Part shown: piece by piece, positions 1-41,848 of the stretch
How positions within the stretch are numbered: position 1 is the stretch's first letter
Layout of the letters: the number at the start of each line of letters is the position of its first letter
Source: an uncultured Thermoflexus sp.
Lineage (GTDB): Bacteria; Chloroflexota; Anaerolineae; Aggregatilineales; Aggregatilineaceae
DNA: 41,848 nucleotides
Direction of reading: 5' to 3'
NCBI GenBank assembly: GCA_964626105.1
Contig: CAZVCM010000001.1
Location: 1 to 41,848, forward strand
The notes under the pieces: model-generated
Seen by the model: only the letters and a program-made list of their open reading frames with translations
Databases searched by the model: none
What the model was told of the DNA's origin: nothing
Translations under genes and position numbers: made by a program

Positions 1-28
1 TTGTTAACAGAAATTAAATCCATTTCTA

Positions 29-178
29 TTAATCCAAGGGCAGGCGGCGCAGCTCCGGCGCCCAATCCAGGCGCGAGCCGCCTGCGCCATGCACCAGCAC
101 CAGCGGCGGGCGGTCGCGGGCCGCGCGACCTGTCCCTGCATAGTACAGCGAGCCGTCCGATAGCTCAATAGCCGGCAT
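29..178 (-). pseudogene. Truncated N-terminal fragment of an alpha/beta-hydrolase-fold protein (49 codons)
   Basis: Manual minus-strand translation from ATG at 178 gives MPAIELSDGSLYYAGTGRAARDRPPLVLVHGAGGSRLDWAPELRRLPLD*. The LVLVHGAGGS block resembles the HG oxyanion region of alpha/beta hydrolases, which are normally 250-300 aa. The frame stops (TAA 29-31) where GC-rich DNA switches to AT-rich sequence (1-35). Confidence 0.4.
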
Positions 179-280
179 GACCCACTCTCAACGCCTCAAC
201 GCCCGGCGCAATCCGAGCGCGCTCAAACGTGGTCAAGTGTACCTTTTGAGTGAGGCGCTTGCCACTTATCTCCGCGCGTT

Positions 281-309
281 TTGACGCGTCTGCCGCGCGC
301 GGCTATACT
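281..309 (+). promoter_or_regulatory. Sigma-70-like promoter candidate upstream of the Trm112-like gene
   Basis: TTGACG (281-286), 17-nt spacer, TATACT (304-309), about 40 nt upstream of ATG 351. The same GCTATACT -10 word recurs at 722-729 and 10398-10405. Confidence 0.45.
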
Positions 310-350
310 TGGCGCACTTGACGCACACGTGAGCAAAAAAGGACTGCCAC

Positions 351-614
351 ATGGCCGACGAAACCCCGCAGGAGTCCCCCATTAGCGACGACTTGCTGGA
401 ATTGCTGCGTTGCCCGGTCGCGGTGCATTACACCGATCGCGGCGATGACCCGGGCCGGTTGGAACTGGTGCACGGTTGCTGGCTTGTCTCCCACGATTCG
501 GGCTACAAGTACCCGATTCGTGACGGCATTCCGGTGATGCTGGTTGAGGTGGGTGAGAAGTATAAGGACGTGGCGGTCGAAGACCTGCCTGTTCCGCCAC
601 CTGACGACAACTGA
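351..614 (+). CDS. Trm112/UPF0434-family small protein
   Basis: 87 aa. The LLELLRCPV ... L ... YPIRDGIPVMLVEV pattern is typical of Trm112p-like/YcaR proteins. It has its own promoter-like and terminator-like signals. Confidence 0.75.
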   Translation: MADETPQESPISDDLLELLRCPVAVHYTDRGDDPGRLELVHGCWLVSHDSGYKYPIRDGIPVMLVEVGEKYKDVAVEDLPVPPPDDN

Positions 615-655
615 CGCATTCTGGCACGTCTGAACGCTTAAAGTGAAGCGCACCG

Positions 656-685
656 CGCCCGGCACGCACGCCGGGCGTTGCTGTC
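656..685 (+). terminator. Candidate intrinsic terminator after the Trm112-like gene
   Basis: CGCCCGGC (656-663) pairs with GCCGGGCG (670-677) across a 6-nt loop. It is followed by TTGCTGTCT, a weak U-tract. Confidence 0.4.
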
Positions 686-700
686 TGGGACCTCGGTCGC

Positions 701-729
701 TAGTCGATCACCCCGGCTTCTGCTATACT
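701..729 (+). promoter_or_regulatory. Extended -10 promoter candidate upstream of the STAND ATPase gene
   Basis: TGcTATACT at 721-729 (TGn plus TATACT). The -35 is weak (tagtcg, 701-706) at 17-nt spacing. Confidence 0.35.
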
Positions 730-789
730 GCACGTAAACCTTCATTTTGAATTCGATTCGTGCGCCCTGGTTGGGAAGGCAGCTTCTCC

Positions 790-3480
790 ATGAGCGACCC
801 CTCTGTTGCCCCACACGACGCGCCTTTGCGCGATCCTGACAACCTGCCGGTTCGTGCCCCGGACCTGATGCTGGGCCGTGACGCCGATATCGCGGCGGTG
901 CATCTCGCCCTCAAAGCGAACCAGCCGATCTTGCTCTATGGCGCGCCCGGCAGCGGCAAATCATCGCTGGCGGCGGCAGTCGCTGCCGAGCGGACTGGCT
1001 CGGATGGCGGCGTGCTGTGGCTGGACCTGGCTGAGGACTCACTGCGCTCGTTGCTGGTGCGCGTGGCGCGCGCCTATGGCGTGGCGTTGCGACCCGACAG
1101 CGCGCAGGACGATCAGACCGCGACCGTGCGCGAGTTGATCCGCGCGCATCGCCCGCTGATTGTGCTGGATGGGGTCGTGAACCTGCCCGCCGCACGCGCG
1201 TTTGTGGACGCCTGCTGCGCGGATTTGCCGGTGATTCTGACGCACGCGCATCGCGGCCAGGGGCCGTGGGAAAGCTACCCCATCGAGCCGCTGAACCCCG
1301 ACGACAGCGAGGCGTTGCTGATCCTGACATCTGGCCCGGAAGTTGACGCCGATGTGAGCGAGTTCAACCGTCTGGCGAATGTTACCGGCGGCTATCCATT
1401 GGCGCTCGCCATAGCGGGCCACGCGCTCGCCGCGTCCGGGTTGTCGCCGGGTGAGTTCCGTGATCGCTTGCCAGAGATGCCGCGCGGCGCAGTGAACCGC
1501 ATGCTGGCGGTGATCATGGGCGCATATCGCTTGCTGCCGTCTGCGCTGCAAGGCACACTATTCCTGTTGGGAACGTCGTTCGGCGCCGGAGTGAGCGAGG
1601 CGCTGCTGGCCGAAGTCGCTGAGGCGCCCGTGGAGACGCTCCGCCCAGCGCTACGCCAGTTGGTCCGGCGCGGCTTCGCGTCGTCGTACACGGTCTATGG
1701 CGAGCCATACTACAAGGCGCATGCGCTGGTACGGCACTTCGCCAAGGCGTTCTTGCGCGGCAAAGGGCAACTCGATTCGCTGCGCGCCCGGCATCTATCC
1801 GGCTTGCTGAGCTATGTCAAGCAGCAGACGCGCGCCAACGAACGGGCGAACCATGACCGGCTCGCGGCGGAGTTCGGCGCGATGCTGGCGGCGGCGCGCT
1901 ATGCGGCGCGGCACAACCGCACGGATCAGCTTGAAGAACTGGTGTTGCGACTTGACCCGTCCGGTGATGATGATTTCGCGGCGCGGCGCGGCTTCCAGAC
2001 CGAATTAAAATGGATGTGGCATCTACTTGATGAGCCGGCTGCGGCGAGCGTGCCGCTGCTGGCGTGGGCGCATGAGCCGGTCGAGGAAGATGTGCCGGAG
2101 CCTGCTCTTGCGGCGTATGCGCCTCGCGAGGAAGCGCCAGTTGCGGAAGCGCCAGCCCAGGAAGAAGCGCCGCCTGTGGACGCCGAGGCGCCTGTTGAAG
2201 AAACGCCTGCCGCGCCGGAGCCAGAACCGATCTCTGCCGAGCAGGATACGCTACCCGCCGGGCTGGACTATTCGACTGATCTGGAACCGCTGGACGAGGC
2301 CGACGCCGCGATCGAGGACCTGACTACCGCGCTTGAGCAGGCCAGCGAGCCGATTGACGAGCCGCTTGACGAGACGTTTGACGAACCCGTTGAACTGGAT
2401 GAAGCGCCGGAGCCAGATCTGGCTGAGCCGGTTGCCGAGGCGAGCGTCCCGCCGGACAGCGCCCCCACGCCGCCCTCAATGCCTGAAGAGACGCCCGCCG
2501 AGCCTGCGCCGCTCTCTCGCGCGGACGCGGCGCGGATGCGGCACATGGCGCAGACCGCCGCCGAGGCGCACGACACCGAGCACGCCATCGCCTATTACGC
2601 CCAGGCGCTGGAGACGTATCAGGCGAACAATGACGTGAGCGACGAGCTGGCAGCGTTGGAAGCGCTCGCCGCGCTGAGCCTGGAACGCTCCGACTATGAG
2701 AACGTGCTCAATTATGTCGATCGCGGCATGTTGCTCGCCGAACAACTCGACGACCCGCAGCGCGAGGGCAAGCTGCTGATGCTGCTTGGCGACTTGCAGG
2801 CAGAGCTTGGCCGCACCGAGGGGGCAGAGGTTGCGTTCCAAGAGGCGATTCGCGCGCTGCGCCCCAGCGAAGCGTGGCTGGAGATCGGCCAGACGCTCGA
2901 CCGGCTCGGCGCGCTGTATATGGACACCGGGCGCCCGCAAGACGCGATCGCGGTGCTAGAGCAGGCCGTGCCGATCTTTGAGCGGGTGCAGCGTGGCGAT
3001 CTGCTGGCCGAGGTGCTGGACAAGCTTGGTGTGGCGCAGGCGGAACTGCTCGATTGGACCGCCGCGCGCCGGACTTACCGCCGCGCGGTAGCGGTGGCGC
3101 GAGCATCGGGCGACCAGCGGCAGTTCTTCGAAGTGCTGTCGCGCATGGGCAGCGTGCAGGAAGAAAGCGGTGACTATATGGGCGCGCAGTCGGCATACCG
3201 GCACGCGTTGCACGTCGCCTTCGAACTGAACGATCAAGAGGCAATCGGCGAGAGCTTGCTTGCGCTGGGTCGCATGTTGATGAATGACACGCCGCAGCTC
3301 AACCGCGTGGTGCAACTGCTGGAAGAGGCGGCTGAGCGCCTGCCGGACAACGTCGAAGCGCGCCGTCTGCTGACCCGCGCCAAGACCCGCCAGGAACGCC
3401 TCACTAACGCGGGCGTGACGTTGATGCTGCCAGAGACTGATGTCCGCGCCTACGCCTCGGCGTCGATGGACGAGAGCTAG
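790..3480 (+). CDS. NB-ARC/STAND P-loop ATPase with a long acidic low-complexity linker and C-terminal TPR repeats
   Basis: Walker A LLYGAPGSGKSSLA, Walker B LIVLDGV and the NB-ARC GxP-like motif GGYPLALAIAG are present. An E/P/A/D-rich segment of about 170 aa follows. The C-terminal third carries repeated TPR-like A..Y..AL....D / LG..Y...G....A units. The ORF opens at GTG 760. ATG 790 (MSDPSV) has a GGGAAGG Shine-Dalgarno-like word upstream. Confidence 0.8.
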   Translation: MSDPSVAPHDAPLRDPDNLPVRAPDLMLGRDADIAAVHLALKANQPILLYGAPGSGKSSLAAAVAAERTGSDGGVLWLDLAEDSLRSLLVRVARAYGVALRPDSAQDDQTATVRELIRAHRPLIVLDGVVNLPAARAFVDACCADLPVILTHAHRGQGPWESYPIEPLNPDDSEALLILTSGPEVDADVSEFNRLANVTGGYPLALAIAGHALAASGLSPGEFRDRLPEMPRGAVNRMLAVIMGAYRLLPSALQGTLFLLGTSFGAGVSEALLAEVAEAPVETLRPALRQLVRRGFASSYTVYGEPYYKAHALVRHFAKAFLRGKGQLDSLRARHLSGLLSYVKQQTRANERANHDRLAAEFGAMLAAARYAARHNRTDQLEELVLRLDPSGDDDFAARRGFQTELKWMWHLLDEPAAASVPLLAWAHEPVEEDVPEPALAAYAPREEAPVAEAPAQEEAPPVDAEAPVEETPAAPEPEPISAEQDTLPAGLDYSTDLEPLDEADAAIEDLTTALEQASEPIDEPLDETFDEPVELDEAPEPDLAEPVAEASVPPDSAPTPPSMPEETPAEPAPLSRADAARMRHMAQTAAEAHDTEHAIAYYAQALETYQANNDVSDELAALEALAALSLERSDYENVLNYVDRGMLLAEQLDDPQREGKLLMLLGDLQAELGRTEGAEVAFQEAIRALRPSEAWLEIGQTLDRLGALYMDTGRPQDAIAVLEQAVPIFERVQRGDLLAEVLDKLGVAQAELLDWTAARRTYRRAVAVARASGDQRQFFEVLSRMGSVQEESGDYMGAQSAYRHALHVAFELNDQEAIGESLLALGRMLMNDTPQLNRVVQLLEEAAERLPDNVEARRLLTRAKTRQERLTNAGVTLMLPETDVRAYASASMDES

Positions 3481-3558
3481 CGGAAGGAGTTAGCGATTCG
3501 CCGCTAGCTGTTAGCGAGGAAAGAGCGATTGCAGGCCGCGAAAGGTCACGATAGGTAG

Positions 3559-3585
3559 GGGCGCAGCTCGCTGCGCCCGTTTTGC
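3559..3585 (+). terminator. Intrinsic terminator hairpin (member of a dispersed GC-rich hairpin repeat)
   Basis: GGGCGCAG (3559-3566) pairs with CTGCGCCC (3571-3578), followed by GTTTTGCTC. An outer stem CGATAGG (3549-3555) / CCTATCG (3594-3600) flanks it. The near-identical word gtaggggcgcagcttgctgcgcccgttt occurs at 17081. Confidence 0.55.
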
Positions 3586-3667
3586 TCGGCTGCCCTATCG
3601 ATTATCCGAACGGGCCGCGCTTCATCGGGTTCCTGCTAACCGCTGACGGCTAACTGCTGCTCTTGTC

Positions 3668-4822
3668 TCAATAGCGCGGCACCGACGCATCGACCTCGCG
3701 TGACCACGCGTCAATCCCACCCGCCAGATTGATCAGGTTGTCGTAGCCTGCCTCGCGCAGCGCCGCGATCAGGTTCGCGCTGCGCACGCCGGTGTGACAG
3801 AACACTACGACCGGTTGATCGCGCGGGATCTCTTGCCAGCGGGCGTTGATCTCGCTCATGGGGATATTCCGCGCGCCGTCCAGGCGGCTGATCTGAAGCT
3901 CGAATGGCTCGCGCACGTCCAGCAGGATGAGCGGCTCGCCCGCGTCCAGCCGCGCTTTGATCTGGTGCGGCGTCTGTTCGGCGGGTATGGGATCGCCGGA
4001 TACCCCGCAGAAGGCGTCGTAATCAATCAGCGCGGTGACGGTCGGGTTGTCGCCACACGCCAGGCAGCTTGCGCGCTTCGGCAGTGTGATCGTATTGAAG
4101 GTCATGTCGAGCGCGTCGTAGAGCAGCAGCCGCCCGCTGAGGACGTCCCCCGCGCCGAGGATAAGCTTGAGCGCTTCGGTCGCTTGCAGCGTGCCGATCG
4201 TGCCGGGCAGCACGCCGAGCACGCCCGCTTCCGCGCAGGACGGGACGCTGTTGGGCGGGGGTGGCTCCGGCAGCAGGCAGCGATAGCACGGCCCATCCGC
4301 CAGCCCGAAGACGCTGACCTGCCCCTCGAAGCGGAAGACGCTGCCATAGACCAGCGGCTTGCCGAGCAGGACGCACGCGTCGTTGAGCAGATAGCGCGCC
4401 GGGAAGTTATCCGTCCCATCGACGACCAGATCGTAGTCGCGGATGATGTTCAGCGCGTTGTGCCGTGTCAGGCGCGTGTGGTGCAGCTCGATGCGCACGT
4501 GCGGGTTCAGATCGCGCAGGCGACGCGCCGCCGACTCAACCTTCGGCATACCGAGCGTGCTTACGCCGTGAATCACTTGCCGCTGAAGGTTGCTCGCGTC
4601 CACCACATCGTGATCGACAAGGCCGAGCGTTCCCACCCCCGCCGCTGCCAGATAAAGCGCGCTGGCGCTGCCCAACCCGCCCGCGCCCGCAACCAGCACG
4701 CGCGCCTGTTTGAGAAGGCGCTGACCCTCGGCGCCCACGTGCGGCAAGATCAGGTGTCGGGCGTAACGCTGCTGCTCGTCGGGCGAAAGTTCTGGGGCAG
4801 GGTGCGGCGTGGTCATCGACAT
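3668..4822 (-). CDS. moeB: MoeB/ThiF-family adenylyltransferase fused to a C-terminal rhodanese domain (MoeZ/MoeBR type sulfur-carrier activating enzyme)
   Basis: The N-terminus reads YARHLILPHVGAEGQRLLKQARVLVAGAGGLGSASALYLAAAGVG..LVDHDVVDASNLQRQ. CxxC pairs CYRC and CLAC are present. The C-terminal rhodanese has the active-site loop FCHTGVRS. The start may be the third codon (ATG 4816), which is 6 nt after a GAGGA word. Confidence 0.85.
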   Translation of the reverse strand: MSMTTPHPAPELSPDEQQRYARHLILPHVGAEGQRLLKQARVLVAGAGGLGSASALYLAAAGVGTLGLVDHDVVDASNLQRQVIHGVSTLGMPKVESAARRLRDLNPHVRIELHHTRLTRHNALNIIRDYDLVVDGTDNFPARYLLNDACVLLGKPLVYGSVFRFEGQVSVFGLADGPCYRCLLPEPPPPNSVPSCAEAGVLGVLPGTIGTLQATEALKLILGAGDVLSGRLLLYDALDMTFNTITLPKRASCLACGDNPTVTALIDYDAFCGVSGDPIPAEQTPHQIKARLDAGEPLILLDVREPFELQISRLDGARNIPMSEINARWQEIPRDQPVVVFCHTGVRSANLIAALREAGYDNLINLAGGIDAWSREVDASVPRY

Positions 4823-5017
4823 TCCTCAGTTATGTATTCAGAGTGAGATCTGCGCCTAACAATACCGTCTGGCGCGCCGCGCTGCCAGGGTAGTCTGCGC
4901 GCAACCTGGCGCGCCTGGGATACGTACAGATTTTGAGAGTGCGTTACAATCGAGATCGTTGGGGGCATGTGGCTGCGTCACCGGCGCGGCCAGCGGGGCG
5001 AGGTAAAGGGTAAACGC

Positions 5018-5800
5018 ATGTTTCGACAGAGTCATCGCGGCACGATCGTCTGGCTGTTGATCGTCGGGCTGGCGCTCGCGCTCACGCTGATCGCCGGGAG
5101 CGTCCCCACGTTGGTGGGCGCCGCGTTGCTGGCGGCGTATCTGCTGTTGGTGGTGGCGATCGCGCGGAACGTGGATGTCGAGACGTTGATCGAGGCACTG
5201 CCCGCCCGTCGCGAGCCGGAAGTCGAGCCATCCGAGGTGGCGCGCGAGGCGATGGCCCGCGCCCGTACGCACCCGCGCTATGACGCCCTGATCCGCTTAA
5301 TGGACATTGGCCTGATCGTGGACGAGCCGCGCCCCGACGGCCTGTCGCTGCGGCGCGGGCGGTTTATCTCGTTGGACGACGACGGGCTGCGGCCCTTTGC
5401 GATTGTGAACGTGCCGGAGCCGCTCGCCAACCGCGTGGGGCGCGTGCGCTTTGAACTGCGCGACGAGAGTGGCGAGCCGCAGTACGTCTACGAGGCGGAC
5501 AAGTGGCTGCAGCCGGGCGAAAACGCGATCCTGCCGGATTACCGGCTGCCGATCCGCCGCAACAAGCAGGGTGACTTGCAGCCTGGCGCGTGGAGCGTGC
5601 ATTTCGAGATCGACAGCGGGATGTTAGGCGTGCACGGCTTCAGCCTGACGCCGTCGCTGGCGATGCGGCGACGCCAGATGGCCGCCGATGGCGAGCTGCG
5701 CGAGCGCGTCTGGCGCGGCGCCGACGAGGAAGACACATCCCTGCCACTGAGCCTGGAAGAACTGCTGCGCGCGCAAAGCCGCCAGCAGCATAAAGGCTAG
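5018..5800 (+). CDS. Hypothetical membrane-anchored protein, paralog A (ends in -HKG)
   Basis: The ORF opens at 4967. ATG 5018 (MFRQSH) follows GAGGTAAAGGG. Two N-terminal hydrophobic helices precede a mostly beta-looking soluble domain. It shows clear similarity to the next gene. No family was recognised. Confidence 0.55.
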   Translation: MFRQSHRGTIVWLLIVGLALALTLIAGSVPTLVGAALLAAYLLLVVAIARNVDVETLIEALPARREPEVEPSEVAREAMARARTHPRYDALIRLMDIGLIVDEPRPDGLSLRRGRFISLDDDGLRPFAIVNVPEPLANRVGRVRFELRDESGEPQYVYEADKWLQPGENAILPDYRLPIRRNKQGDLQPGAWSVHFEIDSGMLGVHGFSLTPSLAMRRRQMAADGELRERVWRGADEEDTSLPLSLEELLRAQSRQQHKG

Positions 5801-5820
5801 CGGGGCAAGCGAGGCGGTCT

Positions 5821-6492
5821 ATGGTCCTCGTGGACGATCTGTTCCTGCTGATTTTCGTTTTATTCGTGCTGTTCGCGCTATATGCATTTTTCAGCCAGGC
5901 GAGAACCTCGACGAGAGCAGGCACGCGCGGTCGCCGCGCAGCGCGCCGCAAGATCGAGCCAACCGATGCCGCCTGGGAAGCGATGGCGCGCGCCGGATAC
6001 GAGCCGAGCAGCGAGTACGTGCAGGTGGTCGATATCGGCCTGCTGGCGTACCGGCAGACCAACGAGCCGAAGCTGGTGCGCTCGGGCGGTGTGCTGATGG
6101 ACACACGCTATGTCCGCCCGTTTGCGGACCTGGTGCTGCCCTATGCCGCTAGCGGCGATGTCCGCTTCGAGTTGATCGATCACGAGGGGCGGCTGCGCTA
6201 TGCGGACGAGGCCCAGTACGATTTCCACAGCGGGCGAAACACCGTTCTGCCGGGCACGTGGCTGCCACTGGAAGGCAAGGCGATCGTGCCTGAGGACTGG
6301 ATGCTGCGCGTTCTGGCTGCCGGGACGCTGCTCGCGGCGCATCGCTTTGGCTGGCATCCGGTCGGTGGCGGGACGATTCAGCAGTATGTCGCCAGCGACG
6401 GCGAGCTGTCCGACGCGCTGCAGCAGGCGCTCAACGCTCGCCAGCGCGAGGCCGTGAGCCTGTCGGATCTGCTGTCGGATCAGGAAGAATAG
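5821..6492 (+). CDS. Hypothetical membrane-anchored protein, paralog B
   Basis: 223 aa. It has an N-terminal hydrophobic helix LFLLIFVLFVLFALYAFF. It shares with 5018-5800 the blocks (M/V)DIGL(I/L), RPFA, VRFEL.D..G, DGEL and (L/V)SL.(E/D)LL. The gap to the upstream gene is 20 nt. Confidence 0.55.
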   Translation: MVLVDDLFLLIFVLFVLFALYAFFSQARTSTRAGTRGRRAARRKIEPTDAAWEAMARAGYEPSSEYVQVVDIGLLAYRQTNEPKLVRSGGVLMDTRYVRPFADLVLPYAASGDVRFELIDHEGRLRYADEAQYDFHSGRNTVLPGTWLPLEGKAIVPEDWMLRVLAAGTLLAAHRFGWHPVGGGTIQQYVASDGELSDALQQALNARQREAVSLSDLLSDQEE

Positions 6493-6560
6493 CCGGATCT
6501 ACTCAGCGCGCCGGTTACGGGCGCGGCGCGCGATAGGAAGGATTTAGAGGAAAGGGACGT

Positions 6561-7043
6561 ATGGCAAAGGAAGCCTGGTGGGGCACGCGCAATCATGTTT
6601 CAAACCGCCTGCGCCTGGAAGTGGAGATGATGCGCGCCACTTTTGCGGACACGTTCCGCCTGACCGTGCCCCGGCGCGATCTGCTCTACTGGGTAGGCGA
6701 TGTGGAGATCAACCTGGCGGGCATTCCTCAGCGAGTGCACACGCTGAAAATCGTCTATCCTGAGGATTATCCCAATCGCCCGGCGGAAGCGTACGTGCTC
6801 AAGCCGAACGTCTATAGCGAGAAGCACCAGTACGAGGACGGGCAGTTGTGCTTGTTTAACCCGAAAGATGGCGTGACGTATGGTTGGAACCCCAGCACCT
6901 CGACCGCGGTCACAGTGGCTGGCTGGGCGATACAGTGGCTTTACGCGTATTACACCTGGCGCGCGACCAGCGTTTGGCCGGGCGTGGAAGAACGGATGCC
7001 GCCGGTGAAGGACACGCGGCGCAGGAGGAGAATGCGATGGTGA
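6561..7043 (+). CDS. UBC-fold E2-like (ubiquitin-conjugating-enzyme-like) protein, candidate catalytic Cys97
   Basis: 160 aa laid out as in the UBC fold. There is an N-terminal helix NRLRLEVEMMRATF and a beta meander. HTLKIVYPEDYPNRPAEAYVL corresponds to the UBC F.L.I.FP.DYPF.PP.V.F block. HQYEDGQLCLF corresponds to HPN...G.ICL, with the Cys codon TGC at 6849-6851. YGWNPSTSTAVTVAGWAIQWL corresponds to W.P..T...V. An RBS-like GAGGAAAGGG precedes ATG 6561. Confidence 0.75.
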   Translation: MAKEAWWGTRNHVSNRLRLEVEMMRATFADTFRLTVPRRDLLYWVGDVEINLAGIPQRVHTLKIVYPEDYPNRPAEAYVLKPNVYSEKHQYEDGQLCLFNPKDGVTYGWNPSTSTAVTVAGWAIQWLYAYYTWRATSVWPGVEERMPPVKDTRRRRRMRW

Positions 7044-8383
7044 TGGACGAGCAGAAGAGCGACTCGGGGCGTGAGGGCCCGCGCGATATGCCGCGCATCA
7101 TCGTCGCCCAACGGGTGATGGACAAGATTCGGCGAGGCGCGCTGCTCTATCCGGAGCCGGAGACCGGCGAAGCGCTGATCGGGTTTGTCGTGCCCACGCA
7201 GGGCCACCCCGAGCCGGACATCTACATCCTTGATACGATCGGGCCGGGTGAAGATGCCGTCCGCGAGTGGGGGATGTTCGAGCAGGGGGACGACTGGCAG
7301 GGCGATGTCTTCGACTGGCTGTTTTACAACTGGGAAGCGTTTCGCGAGCTGCGCCGTCCGTCGTATGGCAACGCGGTTGCCGCGAAGTGGGACTTTCCGC
7401 TGGCGCACGTGGGCGACTGGCATAAGCAGCCCGGCGATATGATCGCCCCGTCCGGGGGCGATGCCGCGACCGCGCGCCGCATGATCGAGGACCGCGAAAC
7501 GCCGATTGAGCACCTTGTCGCGCCGATTGTGACGCTGTATCCGCTGGCGCCTGAGCCACCCGCGCCGGAAGCGGAAGGCGCAGAAGCGGCGGCGGATGTC
7601 TCCGCGTCAGAGGAAGCGGGGCGCATGGCGGCGCACACTGGCTCTGCTCCGCCGGAGGCCGCGCCGGACGCCGTGCCAACTGATGCGGAGGAAGCCGCCG
7701 AAACCCTCCCCAGCGCAAGCGCGGAGCCCGCTCAAACTGAGGACGCGCCTGCGGAGCCGGAGTTGCCTGCCGAGCCGCCGCTGGCGCCGAACGCCATCAT
7801 TCTGCGCGATCACGAGTCGGGCTGGACGATCCGCGTCGATTTCTGGTATATGAGCAAGCGCCGTAAGAGCTTCGTGCCGGTCGTGCCCAAGGTGTGGGCC
7901 GATGACCGGCTGCCGGGGCTCCCGGCGATTAGCTGGCACCTGGCGCAACCAAGCCGCTTTGAGCAAGAGCTTCGGATGCTGACGCGCGAGGGATACAGCG
8001 TCGATATCGTGCGCTGGGATGCGGATGGCCGCCCGCCTTATGAGGTCTGCTTTGCGGTGTACCGCCCCGGCGCGACGCACGTTCTGCTGCTGGTAACCTC
8101 GGCGGATTATCCGTACGAGATGCCGGCGGTGCGCGTATCCCCGCTGGTCAGCGTGGCCGAAGATGAAGACGTGTTCGAGAAGCTGTATCAGGCGTCGCGC
8201 CCGCTGATGCTCACGCAGCTTCCGTCGTGGGAATGGGATACCAAGCGCACGCTGTTGGAACTGGCGCGGCATGTCGAGGAGACACACAAATCGTCGGACG
8301 AACGCGAGCCTTCGGCGCCTGTGAACGACAGCGCAGCCGCTTCGAGCGCGCCGGACGTAGAAGCGAAGGACAGCGTTTCATGA
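7037..8383 (+). CDS. JAB/JAMM (MPN) domain protein with acidic linker and a C-terminal Cys-less E2/UEV-like domain
   Basis: The N-terminal domain has ETGEALIG (JAMM Glu region) and WHKQPGDMIAPSGGD, aligned to the H-x-H-x7-S-x2-D JAMM motif with Gln in place of the second His. An A/E/P-rich linker spans about 7514-7790. The C-terminal domain (RFEQELRMLT ... HVLLLVTSADYPYEMPAVRVSP) mirrors the E2 layout. ATG 7037 lies 7 nt after GGAGGAG and overlaps the E2 stop. The ORF-track start at 6884 is an upstream read-through. Confidence 0.7.
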   Translation: MVMDEQKSDSGREGPRDMPRIIVAQRVMDKIRRGALLYPEPETGEALIGFVVPTQGHPEPDIYILDTIGPGEDAVREWGMFEQGDDWQGDVFDWLFYNWEAFRELRRPSYGNAVAAKWDFPLAHVGDWHKQPGDMIAPSGGDAATARRMIEDRETPIEHLVAPIVTLYPLAPEPPAPEAEGAEAAADVSASEEAGRMAAHTGSAPPEAAPDAVPTDAEEAAETLPSASAEPAQTEDAPAEPELPAEPPLAPNAIILRDHESGWTIRVDFWYMSKRRKSFVPVVPKVWADDRLPGLPAISWHLAQPSRFEQELRMLTREGYSVDIVRWDADGRPPYEVCFAVYRPGATHVLLLVTSADYPYEMPAVRVSPLVSVAEDEDVFEKLYQASRPLMLTQLPSWEWDTKRTLLELARHVEETHKSSDEREPSAPVNDSAAASSAPDVEAKDSVS

Positions 8384-9327
8384 GTTGGGATCGTGTCGAG
8401 CGGTTGTTGGGTGAAGGAACGCTGGCTTACCTTCGAGAGCGGACGGTTGGGATTATCGGGCTGGGCTCGGGTGGCAGCTTCGCCGCGGTCGCGCTGGCGA
8501 TGAGCGGCGTAGGCCGCTTCATTCTGATCGACGATGACGTGCTGGAGCCGGCGAACGTGGTCCGCCACGCCGCCGACCGCCGCTACGTCGGGCAGACGAA
8601 AGCCGCTGCCGTCGCTGATTTGATCTACCAGCGGAATCCGGACGCTTTCGTCGAGTCCATTCACGGGCGGATCGAGGACCATCTCGAGAAGCTGGCCGAG
8701 ATGGATCTGGTCGTGGTGGGCGTGGACGCCGAAAGGCCAAAGTATGCGATCAATCAGGCGTGCCTCGCGGCGGGACGCATCGCGGTATATGCGGGCGTGT
8801 ATGAACGCGGCGAAGGCGGAGATGTCTGCGTCATTCGCCCCGACGACGGGCCGTGCTACGCCTGCTGGGCAGAGCATCTGCGCGAAGGGCTGGCCGAGCC
8901 GGTTGGGCCGGAAGCCGAGCTAGATTATGGTATGATCGGCCCGGATGGCACGCTGGCAGCCGAGCCAGGGCTGTGGATTCACGTGGTGCGGGTGGCAGGC
9001 GCGCAGGCGGATCTGGCGCTCAACGCGCTGCTGGAAGACACCGAAGCGCACGTCGAAATGCCCGGTAACACAGTGATCCTCGCCAATCGCCAGCTTGAGA
9101 TCTACGAGGGGCGCATCACGCCGCCCTATGGCGCGGAGTGGGTATCCGTGCCGTGCAACCCGGATTGCCTGGTGTGCGGCTGCCGCCAGCCACGCGCCGC
9201 CGCGAACACGGTGTCGCTGGATGACCTGGCCGCGTTGGGCAATATATCGCTAGAGGATGAGGCGCTGTCGAACGGCCCGCCCGCCGACCGCTTGAAAGAA
9301 GAAGGAAACGCGCAAGATGACCGATGA
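8380..9327 (+). CDS. ThiF/MoeB/HesA-family E1-like adenylyltransferase (no rhodanese domain)
   Basis: Motifs seen are VGIIGLGSGGSFAAVALAMSGVGRFILIDDDVLEPANVVRH (Rossmann GxGxxG plus D.D..N..R), TKAAA, VVVGVD, and zinc-type CxxC pairs CYAC and CLVC. ATG 8380 overlaps the upstream stop as ATGA (8380-8383). The ORF-track start at 8227 lies inside the JAB gene. Confidence 0.85.
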   Translation: MSWDRVERLLGEGTLAYLRERTVGIIGLGSGGSFAAVALAMSGVGRFILIDDDVLEPANVVRHAADRRYVGQTKAAAVADLIYQRNPDAFVESIHGRIEDHLEKLAEMDLVVVGVDAERPKYAINQACLAAGRIAVYAGVYERGEGGDVCVIRPDDGPCYACWAEHLREGLAEPVGPEAELDYGMIGPDGTLAAEPGLWIHVVRVAGAQADLALNALLEDTEAHVEMPGNTVILANRQLEIYEGRITPPYGAEWVSVPCNPDCLVCGCRQPRAAANTVSLDDLAALGNISLEDEALSNGPPADRLKEEGNAQDDR

Positions 9328-9682
9328 GCAGACTCCCATGAACGACCAGCCGCCGGTCGAAGAACCGGCTGCGCCCACACCGCCTGAGCAGACGCCACCT
9401 GAGCAGAGTTTGCCGCCGCAAGCGCCGCCAGATGAGCCGCCGAAAGTGGTTGATGAGACGCCCGTCACGCCGGAAACCCCCGCGACGGATGACGATCTTG
9501 GCTCGCGCCTGGAGCGGTTGGGCGGCGAGCCTGCGCCCGATATCACGCCGGAAGAGTTCGCGCGGTTGCAGCAGGCCGGCCAGATCCACATCGACCCACG
9601 CGGGCGCGTGCGCGCTACGCGCCGCGACGAAACCGACGCGGGGATCTCGCTCCGCAAGCGGCGCGCGTGGTACGTTGCGTGA
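9317..9682 (+). CDS. Hypothetical proline/glutamate-rich, probably disordered protein
   Basis: 121 aa. Third-position G/C looks high, consistent with real coding. The start overlaps the E1 stop by 11 nt. The N-terminal 60 aa are P/E/T-rich, followed by an internal RLERLGG (Gly-Gly codons 9521-9526). No family was recognised. Confidence 0.45.
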   Translation: MTDEQTPMNDQPPVEEPAAPTPPEQTPPEQSLPPQAPPDEPPKVVDETPVTPETPATDDDLGSRLERLGGEPAPDITPEEFARLQQAGQIHIDPRGRVRATRRDETDAGISLRKRRAWYVA

Positions 9683-10353
9683 GCGGTCGAGACACGCTCG
9701 CAGCGTCGATTACGCTCGACGATGTGCGCGCCGCGCTGTCGCTGGAAGGCTTTGACGCGCTCGAAGCGCAGCGGCGGATGGCGCCCCAGCCGCGCGTGCT
9801 GCGCCGCCCGTCGAACCGACCCGGCCAGCCGCACCAGGGCAGCGTGATTGTGCTATTGACTTCTGGCGAGCAGGGCCTCAGCTTTCCGCTTATCCGCCGC
9901 GCTGAAAACGCCGCCGACGTACACAGCGGGCAGATCAGCCTGCCGGGCGGCGCGCGAGAGCCAGGCGAAACCCCGGTGCAGACCGCTTTACGCGAAGCGG
10001 CGGAAGAACTCGGCGAGGGGCCGGAGATCGAAGTCCTGGGCGAGCTGATGCCACTGTATATTCCGCCGAGCGATTTTGAAGTGGCGGCGTTTGTCGGCTG
10101 GCTGCCCGAGGTGCGGCGCTGGCAACCACAGCCCGATGAGGTGGTCGAGGTGCTGGACTGCCCGATCACGTGGTTGTTCGAGGCGCCGCGCAAGCACGTT
10201 GAGGATTGGGCGTTCGAGGGCTACAGCCTGCGTGTGCCCTGGTACGACGTGTGCGGGCACCGCGTCTGGGGCGCGACCGCGATCCTGCTCAGTGAGTTAG
10301 AACACCGCCTGCGGCACGCGCTGAACGGGCGGCTATCGGATGTATTAGAATGA
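9667..10353 (+). CDS. Nudix hydrolase, CoA pyrophosphatase (NudL/Nudt7-like) type
   Basis: The Nudix box GGAREPGETPVQTALREAAEELG is preceded by VLLTSG....FPLIRRAENAADVHSGQISLPGG, which resembles the CoA-pyrophosphatase signature. Start candidates are GTG 9667 and GTG 9679; the latter overlaps the upstream stop as GTGA. Confidence 0.8.
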   Translation: MVRCVSGRDTLAASITLDDVRAALSLEGFDALEAQRRMAPQPRVLRRPSNRPGQPHQGSVIVLLTSGEQGLSFPLIRRAENAADVHSGQISLPGGAREPGETPVQTALREAAEELGEGPEIEVLGELMPLYIPPSDFEVAAFVGWLPEVRRWQPQPDEVVEVLDCPITWLFEAPRKHVEDWAFEGYSLRVPWYDVCGHRVWGATAILLSELEHRLRHALNGRLSDVLE

Positions 10354-10376
10354 GTGTCTGGCGTGGGAATGCACGC

Positions 10377-10405
10377 TTGACCGGCCAGGGGCCATACGCT
10401 ATACT
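10377..10405 (+). promoter_or_regulatory. Sigma-70-like promoter candidate for the rpmH-rnpA operon
   Basis: TTGACC (10377-10382), 17-nt spacer, TATACT (10400-10405), about 115 nt upstream of the rpmH ATG. Confidence 0.5.
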
Positions 10406-10519
10406 TGCCCTCTCGATCGCAAGGCGCAGGCCCGCCGCGCCGGTGCTGAGGGCCGCGCGAATTGCATGAGTTGTCGAACCCGCGCCCTCGTGCGCGTTTT
10501 TTGAAAGAGGACACTACCA

Positions 10520-10699
10520 ATGCCAAAGCGTACCTACCAGCCGAAGAAACGTCGTCGGGTTCGCGTGCACGGTTTTCGCAAGCGGATGAGCACGCGCGTT
10601 GGGCGCAGGGTGCTCAAGGCTCGCCGGGCGAAGGGCCGCAAGCTGCTCGCGCCGAAGATGAACAACCACATCAAGAAGATCAACTGGAACAGCGACTAG
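10520..10699 (+). CDS. rpmH: 50S ribosomal protein L34 (59 aa, below the ORF-track cutoff)
   Basis: Manual translation gives [59 protein letters not shown]. This is a canonical L34 N-terminus. AGAGGA lies upstream, and the gene sits directly before rnpA as in most bacteria. Confidence 0.9.
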
Positions 10700-10723
10700 T
10701 TCAGGGTCTATGAGCTTGCTGCT

Positions 10724-11083
10724 ATGCAGCGCCCCTTGCGACTGCGCCGCAAAGAAGATTTCGCACGTCTCCGCACATCCGGGCGAGTCTGGCGCCATCC
10801 CTTCGTGATTCTCAGCGTCGCGCCCAATGCCCTGCCCCACAATCGCTACGGATTCATCACAGGAAAGCGGTTGGGGAATGCGGTCCGACGAAATCGCGTA
10901 CGGCGCGTATTGCGTGAAGCGGTCCGGCAGGCGCACCCGGCGCTGCGAAGCGGGCACGATATGGTGTTTATCGCGCGGGACGCTATCGCTGGGGAGCCGT
11001 TCGCTAGCGTGCAGGACGCAGTGAGCACGCTGCTACGCCGGGCTGGTCTGTGGGAAGGTGAGTTGGAGGATCGAGCAGAATGA
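10724..11083 (+). CDS. rnpA: Ribonuclease P protein component
   Basis: 119 aa. [11 protein letters not shown] ... [24 protein letters not shown] is the RnpA RNR motif region. The rpmH-rnpA-yidD synteny supports the call. Confidence 0.9.
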
Positions 11084-11289
11084 AAGCTCTCGGCTTGTTC
11101 GCGATCCGGGTTTACCAGCGCACATTCTCGCGGATGCTGCCACCAAGCTGCCGGTTTGATCCAAGTTGCTCGCACTATACGTACCCGGCGATCGTGAAAC
11201 ACGGCCTGCTGAAGGGTGGCTGGCTTGGGCTGCGGCGGATTGGTCGCTGTCACCCGCTCAGCCCCGGCGGCTATGATCCGGTTCCGTAG
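11080..11289 (+). CDS. yidD: Membrane protein insertion efficiency factor YidD
   Basis: 69 aa. YQRTFS...[19 protein letters not shown]...[12 protein letters not shown]...GGYDPVP is present. The start overlaps the rnpA stop (ATGA). Confidence 0.9.
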
Positions 11290-11308
11290 GACAGACCGTC
11301 CCGCCAAA

Positions 11309-12505
11309 ATGAGTGTCAGGGAAACAGCATTGACTATCTTCCCCTTGAAAAACAAGCGCCCCCGCCTGCGGCTGGGGATATTGCTGATTCTGGCGGTTGC
11401 GCTGGCAGCGTGTGGTGGCGTGGCCGGTGGCAGTTGGGCCGGACTTAGCACGAACCAGAGCGGCGAGAAGCTCTTCGTCGCCTATGACCGGAGCGTGGTC
11501 GCGCTGAACGCGGCCAGCGGCGCGGTGCTGTGGGAGTATCCCGACGAGGACTCGCGCAACGCTCAGTTCTACGCCCAGCCGGTCGCGGACAATGGTAGCG
11601 TCTATGTGGGTGACTATGATGGCCGCCTGCACGCGATCGACTCCGAAACGGGCACCAGCCAGTGGGTATATGAGCCGGAGCGCGAAACGCTCGTCGGGCC
11701 GCTGTCTCCCGAAGCGCCAGATCGCGTGATCAGCGGCGTGGCGCTCAGCCCGGACCTCGCGTTCTTTGGCCTGGGCAGCCGCAATGTGGTGGCGGTCGCG
11801 CGGGAAGACGCGTCTGAGGTGTGGACGTTCGAGACCGATCACGGGGTGTGGGGCACGCCGCTCTATCTCGACGCCGAAAGCAGCCCGGACGGCACGCCTC
11901 TGCTGTTGGTGTCCTCGCTGGACCACAACCTCTATGCGCTCGATCCGGAGTCCGGCAATGAGTATTGGAGCCTGAACCTGGGCGGCGCGGCGTCGGGCAA
12001 TATGCTGTATGACGCCGAAAACCAGCGCGTCTATCTCGGGACGTTTGGCAAGGGCGTGGTCGCGGTGGATCTGGAATCCGCCTCAATCGCGGCTCGCTTC
12101 CAGACGGAAGAATGGGTCTGGAGCCATCCGGCGCTGGATGGCAACCGGCTGTATATTGGGGACCTCGGCGGCAACCTGTACGCTGTGGAAATTGGCGAGG
12201 GCACGCTGACGCAGGCGTGGAAGGTCACCCCGACGCCGGAAGCGATTCGCGGCACGCCGCTGGTGATCGATAATCTGGTGATTGTCGGCGCAGAAGATGG
12301 GCGCATCTTCGCCCGGATTGCGGAAAGCGGCGCTGAGGTGTGGTCCACAAACGTCGAGGCGAAGGTCCTCACCGAGCTGATCAGCGTGTCCGACGAAGAT
12401 GACGATACGACGCATATCGTCGCCGGGACCGATAAAAAAGAGCGCTTGATCGTCGCTCTGAACGTCACGAACGGCGAGGGAGCGTGGTCGTATGGTAACG
12501 ATTAA
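11309..12505 (+). CDS. PQQ-like beta-propeller repeat lipoprotein (BamB/YfgL-like fold)
   Basis: ATG 11309 gives a signal peptide with lipobox LAVALAACGG. Propeller motifs recur: GSVYVGDYDGRLHAIDSETGTSQW, SSLDHNLYALDPESGNEYW, RLYIGDLGGNLYAV and VGAEDGRIFARIAESGAEVW. The ORF-track start at 11216 overlaps yidD. Confidence 0.8.
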   Translation: MSVRETALTIFPLKNKRPRLRLGILLILAVALAACGGVAGGSWAGLSTNQSGEKLFVAYDRSVVALNAASGAVLWEYPDEDSRNAQFYAQPVADNGSVYVGDYDGRLHAIDSETGTSQWVYEPERETLVGPLSPEAPDRVISGVALSPDLAFFGLGSRNVVAVAREDASEVWTFETDHGVWGTPLYLDAESSPDGTPLLLVSSLDHNLYALDPESGNEYWSLNLGGAASGNMLYDAENQRVYLGTFGKGVVAVDLESASIAARFQTEEWVWSHPALDGNRLYIGDLGGNLYAVEIGEGTLTQAWKVTPTPEAIRGTPLVIDNLVIVGAEDGRIFARIAESGAEVWSTNVEAKVLTELISVSDEDDDTTHIVAGTDKKERLIVALNVTNGEGAWSYGND

Positions 12506-12546
12506 GCCCGGCCCCCAAAAGCGAATGAGTGTGAAGGCACCCAGCC

Positions 12547-13530
12547 ATGTTTGATCTAATCATCAATCCCTTCATCACCATCCTGCTGTTCTTATACCAG
12601 GTGCTGGGGGGTAACGTCGTACTGGCGATCGTGGTCTTTACCGTCCTGGTCCGCCTGGCGACTATGCCGCTGACGCTCAAGCAGCAGCGCTCGACCAAGG
12701 CGATGCAGGAGCTCCAGCCCGAGCTGAAGCGCATCCAGGAAAAGTACAAGAACGACCGCGAGCGCGCCGCGCAGGCGCAGATGGAGCTTTACAAGCGGTA
12801 CGGCGTCAACCCGCTGGCCGGGTGTCTCCCGCTGCTGATCCAGTTCCCGATCCTGATCGGGTTGTACCGCGCGATTGTCGCCACGCTGGCGGCCACGCCG
12901 CTGGAGTTGCTGGACCTGTCAGGCCGCCTGTGGGTTCCGAGCCTCGCGTCGCAGGTCCCATTACAGAGTCATTTCCTGTGGCTGAACCTCGCCGTGCCGG
13001 ACCCGCTCTACATTTTGCCGGTGCTGGTTGTGGTGACCACATGGCTTCAGCAGAAGCTGCTAATGCCTGCCTCGTCGTCTTCTAGTGGTGGGCAGGGCGA
13101 TCAGGCGGCGGCAATGACTCGCCAGATGACGACGATCATGCCGCTGATGTTCGGCGTGTTCTCGCTGTCGTTTGCGTCGGGGCTGTCGATCTACTTCATC
13201 GCGTCGAACCTGATCGGTATAGCTCAGTATGCGGCGATGGGCCGGATCGATTTTAAGCGGATGGCTGGGCGCGTGCCCGAAGAAGACACGCCGAAAGTCG
13301 TTGATTCGGAAGCGGTGAGCGCGGACGACGCTCCGGCTGACGAGATGCCCAAGCGCCGCGAAGGGAAGAAGAAGGCGAAGCGCGCCGCAGATAAACCCGC
13401 GCGCCCGCAGAAAGCTCAACAGCCCGCCGCGCGGCCTAGCGCCGCCATGGCTCCGATTGTGAAACCCAAGCGCGCCGGAATCCGTGATACGCGCGCGGAG
13501 CCGCGGACCAAGAGCAAAGCCAAGAGTTGA
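12547..13530 (+). CDS. yidC: Membrane protein insertase YidC/Oxa1 family (short form) with a basic C-terminal tail
   Basis: AIVVFTVLVRLATMPLTLKQQRS..MQELQPELKRIQEKYKND ... YGVNPLAGCLPLLIQFPILIGLY is present. The lysine/arginine-rich C-terminus is typical of ribosome-binding tails. Confidence 0.9.
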   Translation: MFDLIINPFITILLFLYQVLGGNVVLAIVVFTVLVRLATMPLTLKQQRSTKAMQELQPELKRIQEKYKNDRERAAQAQMELYKRYGVNPLAGCLPLLIQFPILIGLYRAIVATLAATPLELLDLSGRLWVPSLASQVPLQSHFLWLNLAVPDPLYILPVLVVVTTWLQQKLLMPASSSSSGGQGDQAAAMTRQMTTIMPLMFGVFSLSFASGLSIYFIASNLIGIAQYAAMGRIDFKRMAGRVPEEDTPKVVDSEAVSADDAPADEMPKRREGKKKAKRAADKPARPQKAQQPAARPSAAMAPIVKPKRAGIRDTRAEPRTKSKAKS

Positions 13531-13554
13531 TTCTTTACCCGTAAAGGGGGTGCC

Positions 13555-14388
13555 ATGAGCGAAACGCGGTCTGTCGAAACGAGTGCCGCCGATATTGAGA
13601 CGGCGATTGAGATTGGCCTTGCGCAATTGGATGTCGCGCGCGAGAGCGTGATCGTCGAAATTTTGGAAGAACCGAGCCGGGGCCTCCTTGGCCTGGGAGC
13701 GCGTCAGGCGCGTATTCGTCTCACCACGGCGGCCCCGCCGCGTTATCAGGCGCCGCCCGCGCCCGAAGCTCCGCCCGCGCCTGCGCCGCGTCCGGAACCC
13801 GAGCCGCGCGCTGAAGAGCAGCCCCGCCCCGCGCGCACGCGTCCGGTCACGGTGGAGCGCGTCGACGAGCCGGAAGAGGACGCCGAACAAGCCACGCCCA
13901 CACCCGAAGCTGAGTGGGACGAGGACGCGCGCGTAGGCCGCGCCACGCTGCAAGAGCTACTCGCCAAGATGCATATTCCGGCGGAAGTGGTCGTGTTCAG
14001 GGCCGAGCCTGCCGAAGGCGAGCAGGCGCCGTGGGTGCTGCAAGTTCGCGGTCGCGATCTTGGCGCGTTGATTGGGCGCCGGGGCGAGACGCTCGCTGCG
14101 CTGCAATACATCACGCGGTTGATCGCCAGCCGTGATTTGGAGCGCCGCGCGAATATCGTGCTCGACGTCGAGGGCTACAAGGCACGCCGCGAGAAGGTGC
14201 TACGCCGCCTCGCGCTGCGGCTCGCGGATCAGGCGCAAGAAAGCGGGCGCACTGTGTCGATGGAGCCGATGTCACCGTACGAGCGCCGCATCGTCCACCT
14301 GACGCTGCGCGATCACCCAGATGTCACGACCGAGAGCGTGGGCGAGGGGGAGCACCGCAAGGTCACGATCGTCCCGCGCCAGCGCTAA
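13555..14388 (+). CDS. jag: Jag/KhpB RNA-binding protein (Jag_N, KH and R3H domains)
   Basis: The N-terminal Jag_N block reads AIEIGLAQLDV..ESV.VEILEEPSRGLLGLG. The C-terminal R3H block reads MEPMSPYERRIVHLTLRDHPDVTTESVGEGEHRKVTI. The gene follows yidC. Confidence 0.85.
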   Translation: MSETRSVETSAADIETAIEIGLAQLDVARESVIVEILEEPSRGLLGLGARQARIRLTTAAPPRYQAPPAPEAPPAPAPRPEPEPRAEEQPRPARTRPVTVERVDEPEEDAEQATPTPEAEWDEDARVGRATLQELLAKMHIPAEVVVFRAEPAEGEQAPWVLQVRGRDLGALIGRRGETLAALQYITRLIASRDLERRANIVLDVEGYKARREKVLRRLALRLADQAQESGRTVSMEPMSPYERRIVHLTLRDHPDVTTESVGEGEHRKVTIVPRQR

Positions 14389-14410
14389 AGGGAACTAGCT
14401 CGCTGTCTTA

Positions 14411-14442
14411 TGCCGCGACCCACCGGGTGGCGGCATGTTGTT
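14411..14442 (+). terminator. Intrinsic terminator after jag
   Basis: TGCCGCGACCC (14411-14421) pairs with GGGTGGCGGCA (14425-14435), with one mismatch. TGTTGTT follows. Confidence 0.55.
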
Positions 14443-14535
14443 AGTCACTTATCTGATATTGAGCGGCCTGCACGTGCGCGCTGACTCTCTGGCTATGCGC
14501 GAGCAAATGGTTCGCCGACTCGAGCGAGATAACCG

Positions 14536-15402
14536 ATGCCCAAAGCCACCGAGATCGTCCCGGATTACCTGCTGATCGGTCACATCACGCACGACGTCAC
14601 GCCCTACGGGCCGCAGTTGGGGGGAACCGTCTCCTACGCAGCGCATACGGCGTCCGGCTTCGGGCTGAAGGTCGCGCTGCTGACCAGTTGCGCGCCGGAC
14701 GAACCGCTGTTGGAGCGGCTGCCCGAAGGGGTGATGGTCGTCAACATCCCCGCCGAGCATACGACCACGTTTGAGAACATCTACACGCCAGATGGACGCG
14801 TGCAGTATATGTATCACCGCGCGCGCACGCTCGAAGTCTCGATGCTGCCACCCGCGTGGCGTCGGGCGCGGCAGGTGCATTTCGGGCCGATCGCCTACGA
14901 AGTCGAGCCGGCCTTCGCGGACCTCTTCGCGCAGACGCCGCTGTGCGTCACGCCGCAGGGCTGGATGCGTCACCGCGAGCCGGATGGCCGCGTGCGCCAG
15001 GTGCATTGGGACGCCGCCGAGCATGTGCTGCCGCGCGCCGATCTGACCGTCCTCAGCGTTGAGGACATCCGCCACGATCCAGGGCTGGAAGCGGTGTTCG
15101 CCAAGCTGGCGCCGGTGATGGTCATGACGCGCGCTGAGCAAGGCGGGACCGTCTACATTCAGGGCGAGCCGCACACCTACGACGCGTATCCGGCGGAGCA
15201 GGTCGATCCAACCGGCGCGGGAGATGTCTTCGCGACGGCGCTGCACATCGTCCGCCACCAGCTTGGCGATCTGTGGCGCGCGCTGGATGTCGCGGCGCGG
15301 CTGGCGGCGAACTCGGTCACGCGGCGCGGGTTCACCGGCGCGCCGACGCCCGACGAGGTTGCGCAGGCGCTCAACGCCGTCAGCGCCCCACCTAAACGCT
15401 AA
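14536..15402 (+). CDS. PfkB-family carbohydrate/nucleoside kinase
   Basis: 288 aa with a ribokinase-like fold signature. It has the C-terminal anion-hole motif DPTGAGDVFATAL and an N-terminal GG dipeptide region (QLGGTVSY). Confidence 0.75.
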   Translation: MPKATEIVPDYLLIGHITHDVTPYGPQLGGTVSYAAHTASGFGLKVALLTSCAPDEPLLERLPEGVMVVNIPAEHTTTFENIYTPDGRVQYMYHRARTLEVSMLPPAWRRARQVHFGPIAYEVEPAFADLFAQTPLCVTPQGWMRHREPDGRVRQVHWDAAEHVLPRADLTVLSVEDIRHDPGLEAVFAKLAPVMVMTRAEQGGTVYIQGEPHTYDAYPAEQVDPTGAGDVFATALHIVRHQLGDLWRALDVAARLAANSVTRRGFTGAPTPDEVAQALNAVSAPPKR

Positions 15403-15446
15403 CGCCCTACTTCTCGCTCAGGTTATCCGGTGATGGAGCGATCCCG

Positions 15447-17057
15447 ATGATCGAGCGCATCCTCTACAACGCCCAGATTGTCACGCTGAACCCGGCGCAG
15501 CCGCGCGCCACGGCGCTCGCGATAGGCGGCGGGCGGATTCTCGCAGTGGGTGACGACGACACGATCCGCGCGCTGGCGGGCGCGGACACCGTTCTCGAAG
15601 ATGTCGAAGGCCGCCCGATCATCCCTGGCCTGACCGATGCACACATTCACTGGGAAGGCGTCGCGCACAGTCTCGCGCATGTGGACGTGTTCGAAGTGCC
15701 CAGCAAGGACGAGGCGTTGCGCCGTGTCGCGGAGCGCGCGCAGCGCACGCCGCCCGGCGAGTGGATCGTGGGGCAGGGCTGGTCGCAGGCGTACTGGGCG
15801 GACTCGTCCTTTCCGACCGCCGCTGATCTCGACACGGTCGCGCCGCACCACCCGGTTTATCTCTCCGCGAAAAGTGGGCACGCCGCCTGGGTGAACTCGG
15901 CGGCATTGCGCGCGGCGGGCCTGACAGCGAACACACCCGATCCCCCCGGCGCCAGCTTGCACCGTGACGCGTCCGGGCGGCTGACGGGGCTGCTGCTCGA
16001 AGCGCCCGCGATGGTCCTGGTCGAGCGCAAGATCCCCCCGATGACGCCAGAGCAAACGGCTGACCTCATGGCCGAGGCGCAGCGGAAAGCGTGGGCGGCA
16101 GGGCTGACCGGCATCCACGATTTCGATGATCCGAGCTGCCTGATCGCCCTGCAACTGCTCCGCGAGCGGGGCGAGCTAGGGCTGCGCGTGGTGAAGAATA
16201 TCAACGATCCGTACATCGAGCACGCGCACGCGCTTGGCATCCGCTGGGGTTTCGGCGACGAGTGGCTGCGGATCGGCGGGCTGAAGATCTTCGCGGATGG
16301 GGCGCTTGGCCCGCGCACGGCAGCGATGATCGCGCCGTATGAGGGCGAGCCGGACAACACCGGCATCGTCGTCACGGACAAAGAGCAGATGTACGAATGG
16401 GTGAGCCGGGCGAGCGCGGCGGGCCTGCCATCGACCATTCACGCCATCGGTGACCGTGCGGTGCATGACGTGCTCGACGTGTACGAAGCGGTCCGCCAGG
16501 AAGAGGCCGCGCGCGGAATCCCACCGCAGGCGCGCCGCCACCGGATCGAACACGTCCAACTGGTGCATCCCGACGACGTGGGCCGCCTGGGTGAGCTACA
16601 AATCATCGCGTCGATGCAGCCGATCCACGCTACGTCCGACTGGGAGATGGCCGATCGCTATTGGGGCGCGCGCGCGCGCCTGGGCTATAACGCGCGGCTC
16701 CAGCAAGAGGCGGGCGCGGTGCTCGCGTTTGGCTCAGATGCGCCGGTCGAGCCGTTCGATCCGCTGATGGGCATCTACGCGGCTGTGACGCGCCGCCGCC
16801 CGGATGGATCGCCGGGGCCGGATGGCTGGTATCCGGAGCAGCGCCTGGACGTGGACACGACGCTGCGCGCGTACACACAGGGGCCGGCGTACGCGGCGGG
16901 GTTGGAGCGCGCCCTCGGGATGCTGGCGCCGGGGTTCCTGGCCGATCTGGTGATGCTCGACCGCGATCTGTTCGCGCTTCCGCCGGACGAACTCCTGACG
17001 GTACGCGTGCTCGGCACGATGGTCGGCGGGGTGTGGCGCTGGCGCGCGAGCGACTAG
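15447..17057 (+). CDS. Amidohydrolase-family metal-dependent hydrolase (Amidohydro_3 / YtcJ-like)
   Basis: 536 aa. Motifs seen are GLTDAHIHW (HxH metal site), HAIGDRAV, RIEHVQL and FGSDAPVEP. Confidence 0.8.
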   Translation: MIERILYNAQIVTLNPAQPRATALAIGGGRILAVGDDDTIRALAGADTVLEDVEGRPIIPGLTDAHIHWEGVAHSLAHVDVFEVPSKDEALRRVAERAQRTPPGEWIVGQGWSQAYWADSSFPTAADLDTVAPHHPVYLSAKSGHAAWVNSAALRAAGLTANTPDPPGASLHRDASGRLTGLLLEAPAMVLVERKIPPMTPEQTADLMAEAQRKAWAAGLTGIHDFDDPSCLIALQLLRERGELGLRVVKNINDPYIEHAHALGIRWGFGDEWLRIGGLKIFADGALGPRTAAMIAPYEGEPDNTGIVVTDKEQMYEWVSRASAAGLPSTIHAIGDRAVHDVLDVYEAVRQEEAARGIPPQARRHRIEHVQLVHPDDVGRLGELQIIASMQPIHATSDWEMADRYWGARARLGYNARLQQEAGAVLAFGSDAPVEPFDPLMGIYAAVTRRRPDGSPGPDGWYPEQRLDVDTTLRAYTQGPAYAAGLERALGMLAPGFLADLVMLDRDLFALPPDELLTVRVLGTMVGGVWRWRASD

Positions 17058-17080
17058 CGGTGAGTAGGATGATGGCCGGT

Positions 17081-17110
17081 GTAGGGGCGCAGCTTGCTGC
17101 GCCCGTTTAC
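17081..17110 (+). repeat. GC-rich hairpin repeat / terminator between convergent genes
   Basis: The sequence gtaggggcgcagcttgctgcgcccgtttac contains the stem GGGCGCAG/CTGCGCCC. It is nearly identical to 3556-3582, and a diverged copy lies at 20941-20973. Confidence 0.5.
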
Positions 17111-17145
17111 TTGAGGGATGACAGCGGGCGGGGCTTACTACATCC

Positions 17146-18162
17146 CTACTTCAACTGAATATCCAGCCATGTAGTTTTGCCCGGCTCGACGATTGCGGTG
17201 CCGCGCCAGCGGATTGTCCCGCCCACTTTCACCGAGACGTCATACTCCCCATCCGGCAGGTCACCGCGCGCGTAATGCTCGCCAAAGATCGGATCCGGAT
17301 TGACCGAGGTGTCCGCATAGCTGAACGTGTTGCGCACCGGACCGGAGCGATCCTTCATCTGAAACTCGATCATCGCCTCGTACACGCGCGCGCCGCTCGC
17401 GTCGACCAGCCGCCCGGCGATGGTGCCGTAGGTCGGCCAGGGGCGGATCCACAGTTCTGGATTGACCGTGCTGCCATAGTCGGTCGGATCGCCAACGCGG
17501 ATTTCGAGGTGCAGGTGCGCGCCAAGCGCCACACCGGTCCCGCCAACCCACGCGATCCGCTCGCCCTGCTCGACGCGCTGCCCCGTTTCCACGCCGACCT
17601 TGAGCAGATGCCCATAGAGCGAATAGACGCCCCGCCCATCGGCCAGCACCACGTCATGCTCGATCACCACGACATTGCCGTAGAAGTCTGGCTGCGGGCC
17701 GAGCACCTTCGTAACATCTTCCCCGGCGTAGAAGACCGTTCCGCTGCCGATCGCCAGGACCGGCGTGCCCTGTGGGTTCTGGATATCGATGCCGTGATGG
17801 GTCGCCAGCCCGCCATAATTGGTCGAGCCATAGGGGTAGGTGCGCGCCGCGAAATCGTGGATGATATTGTCCGGATCGCGTGGGAAGGGCCGCCCGAAGA
17901 CGTAGTGATCGACCACCTTGCGCGGGGTGTCGAGGTGCGGCGTCGGGCTGGCGACCGGGGTTGGCGCTGGGGTATACGTCGGGCGCGGCGTGTTGGTGGG
18001 CGGAATGGTGAATGTGGGCGCTGGCGCGTTGCCCTGGCGCGGCGGTGTGGCCTCGGCCTGCCGGACCGCGCCGGTCCACAACATAATGAGCGCTGCCAGC
18101 CCGGCCAGCAGCGCGAGAAGCCGAGCACTCCGGTTGATCACAGCGCCCAATCCCCCACCCAT
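17146..18162 (-). CDS. M23-family metallopeptidase with a C-terminal carboxypeptidase-regulatory-like beta domain
   Basis: M23 motifs are HHGIDI, YGHL and GGTGVALGAHLHLEIRV. The C-terminus reads GTIAGRLVDASG...DGEYDVSV. ATG 18162 gives a signal-anchor RLLALLAGLAALIMLW. The longer ORF-track start at 18279 would overlap the upstream gene. Confidence 0.85.
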   Translation of the reverse strand: MGGGLGAVINRSARLLALLAGLAALIMLWTGAVRQAEATPPRQGNAPAPTFTIPPTNTPRPTYTPAPTPVASPTPHLDTPRKVVDHYVFGRPFPRDPDNIIHDFAARTYPYGSTNYGGLATHHGIDIQNPQGTPVLAIGSGTVFYAGEDVTKVLGPQPDFYGNVVVIEHDVVLADGRGVYSLYGHLLKVGVETGQRVEQGERIAWVGGTGVALGAHLHLEIRVGDPTDYGSTVNPELWIRPWPTYGTIAGRLVDASGARVYEAMIEFQMKDRSGPVRNTFSYADTSVNPDPIFGEHYARGDLPDGEYDVSVKVGGTIRWRGTAIVEPGKTTWLDIQLK

Positions 18163-18172
18163 TCCCAGTCGA

Positions 18173-19777
18173 TCACGACGCAATGCCCGCGCGCTCCTCA
18201 GCGATGCTGATTGCCGAATCGCGCAGGGTTCGCGCTTGCTTGAGCAACGCGGTGACGTCGTCCTGATAGCGGGTCGCAAGCGCTCGATCCTCGAAGCTGG
18301 CCGCGTTGACGCGTACGTTCAATCCCGCGCCTTCGACTGCTGCCAGGCCCATCAGCGTGGCGACCGCTGCGTCGCTGGCGGCGGTGTGATTCCCCAGGCG
18401 GGCGACCTGCTCCGCCAGTTGCATCGCCTCGACCGCCATGCGCGCCACGTTGAGCGGCACGTCCGCCGCGCCGATCATCGCGGTCTGGATCGCTGCTGGG
18501 CGCGCGGGGTCATCTTTGTCGATCCGGTACGCCGCCATCACCGCGTCGAACGCTGCAATGTCCTCGTCGATGGCCGCCATCAAGCGCGCGCGCAGGTCCG
18601 AAGCTGCCGCCGCGACCGCGTTCATCGTTTGCTCGACCTCGGCGTAACGCTTCTTTCCGGCGGTGAGCCGCGCGACCATTTCGGCCAGGGCCGCGCTCAA
18701 CGACCCGGACAGCGCCGCGACTGCGCCGCCGCCAGGGGTCGCGGAGCCTTCTGCGACCGCGTCAACGAAGCGCGCTGGCGTGATCGATTCTGGTTCGACT
18801 GCCGGGACGTGTCGCGTCGCTTCTTCGGGAATTGGCGGCTCTTCCTCGTCCAGCGGCGAAGGCTCGGCCTCAGCGCGCTGCACGCGCACCTCTAGAATCT
18901 GGTCCGGATCGAAGCCGTCCAGTTGCAGATACCACTGCGCTGCGTCCACGAAGAACGCCTGCGGTGCGAGGCCGACCAGCTCGCTTGCGGTCACGGTCGC
19001 GCCATAGCGCGCGGCCTCGCGACGGATTATCTCGATGACGCGGGCGACCGGTGTCTTATTGAAGTCTGTCAGGTTCATCGAGACCTGCGCCTGCCCCTCG
19101 ACCAGGAAGCCCGCCGCCTTGACGTAGCGCAGGCCGCCACTGGAGTTGCGCACCGCGCGCGCGATCTTGCTCGCGATCTCGACGTTGTCTGTGTTCAGAT
19201 AGACGTTGAACGCGACCAACGCCGGACGCGCGCCGATCACCGTCGCGCCAGCCGGGCCGAGCATTGCGGGGCCATAGTCCGGCACGCGCTCGGGATCGGT
19301 CTCGATGACGTCGCGAAGCTGCTCATACTGGAACTTGCTGGACCGCAGCTTGGCGAGGTCCTGGCGGCTCGGCTGGGTAGCAGCGGATTCGTAGAGATAG
19401 ACCGGGATACCCAGTTCGTCGCCGACACGCTGCCCTAGCCGTTGCGCGATCGCGACGCATTCGTCCATCGTCACATCGCGGATCGGCACGAATGGCACGA
19501 CATCAGCGGCACCCAGGCGGGGATGCTCGCCGGTATGCTCGTTCAGGTCGATCAACTGGGCGGCGGTCTGAATTCCGGCGAACGCGGCGCGCTCTACCGC
19601 TGCGATATCCCCGACGAACGTGACGACAGTGCGGTTGTGGTCGGCGTCGCTGCTGGAGTCGAGCACGTGGATCGGCGCGGCCTGTTGCATGGCGCGGACG
19701 ATAGCCTCAATGACATCGGGCCGGCGGCCTTCGCTAAAGTTCGGGATGCACTCCACGAGAGGTCGTTTGGCTGCCAT
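18173..19777 (-). CDS. ftcD: Bifunctional glutamate formimidoyltransferase / formimidoyltetrahydrofolate cyclodeaminase
   Basis: The N-terminus LVECIPNFSEGRR is the formiminotransferase signature. An acidic/proline linker follows. The C-terminal GSATPGGGAVAALSGSLSAALAEMVARLT is the cyclodeaminase signature. Confidence 0.8.
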   Translation of the reverse strand: MAAKRPLVECIPNFSEGRRPDVIEAIVRAMQQAAPIHVLDSSSDADHNRTVVTFVGDIAAVERAAFAGIQTAAQLIDLNEHTGEHPRLGAADVVPFVPIRDVTMDECVAIAQRLGQRVGDELGIPVYLYESAATQPSRQDLAKLRSSKFQYEQLRDVIETDPERVPDYGPAMLGPAGATVIGARPALVAFNVYLNTDNVEIASKIARAVRNSSGGLRYVKAAGFLVEGQAQVSMNLTDFNKTPVARVIEIIRREAARYGATVTASELVGLAPQAFFVDAAQWYLQLDGFDPDQILEVRVQRAEAEPSPLDEEEPPIPEEATRHVPAVEPESITPARFVDAVAEGSATPGGGAVAALSGSLSAALAEMVARLTAGKKRYAEVEQTMNAVAAAASDLRARLMAAIDEDIAAFDAVMAAYRIDKDDPARPAAIQTAMIGAADVPLNVARMAVEAMQLAEQVARLGNHTAASDAAVATLMGLAAVEGAGLNVRVNAASFEDRALATRYQDDVTALLKQARTLRDSAISIAEERAGIAS

Positions 19778-20013
19778 ACGGTGTCGCGCGGCGCGCTTGT
19801 GACGCGCCGATCGCGCTGCCCCTTTCTTTTAGTGAGCGGATAGCAGTTAGCGGTTAGCAGTTGCTCTTGGTTCTGCTAGTGGCGAACTGCTTAACTGCTA
19901 CCGCACCGGCAGGGCTTTGTCAAATCGAACCAGCGTCACAGCTTGCGCGCGCCACGCAGCGGGCTACGATTGTGCCAGTGCCGGATGCTCGTGTTCGAAA
20001 CGGAGAGGCGACG

Positions 20014-20913
20014 ATGGAACTTTCGCAGTTGCGCGGCGTGATTCCCCCACTGGCGACGCCGCTGCATGATGATGGCTCGTTGAACGTGGGCGCGATCCCG
20101 GCGCTGGTGGAGCACGTGCTGGCGGCAGGTGTGCACGGCGTGTTCGCGACCGGCAGCCAGGGCGAGGCGTTTGCGCTGTCCGCCGACGAGCGGCGGCGGG
20201 TGCTCGACGCGGTGCTGGCGGCGGTCAATGGGCGCGTGCCGGTCATGGCCGGGACCGGCGCCATCACCACGCGGGATGCGGTCGCGCTCTCGCAGACGGC
20301 GGAAGCGGCTGGCGCCGACTGCCTCTCGGTGATCACGCCCTATTTCGTGACGCCCACACAAGACGAGCTATACGCGCACTATGCCGAGGTTGCCAGCGCG
20401 GTAACGGTCCCGGTGCTGGCGTATTCTAACCCTGGACGGACGGGCGGCGTGCGCCTCGCGCCGGAGACGCTCGCGCGGCTGGCGGCGGACTTCCCGAATA
20501 TCGTCGGGGTGAAAGACTCGAGCGGCGATCTGGCGGAAACGTCCATGCTGATCCGCGCCTGCCCGCCGGAGTTCCGTGTGTTTGTCGGGCGCGATTCGCT
20601 GCTCTATGGCGGTTTGTGCTACGGCGCGGTCGGAACCGTCGCGCTCACCGCGAACCTGATCCCGGACCTGCTGGTCGGCGTTTACGAGGCGTTTTGCGCG
20701 GGCGACCACACGCAAGCGCGGGCGCTGCAAGAGCGCGTCACGCTGCTGCGCGAGTCGATGGCAGGCGTCGGTTCATATCCCGCGCCGGTCAAAGCCGGGC
20801 TGGACTTGCTCGGCGTGCCGGTTGGGCCGCCGCGCCGCCCGATCCGCCCGCTGAATGACGCGCAGCTTGAGCGATTGCGCGCCCTGCTGCGCGCGGTCGG
20901 TAAGGACGTTTGA
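20014..20913 (+). CDS. DapA/NAL-family class I aldolase (4-hydroxy-tetrahydrodipicolinate synthase-like lyase)
   Basis: Motifs seen are GVIPPLATPL, GVFATGSQGEAFALSADER, AYSNPGRTG and VGVKDSSGD (Schiff-base Lys region). ATG 20014 follows GGAGAGG. The ORF-track start at 19861 is non-homologous upstream read-through. Confidence 0.8.
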   Translation: MELSQLRGVIPPLATPLHDDGSLNVGAIPALVEHVLAAGVHGVFATGSQGEAFALSADERRRVLDAVLAAVNGRVPVMAGTGAITTRDAVALSQTAEAAGADCLSVITPYFVTPTQDELYAHYAEVASAVTVPVLAYSNPGRTGGVRLAPETLARLAADFPNIVGVKDSSGDLAETSMLIRACPPEFRVFVGRDSLLYGGLCYGAVGTVALTANLIPDLLVGVYEAFCAGDHTQARALQERVTLLRESMAGVGSYPAPVKAGLDLLGVPVGPPRRPIRPLNDAQLERLRALLRAVGKDV

Positions 20914-20940
20914 CAGGGAATCGGGAATCGAGAGTAGAGA

Positions 20941-20973
20941 GTAGGGGCGGCGCTTGCTCCGCTCGTTGTTGTC
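20941..20973 (+). repeat. Diverged copy of the GC-rich hairpin repeat
   Basis: The sequence gtaggggcggcgcttgctccgctcgttgttgtc aligns to the 3556 and 17081 copies with several substitutions. It lies between convergent genes. Confidence 0.3.
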
Positions 20974-21021
20974 TCCAATAAATCTGGTTTCTGTGACGTT
21001 TCTTAGCTGCCACTCGCCTGC

Positions 21022-22323
21022 TCAAACGCTTATCGCTGCCACGCGCCGCGCCTCGCGCGCGGTGATCCACGCGGTCCACGGCAGGCAGAACGCGATCAAC
21101 CCGGTCGCCAGCCAGAAGATACCGCTCAGGTCGATGACTGGCAGCAACGCGTACGCCAGCAATGGGCCCGCCGCGCTGCCGATGTCGCCTACTGTGTTGA
21201 TCGCGCCCAGGACGCGCCCCTGCTGGCCATGCGGCGCATAATCGCCCGCCAGCGTGATCACCTGCGTTTGCAGGATACTGGTCGCCACCGCGCCGAGCAT
21301 GGTCGCCAGCACGATCACCGCGCCATAGCCAATCGCCGTCAGCGCCAGCGCGATCGTTCCCACCGCCAGCGCGCCGACCGCCAGCAGCCAGCGGTTGCCG
21401 GTCCGGTCCGAGATCCAGCCGGATAGTGGCGAGGCGATCAGGCCGAGCACCTGGTTGGCGGCGGACAGCCCGCCGGTGAACGACGCGAGCGGGATCACCA
21501 GCCCGAGCAGCAGAATCGTTTCCCCGATGCGCTGTTCGAGCAGTAAGGGCAGCGTCGCGCCCAGAAAGCCGATGAAAATCAGCCAGTTGACGCCGAGCAG
21601 GGCGACTGCGGTCCCGAGCGGGAGCAGGGCCGCGCGCCACGTGCCCGCTGACCCTGTCGGGTGCGCTGGCGCAGCCGGGTGATCGCCTGCATGCGTGCTG
21701 GAGCGGGTGGGGCGGGTCTCGGGCAGAAGCAGCAGCCACATCGCCACTGCGCCGAACGTGATCAGCGAGCAGATGCGCAGCGCCGGGCTGTAGCCAAGCC
21801 AGTCGGTCAGCACGCCGCCGACCAGCGCGGACCCGCCGGAGCCGATGAAGAACCACATCTGCAAGCGCCCGATATATGTGCCGCGCCGCTCGGCAGGCGC
21901 GAGATCCAGCACCATCGTGTTCGCGCCGAGCCAGACGCCCGCCCAGGCCGTGCCCCACAGCAAGCGCCCGATCAGTAGCGTCCAGAAGCCGGGAATCGTG
22001 TACAGCAGCGACGACATCGCGCCGATAAAGAGCGCCGGAATCACGATGCGGCGGCGTGGCATTCGCTCAATCAGCACGCCAATCGGGCCGTTGAGCGCGA
22101 TGCGGATCAGGCGGTTGGCGGACAGCATCAGCCCGACATCGGATAGCGCGATCCCGGCGGCGCTGGTGTGCGTCGGCAGGACGACGTAGAGCGTCAGGTC
22201 GCCGAGCAGCGAGATCGCGACGCCCAGCCCGATCAGAGTCAGCGCGCGGTTGTGCGTAAAGCTCTGCCGGTCCTGGCCCCGCGCGCGGCTAATCATGGAA
22301 CGCTTCGCGCACCGGCTGCCCAT
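21022..22323 (-). CDS. MFS transporter
   Basis: About 12 hydrophobic segments. MFS loop motif-like RMPRRRIV and GRLLWG are present. An alternative start at ATG 22296 overlaps the upstream stop by 8 nt. Confidence 0.8.
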   Translation of the reverse strand: MGSRCAKRSMISRARGQDRQSFTHNRALTLIGLGVAISLLGDLTLYVVLPTHTSAAGIALSDVGLMLSANRLIRIALNGPIGVLIERMPRRRIVIPALFIGAMSSLLYTIPGFWTLLIGRLLWGTAWAGVWLGANTMVLDLAPAERRGTYIGRLQMWFFIGSGGSALVGGVLTDWLGYSPALRICSLITFGAVAMWLLLLPETRPTRSSTHAGDHPAAPAHPTGSAGTWRAALLPLGTAVALLGVNWLIFIGFLGATLPLLLEQRIGETILLLGLVIPLASFTGGLSAANQVLGLIASPLSGWISDRTGNRWLLAVGALAVGTIALALTAIGYGAVIVLATMLGAVATSILQTQVITLAGDYAPHGQQGRVLGAINTVGDIGSAAGPLLAYALLPVIDLSGIFWLATGLIAFCLPWTAWITAREARRVAAISV

Positions 22324-23098
22324 CCCACTCGGCGGGTGGCGTCAGGTCGAGGACGCGCGCGATTGTCGTGGCGGTGTCGGCCAGGTGAACCGGTCCTTGC
22401 AGGGCGTGCCCGCGCTTGATCGCTGGGCCGCAGATAATCCACGGGATGATCGTATCTTCCGGCGCGTCGCCATAATGCGTGCGCCCGTTTCCGCCGTGAT
22501 CGGCCAGCAGCAGGAAGGTCGTGCGTTCGCGCAGGCGGGCCGCTTCCAGCCGATCCAGCAAGACGCCGAGCGCGCGATCCATCGCCTCGATCGCGTCGAG
22601 ATAGGGGCGGGACATCCAACCCGCCTCGTGCCCGGCGATGTCGCTTTGCTGCATGTAGAGGAACGTGAGGTCGGGACGCTCTTGCACGATGGTTTCCGCC
22701 GCCGCTGCCGCCAGGATCGCGTCGACATTTTCGCCGGGGCGGGCCGCTCGCAACAGGCTGATCTCCAGGCTGCCCGGCGCGGCGAGGTCGCGTAGCTCTT
22801 CCCAACTGTAAAACATTGCCGTGTGCAACCCGGCAGCGTGCGCTGCATCCAAAATACTAGGGTACGCGCTGGCGGTAGGGTTGAACGTGTTCTCAACCAC
22901 GCCATGTTTGGCGGGCGCGACGCTGCGAAACATCGTGTTGTGTGTGGGGAGCGTGTAACTCGGCGTGACCGACTGCGCGCGCCAGGTGTAGGCGCCGCGC
23001 TGCCAGAGGGAGTCGGCGTGCGGCGTGCGCGCCTGCGCCAGACCGTCCGGGCGACAGCCATCAAAGACGATCAGAACGACGGGTGATTTGGGTGACAT
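22289..23098 (-). CDS. Alkaline-phosphatase-superfamily nucleotide pyrophosphatase/phosphodiesterase (NPP family)
   Basis: Motifs seen are VVLIVFDGCRPD, PSYTLPTH (nucleophile Thr region), SDIAGHEAG and LLADHGG. The start is taken at ATG 23098 (MSPKSP); the ORF opens at 23149. Confidence 0.75.
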   Translation of the reverse strand: MSPKSPVVLIVFDGCRPDGLAQARTPHADSLWQRGAYTWRAQSVTPSYTLPTHNTMFRSVAPAKHGVVENTFNPTASAYPSILDAAHAAGLHTAMFYSWEELRDLAAPGSLEISLLRAARPGENVDAILAAAAAETIVQERPDLTFLYMQQSDIAGHEAGWMSRPYLDAIEAMDRALGVLLDRLEAARLRERTTFLLLADHGGNGRTHYGDAPEDTIIPWIICGPAIKRGHALQGPVHLADTATTIARVLDLTPPAEWDGQPVREAFHD

Positions 23099-23596
23099 AA
23101 AGCGAGCGTGTCCTTCAGGCGTGCGGAGTTCCGCGCGGGTGCTGCGCACAACGGTGGCCTGTCGCGCGCAAGACTAGTGTGTGCGCTAATGGTAGCGTAG
23201 AACTAGGGCGCGCGCCGCATTTTGACCAGGTGAAATCGCGCCCAGATCGTGTTGGTAGCACAAAGTTTCTTTATGTCATACAATGGGGATGCTGGCCGCT
23301 TCATTCACCTCTTCGCAGCCGTGTTTCTTGGCCAGCAAGTAACAAAAGTTTACGCGCATTTTGTTTTGTTTTTACGCGTGTGTGGTAAAAGCTCGCAGAG
23401 GCATGGCAATTGAATCCCTGCATTGGCCGTTGACAACTCGAAAGGAGGGCGTACTGACTGAGGACTAACCTTTGGTCAACGGAAGGTTGCGAGTAGCCGT
23501 GTCGTTTTTGCGCGAGAGTCGTGGGGAGTCTTATTCGCGTGATGTTTGAGCATCCCCTCGCTGCGCACTGTACCCACTCTCTTGAAGGAGACAGAA

Positions 23597-24949
23597 ATGA
23601 AGAGACTAGTATTTCTTGCGGTCATGCTGGCTCTGGTCGTGACGCTGGCGGTGCCTATGGGCGCTACCAAGGCGCAGGACCCGGTTCCGATCGATGTCTG
23701 GATCGCGTTCAGCGACTATCGCCTGGACTGGACCAAGGAAGTTGCCGAAGAGTTCAACGCCTTGTTCCCCGAATACCAGGTGAACATCGTTGGCGGCATG
23801 AGCTACGAGGAGATGTTTGCCCAGGTCTCGGTGGCAGCGGAGCAGAATGCGCTGCCCGGCGTGATCCACTTTAATGAGGCGAGCACGCAGGACGCCCGCG
23901 ACAGCGGGAACTTCAAGCCGATCGCTGCGTTGTTGGGCGACCGCACTGAGGTCAACGGGCTGCCGGTTGGTTTCGATGACATCATCGAACCGACGACCGC
24001 TTACTACACCCTTGACGGCAATTGGACCAGTTTCCCGTGGAACACGTCCTCGGCGATCTGGTTTTCGAACATGAACTTCCTCAACGCGGCGGGCTTCGAC
24101 ACGCCGCCTACAACCTGGGCGGAAGTTGACGAATACTGCGCCGCCATTATGGCGCTGGAGGACGCGCCCCAGTACTGCTGGACTTTCCCCAACTACGGCT
24201 GGTTCTTCGAGCAGTGGCTGGCGCAGCAAGACGCGCTGTTCGTCAACAACGACAATGGCCGCTCTGACCGTGCGACCGAGGTCGCCTTCAACAGCGACGC
24301 CGGGGTGGCGATCTTTAACTGGTGGGACGATCAGTACGACAAGGGCTACCTGTACTACAGCGGTGCGCAGGGTGGCGATTCCTGGGGCACTATCGACCAG
24401 GCGTACCAGACCCAGAGCGTCGCGATGGCGGCCTACAGCAGTTCGGATACCACGCTCTACACCAACATGGGCCTGGAGAACGGCTTCACGACCGTCGCGT
24501 CCTTCCTGCCCTACAACCAGGAAACCGGTTGGACCGGTAACCTGATCGGCGGTGGGTCGCTGTGGCTAGTCGACGGCCTCGCCCCAGAGGTGGAAGAGGG
24601 CGCGCTCGCGTTCATGGTCTACCTCAGCCAGCCGGAGAACGATATGGCCTGGCACAAGCTGACGGGCTACATCGCCATCCGCGAGAGCTCGAACCAGATG
24701 CTCGAGGAAGAGGGCTGGTTCGAAGAGTGGCCCAACCAGACGGTGGCGATGCAGCAGTTGGCGCAGAGCACCGTCACGCCGGCGACCAGTGGTGCGTTGG
24801 TGGGCGGCTTCCCGGCCATCCGTAACGCTGTGACGGGCGCGACTGACCGGCTGTTGTTGACCGACGAGGATCCGGCGGCGCTGCTCGATCAGGCCGCGTC
24901 CGAAGCGAACGTGATCATCGAGGAGTACAATCTGCTCAGCGCCCCGTAA
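23597..24949 (+). CDS. ABC transporter extracellular solute-binding protein (carbohydrate, family 1)
   Basis: ATG 23597 follows AAGGAG. The signal peptide is MKRLVFLAVMLALVVTLAVPMGA. It is followed by two MalF/MalG-type permease genes. Confidence 0.8.
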   Translation: MKRLVFLAVMLALVVTLAVPMGATKAQDPVPIDVWIAFSDYRLDWTKEVAEEFNALFPEYQVNIVGGMSYEEMFAQVSVAAEQNALPGVIHFNEASTQDARDSGNFKPIAALLGDRTEVNGLPVGFDDIIEPTTAYYTLDGNWTSFPWNTSSAIWFSNMNFLNAAGFDTPPTTWAEVDEYCAAIMALEDAPQYCWTFPNYGWFFEQWLAQQDALFVNNDNGRSDRATEVAFNSDAGVAIFNWWDDQYDKGYLYYSGAQGGDSWGTIDQAYQTQSVAMAAYSSSDTTLYTNMGLENGFTTVASFLPYNQETGWTGNLIGGGSLWLVDGLAPEVEEGALAFMVYLSQPENDMAWHKLTGYIAIRESSNQMLEEEGWFEEWPNQTVAMQQLAQSTVTPATSGALVGGFPAIRNAVTGATDRLLLTDEDPAALLDQAASEANVIIEEYNLLSAP

Positions 24950-25035
24950 TCGGTGGTGGTACACCTCGGAGTATACAGGTGGGGGCAGCCCTTGCCCCCA
25001 CCTCTGCTATCTCACCGGAACTTGAGGGATTTGTT

Positions 25036-26238
25036 ATGATTATCGCTCCACTACTTTTGGTCCTGGCTGGTGCCATCGTGGGGGCCGTCGTGGTCGGCTA
25101 CATCTTCTCACGCGCAGCCCACCGCGGCCTGTTAGGCGCCGTGATCGGAGCGGGCGCGGGCGCGCTCGGCTCGCTGATCTTCATGGTCCCGCTCGACTAC
25201 TGCACGTTTGAGGCCGAGCGCAAGACGATCGATGCGATCTTCGGCGGGGTGCTGGTCGGGCTGGGCGTGCTGTTGGTGGTGGCGCCGGTCGCATGGCTGG
25301 GCTGGAAGCTGCTGCGTCGTGAGAGCCTGATCTCGGCCACGGCCCAACCCACACAGGGCACCTTTCGCCACTGGTGGATCGCACTTCCGTTTCTCGCTCC
25401 AACACTTACCATTCTCCTCGTGTTTCTGTATTATCCCTCGCTCGAAACGCTGCGGCTCTCGACTATGCTGTCGCGGCTGGGGGCGCGGCGCGAAGCGTTT
25501 GTCTGCGTGGACAACTATACGCGGCTGGTTGAAGGCAGCGCCTATCTCGACGTGGTGGCGCGCACCGTCTATATGTCCTTCTTCATCGTAGTGCTGAGCA
25601 TGGCGATCGGGCTGCTAATCGCGACAATGGCCTACCTGCCGGTCAAGGGCGCGTCGATCTACCGCACGCTGCTGGTCTGGCCCTATGCCATCTCTCCAGC
25701 GGTGGCCGGTATTATCTTTCTGCTGATGTTCAACCCGACGGGCGGCATCATCAACTACCTGCTTTACGACTGGTTTGGCGTGCGGCCGGGGTGGCTCAAT
25801 GACCCTAACCTGGCCCCGTGGACGATCATTATTTCGAGCGTCTGGAAGTCTATCGGGTTCAATATTCTGTTCTACATCGCGGCGTTGCAAAATGTGCCGG
25901 TCGATCTAATCGAGGCGGGAGCGATTGACGGCGCGGGCTTGCTGAGGCGATTCTGGCATATCGTTTGGCCGCTGCTTTCGCCGACAACTTTCTTTTTGCT
26001 TATCACCAACTTGACCTACGCCTTCTTTGACACTTTCGCTACCATCGACTACTTGACGCCGGGCGGCGGGCCGCTGCAATCCACCACGACCATGATGTAC
26101 CAGGTCATCCGCGTGGGCGTGAATAACAACGACCTCGGCAAAGCGGCGGCACAGTCGGTGGTGTTGTTCCTGATGGTGATTGGCATCACAATAATGTCGT
26201 TCCGCACGGGCGGGCGCCAGGTCACCTACGGAGCGTAA
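25036..26238 (+). CDS. Carbohydrate ABC transporter permease (MalF/UgpA-like) with an N-terminal transmembrane extension
   Basis: The EAA-like loop reads IEAGAIDGAGLLRRFWHIVWPLL. ATG 25036 lies 6 nt after GAGGGA; the ORF opens at GTG 24979. Confidence 0.8.
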   Translation: MIIAPLLLVLAGAIVGAVVVGYIFSRAAHRGLLGAVIGAGAGALGSLIFMVPLDYCTFEAERKTIDAIFGGVLVGLGVLLVVAPVAWLGWKLLRRESLISATAQPTQGTFRHWWIALPFLAPTLTILLVFLYYPSLETLRLSTMLSRLGARREAFVCVDNYTRLVEGSAYLDVVARTVYMSFFIVVLSMAIGLLIATMAYLPVKGASIYRTLLVWPYAISPAVAGIIFLLMFNPTGGIINYLLYDWFGVRPGWLNDPNLAPWTIIISSVWKSIGFNILFYIAALQNVPVDLIEAGAIDGAGLLRRFWHIVWPLLSPTTFFLLITNLTYAFFDTFATIDYLTPGGGPLQSTTTMMYQVIRVGVNNNDLGKAAAQSVVLFLMVIGITIMSFRTGGRQVTYGA

Positions 26239-26241
26239 GCC

Positions 26242-27123
26242 ATGACGAGACTCACTCAACCCGCGACCGCAACTCGGGACAACGCCTTCTCGCTGCGTCG
26301 CACGCTGCGTGGCTGGATTCCGAAGCGGTGGTATGCCCACGTCATTCTGTCGATCTCATGTCTGGTGCTCGGCATCCCGCTGTTCTATTCGATCATCGTC
26401 GCCACGCAGAACAACGCGGACGTTTACAGCTACCAGTTCACCTTCGGGGATTCGCTGCGCGATAATTGGACGATGGCGTTTGAGATGCGCGGCCTGCACA
26501 CCTACATGCTCAACAGTGTGATCATGACTGTGGCAATCACGGTGGGCAAGACGGTGTTCTCGCTGCTGGCCGGACTGGCGTTCGTCTACTTCCGCTTTCC
26601 GGGCAAGTGGCTGGTGTTCGGTTTTGTGCTGATCACGCTGATGATGCCGACGGAGGTGTTTATTATCGCCCTGTTCCGCTACATCAATCGGATCGGGTGG
26701 GCGAACACCTATCTGGCGCTGGTCGTGCCGTTCCTGGCGAGCGCGACGGGGGCCTTTTTGTTTCGACAACATTTCGCCAGCATCCCACCGGAGCTGTCGG
26801 AAGCGGCGCAGCTTGACGGCGCGAACCCGTTGCAGTTTCTGATGCGCGTGCTTGTCCCGATGAGCTGGAACACGATCGGGGCGCTGGCGGTGGTGCAATC
26901 CATCTACGCCTGGAACATGTACACGTGGCCCAACATGATCATCTCTGATCCAAAACTGGACGTAGTCCAGGTGGGCCTTAACGCGCTCCGCACCGGAGAT
27001 GCCTCGACCCAGTACGGGCCGCTGATGCTCGGCGCCGTCATCGCCAGCCTTCCACCGGTGATCATCTTCATCCTGCTGCAGAAGCAGTTCATGAGTGGTT
27101 TTACCCTCACGCGAGACAAATAA
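26242..27123 (+). CDS. Carbohydrate ABC transporter permease (MalG/UgpE-like)
   Basis: The EAA loop reads SEAAQLDGANPLQFLMRVLVPM. Six hydrophobic segments are present. The gap after the preceding permease is 3 nt. Confidence 0.85.
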   Translation: MTRLTQPATATRDNAFSLRRTLRGWIPKRWYAHVILSISCLVLGIPLFYSIIVATQNNADVYSYQFTFGDSLRDNWTMAFEMRGLHTYMLNSVIMTVAITVGKTVFSLLAGLAFVYFRFPGKWLVFGFVLITLMMPTEVFIIALFRYINRIGWANTYLALVVPFLASATGAFLFRQHFASIPPELSEAAQLDGANPLQFLMRVLVPMSWNTIGALAVVQSIYAWNMYTWPNMIISDPKLDVVQVGLNALRTGDASTQYGPLMLGAVIASLPPVIIFILLQKQFMSGFTLTRDK

Positions 27124-27138
27124 CCCGCCACGTTTGAC

Positions 27139-27185
27139 GGGGCGGTCTCTATTCGTTCAGTAAGAGACCGCCCCTTGTGCATTTT
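27139..27185 (+). terminator. Strong intrinsic terminator after the sugar ABC operon
   Basis: GGGGCGGTCTCT (27139-27150) pairs perfectly with AGAGACCGCCCC (27163-27174) across a 12-nt loop. TTGTGCATTTT follows. Confidence 0.7.
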
Positions 27186-27282
27186 ACACAAGACGGTCAT
27201 TCGGTTTCCTCTGCTGAATTCGGTATTGTTGCCGCCACTGGGGCTCGGCGCGCGGCCTGCGCTAGTGTGTAAGTTCCTCGGT

Positions 27283-27312
27283 TTGACAAAAGTTGATTGC
27301 AGTTGCTACGAT
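27283..27312 (+). promoter_or_regulatory. Promoter candidate for the Liv-type ABC operon
   Basis: TTGACA (27283-27288), 18-nt spacer, TACGAT (27307-27312). This implies a leader of about 275 nt before ATG 27593. Confidence 0.35.
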
Positions 27313-27592
27313 TTGCCATGATTGGTCCGTTGGGGCTCAGATAGCTGAGTCGCTTAGACGTACTTACCCGCGCGAGGCCGTTCCAGCACCCGGCTTTGGC
27401 GCGGATTATGCCGATCGAGGCAACAGGACGTGAGAAGGAGGGAAACAGGACACTTGGAAAGGATGGACCGCTAGGACAGAACGCCTAACTCCCCGTACGG
27501 TTGCTGGCGTGGTGCCAGGAACCAGCAGCAAAGCACAGGCTTTCGATCCGGCAATCCGATGAGACAGGTCTAACACAAGGAGAGAGCACGTC

Positions 27593-28819
27593 ATGCACCG
27601 CATAAAATCCGTTCGTTTTGTGCTGTTAATCGCACTGCTGCTCACTGCACTCACCCCCGCGTACGCGCAGGATGATGCGAGCGTCGTGGTTTACGAGCCG
27701 GGCGAGTCGATCAGGATCGCGGTTGTTACGGACCTGACCGGTCCGATCGCGGAAATGGGGCTCGACATTCAGCAGGCCGCCGAGATCGCGCTCATGGAGG
27801 TGAATGAAGCGGGCGGGATCCAGGGCTTCCCGGTGGAGTTCGTGGTCGAGGACGACCGCTGCTCCGGTGACGAAGGCACGCTGGTTGCGAACCGTATCGC
27901 CTCCGACGAGCAGATCGTGGCAGTTCTGGGCCACGCGTGCTCTGGCGCGACAATCGCGGGCTCGGACGTGTACGAAGAAGCCCGCATCCCGATGATGTCT
28001 CCCAGCGCGACCGCCGCTCTGGTGACCGAGCGCGGCCTCGAGGTGGTGAACCGCGTAGCGTTCCGTGATGACGTTCAGGGGACAGTTGACGCGCACTACA
28101 TGTACAAGATTCTGGGCGTGCGCCGTATCGCGGTGCTGCACGACAACGACTCGTACGGCCTGGGTCTGGCCGAAGTCGTCCGCGACACCTTCACGGAACT
28201 TGGTGGTGAAGTTGTTGGTTTTGAGGGCATCAACGTTGATGACCAGGACTACCGCTCGGTGCTGACTCCGCTGGCTGCTTCCTCGCCAGAAGCGATCTTC
28301 TTCGGCGGGTATCAGCAGCAGGCGGTGCTGCTCGTCAGCCAGATGCAGGATGTCGGCCTCGGTGACGTGATCTTCTTCAGCGATGACGGCGTCTACGCGG
28401 ATGTCTTCATCGCGGGGGCGGGCGCCGCCGCTGAGGGCGTCTACGTCAGCTTCGTGGAAGAGGCGGAAGCCAGCGTCGAGGCGAACGAGGAGTTCAATGA
28501 GACGTACCGCGAGATGTTCGGCGTCTATCCCGAGCAGCAGGGGCCGTTCCACGCGCACTCGTATGACTCCGCGTGGATCGTCTTCAACGCGCTGAATGAG
28601 GTCGCCGAGGTGGACGACGATGGCAATCTGGTCGTCGACCGTGAAGCGCTGATCGAGGCGATCCGCGGCACAGAAGAATACGAGGGCCTGACCGGCACGC
28701 TGAGCTGCGACGAGATGGGTGACTGCGGCGCGGGCTCGATCGGCATTAACCTGGTCGAGGATGGCGAGTGGGTCGCGGTGGAAGTGCCGGAAGACCTGCT
28801 TGAAATGGAAGCGGAGTAA
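27593..28819 (+). CDS. Branched-chain amino acid ABC transporter substrate-binding protein (LivJ/LivK-like, type I periplasmic binding fold)
   Basis: The signal peptide is followed by IRIAVVTDLTGPIAEMGLDIQQAAEIALMEVNEAGGI. RIAVLHDNDSYG is present. LivHMGF-type genes follow. Confidence 0.85.
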   Translation: MHRIKSVRFVLLIALLLTALTPAYAQDDASVVVYEPGESIRIAVVTDLTGPIAEMGLDIQQAAEIALMEVNEAGGIQGFPVEFVVEDDRCSGDEGTLVANRIASDEQIVAVLGHACSGATIAGSDVYEEARIPMMSPSATAALVTERGLEVVNRVAFRDDVQGTVDAHYMYKILGVRRIAVLHDNDSYGLGLAEVVRDTFTELGGEVVGFEGINVDDQDYRSVLTPLAASSPEAIFFGGYQQQAVLLVSQMQDVGLGDVIFFSDDGVYADVFIAGAGAAAEGVYVSFVEEAEASVEANEEFNETYREMFGVYPEQQGPFHAHSYDSAWIVFNALNEVAEVDDDGNLVVDREALIEAIRGTEEYEGLTGTLSCDEMGDCGAGSIGINLVEDGEWVAVEVPEDLLEMEAE

Positions 28820-29004
28820 TTCGCTAGAATAGGCGGCAGGCGCCTGCGGGCGTCTTTCGCGCGCAAGGTGTGCCGCCAGCGTCAGGCGAGCTTTTCGGCG
28901 CTGGCGGCACATTCACAACAATGTTTTGAGACAACTGCGGTGGCTCGATAAACTGCCCCTCGCTTGTGGCGCTGAGCCTGTGCACGATCGGGACGGAGAA
29001 GAGA

Positions 29005-30549
29005 ATGGCACAAGTCACACAGGCCCGCTGGCAAAATCGTCTGGACCTCGACTACGATCATCTCAGCGGGCGATATTTCGGGATTGGCGCGCTGCTGGCG
29101 ACGATCCGGATGCTGTGGGTGATCGCCCGAACGTCGGGCGTGCTCGGCTCTCCTCCTGCTCTCGCGCTCTCCGACATCGAATCCGCGCTCGGCGCCGGGC
29201 TGTGGGTGTACGCGGGCCTCGGCCTTGTCGCCCTGATCGCCATCCTCTACAACCGGTCGCAGCGCGAGCAGAATATTTCATCATCCCGGCTGATCATCAA
29301 TTACGCAGGTGTTGTCTTCTTTTTGTTGCTCTCGGTTCGCGTGCAGGCGGTCGTGCAAGCCCAGGGCTATCCGATCGCGGTGTGGGGCCTGCAGCTTACT
29401 AACGGGCTGGTGCTGGGCGGCGTGTACGCGCTGGTGGCGCTTGGCTACACGCTGGTCTACGGCATCCTGTTTATGATTAACTTCGCGCATGGCGAGGTGC
29501 TGGTGCTGGGCACCTATGGCGGTTATTTCGCGCTCACGTACCTGATGGACCTCGGCGGCGGCACATTTGAAGTCGGCGCGGCGCAGGTCGCGGGCGTGCT
29601 GTTGCCGCTGATTACCGCGGTCTTGTTCCTGCCGCTGGAACTGCTGGTTTCGCGCGGCGGGCGCGAGCGTACGAGTGGCGCCGAGGTCAGCCCGACCTGG
29701 CTGCTGACGCTCTCGACGCTACCGGTGCGGTTTATTGTCGGCGGGCTGGTCGGGTTTGGCTTGCTCCAGGCGTTGGGCGGCTTTTCGCCACAGTTGTACC
29801 GCATCGTGATCACAGTGCTGGGGCTGCTGTTTATTGTCGCCGCCGGGATGCTGACCTCGATGCTGGTGTCGATTGGGCTGGAGCGCGTTGCGTATCGCCC
29901 GCTGCGCGGCGCGCCACGTCTGACGCCGCTTATCAGCGCGATCGGCGCGTCGTTCTTCTTGCAGCAAGCGATGCTCAACATCTTCGGGCCGACTCAACGA
30001 TTCTACGTGCGTCCGGCGCTGATTGACGGAACCTTTCCGATCCGGTTGGGCGATCTGGGTGTGATCCCGGTGACAAAGACTGGCGTGATCATCGTGGTCG
30101 TGTCGATCCTGCTGATGGCGCTGCTCTACACCTTCGTCCAGCGCTCGAAGACGGGCCGCGCGATGCGCTCTGTTGCCGAGGACAAGGATACCGCAGCGCT
30201 GATGGGCGTGGATGTTGACCAGGTTATCGTCATCACTTTCGCGATCGGCGCGCTGCTGGCAGGCGCGGCAGGTGTGATGATGGGCTTCCACAACCTGTCG
30301 TTTAACTTCCGCACGGGCTTCATTCCCGGCTTGAAGGCGTTTACAGCGGCGGTGCTTGGCGGCATCGGCAACATCCCCGGCGCGATGTTTGGCGGTTTCT
30401 TCCTGGGGCTGGTGGAGGCGCTGGGGCCAACCATGCTCGGCATCCCGACCGAATACAAGGATGTGATCGCATTTGGTCTGCTGGTGCTGGTGTTGATCTT
30501 CCGCCCGACCGGCATCTTCGGTGAAGTGCTTTCGGAAAAGAAGGTCTAG
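29005..30549 (+). CDS. Branched-chain amino acid ABC transporter permease (LivH-like) with N-terminal extension and internal insertion
   Basis: The core starts near LTNGLVLGGVYALVALGYTLVYGILFMINFAHGE and ends with ...LVLIFRPTGIFG. ATG 29005 follows GGAGAAGAG; the ORF opens at GTG 28966. Confidence 0.8.
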   Translation: MAQVTQARWQNRLDLDYDHLSGRYFGIGALLATIRMLWVIARTSGVLGSPPALALSDIESALGAGLWVYAGLGLVALIAILYNRSQREQNISSSRLIINYAGVVFFLLLSVRVQAVVQAQGYPIAVWGLQLTNGLVLGGVYALVALGYTLVYGILFMINFAHGEVLVLGTYGGYFALTYLMDLGGGTFEVGAAQVAGVLLPLITAVLFLPLELLVSRGGRERTSGAEVSPTWLLTLSTLPVRFIVGGLVGFGLLQALGGFSPQLYRIVITVLGLLFIVAAGMLTSMLVSIGLERVAYRPLRGAPRLTPLISAIGASFFLQQAMLNIFGPTQRFYVRPALIDGTFPIRLGDLGVIPVTKTGVIIVVVSILLMALLYTFVQRSKTGRAMRSVAEDKDTAALMGVDVDQVIVITFAIGALLAGAAGVMMGFHNLSFNFRTGFIPGLKAFTAAVLGGIGNIPGAMFGGFFLGLVEALGPTMLGIPTEYKDVIAFGLLVLVLIFRPTGIFGEVLSEKKV

Positions 30550-30551
30550 CC

Positions 30552-32915
30552 ATGTTGCGAAATCGCTTGCGGGGCATTTCCGAGGAACTGCGCGAGGGTC
30601 TGAGCGCCGGATTCGTGGCTGGCGTGGTGCTACTCTTTCTGGTGCTGATCGGTATCCCGGTGCGGCTTGAGAACCTGGCGATGTTCTCGCTACTAGTGAC
30701 GGTCGCGATCTTCGGCGTGCGGATCGGGCGCAAGCTGCGCGACGAGGGGCTGAGCACGGTGTTGAGCAACGCGCTGGTGGCCGGATTAGTCGCGGGCGTG
30801 ATGGTTCTGCTGCTGATGGCGCTGGTCAATCGCTGGCACACGCGCGGCATCGACGTGAAGCGCTATTTAGACGCTGTGACCGAGCAAACGGTCACGGTGC
30901 TCTCCGGCGTGCCGGCTGAAGAACTGCACGCCAACCCGCCCATCGACCCGCTGACTGGCGAGTATGTCGAAGGGCGCCCGCTACGCACCGATCCCTTCCG
31001 TCTGACGTTCAATGAAGAAACCGGCCTGCGCCTGAAATTCGGCATGACGGGCGAGGCAGCGCTCGACGTCAACCTGGTCATCGGCGGGCTGTACGGCTTC
31101 TTGCTGATTGTGATGCTCCTGTTTGCGGGTGCGGCGGTGGCAGCCTGGGCGTGGGTCACGGCTGATCTGGGTCGTTACCGGCGGCGGGCCAGCGCCGGAT
31201 TGGTGGGCAATCCGCTGGCGAGGTGGGCAGTGCTTCTGCTGCCCGTGATTTTCTTCGGGCTGTTCTGGCTGACCGAGGGGCAGGGCGTCGTTGACCCGGT
31301 GTTTCGCATTCGCCCCGGCGAGCGCGAAGTGCAGCTTCTGATCACGTTCCTGATCATTCTGTGGACGATGGTCGCGATGCGCACCGCCGAATCAAATGAC
31401 TGGGGGTTGGGCTATCGAGCGCGGGTAGGCGCGGTGGTGGTCGGAGTCGCGCTGATCCTGTTGGTTGGCGTGGGCCGCATTACTGGCAACGACTCGACGT
31501 TCATCGCGGCGCCAGGTGATGAACGTGGCAACCAGACGCTTAGCGCGGTCGTGCTGGCCGCGGCGGGGCTGCTGGTGGTGGCGCAGAGCGCGTTTGCGTT
31601 GCGCGCGCCGGGTCGTTTCGAGCGCCAGTTCTCGCTGGCGACCTCGCTCGCGGTGCTGCTGATCCTGCCGCTCTACCTGGACCAGTACCAGACGGACGTG
31701 ATGACGCTGGTCGGGATCAACATCATGCTTGGCCTGGGCCTCAACATCGTCGTGGGGTACGCGGGCCTGCTGGACCTCGGCTACGTTGCGTTCTTCGCGC
31801 TGGGCGCGTATACCTACGCGTTCCTGTCGTCCAATCAGCTTGTCTACGACTCCGATAACCAGCCGACCGGTCTGAAGTTCGCCGGAAACGACGAGGCGGT
31901 GATTCGCATGGCGGGCTGGCTGACGGTCACCGTGATCGTGGCGGTGGTGGTGATCGCTGCCGGGCTGTGGTGGTGGCGTCGCGCGCAGGCGGCGCGCGCC
32001 CGAGCTCATGTGGATCGTCCTCCTTTGCTCAATACACCGCCGCGCCCATCGTTGGGGCAGTCAGCGCTGTTGGTGGCGCTGGCGGTCGGCACCAGCGCGA
32101 TCGTCGCGATGCTGCTCGACGGCTCGTCGCTGTACGAGAACATCTTCTCCGGCGCATCGCCGTTCCTGGTCGGGCTTGTGGCGGGGATTCTCGTGGCGGG
32201 GATCGCGGGTATCCTGCTCGGCATCCCGGTGCTGCGGCTGCGGGGCGACTATCTGGCGATCGTCACGCTCGGCTTTGGCGAGATCATTCGCTTACTGTTC
32301 AACAATCTGCGAGATTTCACCGGCGGGCCGCAGGGTGTTTTGCAGATTCCGCGCCCGCTGCCAGAGGGGATTTCCGGCCCGGCAACGTATCTTTCGCTGC
32401 TGTATCTTGTCTTGTTGGGCGCAGCATTGATCGCGTTCTTCTCAGCGCGGCTGAAGCTGTCCCGCACCGGGCGCGCGTGGAGTGCGATGAAAAGTGACGA
32501 GAAGATCGCGCAGTCGATGGGCGTCAACCTCATTCAGTCGAAGCTGACGGCGTTCGCGATTGGCGCGGCGTTCGCGGGCATCGGTGGCGTGCTATTTGCT
32601 GCCCGCCAGCGGAACATTTTCCCTGGTGACTTCCGGCTAGATGTCTCGATTGAGGTGCTCAGCCTGGTAATCATCGGTGGAATGGGCAGCATCCCTGGCG
32701 TGATCATGGGTGCGATCGTGCTGATCGGGCTGCCCGAGGTGCTGCGCGAGCTGTCAACCTATCGTATTCTGGTGTTCGGCGCGCTGTTGGTGGCGATGGT
32801 GATCATCCGCCCGCGCGGCCTGCTGCCAGAGCCGCCTACCGAGCTTTCCGATCGCGCGCGACGGCTGTCCGGCGCGCCGCCTTTGCAGCCAGAGCAGGAG
32901 GTTGAAGCACAATGA
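30552..32915 (+). CDS. Branched-chain amino acid ABC transporter permease (LivM-like) with an N-terminal multi-helix extension of about 370 aa
   Basis: The LivM core reads INIMLGLGLNIVVGYAGLLDLGYVAFFALGAYTYAF ... LRLRGDYLAIVTLGFGEI ... It is 787 aa in total. The start is 2 nt after the upstream stop. Confidence 0.8.
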   Translation: MLRNRLRGISEELREGLSAGFVAGVVLLFLVLIGIPVRLENLAMFSLLVTVAIFGVRIGRKLRDEGLSTVLSNALVAGLVAGVMVLLLMALVNRWHTRGIDVKRYLDAVTEQTVTVLSGVPAEELHANPPIDPLTGEYVEGRPLRTDPFRLTFNEETGLRLKFGMTGEAALDVNLVIGGLYGFLLIVMLLFAGAAVAAWAWVTADLGRYRRRASAGLVGNPLARWAVLLLPVIFFGLFWLTEGQGVVDPVFRIRPGEREVQLLITFLIILWTMVAMRTAESNDWGLGYRARVGAVVVGVALILLVGVGRITGNDSTFIAAPGDERGNQTLSAVVLAAAGLLVVAQSAFALRAPGRFERQFSLATSLAVLLILPLYLDQYQTDVMTLVGINIMLGLGLNIVVGYAGLLDLGYVAFFALGAYTYAFLSSNQLVYDSDNQPTGLKFAGNDEAVIRMAGWLTVTVIVAVVVIAAGLWWWRRAQAARARAHVDRPPLLNTPPRPSLGQSALLVALAVGTSAIVAMLLDGSSLYENIFSGASPFLVGLVAGILVAGIAGILLGIPVLRLRGDYLAIVTLGFGEIIRLLFNNLRDFTGGPQGVLQIPRPLPEGISGPATYLSLLYLVLLGAALIAFFSARLKLSRTGRAWSAMKSDEKIAQSMGVNLIQSKLTAFAIGAAFAGIGGVLFAARQRNIFPGDFRLDVSIEVLSLVIIGGMGSIPGVIMGAIVLIGLPEVLRELSTYRILVFGALLVAMVIIRPRGLLPEPPTELSDRARRLSGAPPLQPEQEVEAQ

Positions 32916-33745
32916 GCGAGCCGATGACCCCTCTTGTTCCGGATGGTGTTCAGCCGGTGCTCGAAGCGCGTCGCGTCACCAAGCGCTTCGGCGGGCTGAT
33001 CGCGGTAGGCGATCTGAGTACGGTTGTCTGCCCGAGCCAGATCGCGAGCGTGATCGGCCCCAACGGCGCGGGCAAGACGACCTTCTTCAACTGCATCAGC
33101 GGCTTTTATACGCCCGAAGAAGGCGAGATCCTCTTCCGGGGGCGCCCGATCCAGGGCCTGCGCCCGGATCAGATCACCGCGCTGGGGATCGCGCGGACGT
33201 ACCAGAACATTCACCTATTCGCGGGTATGACGGCGCTCGAAAACGTGCTGGTCGGGATTCACTCGAATCTGCGCGCGACGCCGTTGGGCGCGATGCTCAA
33301 TATGCCGCTGACGCAGCAGGAAGAGGAAGCGGCGCTCGTCAAGGCGTATGAGCTGTTGCACTTTGTCGACCTGGACGCCAACGCGGATACGCTGGCGACC
33401 AATCTCGCTTATGGCAACCAGCGCCGCCTGGAGAGCGCCCGCGCGCTGGCAAGCGACCCGCACCTGCTGCTGCTCGACGAGCCGACCGCCGGGATGAACC
33501 CGCAGGAAACGGACGAGACGATGAACTTCATCCGCCGCCTGCGTGACGAGCGCGATCTGACGATTTTGCTGATTGAACATGATATGCACCTGGTGATGTC
33601 GATCTCCGATCAGGTGACGGTGCTGGACTATGGGCGCAAGATTTCTGAAGGCACGCCTGATCAGGTTCAGCGCGATCCGCTGGTAATCGAGGCGTATCTT
33701 GGCGCACCAGCGGACGATCTGAGCGGGTTCCGGGACGGGGATTAA
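32912..33745 (+). CDS. livG: Branched-chain amino acid ABC transporter ATP-binding protein LivG-like
   Basis: Walker A is GPNGAGKTT. The LivG-typical insertion precedes the signature YGNQRRLE. Walker B is LLLLDEPTAGM. The start overlaps the upstream stop (ATGA). Confidence 0.88.
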   Translation: MSEPMTPLVPDGVQPVLEARRVTKRFGGLIAVGDLSTVVCPSQIASVIGPNGAGKTTFFNCISGFYTPEEGEILFRGRPIQGLRPDQITALGIARTYQNIHLFAGMTALENVLVGIHSNLRATPLGAMLNMPLTQQEEEAALVKAYELLHFVDLDANADTLATNLAYGNQRRLESARALASDPHLLLLDEPTAGMNPQETDETMNFIRRLRDERDLTILLIEHDMHLVMSISDQVTVLDYGRKISEGTPDQVQRDPLVIEAYLGAPADDLSGFRDGD

Positions 33746-33765
33746 CGCGGGCGAAGGACGCACGT

Positions 33766-34479
33766 ATGGCACTTCTCGAAGTGGACAATCTTCACGCGTA
33801 CTACGGGAAAATCCACGCGTTGAAAGGGATTTCGCTGACCGTTGAGGCGGGCGAGATCGTGACGCTGATCGGCGGCAACGGCGCGGGCAAAACCACCACG
33901 CTCAACGCGATCTGCGGGATTGTGCGGGCGGGCGCGGGGCGCGTGGCCCTTGCGGATGAGGACATCACGCTGCTGTCGCCGCACAAGATCGTCGAGCGCG
34001 GAATCGTCCAGTCACCCGAGGGACGCAAAATCTTCCAGCGCCTGACCGTGCTCGAAAATCTGGAAATGGGCGCGTACACGCGCAGCGATCCGCACGGCAT
34101 CGCCCGCGATCTCGAATTCGTCTTCAATACGTTCCCGCGCTTGCGGGAGCGTCAGAACCAGCTTGGCGGCACGCTCTCCGGCGGGGAGCAGCAGATGCTG
34201 GCGATCGGGCGCGCGCTCATGGCGCGACCGCGCGTGCTGCTGCTTGACGAGCCATCGATGGGGCTTGCGCCGCTGCTGGTGCGCGATATCTTCCGCGTGA
34301 TCGAATACCTCAACAAGCACGAGACGACGATTCTGCTGGTTGAGCAGAACGCGCTGATGGCGCTGGGCGTTGCCCATCGCGGCTATGTGCTGCAAACCGG
34401 CAAGATTATCCTGTCTGACACGGCTGAGGCGCTGCGCCAGAACTCGATGGTGCGCGCCGCTTATCTGGGCGAGCATTAG
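33766..34479 (+). CDS. livF: Branched-chain amino acid ABC transporter ATP-binding protein LivF-like
   Basis: Walker A is GGNGAGKTT, the signature is LSGGEQQML, and Walker B is VLLLDEPSMGL. Confidence 0.88.
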   Translation: MALLEVDNLHAYYGKIHALKGISLTVEAGEIVTLIGGNGAGKTTTLNAICGIVRAGAGRVALADEDITLLSPHKIVERGIVQSPEGRKIFQRLTVLENLEMGAYTRSDPHGIARDLEFVFNTFPRLRERQNQLGGTLSGGEQQMLAIGRALMARPRVLLLDEPSMGLAPLLVRDIFRVIEYLNKHETTILLVEQNALMALGVAHRGYVLQTGKIILSDTAEALRQNSMVRAAYLGEH

Positions 34480-34490
34480 GGGGCGCGGGC

Positions 34491-35027
34491 ATGAGAACGC
34501 GACATGGGATGCGGTTTTTCGGTCTGCTGGCGCTGCTGCTCGTCGCCGGCGCCGCGCTGACCGCCTGCGGCGCGACACCCTCTGCCCAGGCGGACGACCT
34601 CGCCCGCTTTGTGCCGGAGCGATACAACGACTGGCAGCGCGATGATCGGGACACGGTCCGCCTGCGCTCCAACACGATCCTCAACACCGGTCACGTCACA
34701 ATGATCTACGAGGGTCCGGACGACGCGATCGCCTACATCGTGATTGAGGTCCACCCCACCGAGGACGCCGCGCAGGTCGCCGCGACCACCCGCTTGCGGG
34801 AGTGGCACACGCAGGGGCTGGCGCTCGACGCCAACCGCGCGCCGCAGCAGGTCACCGCCGATGTGGCGCAGAGCGATCGCGTGCGTTACGCGCTGCTGCG
34901 CGAGGGCAACACCGTGATCGAGATTGACGCGATCGCTGCCGAGGGAGAAGCGCCGATCAGTGATGAGGCGTTCGAGGACCTGCTGTTCATGGTGCGCAAC
35001 GCGTTTGTGCGTGTGGCGGAAAGCTAA
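34491..35027 (+). CDS. Hypothetical lipoprotein
   Basis: The signal peptide has lipobox LLVAGAALTACG. It lies 11 nt downstream of livF. No family was recognised. Confidence 0.5.
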   Translation: MRTRHGMRFFGLLALLLVAGAALTACGATPSAQADDLARFVPERYNDWQRDDRDTVRLRSNTILNTGHVTMIYEGPDDAIAYIVIEVHPTEDAAQVAATTRLREWHTQGLALDANRAPQQVTADVAQSDRVRYALLREGNTVIEIDAIAAEGEAPISDEAFEDLLFMVRNAFVRVAES

Positions 35028-35069
35028 GTAACAGCCGAAAGGTGTAAGCCGCTTTCGTCGGCGCCAGCA

Positions 35070-35132
35070 CCTCACCCCTGGCCCCGCCCCATTCAATGGA
35101 GCAGGGAAGGGGCCGGGAATTAAGGGGTGAGG
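35070..35132. repeat. GC-rich imperfect palindromic (REP/MITE-like) element between convergent genes
   Basis: CCTCACCCCT (35070-35079) pairs with AGGGGTGAGG (35123-35132), and GGCCCC (35080-35085) with GGGGCC (35109-35114). It shares the words cctcacccct and aaggggccggg with the element at 40767-40954. Confidence 0.5.
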
Positions 35133-35193
35133 TTTCTCCGGCTAGCGCCGTGTATGCCAGCCCAACTCGACAGACTACTTACCTGCGCTCCGC

Positions 35194-37632
35194 TTACTGC
35201 ATCACTTCAAGCGTCCAACCCTCGCGGACCGGGCGTGCGCCGAGCGAAATCGTCAGCAGCGCGGTGTCCGCGTCCCAGGTCCACGCGTCCGCGTCAAGCG
35301 CCGCGCCATCGAGCGCGACCCCGCGCGGCTGCTGCGCAAACCGCACGCGTACCGTGAAACGCCGTGTCTCCGGCATCCCCTTGTACCCACCGGTGATCGG
35401 TTCGGCGCGCAGGCGCAGCGTGTCGTCGCCGGCAGTGTAGTGCAGCGGCAGGCGCGAGAAGCCCCCGGTCCGGTAGTCCATCGTGCGCCCGTCATCCTCG
35501 TACAGCGCCAGCGAGTCGCTTGTCGTCGTGCCAGGCGCGTTCGGGAACAGGTCGATGAGCAGTTCGTCCGGCACCGGCTGCGGCGAGCGCGGCGTTGGCG
35601 CCTGGCGCGGCAGAATGCTCCCTGCGCGGCTGTAAAGCGGGATCTGCGAGAGGGCGACGTGCGTTGTCAACGTGCGGCTTCCGGCGAATAGCGGCTCGCC
35701 GCCACCTGCGTGCGTGCCTTTTGGCAGCCACGCCCACCAATGCCCGGCGGGCAGATACACCTCGCGCAGCCCGCCTGACTCGACGATTGGCGCAACGAGC
35801 AAGCGATCGCCCAGCAGATATTCGTCCAGCCGGGTGTACGCCGCGTCGTCCTCGGGATAGTGCAGGTACAGCGGGCGGCAGATTGGCAGGCCGCGCTGGT
35901 AGGCTTCCGCGCCGAGGTGGTAGAAGTACGGTTGCAGGCTCATGCGCAGGTGGGTAATCTCGCGGAAGGCGTCGACAAATACCGGCCCGTAGACCCATGG
36001 CTCGCGCACGTTACCGTACGTGCTGTGCACGCGCGCGATTGGCGAGAGCATCCCGAACTGCACCCAGCGGATGTACAGCTCCGGGTCCATCGGCATCCCC
36101 GTTTGCGGCACCTCGAAGCCAAACATATGCCCGCCGAGGTCGTGGCTCCAGTACACCTGCCCGACGTTACCCGCCCGCGCCGTGAACTCGACCTCGTGCT
36201 CCAGCGTGCCCCAGTCCGCGACCGTGTCGCCCGCGAACCCGACCGGATAGCGGTGCGCGCCCAGCCCGCCATAGCGACTGAAGATCAGCGGGCGCTCGTC
36301 GGGGCGGCGCTCGGCCACGTCGCGATAAAACACGTGGTTCGTCCATAGCTGGTTGTTCATGCCGGGCGTGTCGCCGTTCTGCCCATCGAGCCACAGAAAG
36401 TCCGTACCGTCCTCATAGAGCGGCCCGATCAGGTGATCGAACACCGCGCGCGCTTCGTCCGGCTTGCCGAGGTCAAACGGCCACAGATCATTGTGCGTTC
36501 CGGTGACCTGGTTGGTGGGCGTGCCCGCGTCCGGCACGGCGTACGCTTCAATCTGCGCGGAGAAGTCCTGCCCCAACGCCTGCCCGATCTCCGGCAGGCA
36601 GCGCGTGTCCCACGGCGCGCCGTCGAGGTGCAGGTTGAGCGTGACGCGTACGCCCTGCTCGTGCAGCCAATCCAGCGCGGCGCGCGGCTCAGGGAACAGC
36701 ACCGGGTTCCATTCGAAGCCGCACCAGTGCGACGGGTAATGCCACTGCATATCCATCACGTAGACGTCGAGCGGCAGGTCCAGCTCGTTATGTTTCTCGA
36801 CGCGGGCACGCTGCTCCTCGTCGCCGACATCGGCCCAATAGCTGTACCAGTAGCCGAACGCCCAGCGCGGGATTAGCGGGATGCGCCCGCAAAGCGTGAC
36901 AAAGTCTTCAAGCGCGCGCGCATAATCGTGCCCGTAAGCGAAGAAATACCAGTCTTGCGCGCCGGGCGGTGGCGGCCCTGCCTGCCAGTCTGTCTCCGGA
37001 TCGAGCCGCGCCGAGCGGCTGTCGTTCAGCACGAAATACCCGGCCCGGCTGAGCACACCCGCCGGATAGCGCAGCCGTTTCTCGAAGATCTGGCGCCCCT
37101 CTTCGCTCAGCTCGTCCCAGTGATGGCGCGCGGTGCGCCCTGTCATCGGGCGGATCAGTGGATAGCGCCCGCCTTGCGTCTGGCGCAGATCGTCTTGCAG
37201 GACGGTGAGCAGCTTCCAGGGGTTGTAGAGCAGCTCGGCTTCGATCAGGTCTTCATCCAGCCCGGCGGGATGCACGCCCCGCGCGACGAGGTCCTGGTTG
37301 ATGTTGTCCATGCTGAAAAACGTGCCGCCCAGGTTCGCGGCATCCTTGACACTGGGGTCCCACACGCCAGAAAGCCCGCCCGCCGCCCATTCCACGCGCA
37401 GCGTTTCCGGTGTGAACGGCTCCCCGGCGCGGTAAGTGATGGTGAAGTGGTCGCTCGAAAGCTCGGTCCCGCCATCAGTCTGGCGGACATCCTCGAAGGG
37501 GATCGCGTTCGGGCGCGAGTAGACGCGCATCGAGCGGCGATCGTCAAAGGGTGCGTATTGCAGGCGCAGGAGATGAGGCGTCAGCAGGCTGAAACGGGCG
37601 CTGCCGACGGTCACACTGTGTCGCGTTGGCAT
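35194..37632 (-). CDS. Glycoside hydrolase family 31 (alpha-glucosidase/alpha-xylosidase-like)
   Basis: GH31 catalytic-region motifs are DFLWLDGQNG (nucleophile region) and VYWSHDLGGH (acid/base region). The start is taken at ATG 37632 (MPTRHS); the ORF opens at 37686. Confidence 0.82.
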   Translation of the reverse strand: MPTRHSVTVGSARFSLLTPHLLRLQYAPFDDRRSMRVYSRPNAIPFEDVRQTDGGTELSSDHFTITYRAGEPFTPETLRVEWAAGGLSGVWDPSVKDAANLGGTFFSMDNINQDLVARGVHPAGLDEDLIEAELLYNPWKLLTVLQDDLRQTQGGRYPLIRPMTGRTARHHWDELSEEGRQIFEKRLRYPAGVLSRAGYFVLNDSRSARLDPETDWQAGPPPPGAQDWYFFAYGHDYARALEDFVTLCGRIPLIPRWAFGYWYSYWADVGDEEQRARVEKHNELDLPLDVYVMDMQWHYPSHWCGFEWNPVLFPEPRAALDWLHEQGVRVTLNLHLDGAPWDTRCLPEIGQALGQDFSAQIEAYAVPDAGTPTNQVTGTHNDLWPFDLGKPDEARAVFDHLIGPLYEDGTDFLWLDGQNGDTPGMNNQLWTNHVFYRDVAERRPDERPLIFSRYGGLGAHRYPVGFAGDTVADWGTLEHEVEFTARAGNVGQVYWSHDLGGHMFGFEVPQTGMPMDPELYIRWVQFGMLSPIARVHSTYGNVREPWVYGPVFVDAFREITHLRMSLQPYFYHLGAEAYQRGLPICRPLYLHYPEDDAAYTRLDEYLLGDRLLVAPIVESGGLREVYLPAGHWWAWLPKGTHAGGGEPLFAGSRTLTTHVALSQIPLYSRAGSILPRQAPTPRSPQPVPDELLIDLFPNAPGTTTSDSLALYEDDGRTMDYRTGGFSRLPLHYTAGDDTLRLRAEPITGGYKGMPETRRFTVRVRFAQQPRGVALDGAALDADAWTWDADTALLTISLGARPVREGWTLEVMQ

Positions 37633-37878
37633 AGAAGACTTGTCCTGTTCTGAGAAAGAGGCGATTAGCATCTCACTAAAAAACATCGAAGCGGTGGGGT
37701 TTCATTATATGCCAGTTCGCCTGTCGCAGCACACACGCGCTTTTCGTCTTTGCTCGCTAACCGCTCCCCGCTAACCGAAAACCGCTCGAATATAATCACG
37801 CGGTTGCGGGCGCGTCAAGCTGCAGCCCGCAGCCGGTGGACGTTATTGACTGAGCTAATTCGGAACGGGCGCAGCGAG

Positions 37879-38748
37879 CTACGCCGTGCTATTCGGGCCG
37901 CCCGTTGCTGCAGGATACGAGCCGAGCATCTTGACCAGCGACGCCTGCCGCAATAGCTCGACTAGCGCCGCCTCGGCGGCGGGGTCTTGCCAGTGACCCT
38001 CGAAATCGAGATAGAACCAGTACTGCCACGGTCGCCCGCGCATCGGGCGCGACTCGATCTTGGTGAGGTTGATGCCGCGATTGGCGAACGCGTTCAGGCA
38101 GTGGACGAGCGCGCCCGGCCCGTGCCGCACGGCGAAGACGAGCGAGGTCTTGCTCGGGTCGCGGCGTGGCGCGTCGGTGGGGCCGATCACGAAGAAGCGT
38201 GTTGAGTTGCTCGGATCGTCCTCGATCCCGCGCTCTAGCACGGTTAAGTCGTATAGCTCGCCCGCGAGCGCGCTGGCGATTACGGCGGTGTGCGGCTCCG
38301 GGTTGGCTGCCAGCTCGCGCGCGGCGCCCGCCGTGTCGTACCACGCGACCGGCTCCCACCCCCGGCGGCGCAGCGTATCGGCGCACTGGGCCAGCGCCTG
38401 CGGGTGAGAGCGCACGGTGCGTACGTCTTTCAGGGACGTGCCCGGCGGCGCCAGCAGGCAGTGACGCACCGGTAGGATATGCTCGCCCTGCACGCGGAAG
38501 TCATGCTCCATCAGCAGTTCATAGGCTTGCGCGACCGTCCCCGCGAGCGCGTTTTCGACCGGCAGCATCCCACAGCTCGCCTGACCGCTTTTAATCGCCT
38601 CGAAGATCGCCGCGAACGATTCGCATGGCAGCGCCTCGACCTCCGGCCCGAAATGGCAGCGGATCGCTTCCTCTGAATATGCGCCGCGCTCGCCCTGAAA
38701 GGCGATGACTGGTTCGACCAATGGAGCCTCCGTTTGTGCAGTGTTCAT
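37879..38748 (-). CDS. pheA: Prephenate dehydratase (PDT plus ACT domains)
   Basis: [14 protein letters not shown] is present, as is the ACT region [38 protein letters not shown] 38748 overlaps the aroQ stop (ATGA). Confidence 0.85.
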
Positions 38749-39185
38749 GGTGAATCCGCGCCGCGCGCCAACAATGCTTCGAGCGCCAGTTGGTAGCCGA
38801 TCCAGCCCAACCCGCAAATCTGTCCAACACAGACTGGCGCGATCAGGGATGTGTTGCGGTACGACTCGCGCGCGTGAATGTTGCTCAGGTGGACTTCGAT
38901 CGCGGGCAGGCCGACCGCGCTGATTGCATCGCGCAGAGCGACGCTGGTGTGCGTGTAGCCGCCGGGATTGAGGATGATCGCGTCGGCCCAGGCGCGCGCC
39001 TCGTGCAGCGCGTCGATCAGCGCGCCCTCGTGGTTGCTTTGCAGCGTGCGAACCTCAGCACCCCGTTCGGCGGCATATGCGTGCAGCCGCGTGTCGATCT
39101 CATCGAGCGTCACACGCCCATAGACATCTGGCTCTCGCGTGCCGAGCAGGTTCAGGTTGGGGCCGTGCAGCACCAGAATCTTCAT
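38745..39185 (-). CDS. aroQ: Type II 3-dehydroquinate dehydratase
   Basis: The sequence reads [23 protein letters not shown] ... [11 protein letters not shown] ... [21 protein letters not shown] 39185 overlaps the aroB stop (ATGA). The ORF-track start at 39323 lies inside aroB. Confidence 0.9.
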
Positions 39186-40240
39186 GCGCGCAACTCCTTC
39201 AGCACCGCCAGCGCGTCGCCTGCCGCGACGTTCCGCTCCACACGCGGGCGACCCACGCCTTCGAGCAGGACGAAGGTCGCCGCGCCGCCGCGCCATTTCT
39301 TGTCGTGCGCCATCGCCGCCCACAGGTCAGCAGGGTCAAGCTCCCGGTAGCGCGTGGGGAGTTCCAGCCTGTGGAGCGCGTTTTCCACTTGCTCGCTCAG
39401 TCCAGGCGCGGCGAGTCCTAGCCGCTCCGAGAGCCGCGCCGCGCCCGCCAGCCCGACGGCGACTGCCTCGCCGTGTTTCCACGCGTAGCCGCTGACTTGC
39501 TCGATGGCGTGCGCGAAGGTATGCCCCAGGTTAAGGAAGGCGCGCACGCCCTGTTCGGTGCGGTCCTGGTTGACCAGCGCGATCTTGACCTGAGCGGTGC
39601 GGGCGATAATCTCCTCGTCGGGCGGCAGCGGGTCGCCGGATAGCTCGTCCAGCAGCGCGGGGTCCGCAATCAGCGCGGATTTGACGACTTCCGCCAGCCC
39701 GCAGCGGCGCTCGACCGCTGGTAGCGTTTTCAGCGCGTCCGTGTCCGCAAATACGGCCAGCGGGTCTTTGAACGCCCCGGCGAGGTTCTTCCCCTGCGGC
39801 AGATCGACGCCGACCTTGCCGCCGATGCTGGCGTCGACCATCGCCAGCAGGCTAGTCGGCGCCTGGACGAGCGCGATCCCGCGCATAAACGTCGCCGCCG
39901 CGAAGCCCGCCATGTCACCAATCACGCCGCCGCCGAGCGCGATCACCAGCCCGGAGCGGTCCACGCCTGCCGCCAGAAGCTCGCGGTAGAGGCGGGCGAG
40001 GGTGTGCAGGTTCTTGTATTGCTCGCCGTCCGGCACAGTGATCAGGCACGCGTCCGGCAAACGGTCTGCCAGCGTCACGCCATACAGCGGCGCGAGGCGC
40101 GTGTTGGTGATGATCGCCACGCGTGAAAACGCGCCGCGCGCCACGAACGCAGGCAGCGCCGCGCTCAGCGCGCCCGGCCCGACGAAGACCGGGTACTCAT
40201 GTTCCGCGCCGCTCACAGTTAGCTCGCGAAGGTCTGCCAC
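39182..40240 (-). CDS. aroB: 3-dehydroquinate synthase
   Basis: 352 aa. Motifs seen are [45 protein letters not shown] and HGEAVAVG. Confidence 0.9.
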
Positions 40241-40842
40241 AGCCTCACAATCTCCTCGGCAACCGCTTCGGGCGATCGCCCGGTCGTCTCCACCTGATGC
40301 GGCAGCGCGTCATAAAGCGGGGCGCGCGCCGCGAGCAAGTCGCCCAATCGCTCGCGATCGCCACTGAACAACGGGCGATCCGCGCCCGCGCCGAGACGCC
40401 GCAGAATCGTGTCCAGGTCTGCGCGCAGGCAGATCACCAGCCCGCGCGCCAGAAACGCCGCCCGCGTTTCCGCGTCGAGCAGCGCGCCGCCGCCGGTGGC
40501 GATCACATGCCGCTCCAACTGCGCGGCGCGGGCGCAAGCGTCGCGCTCCATCTGGCGGAAGGCGGCCTCGCCGTGCTGCGCGAAAATCTCCGCGATCGGC
40601 TGCCCGGCGTCGCGCTCGATCCACGCATCCGTGTCCACAAACGGCCAGCCCATCCGCGCCGCGACGATCTGCCCAACCGTCGATTTGCCGGTGCCCATAA
40701 AGCCGGTTAGCACGATAATCCGGGGCGGCGCGCCGGACTGATGCGCGCTGCGCTCGCCAGGGTCAACCTCACCCCTTACCCCTCGGCCCCTTATCCAGGG
40801 ATGAGGTTCGGCATGTCGGTCCGTTTCCGGCTCACCTCCCAT
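40219..40842 (-). CDS. aroK: Shikimate kinase (start uncertain)
   Basis: IIVLTGFMGTGKSTVGQIVAARMGWPFVDTDAWIE is the Walker A plus shikimate-binding region. Start candidates are ATG 40842 and GTG 40713. Sequence upstream of about 40740 is repeat-derived (see 40767-40954), so the shorter form may be the real one. The stop at 40219 overlaps aroB. Confidence 0.8.
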   Translation of the reverse strand: MGGEPETDRHAEPHPWIRGRGVRGEVDPGERSAHQSGAPPRIIVLTGFMGTGKSTVGQIVAARMGWPFVDTDAWIERDAGQPIAEIFAQHGEAAFRQMERDACARAAQLERHVIATGGGALLDAETRAAFLARGLVICLRADLDTILRRLGAGADRPLFSGDRERLGDLLAARAPLYDALPHQVETTGRSPEAVAEEIVRLWQTFAS

Positions 40843-40954
40843 CTTTCCGAGCTTCGCTCGGCCTTCCTTCCCCCACAGGGAGGGAAGGAAAAGAGCAGAA
40901 TTGACTCCCCTTCTCTCCCTGTGGGGGCAAGGGGCCGGGGGATGGGGGGATATT
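40767..40954. repeat. Nested inverted-repeat (MITE/REP-like) element between aroC and aroK
   Basis: The outer arms are cctcaccccttacccctcggcccctt (40767-40792) and aaggggccgggggatggggggatatt (40929-40954). They are imperfect reverse complements. Inner palindromes are CTTCCTTCCC/GGGAAGGAA and CCCCACAGGGA/TCCCTGTGGGG. Confidence 0.5.
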
Positions 40955-40978
40955 CCCAGCGTAAATCCATAATACGCG

Positions 40979-41848
40979 CTAGAGCCAATCGTCATAGCCG
41001 AACCGCCAGGGCGTGTTGTCCATCGGTAGCGCGTCGACGTTCGCCTGCCGCAGCGCCTCGAAGCGCGGGCGCAGCTCGTCCAGGCTGTCGCCGCCCAGCT
41101 TGCGGAGCAGCTCGTCCGCTAGCACGACCGCGACCATCGCCTCGATCACGACCACGGCGCGCGGCGTAGCGCAGAAGTCGCTGCGCTCGTAGACGGTGTG
41201 ATCGTCCTCGCCGGTCGCCAGATTGACGGTGCCGAGCGGTGTGAGCGTGGTGCTGATCGGTTTCATGGCGGCACGCACGACTAGCGGCTCGCCGGTCGTC
41301 ATGCCGCCTTCCAGTCCGCCTGCGCGGTTCGTGGCGCGGACCAGCCGCCCCTCTTTGTCGCGCGCGATCGCGTCGTGGACCTGCGTGCCGCGCGAGCCCG
41401 CGTTCGAGAACGCGGGGCCGATCTCTGCGCCTTTGATGCTCTGCACGCTGCATACCGCCGCGACGAGGCGCCCGGTCAGGCGGCGGTCGTAGTGGACGTG
41501 CGATCCCAGGCCGGGCGGCAGGCCGAGCGCGACGACCTCAATAATCCCGCCGAGCGTGTCGCGGTCGATCTTCGCCTGGCGGATGGCCGCTTCGATCCGG
41601 TCGGACGCGTCCGGATCGGGGCAGCGCACGGGCGAGGCTTCCGCCGCCGCAAAGCGCGCCGGGTAATCAGGCGGCTCCGGCAGAGTGGCCGCCTCGCCGC
41701 CGATTGCGGTGACGTAGCCGCCAACCGTGATGCCAAATTCGCTCAGCAGCCGCTTGCAGATCGCGCCGACCGCCACGCGCGCCGCCGTCTCTCTCGCGCT
41801 GGAGCGTTCGAGCGCCAGCCGCAGATCGCGATAGCCGTACTTGATCGC
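40979..41848 (-). CDS. aroC: Chorismate synthase (C-terminal part; N-terminus lies beyond the window end)
   Basis: GGLEGGMTTGEPLVVRAAMKPISTT and ERSDFCATPRAVVVIEAM are present. The reading frame stays open to position 41848. Confidence 0.9.
   Translation of the reverse strand, partial: AIKYGYRDLRLALERSSARETAARVAVGAICKRLLSEFGITVGGYVTAIGGEAATLPEPPDYPARFAAAEASPVRCPDPDASDRIEAAIRQAKIDRDTLGGIIEVVALGLPPGLGSHVHYDRRLTGRLVAAVCSVQSIKGAEIGPAFSNAGSRGTQVHDAIARDKEGRLVRATNRAGGLEGGMTTGEPLVVRAAMKPISTTLTPLGTVNLATGEDDHTVYERSDFCATPRAVVVIEAMVAVVLADELLRKLGGDSLDELRPRFEALRQANVDALPMDNTPWRFGYDDWL

Follow-up and report, generated by a model that had tools for sequence, protein, structure and literature searches.

The window, the whole stretch of 41,848 nucleotides of Thermoflexus DNA analysed here, carries a resident seven-gene cassette for ubiquitination-like protein conjugation (positions 4967-10353), which is kept across the class Anaerolineae and whose layout is common to a distant sister family. 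It looks to be a bacterial housekeeping pathway for protein tagging that has not been described before. What the enzymes process and attach is probably a small protein of the cassette, largely disordered and with a fold unlike that of ubiquitin.

A resident operon of the Anaerolineae

The genes, all on the plus strand, follow the order of one to three membrane-anchored beta-sandwich paralogs, E2, JAB-RWD protein, E1, small protein and, in most loci, a Nudix enzyme. A sequence-only reading of this DNA had described the E2 (6561-7043, 160 aa), JAB (7037-8383, 448 aa from the ATG at 7037) and E1 (8380-9327, 315 aa) genes as coupled through a 7-nt overlap and an ATGA at 8380-8383, and this was confirmed. 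The E2 stop codon, TGA, lies at 7041-7043 and the JAB frame can start at ATG 7037, GTG 7040 or ATG 7043, making the first overlap either 7 nt or 1 nt. The E1 and small-protein genes overlap by 11 nt (9317-9327), and the small-protein and Nudix genes by 16 nt (9667-9682). A consensus scan picked out a terminator-like hairpin followed by a T run at 10481-10496 on the plus strand, in the interval between the Nudix gene and rpmH, which is probably the 3' end of the operon. GC content is a uniform 63-68% over the locus and its surroundings, as that reading had judged, and the locus does indeed contain no beta-grasp Ubl, CD-NTase or effector gene. A gene for a STAND NTPase-TPR protein lies 1.5 kb upstream and one for a MoeZ-like ThiF-rhodanese protein at 3668-4822 on the minus strand; both linkages are restricted to close relatives.

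Among Anaerolineae and their relatives, at least 336 species-level genomes have a confirmed locus. The E2, JAB, E1 and small-protein genes are collinear in every locus reaching that far, and the small protein follows E1 in all 76 loci that extend past E1. Of 70 loci, about 50 have the membrane-protein pair ahead of E2 and in about 20 it is absent or undetected, while the Nudix gene adjoins in most main-family loci (absent or displaced in about 15 of 76) and is absent from the sister family. The outer flanks, gyrB, obg or rpmH, differ between genomes, and we therefore regard the cassette as resident and vertically inherited and not as a defence island. The earlier suggestion of a resident rather than acquired locus is thus strongly supported by the same internal order within different surroundings. 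This comparison of gene neighbourhoods also corrects that account in two respects. The Pro-rich protein and the membrane-protein pair had been treated as mere flanking genes, but they recur across loci and belong to the system, and proximity to rpmH-rnpA-yidC holds for close relatives (L005, L007 and L008) but is not a family-wide feature.

The sister family was found with the JAB-RWD profile (E 1e-21 to 1e-10) and has an identical layout of beta-sandwich protein, E2, JAB-RWD, ThiF and small protein. Its JAMM motif is the canonical GHSHH...S..D (HxH), and its E2 is homologous to that of the main family (hhalign probability 97%). A third, intermediate lineage is represented by L089. The small protein directly follows E1, and is translationally coupled, in all three lineages.

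Enzymes and membrane proteins

The assignment of 6561-7043 to the UBC fold held. This UBC-type E2 matches the PADLOC CBASS-E2 models (E=2.4e-15), its orthologs carry Pfam PF26395 (E2-CBASS), and the family profile, compared with solved structures, best matches human UBE2L3 (1.6e-5), with the Serratia E2 of E2-CBASS (8HSB/9KKB) at 2e-4. Orthologs, 59-95% identical across the class, align over a YPxxYPxRP flap, an invariant His89 eight residues before an invariant Cys97, and a W109-N-P motif. The motifs first quoted for these genes are all present, YPEDYPNRPAEAYV, HQYEDGQLCLF with Cys97 and WNPSTSTAVTV in the E2, and GLGSGG, DDDVLEPANVVRH, CYAC and CLVC in the E1.

The protein encoded at 7037-8383 is a JAMM/MPN peptidase fused to an E2/RWD-like domain that has no cysteine and is catalytically dead. 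The MPN domain (aa 20-170) reads E42...D127-W-H129...S139-x-x-D142, with the first His replaced by Asp, and E42, D127, H129, S139 and D142 are invariant in the family alignment. A disordered linker rich in Ala, Pro and Glu (aa 181-245) leads to the E2/RWD-like domain (aa 253-422), which contains DYPYEMP. Orthologs are 34-70% identical. The window protein has no match in Pfam; its JAB assignment is upheld by the PADLOC JAB models (7.5e-5), by Prok-JAB matches to 8 of 20 orthologs, and by an AF2 model (pLDDT 78.6 overall, above 90 in both domains) for which Foldseek returned Rpn11 (including the Caldiarchaeum homolog 6FJU), CSN5 and BRCC36 at about 1e-4 with probability 1.0. The extra E2-like domain proposed earlier is also present, as an RWD-type domain; the AF2 topology supports it, and hhalign places it in register with the E2 family at an E-value, 0.03, that is weak by sequence.

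The E1 is a minimal, single-domain MoeB/ThiF/UBA5-type enzyme. As originally assigned, it belongs to the adenylation family and has no rhodanese domain: it matches Pfam ThiF at 4.7e-30 and the PADLOC E1-E2 (Cap2) models at 9e-29, and Foldseek aligned its model with UBA5 (best), MoeB, ThiF and MccB at about 1e-12. A single ThiF domain runs from residue 9, with no IAD, CYS, UFD, rhodanese or N-terminal peptide-clamp domain. GLGSGG, R62-H63, D109/D116 and an invariant AGVYERGEGGD loop are conserved. The only invariant cysteines in the family alignment are the Zn tetrad C159, C162, C263 and C266, and outside this site there is no conserved catalytic cysteine. The C-terminal tail carries an SLDDL motif.

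The ORF list, hydropathy and conservation identified two membrane-anchored beta-sandwich proteins upstream. TMA (4967-5800), whose true start is likely ATG 5018 (MFRQSH...), has a hydrophobic segment at about aa 23-70, a beta-rich domain at about aa 110-235 and a C-terminal LSLEELL motif. Its paralog TMB (5821-6492) has an N-terminal TM helix, a beta-rich domain and a C-terminal VSLSDLL motif, and is 28-35% identical to TMA orthologs; many genomes (L001, L009 and others) have a third paralog at this point. TMA is homologous to the soluble protein of about 190 aa encoded upstream of the sister-family E2 (hhalign E=4.4e-5), and G-x-W-x-L-x-V is common to both. The C-terminal SL[DE][DE]L[LI] motif that the membrane paralogs have in common with E1 suggests a common docking site. 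The last gene (9667-10353) encodes an accessory, CoA-pyrophosphatase-like Nudix hydrolase (Pfam NUDIX 3.8e-13), which matches NCBIfam PRK10707 at 7.5e-20, under that model's cut-off.

The small protein and its possible roles

The small protein (9317-9682, 121 aa) starts with a conserved MTD, followed by a variable, acidic, Pro-rich disordered region and a C-terminal module of 56 residues, R64-Y119 (nt 9506-9673), that begins with RLERLGG (9506-9526) and ends with SLRKRRAWY (9647-9673). Nothing else in the cassette is as well conserved as this module, at 73-95% identity. RRAWY (R115-Y119) is invariant and S111, L112, R113 and K114 are each conserved in at least 90% of members, with K114R in L032 and L036, which leaves the module there without any lysine. 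The residues after Y119, two in the window protein, are unconstrained: family members have none (2), one (21), two (40), three (51) or four to six (5), with no consensus. The family comprises 1122 clusters, and each of the 120 members listed has a length of 62-111 aa, with no domain match and no fusion. No relatives were found in Pfam, NCBIfam or the PDB, and AF2 models residues 78-105 as a helix and beta-hairpin (pLDDT 67-80) that is not a beta-grasp. The sequence-only reading had left the modifier or substrate without a candidate; this protein is the obvious one, because it always follows E1 and contains the most conserved module of the cassette.

The sister-family small proteins have no detectable sequence similarity to these (hhalign E=0.42). 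Their C-terminal motif is A-x-K-x-x-x-[FW]-A, which is followed by 0-5 variable residues in five of the six, two of them stopping exactly at FA or WA, and by a longer extension in the L087 protein. An invariant SLRKRRAWY followed by a short variable tail is much like what a modifier precursor would have, and the two copies of PQEVTLGKRRTWG within the one L089 small protein are like a putative poly-modifier precursor.

Our leading reading, to which we give somewhat less than an even chance, is that the small protein is both E1 substrate and modifier, trimmed by the JAB protein, adenylated by E1 and handed directly to Cys97 of E2. It would stand in for a ubiquitin-like modifier, in the way that CBASS Cap2 uses the tail of the CD-NTase. 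The JAMM domain would trim the 0-3 variable residues after SLRKRRAWY and E1 would adenylate the exposed carboxylate; since E1 has no catalytic cysteine, the acyl group would go straight to Cys97, and E2 would then ligate the small protein to its targets, for which the leading candidates, as targets or adaptors, would be the co-encoded membrane paralogs. The JAMM-RWD protein would also undo conjugation, with the RWD-like domain as a docking module. The role would be housekeeping or regulatory, not antiphage. There are precedents in Cap2, which adenylates a C-terminus that is disordered and not a Ubl and can do without its E1 cysteine in vitro, and in Bub, whose E1 has no catalytic cysteine. Several points count against this reading. 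An AF2 co-fold of E1 fused to the small protein did not dock the tail confidently. Trp-Tyr at the C-terminus would be bulky in both the E1 adenylation site and the JAMM S1 pocket, which normally take Gly or Ala, and the main-family JAMM has Asp for the first Zn-binding His. The tail logic apparently common to both families rests on a short motif and six sister-family sequences, and the last 0-3 residues can be unconstrained in any unprocessed protein.

The same small protein also contains a more canonical JAMM and E1 substrate, RLERLGG|E. Were the JAMM enzyme to cut RLERLGG|EPAPD after Gly70, E1 and E2 would conjugate the acidic, Pro-rich, disordered N-terminal fragment, and the freed basic, conserved C-terminal fragment of 49 residues would have a separate role, as in ubiquitin-ribosomal-protein fusions. 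RLxRLGG resembles LRLRGG, the tail of ubiquitin and ISG15; R67, G70, E71, A73 and P74 never vary, position 69 may be G, S or A, and RLERLGGEPAP is read in 114 of 119 members. L089 keeps ...SIGG|TPAQP, and a hydrophobic-GG motif lies about 45 residues upstream of the tail in four of the six sister-family proteins. A C-terminal Gly is also what JAMM enzymes and E1s normally act on (BilC; Iyer 2006). We nevertheless think internal cleavage unlikely. The putative modifier would vary from about 10 to about 110 residues and be unconserved save for about eight, there would be no explanation for a C-terminal module so extremely conserved or for its sharp boundary at Y119, and in the sister family GG is replaced by GA or GI in two of the six and the motif appears to lie within a structured segment. 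It is likewise doubtful that the small protein serves as regulator, adaptor or target within a real conjugation system that takes its activated C-terminus from a membrane paralog, E1 or a protein encoded elsewhere. Such a role would fit the AF2 co-fold with its undocked tail (tail pLDDT below 50; the E1 alignment is shallow and its C-terminal half poorly modelled), and the conservation of other tails, with SL[DE][DE]L near the C-termini of TMA, TMB and E1 and [DE][DEQ][IL]-COOH at the end of the sister-family E1, beta-sandwich and JAB-RWD proteins. However, the membrane paralogs can be missing and the small protein never is, its coupled position after E1 is kept in every lineage, and its module can be lysine-free and so would be no Lys acceptor.

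Every bacterial E1/E2/JAB operon characterised so far is a defence system, E2, E1 and JAB all have PADLOC CBASS models as their best profile match, and the STAND gene is nearby. It is still very improbable that the cassette is an antiphage system akin to CBASS, Bil or Bub that merely happens to have become fixed in the lineage. The locus has no CD-NTase, effector, Ubl or DUF6527 gene, and none of the loci for which gene calls were read has CapH/CapP or CapW regulators. The cassette is widespread in one class, in housekeeping neighbourhoods that vary between genomes, its base composition equals that of its surroundings and the STAND gene is linked in close relatives only. Purifying selection is very strong, with identities of up to 95% in both E2 and the small-protein module, unlike the patchy, fast-evolving pattern of defence genes. 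Slimmer still is the chance of a small-molecule, peptide or sulfur pathway, in which adenylation of the small protein by E1 would yield a thiocarboxylate sulfur carrier (as in ThiS, MoaD, or CysO with a Mec+-type JAMM) or a peptidyl-nucleotide or RiPP (as in MccB/MccA), assisted by the MoeZ-rhodanese and Nudix enzymes. The E1 is about equally similar to ThiF, MoeB, MccB and UBA5, the CysO and QbsE sulfur-carrier systems pair a JAMM enzyme with an E1, and the MoeZ-like gene lies close by and the Nudix gene is coupled downstream. But such pathways offer no role for an invariant-Cys UBC-type E2 or an RWD domain, the would-be carrier is no GG-tailed beta-grasp and does not end in Asn, the E1 has neither peptide-clamp nor rhodanese domain, MoeZ is linked in close relatives only, Nudix is dispensable, and biosynthetic or export genes are absent.

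Relation to known conjugation systems

Membership in the Bil, Bub, type II CBASS and 6a systems was considered and rejected, as the locus failed their defining tests. Closest by profile are type II CBASS Cap2/Cap3 and the stand-alone E2-CBASS (class 6b of Iyer 2006), as the PADLOC, Pfam and Serratia E2 matches show. There is a conceptual likeness too, in that the CBASS enzymes target the C-terminal tail of a protein unlike ubiquitin and a JAB enzyme trims or reverses. CBASS has a CD-NTase and effector that the cassette lacks; the cassette's E1 and E2 are separate genes without an ATG7-like linker domain, and it is resident and class-wide, not mobile. Compared with the Cap2 E2 domain, its E2 retains the Pro-rich flap, the His eight residues before the Cys and the Trp after it, while its E1 lacks a crossover-loop Cys and its JAB protein has the added RWD-like domain.

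The match to BilB-BilC-BilD proposed from the sequence stands for the E2-JAB-E1 order, and the JAB protein pre-processes the modifier in Bil (BilABCD types I and II, classes 6d and 6c). It does not extend beyond order: in Bil the modifier is a beta-grasp Ubl, BilA, the E1 is a multidomain IAD-AAD-CYS enzyme, and the operons lie in defence islands. Bub operons (class 6e/DUF6527) likewise have an E1 without a catalytic cysteine and, in type I, a JAB peptidase, and an inactive RWD-like E2-fold domain has been noted in 6e operons (Iyer 2006 among other sources). Bub, however, uses oxyester (Ser) intermediates, Ubl-E2 or E2-E1 fusions, beta-grasp Ubls and the BubE/DUF6527 serine protease, whereas the cassette has an invariant E2 cysteine and neither DUF6527 nor Ubl.

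Further matches point to eukaryotic and Caldiarchaeum-type ubiquitin systems, the E2 profile to UBE2L3 and the MPN and E1 models to Rpn11 (with 6FJU) and UBA5, although the cassette has no ubiquitin, RING E3 or E1 UFD or CYS domain, and its E2 reads H-Q-[YF] at the HPN motif. The enzymology of Pup-PafA, with its glutamine-synthetase-like ligase, side-chain carboxylate of a C-terminal Glu and no E1, E2 or JAB, is unrelated. As a purely functional analogy, Pup nonetheless offers the likeness of a small, largely disordered, non-beta-grasp covalent tag in a bacterial housekeeping pathway.

Layout and inheritance of the cassette

The sequence-only reading described three translationally coupled open reading frames, for an E2-like protein (6561-7043), a JAB protein (7037-8383) and an E1-like protein (8380-9327), and all three are present at these positions. 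The E2 stop codon (TGA, 7041-7043) overlaps the JAB start (ATG, 7037), with GTG 7040 and ATG 7043 following in frame, and ATGA at 8380-8383 joins the JAB and E1 genes. Coupling runs beyond the operon end as then described: the E1 stop overlaps a 121-aa open reading frame (9317-9682) by 11 nt, which shares its last 16 nt with a Nudix gene (9667-10353). On the 5' side of the E2 gene are two paralogous membrane-protein genes, TMA (4967-5800) and TMB (5821-6492), 20 nt apart, with 68 nt between the end of TMB and the E2 start. A terminator-like hairpin with a GC stem and a T run (10481-10496) lies between the cassette and rpmH, and a promoter-like site (TTGACC, 17-nt spacer, TATACT) lies within 10377-10496, in the 166-nt gap before rpmH; both are consensus matches only.

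Related loci were gathered with an alignment of the JAB protein and its RWD-like domain (JAB-RWD), searched in species-representative genomes. This gave at least 336 confirmed loci in Anaerolineae, Aggregatilineales, Thermoflexus, Ardenticatenia and unclassified Chloroflexota. A metagenome scan gave only 6 loci. To read gene order, the window proteins were compared with 83 loci by tblastn. The order E2-JAB-E1-small protein was collinear wherever the contig reached that far, the Nudix gene came next in most loci, and about 50 of 70 loci had the membrane paralogs 5' of E2; a third paralog was often present. Identity across the class was 59-95% for E2, 55-91% for E1, 34-71% for JAB and 73-95% for the C-terminal module of the small protein. 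The outer flanks vary, with gyrB and EPSP synthase in Aggregatilinea lenta and obg in another lineage. As the internal order is kept while the outer flanks differ, the cassette is a resident, vertically inherited operon, which is what the sequence-only reading had favoured over recent acquisition. Its likeness in composition to the surrounding DNA also holds, with a GC content of 63-68% throughout the block and its surroundings.

The rpmH-rnpA-yidC cluster noted beside the locus does adjoin it in the window, but this is not a feature of the family. Among the 83 loci, this cluster, a MoeZ-like gene and a STAND gene were near the cassette only in close relatives, and we rejected all three as components of the system for that reason. 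The MoeZ-like gene (3668-4822, reverse strand) is a second E1-like gene, divergent beside the cassette, encoding a MoeZ/MoeB-type ThiF and rhodanese adenylyltransferase/sulfurtransferase (NCBIfam 8e-144); its linkage to the cassette is limited to the related loci L006-L009, L011 and L023. The STAND/AAA ATPase (760-3480, 906 aa), 5' of the cassette, combines C-terminal TPR repeats with a long linker that is acidic and Pro-rich, and is kept beside MoeZ only in L007-L009, L011 and L023.

The other genes of the window are ordinary, ABC transporters, a GH31 glycosidase and a BamB-like propeller among them, and an Rfam search of the window found no RNA families. The propeller gene (11216-12505, within 11080-12505) encodes a 429-aa BamB/PQQ-like protein between yidD and yidC; its longest open reading frame overlaps the end of yidD, and L007 and L008 have the same layout. 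Between 23500 and 34500 the GC content is lower, at 57-63%, and the AT skew is strongly negative (to -0.29). This stretch coincides with two ABC-transporter operons, one with a sugar-type SBP and permeases and one of the branched-chain amino-acid type with unusually long permeases (527 and 787 aa), and the skew is probably due to membrane-protein codon usage.

The three enzymes

The assignment of 6561-7043 to a UBC-fold E2 is borne out by PADLOC, phmmer and the family profile. By Pfam alone the window E2 is weak (UQ_con, E=0.09). It matches PADLOC CBASS-E2 models at 2.4e-15 over residues 17-151, and matches eukaryotic UBCs directly by phmmer (2FO3, 3.7e-5). The E2 family profile matches human UBE2L3 (1.6e-5) and 8HSB_B/9KKB (2e-4), the Serratia E2 of E2-CBASS. 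Orthologs carry precomputed PF26395 (E2-CBASS) annotations; local Pfam scans of the window protein showed no PF26395 model. The protein retains the YPxxYPxRP flap and the W-N-P motif, and a His precedes the Cys by 8 residues. Across 82 orthologs there is essentially no variation at His89, at Cys97 or in the stretch KHQ.EDGQLCLFNPKDG..YGWNP. In L097, a locus of an intermediate lineage, four tandem E2-like paralogs of 162-174 aa (1884-3974) lie directly 5' of the JAB gene on a contig that stops before E1; three of the four match PF26395, one of them weakly. They suggest diversification of the E2, perhaps for target choice.

E1 is a ThiF/MoeB-type enzyme, as had been proposed; it has 315 aa, with a single ThiF domain at residues 9-223 (Pfam ThiF, 4.7e-30) and no rhodanese. 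Profile searches matched ThiF, UBA5, MoeB and MccB, all at about 1e-19, and Foldseek returned the same set, with UBA5, MoeB and ThiF as its best matches. Invariant cysteines are limited to the Zn tetrad (C159, C162, C263 and C266). Within the crossover region (residues 163-199), R168, D182-Y183-G184, G190-T191 and E195-P196 are invariant and no Cys is conserved.

The protein encoded at 7037-8383 had no match in a Pfam scan, and no curated family was found for it in Pfam or NCBIfam. That it is a JAB/JAMM protein is supported by PADLOC JAB models (7.5e-5), by Prok-JAB matches in 8 of 20 orthologs and by its AF2 model (pLDDT 78.6 overall and above 90 in both domains), which in Foldseek matches Rpn11, CSN5, BRCC36 and a Caldiarchaeum Rpn11 homolog. 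The canonical motif is E...HxH...S..D; the invariant motif of the main family, the Anaerolineae cassettes, is E42...D127-W-H129...S139-x-x-D142. The first His is thus Asp, a possible Zn ligand.

The UBC/RWD fold consists of an N-terminal helix, a four-stranded antiparallel sheet, a YPxxxP flap and C-terminal helices, and RWD/UEV versions lack the catalytic Cys. AF2 models residues 253-422 of the JAB protein as a helix, four strands and further helices; the region contains a DYPYEMP flap and lacks a catalytic Cys. The elements, at pLDDT above 90, are helix 305-317, strands 321-327, 336-342, 348-354 and 364-369, and helices 379-386 and 406-422. As modelled, this region resembles an RWD/UEV-like E2 fold. 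The extra E2-like domain claimed for the protein is supported by the predicted order of elements and the flap; the sequence match to the E2 family by hhalign is in register and weak (E=0.03), Pfam gave no match, and Foldseek with the full model returned MPN matches only.

The small protein and a possible tagging pathway

The sequence-only reading had described these genes as flanking and named no modifier. This view has to be revised, as the small protein and others recur as a cassette and the small protein is a candidate substrate. No relatives were found in PDB, Pfam, NCBIfam or PADLOC, nor any curated family in Pfam or NCBIfam. Its own family comprises 1122 clusters, and the 120 members listed are all "hypothetical" proteins of 62-111 aa with no domain match and no fusion. 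The protein starts with a conserved MTD; about 10-110 residues of variable, acidic, Pro-rich sequence follow, and then a module from R64 to Y119 (RLERLGGEPAPDITPEEFARLQQAGQIHIDPRGRVR...DAGISLRKRRAWY) with 19 invariant columns. After Y119 there are no residues in 2 members, one in 21, two in 40, three in 51 and four to six in 5, with no consensus. K114 is Arg in two orthologs (L032 and L036), so the module can lack lysine entirely, and we rejected K114 as an acceptor lysine. AF2 predicts a helix and beta-hairpin at residues 78-105 (pLDDT 67-80), which is not a beta-grasp, and a low-confidence tail. In an AF2 co-fold of E1 with the small protein, the C-terminal half of E1 was poor and the tail again of low confidence, because the E1 alignment was shallow (only 7 rows), and so this model does not bear on docking or on which end of the small protein is activated. 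A search for a hidden Ubl among GG-terminated open reading frames in the window found no plausible candidate, and no open reading frame of the window or of the conserved cassette matched Ubl, ThiS or MoaD, in keeping with the original observation that the window holds no beta-grasp Ubl.

An exhaustive JAB-RWD profile search gave 300 representative clusters. Among these is a tier of proteins of about 315 aa in which the RWD-like domain recurs and the JAMM motif is canonical, GHSHH...S..D. They belong to a sister family (loci L084-L088 and L090-L094, JAMM HxH canonical) on contigs of 42-51% GC. In every sister locus that reaches far enough the order is beta-sandwich protein, E2, JAB-RWD, ThiF and small protein. 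By hhalign the E2s of the two families are clearly homologous (probability 97%) and the beta-sandwich proteins, which share a G-x-W-x-L-x-V motif, probably so (E=4.4e-5), while the small proteins have no detectable similarity (E=0.42). The sister small proteins end A-x-K-x-x-x-[FW]-A, followed by nothing (twice), DEE, GAEA, KRADE or a longer extension. The sister E2s are larger, about 190-245 aa with an N-terminal extension, and the beta-sandwich protein is soluble; one sister locus, L085, adjoins an integrase and a TraG-like gene. The small protein of the intermediate lineage L089 is homologous to the window's (...IGG-TPAQP...TLGKRRTWG against LGG-EPAPD...SLRKRRAWY) and carries an additional upstream copy of PQEVTLGKRRTWG.

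Beyond the components, catalytic residues, linkage and tail pattern observed in the cassette, the small protein would be the substrate of E1. The main rival account of how it is used is cleavage between RLERLGG and the following E, a ubiquitin-like site and chemically the more orthodox one. We lean towards the C-terminal tail as the end that would be activated, because this accounts at once for the conservation of the whole module and for the abrupt release of constraint beyond Y119, because the tail logic recurs in the sister family, and because the tail motif is duplicated in L089. There are precedents for such chemistry: the disordered C-terminus that Cap2 adenylates belongs to a protein that is not a Ubl, and in vitro Cap2 can do without its E1 Cys, and the Bub E1 has no catalytic Cys.

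An acidic-hydrophobic motif, SL[DE][DE]L[LI], lies near the C-termini of TMA (LSLEELL, 5750-5790), TMB (VSLSDLL, 6460-6480) and E1 (VSLDDLAAL, 9210-9235). In L089 (194-910 and 2965-3801) the motif forms the exact C-terminal ends, ISLEDLLG and ISLEDLIG; the sister-family E1, beta-sandwich and JAB-RWD proteins all terminate in [DE][DEQ][IL]-COOH. This sharing points to a common docking site; the motif may be a docking motif, perhaps for the RWD domain.

The boldest picture that the data allow, and one less likely than not, is of a housekeeping, vertically inherited, ubiquitination-like tagging pathway in Anaerolineae and the sister lineage. The modifier would be a small, largely disordered, non-beta-grasp protein used through its ...KRRAW[YG] tail or an internal RLERLGG tail. 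A Cys-less minimal E1 would activate it, a eukaryote-like UBC E2 would carry it and a JAMM-RWD fusion would edit it, and the membrane-anchored beta-sandwich proteins would be targets or adaptors. Such a modifier would form a new prokaryotic class beside Pup, SAMP/TtuB and the Bil/Bub Ubls, and the cassette would be the first E1/E2/JAB system in bacteria to serve a core cellular function instead of phage defence. If the small protein is conjugated, E1/E2 chemistry would have been recruited for tagging with a non-ubiquitin modifier in normal bacterial physiology, which would bear on the origin of ubiquitin signalling. Aggregatilinea lenta is a cultured species with the operon, so direct testing is possible.

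Comparison with known systems

The bacterial E1/E2/JAB operons characterised so far (CBASS type II, Bil and Bub) are all mobile antiphage systems, most with a beta-grasp Ubl. The cassette differs in that a whole bacterial class has it fixed, among housekeeping genes, with strong purifying selection acting on it. The E2 resembles eukaryotic E2s to an unusual degree. There is no Ubl, but the cassette includes a small disordered protein of its own, whose tail looks like that of a precursor. Our literature search turned up no paper that ties such an operon to Chloroflexota or Anaerolineae.

Iyer et al. (2006) defined classes 6a-6e, of which 6b corresponds to CBASS type II, 6c and 6d to Bil, and 6e to Bub. 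The order of the three genes had been likened to BilB-BilC-BilD, and the likeness holds in that JAB, E2 and E1 are encoded together in both. However, Bil has a beta-grasp Ubl gene, BilA, and none was found in the cassette, where no open reading frame matches Ubl, ThiS or MoaD. The Bil E1 is also multidomain: besides an inactive and an active adenylation domain it has a mobile CYS domain, which bears the catalytic Cys. The cassette E1 has a single domain.

CBASS type II operons include a CD-NTase and an effector; as the sequence-only reading had it for the locus, neither was found among the window genes, in the cassette or among the called neighbours of orthologous loci. Cap2 is an E2-linker-E1 fusion with its Cys on the E1 crossover loop, while the cassette has separate genes with JAB between them. 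HPN motif, Trp and Pro-rich flap are all missing from the E2 domain of Cap2; the cassette E2 has the flap, the His and W-N-P. With E2-CBASS the cassette shares E2 sequence membership (PADLOC 2.4e-15; PF26395 in orthologs), but there the E2 is bound covalently to the CD-NTase C-terminus, and no locus examined has a CD-NTase.

Bub has a BubE/DUF6527 serine protease and a beta-grasp Ubl, and the window genes and called neighbours have no such Pfam matches. Bub also uses oxyester chemistry, with neither E1 nor E2 having a catalytic Cys, whereas Cys97 of the cassette E2 is invariant in 82 sequences; as the cassette E1 lacks a catalytic Cys, the resemblance to Bub is partial. Class 6a is a single E2-E1-JAB polypeptide beside an MBL gene, and the cassette has three genes in the order E2-JAB-E1 and no MBL. 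The 6a model NF058523 (NCBIfam) reaches 56.5 bits against the window E1, below its cut-off of 320, and covers the E1 Rossmann part only.

Sulfur-carrier systems (ThiS, MoaD or CysO with MoeB/ThiF and a Mec+-type JAMM) have a beta-grasp carrier ending GG, an E1 with or beside a rhodanese, and no E2. In the cassette the carrier is not a beta-grasp, E1 has no rhodanese and there is a UBC-type E2 with an invariant Cys; a MoeZ-rhodanese gene is linked only in close relatives. MccB has an N-terminal peptide clamp, while the cassette ThiF domain starts at residue 9, and its precursor MccA ends in Asn, where the small protein ends ...AWY plus 0-3 variable residues.

The cassette thus misses a defining feature of each Iyer class, and in sequence it stands closest to the CBASS enzymes. 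It appears to be a new relative of the known bacterial E1/E2/JAB conjugation systems, with an unusual, apparently housekeeping distribution and a non-Ubl partner.
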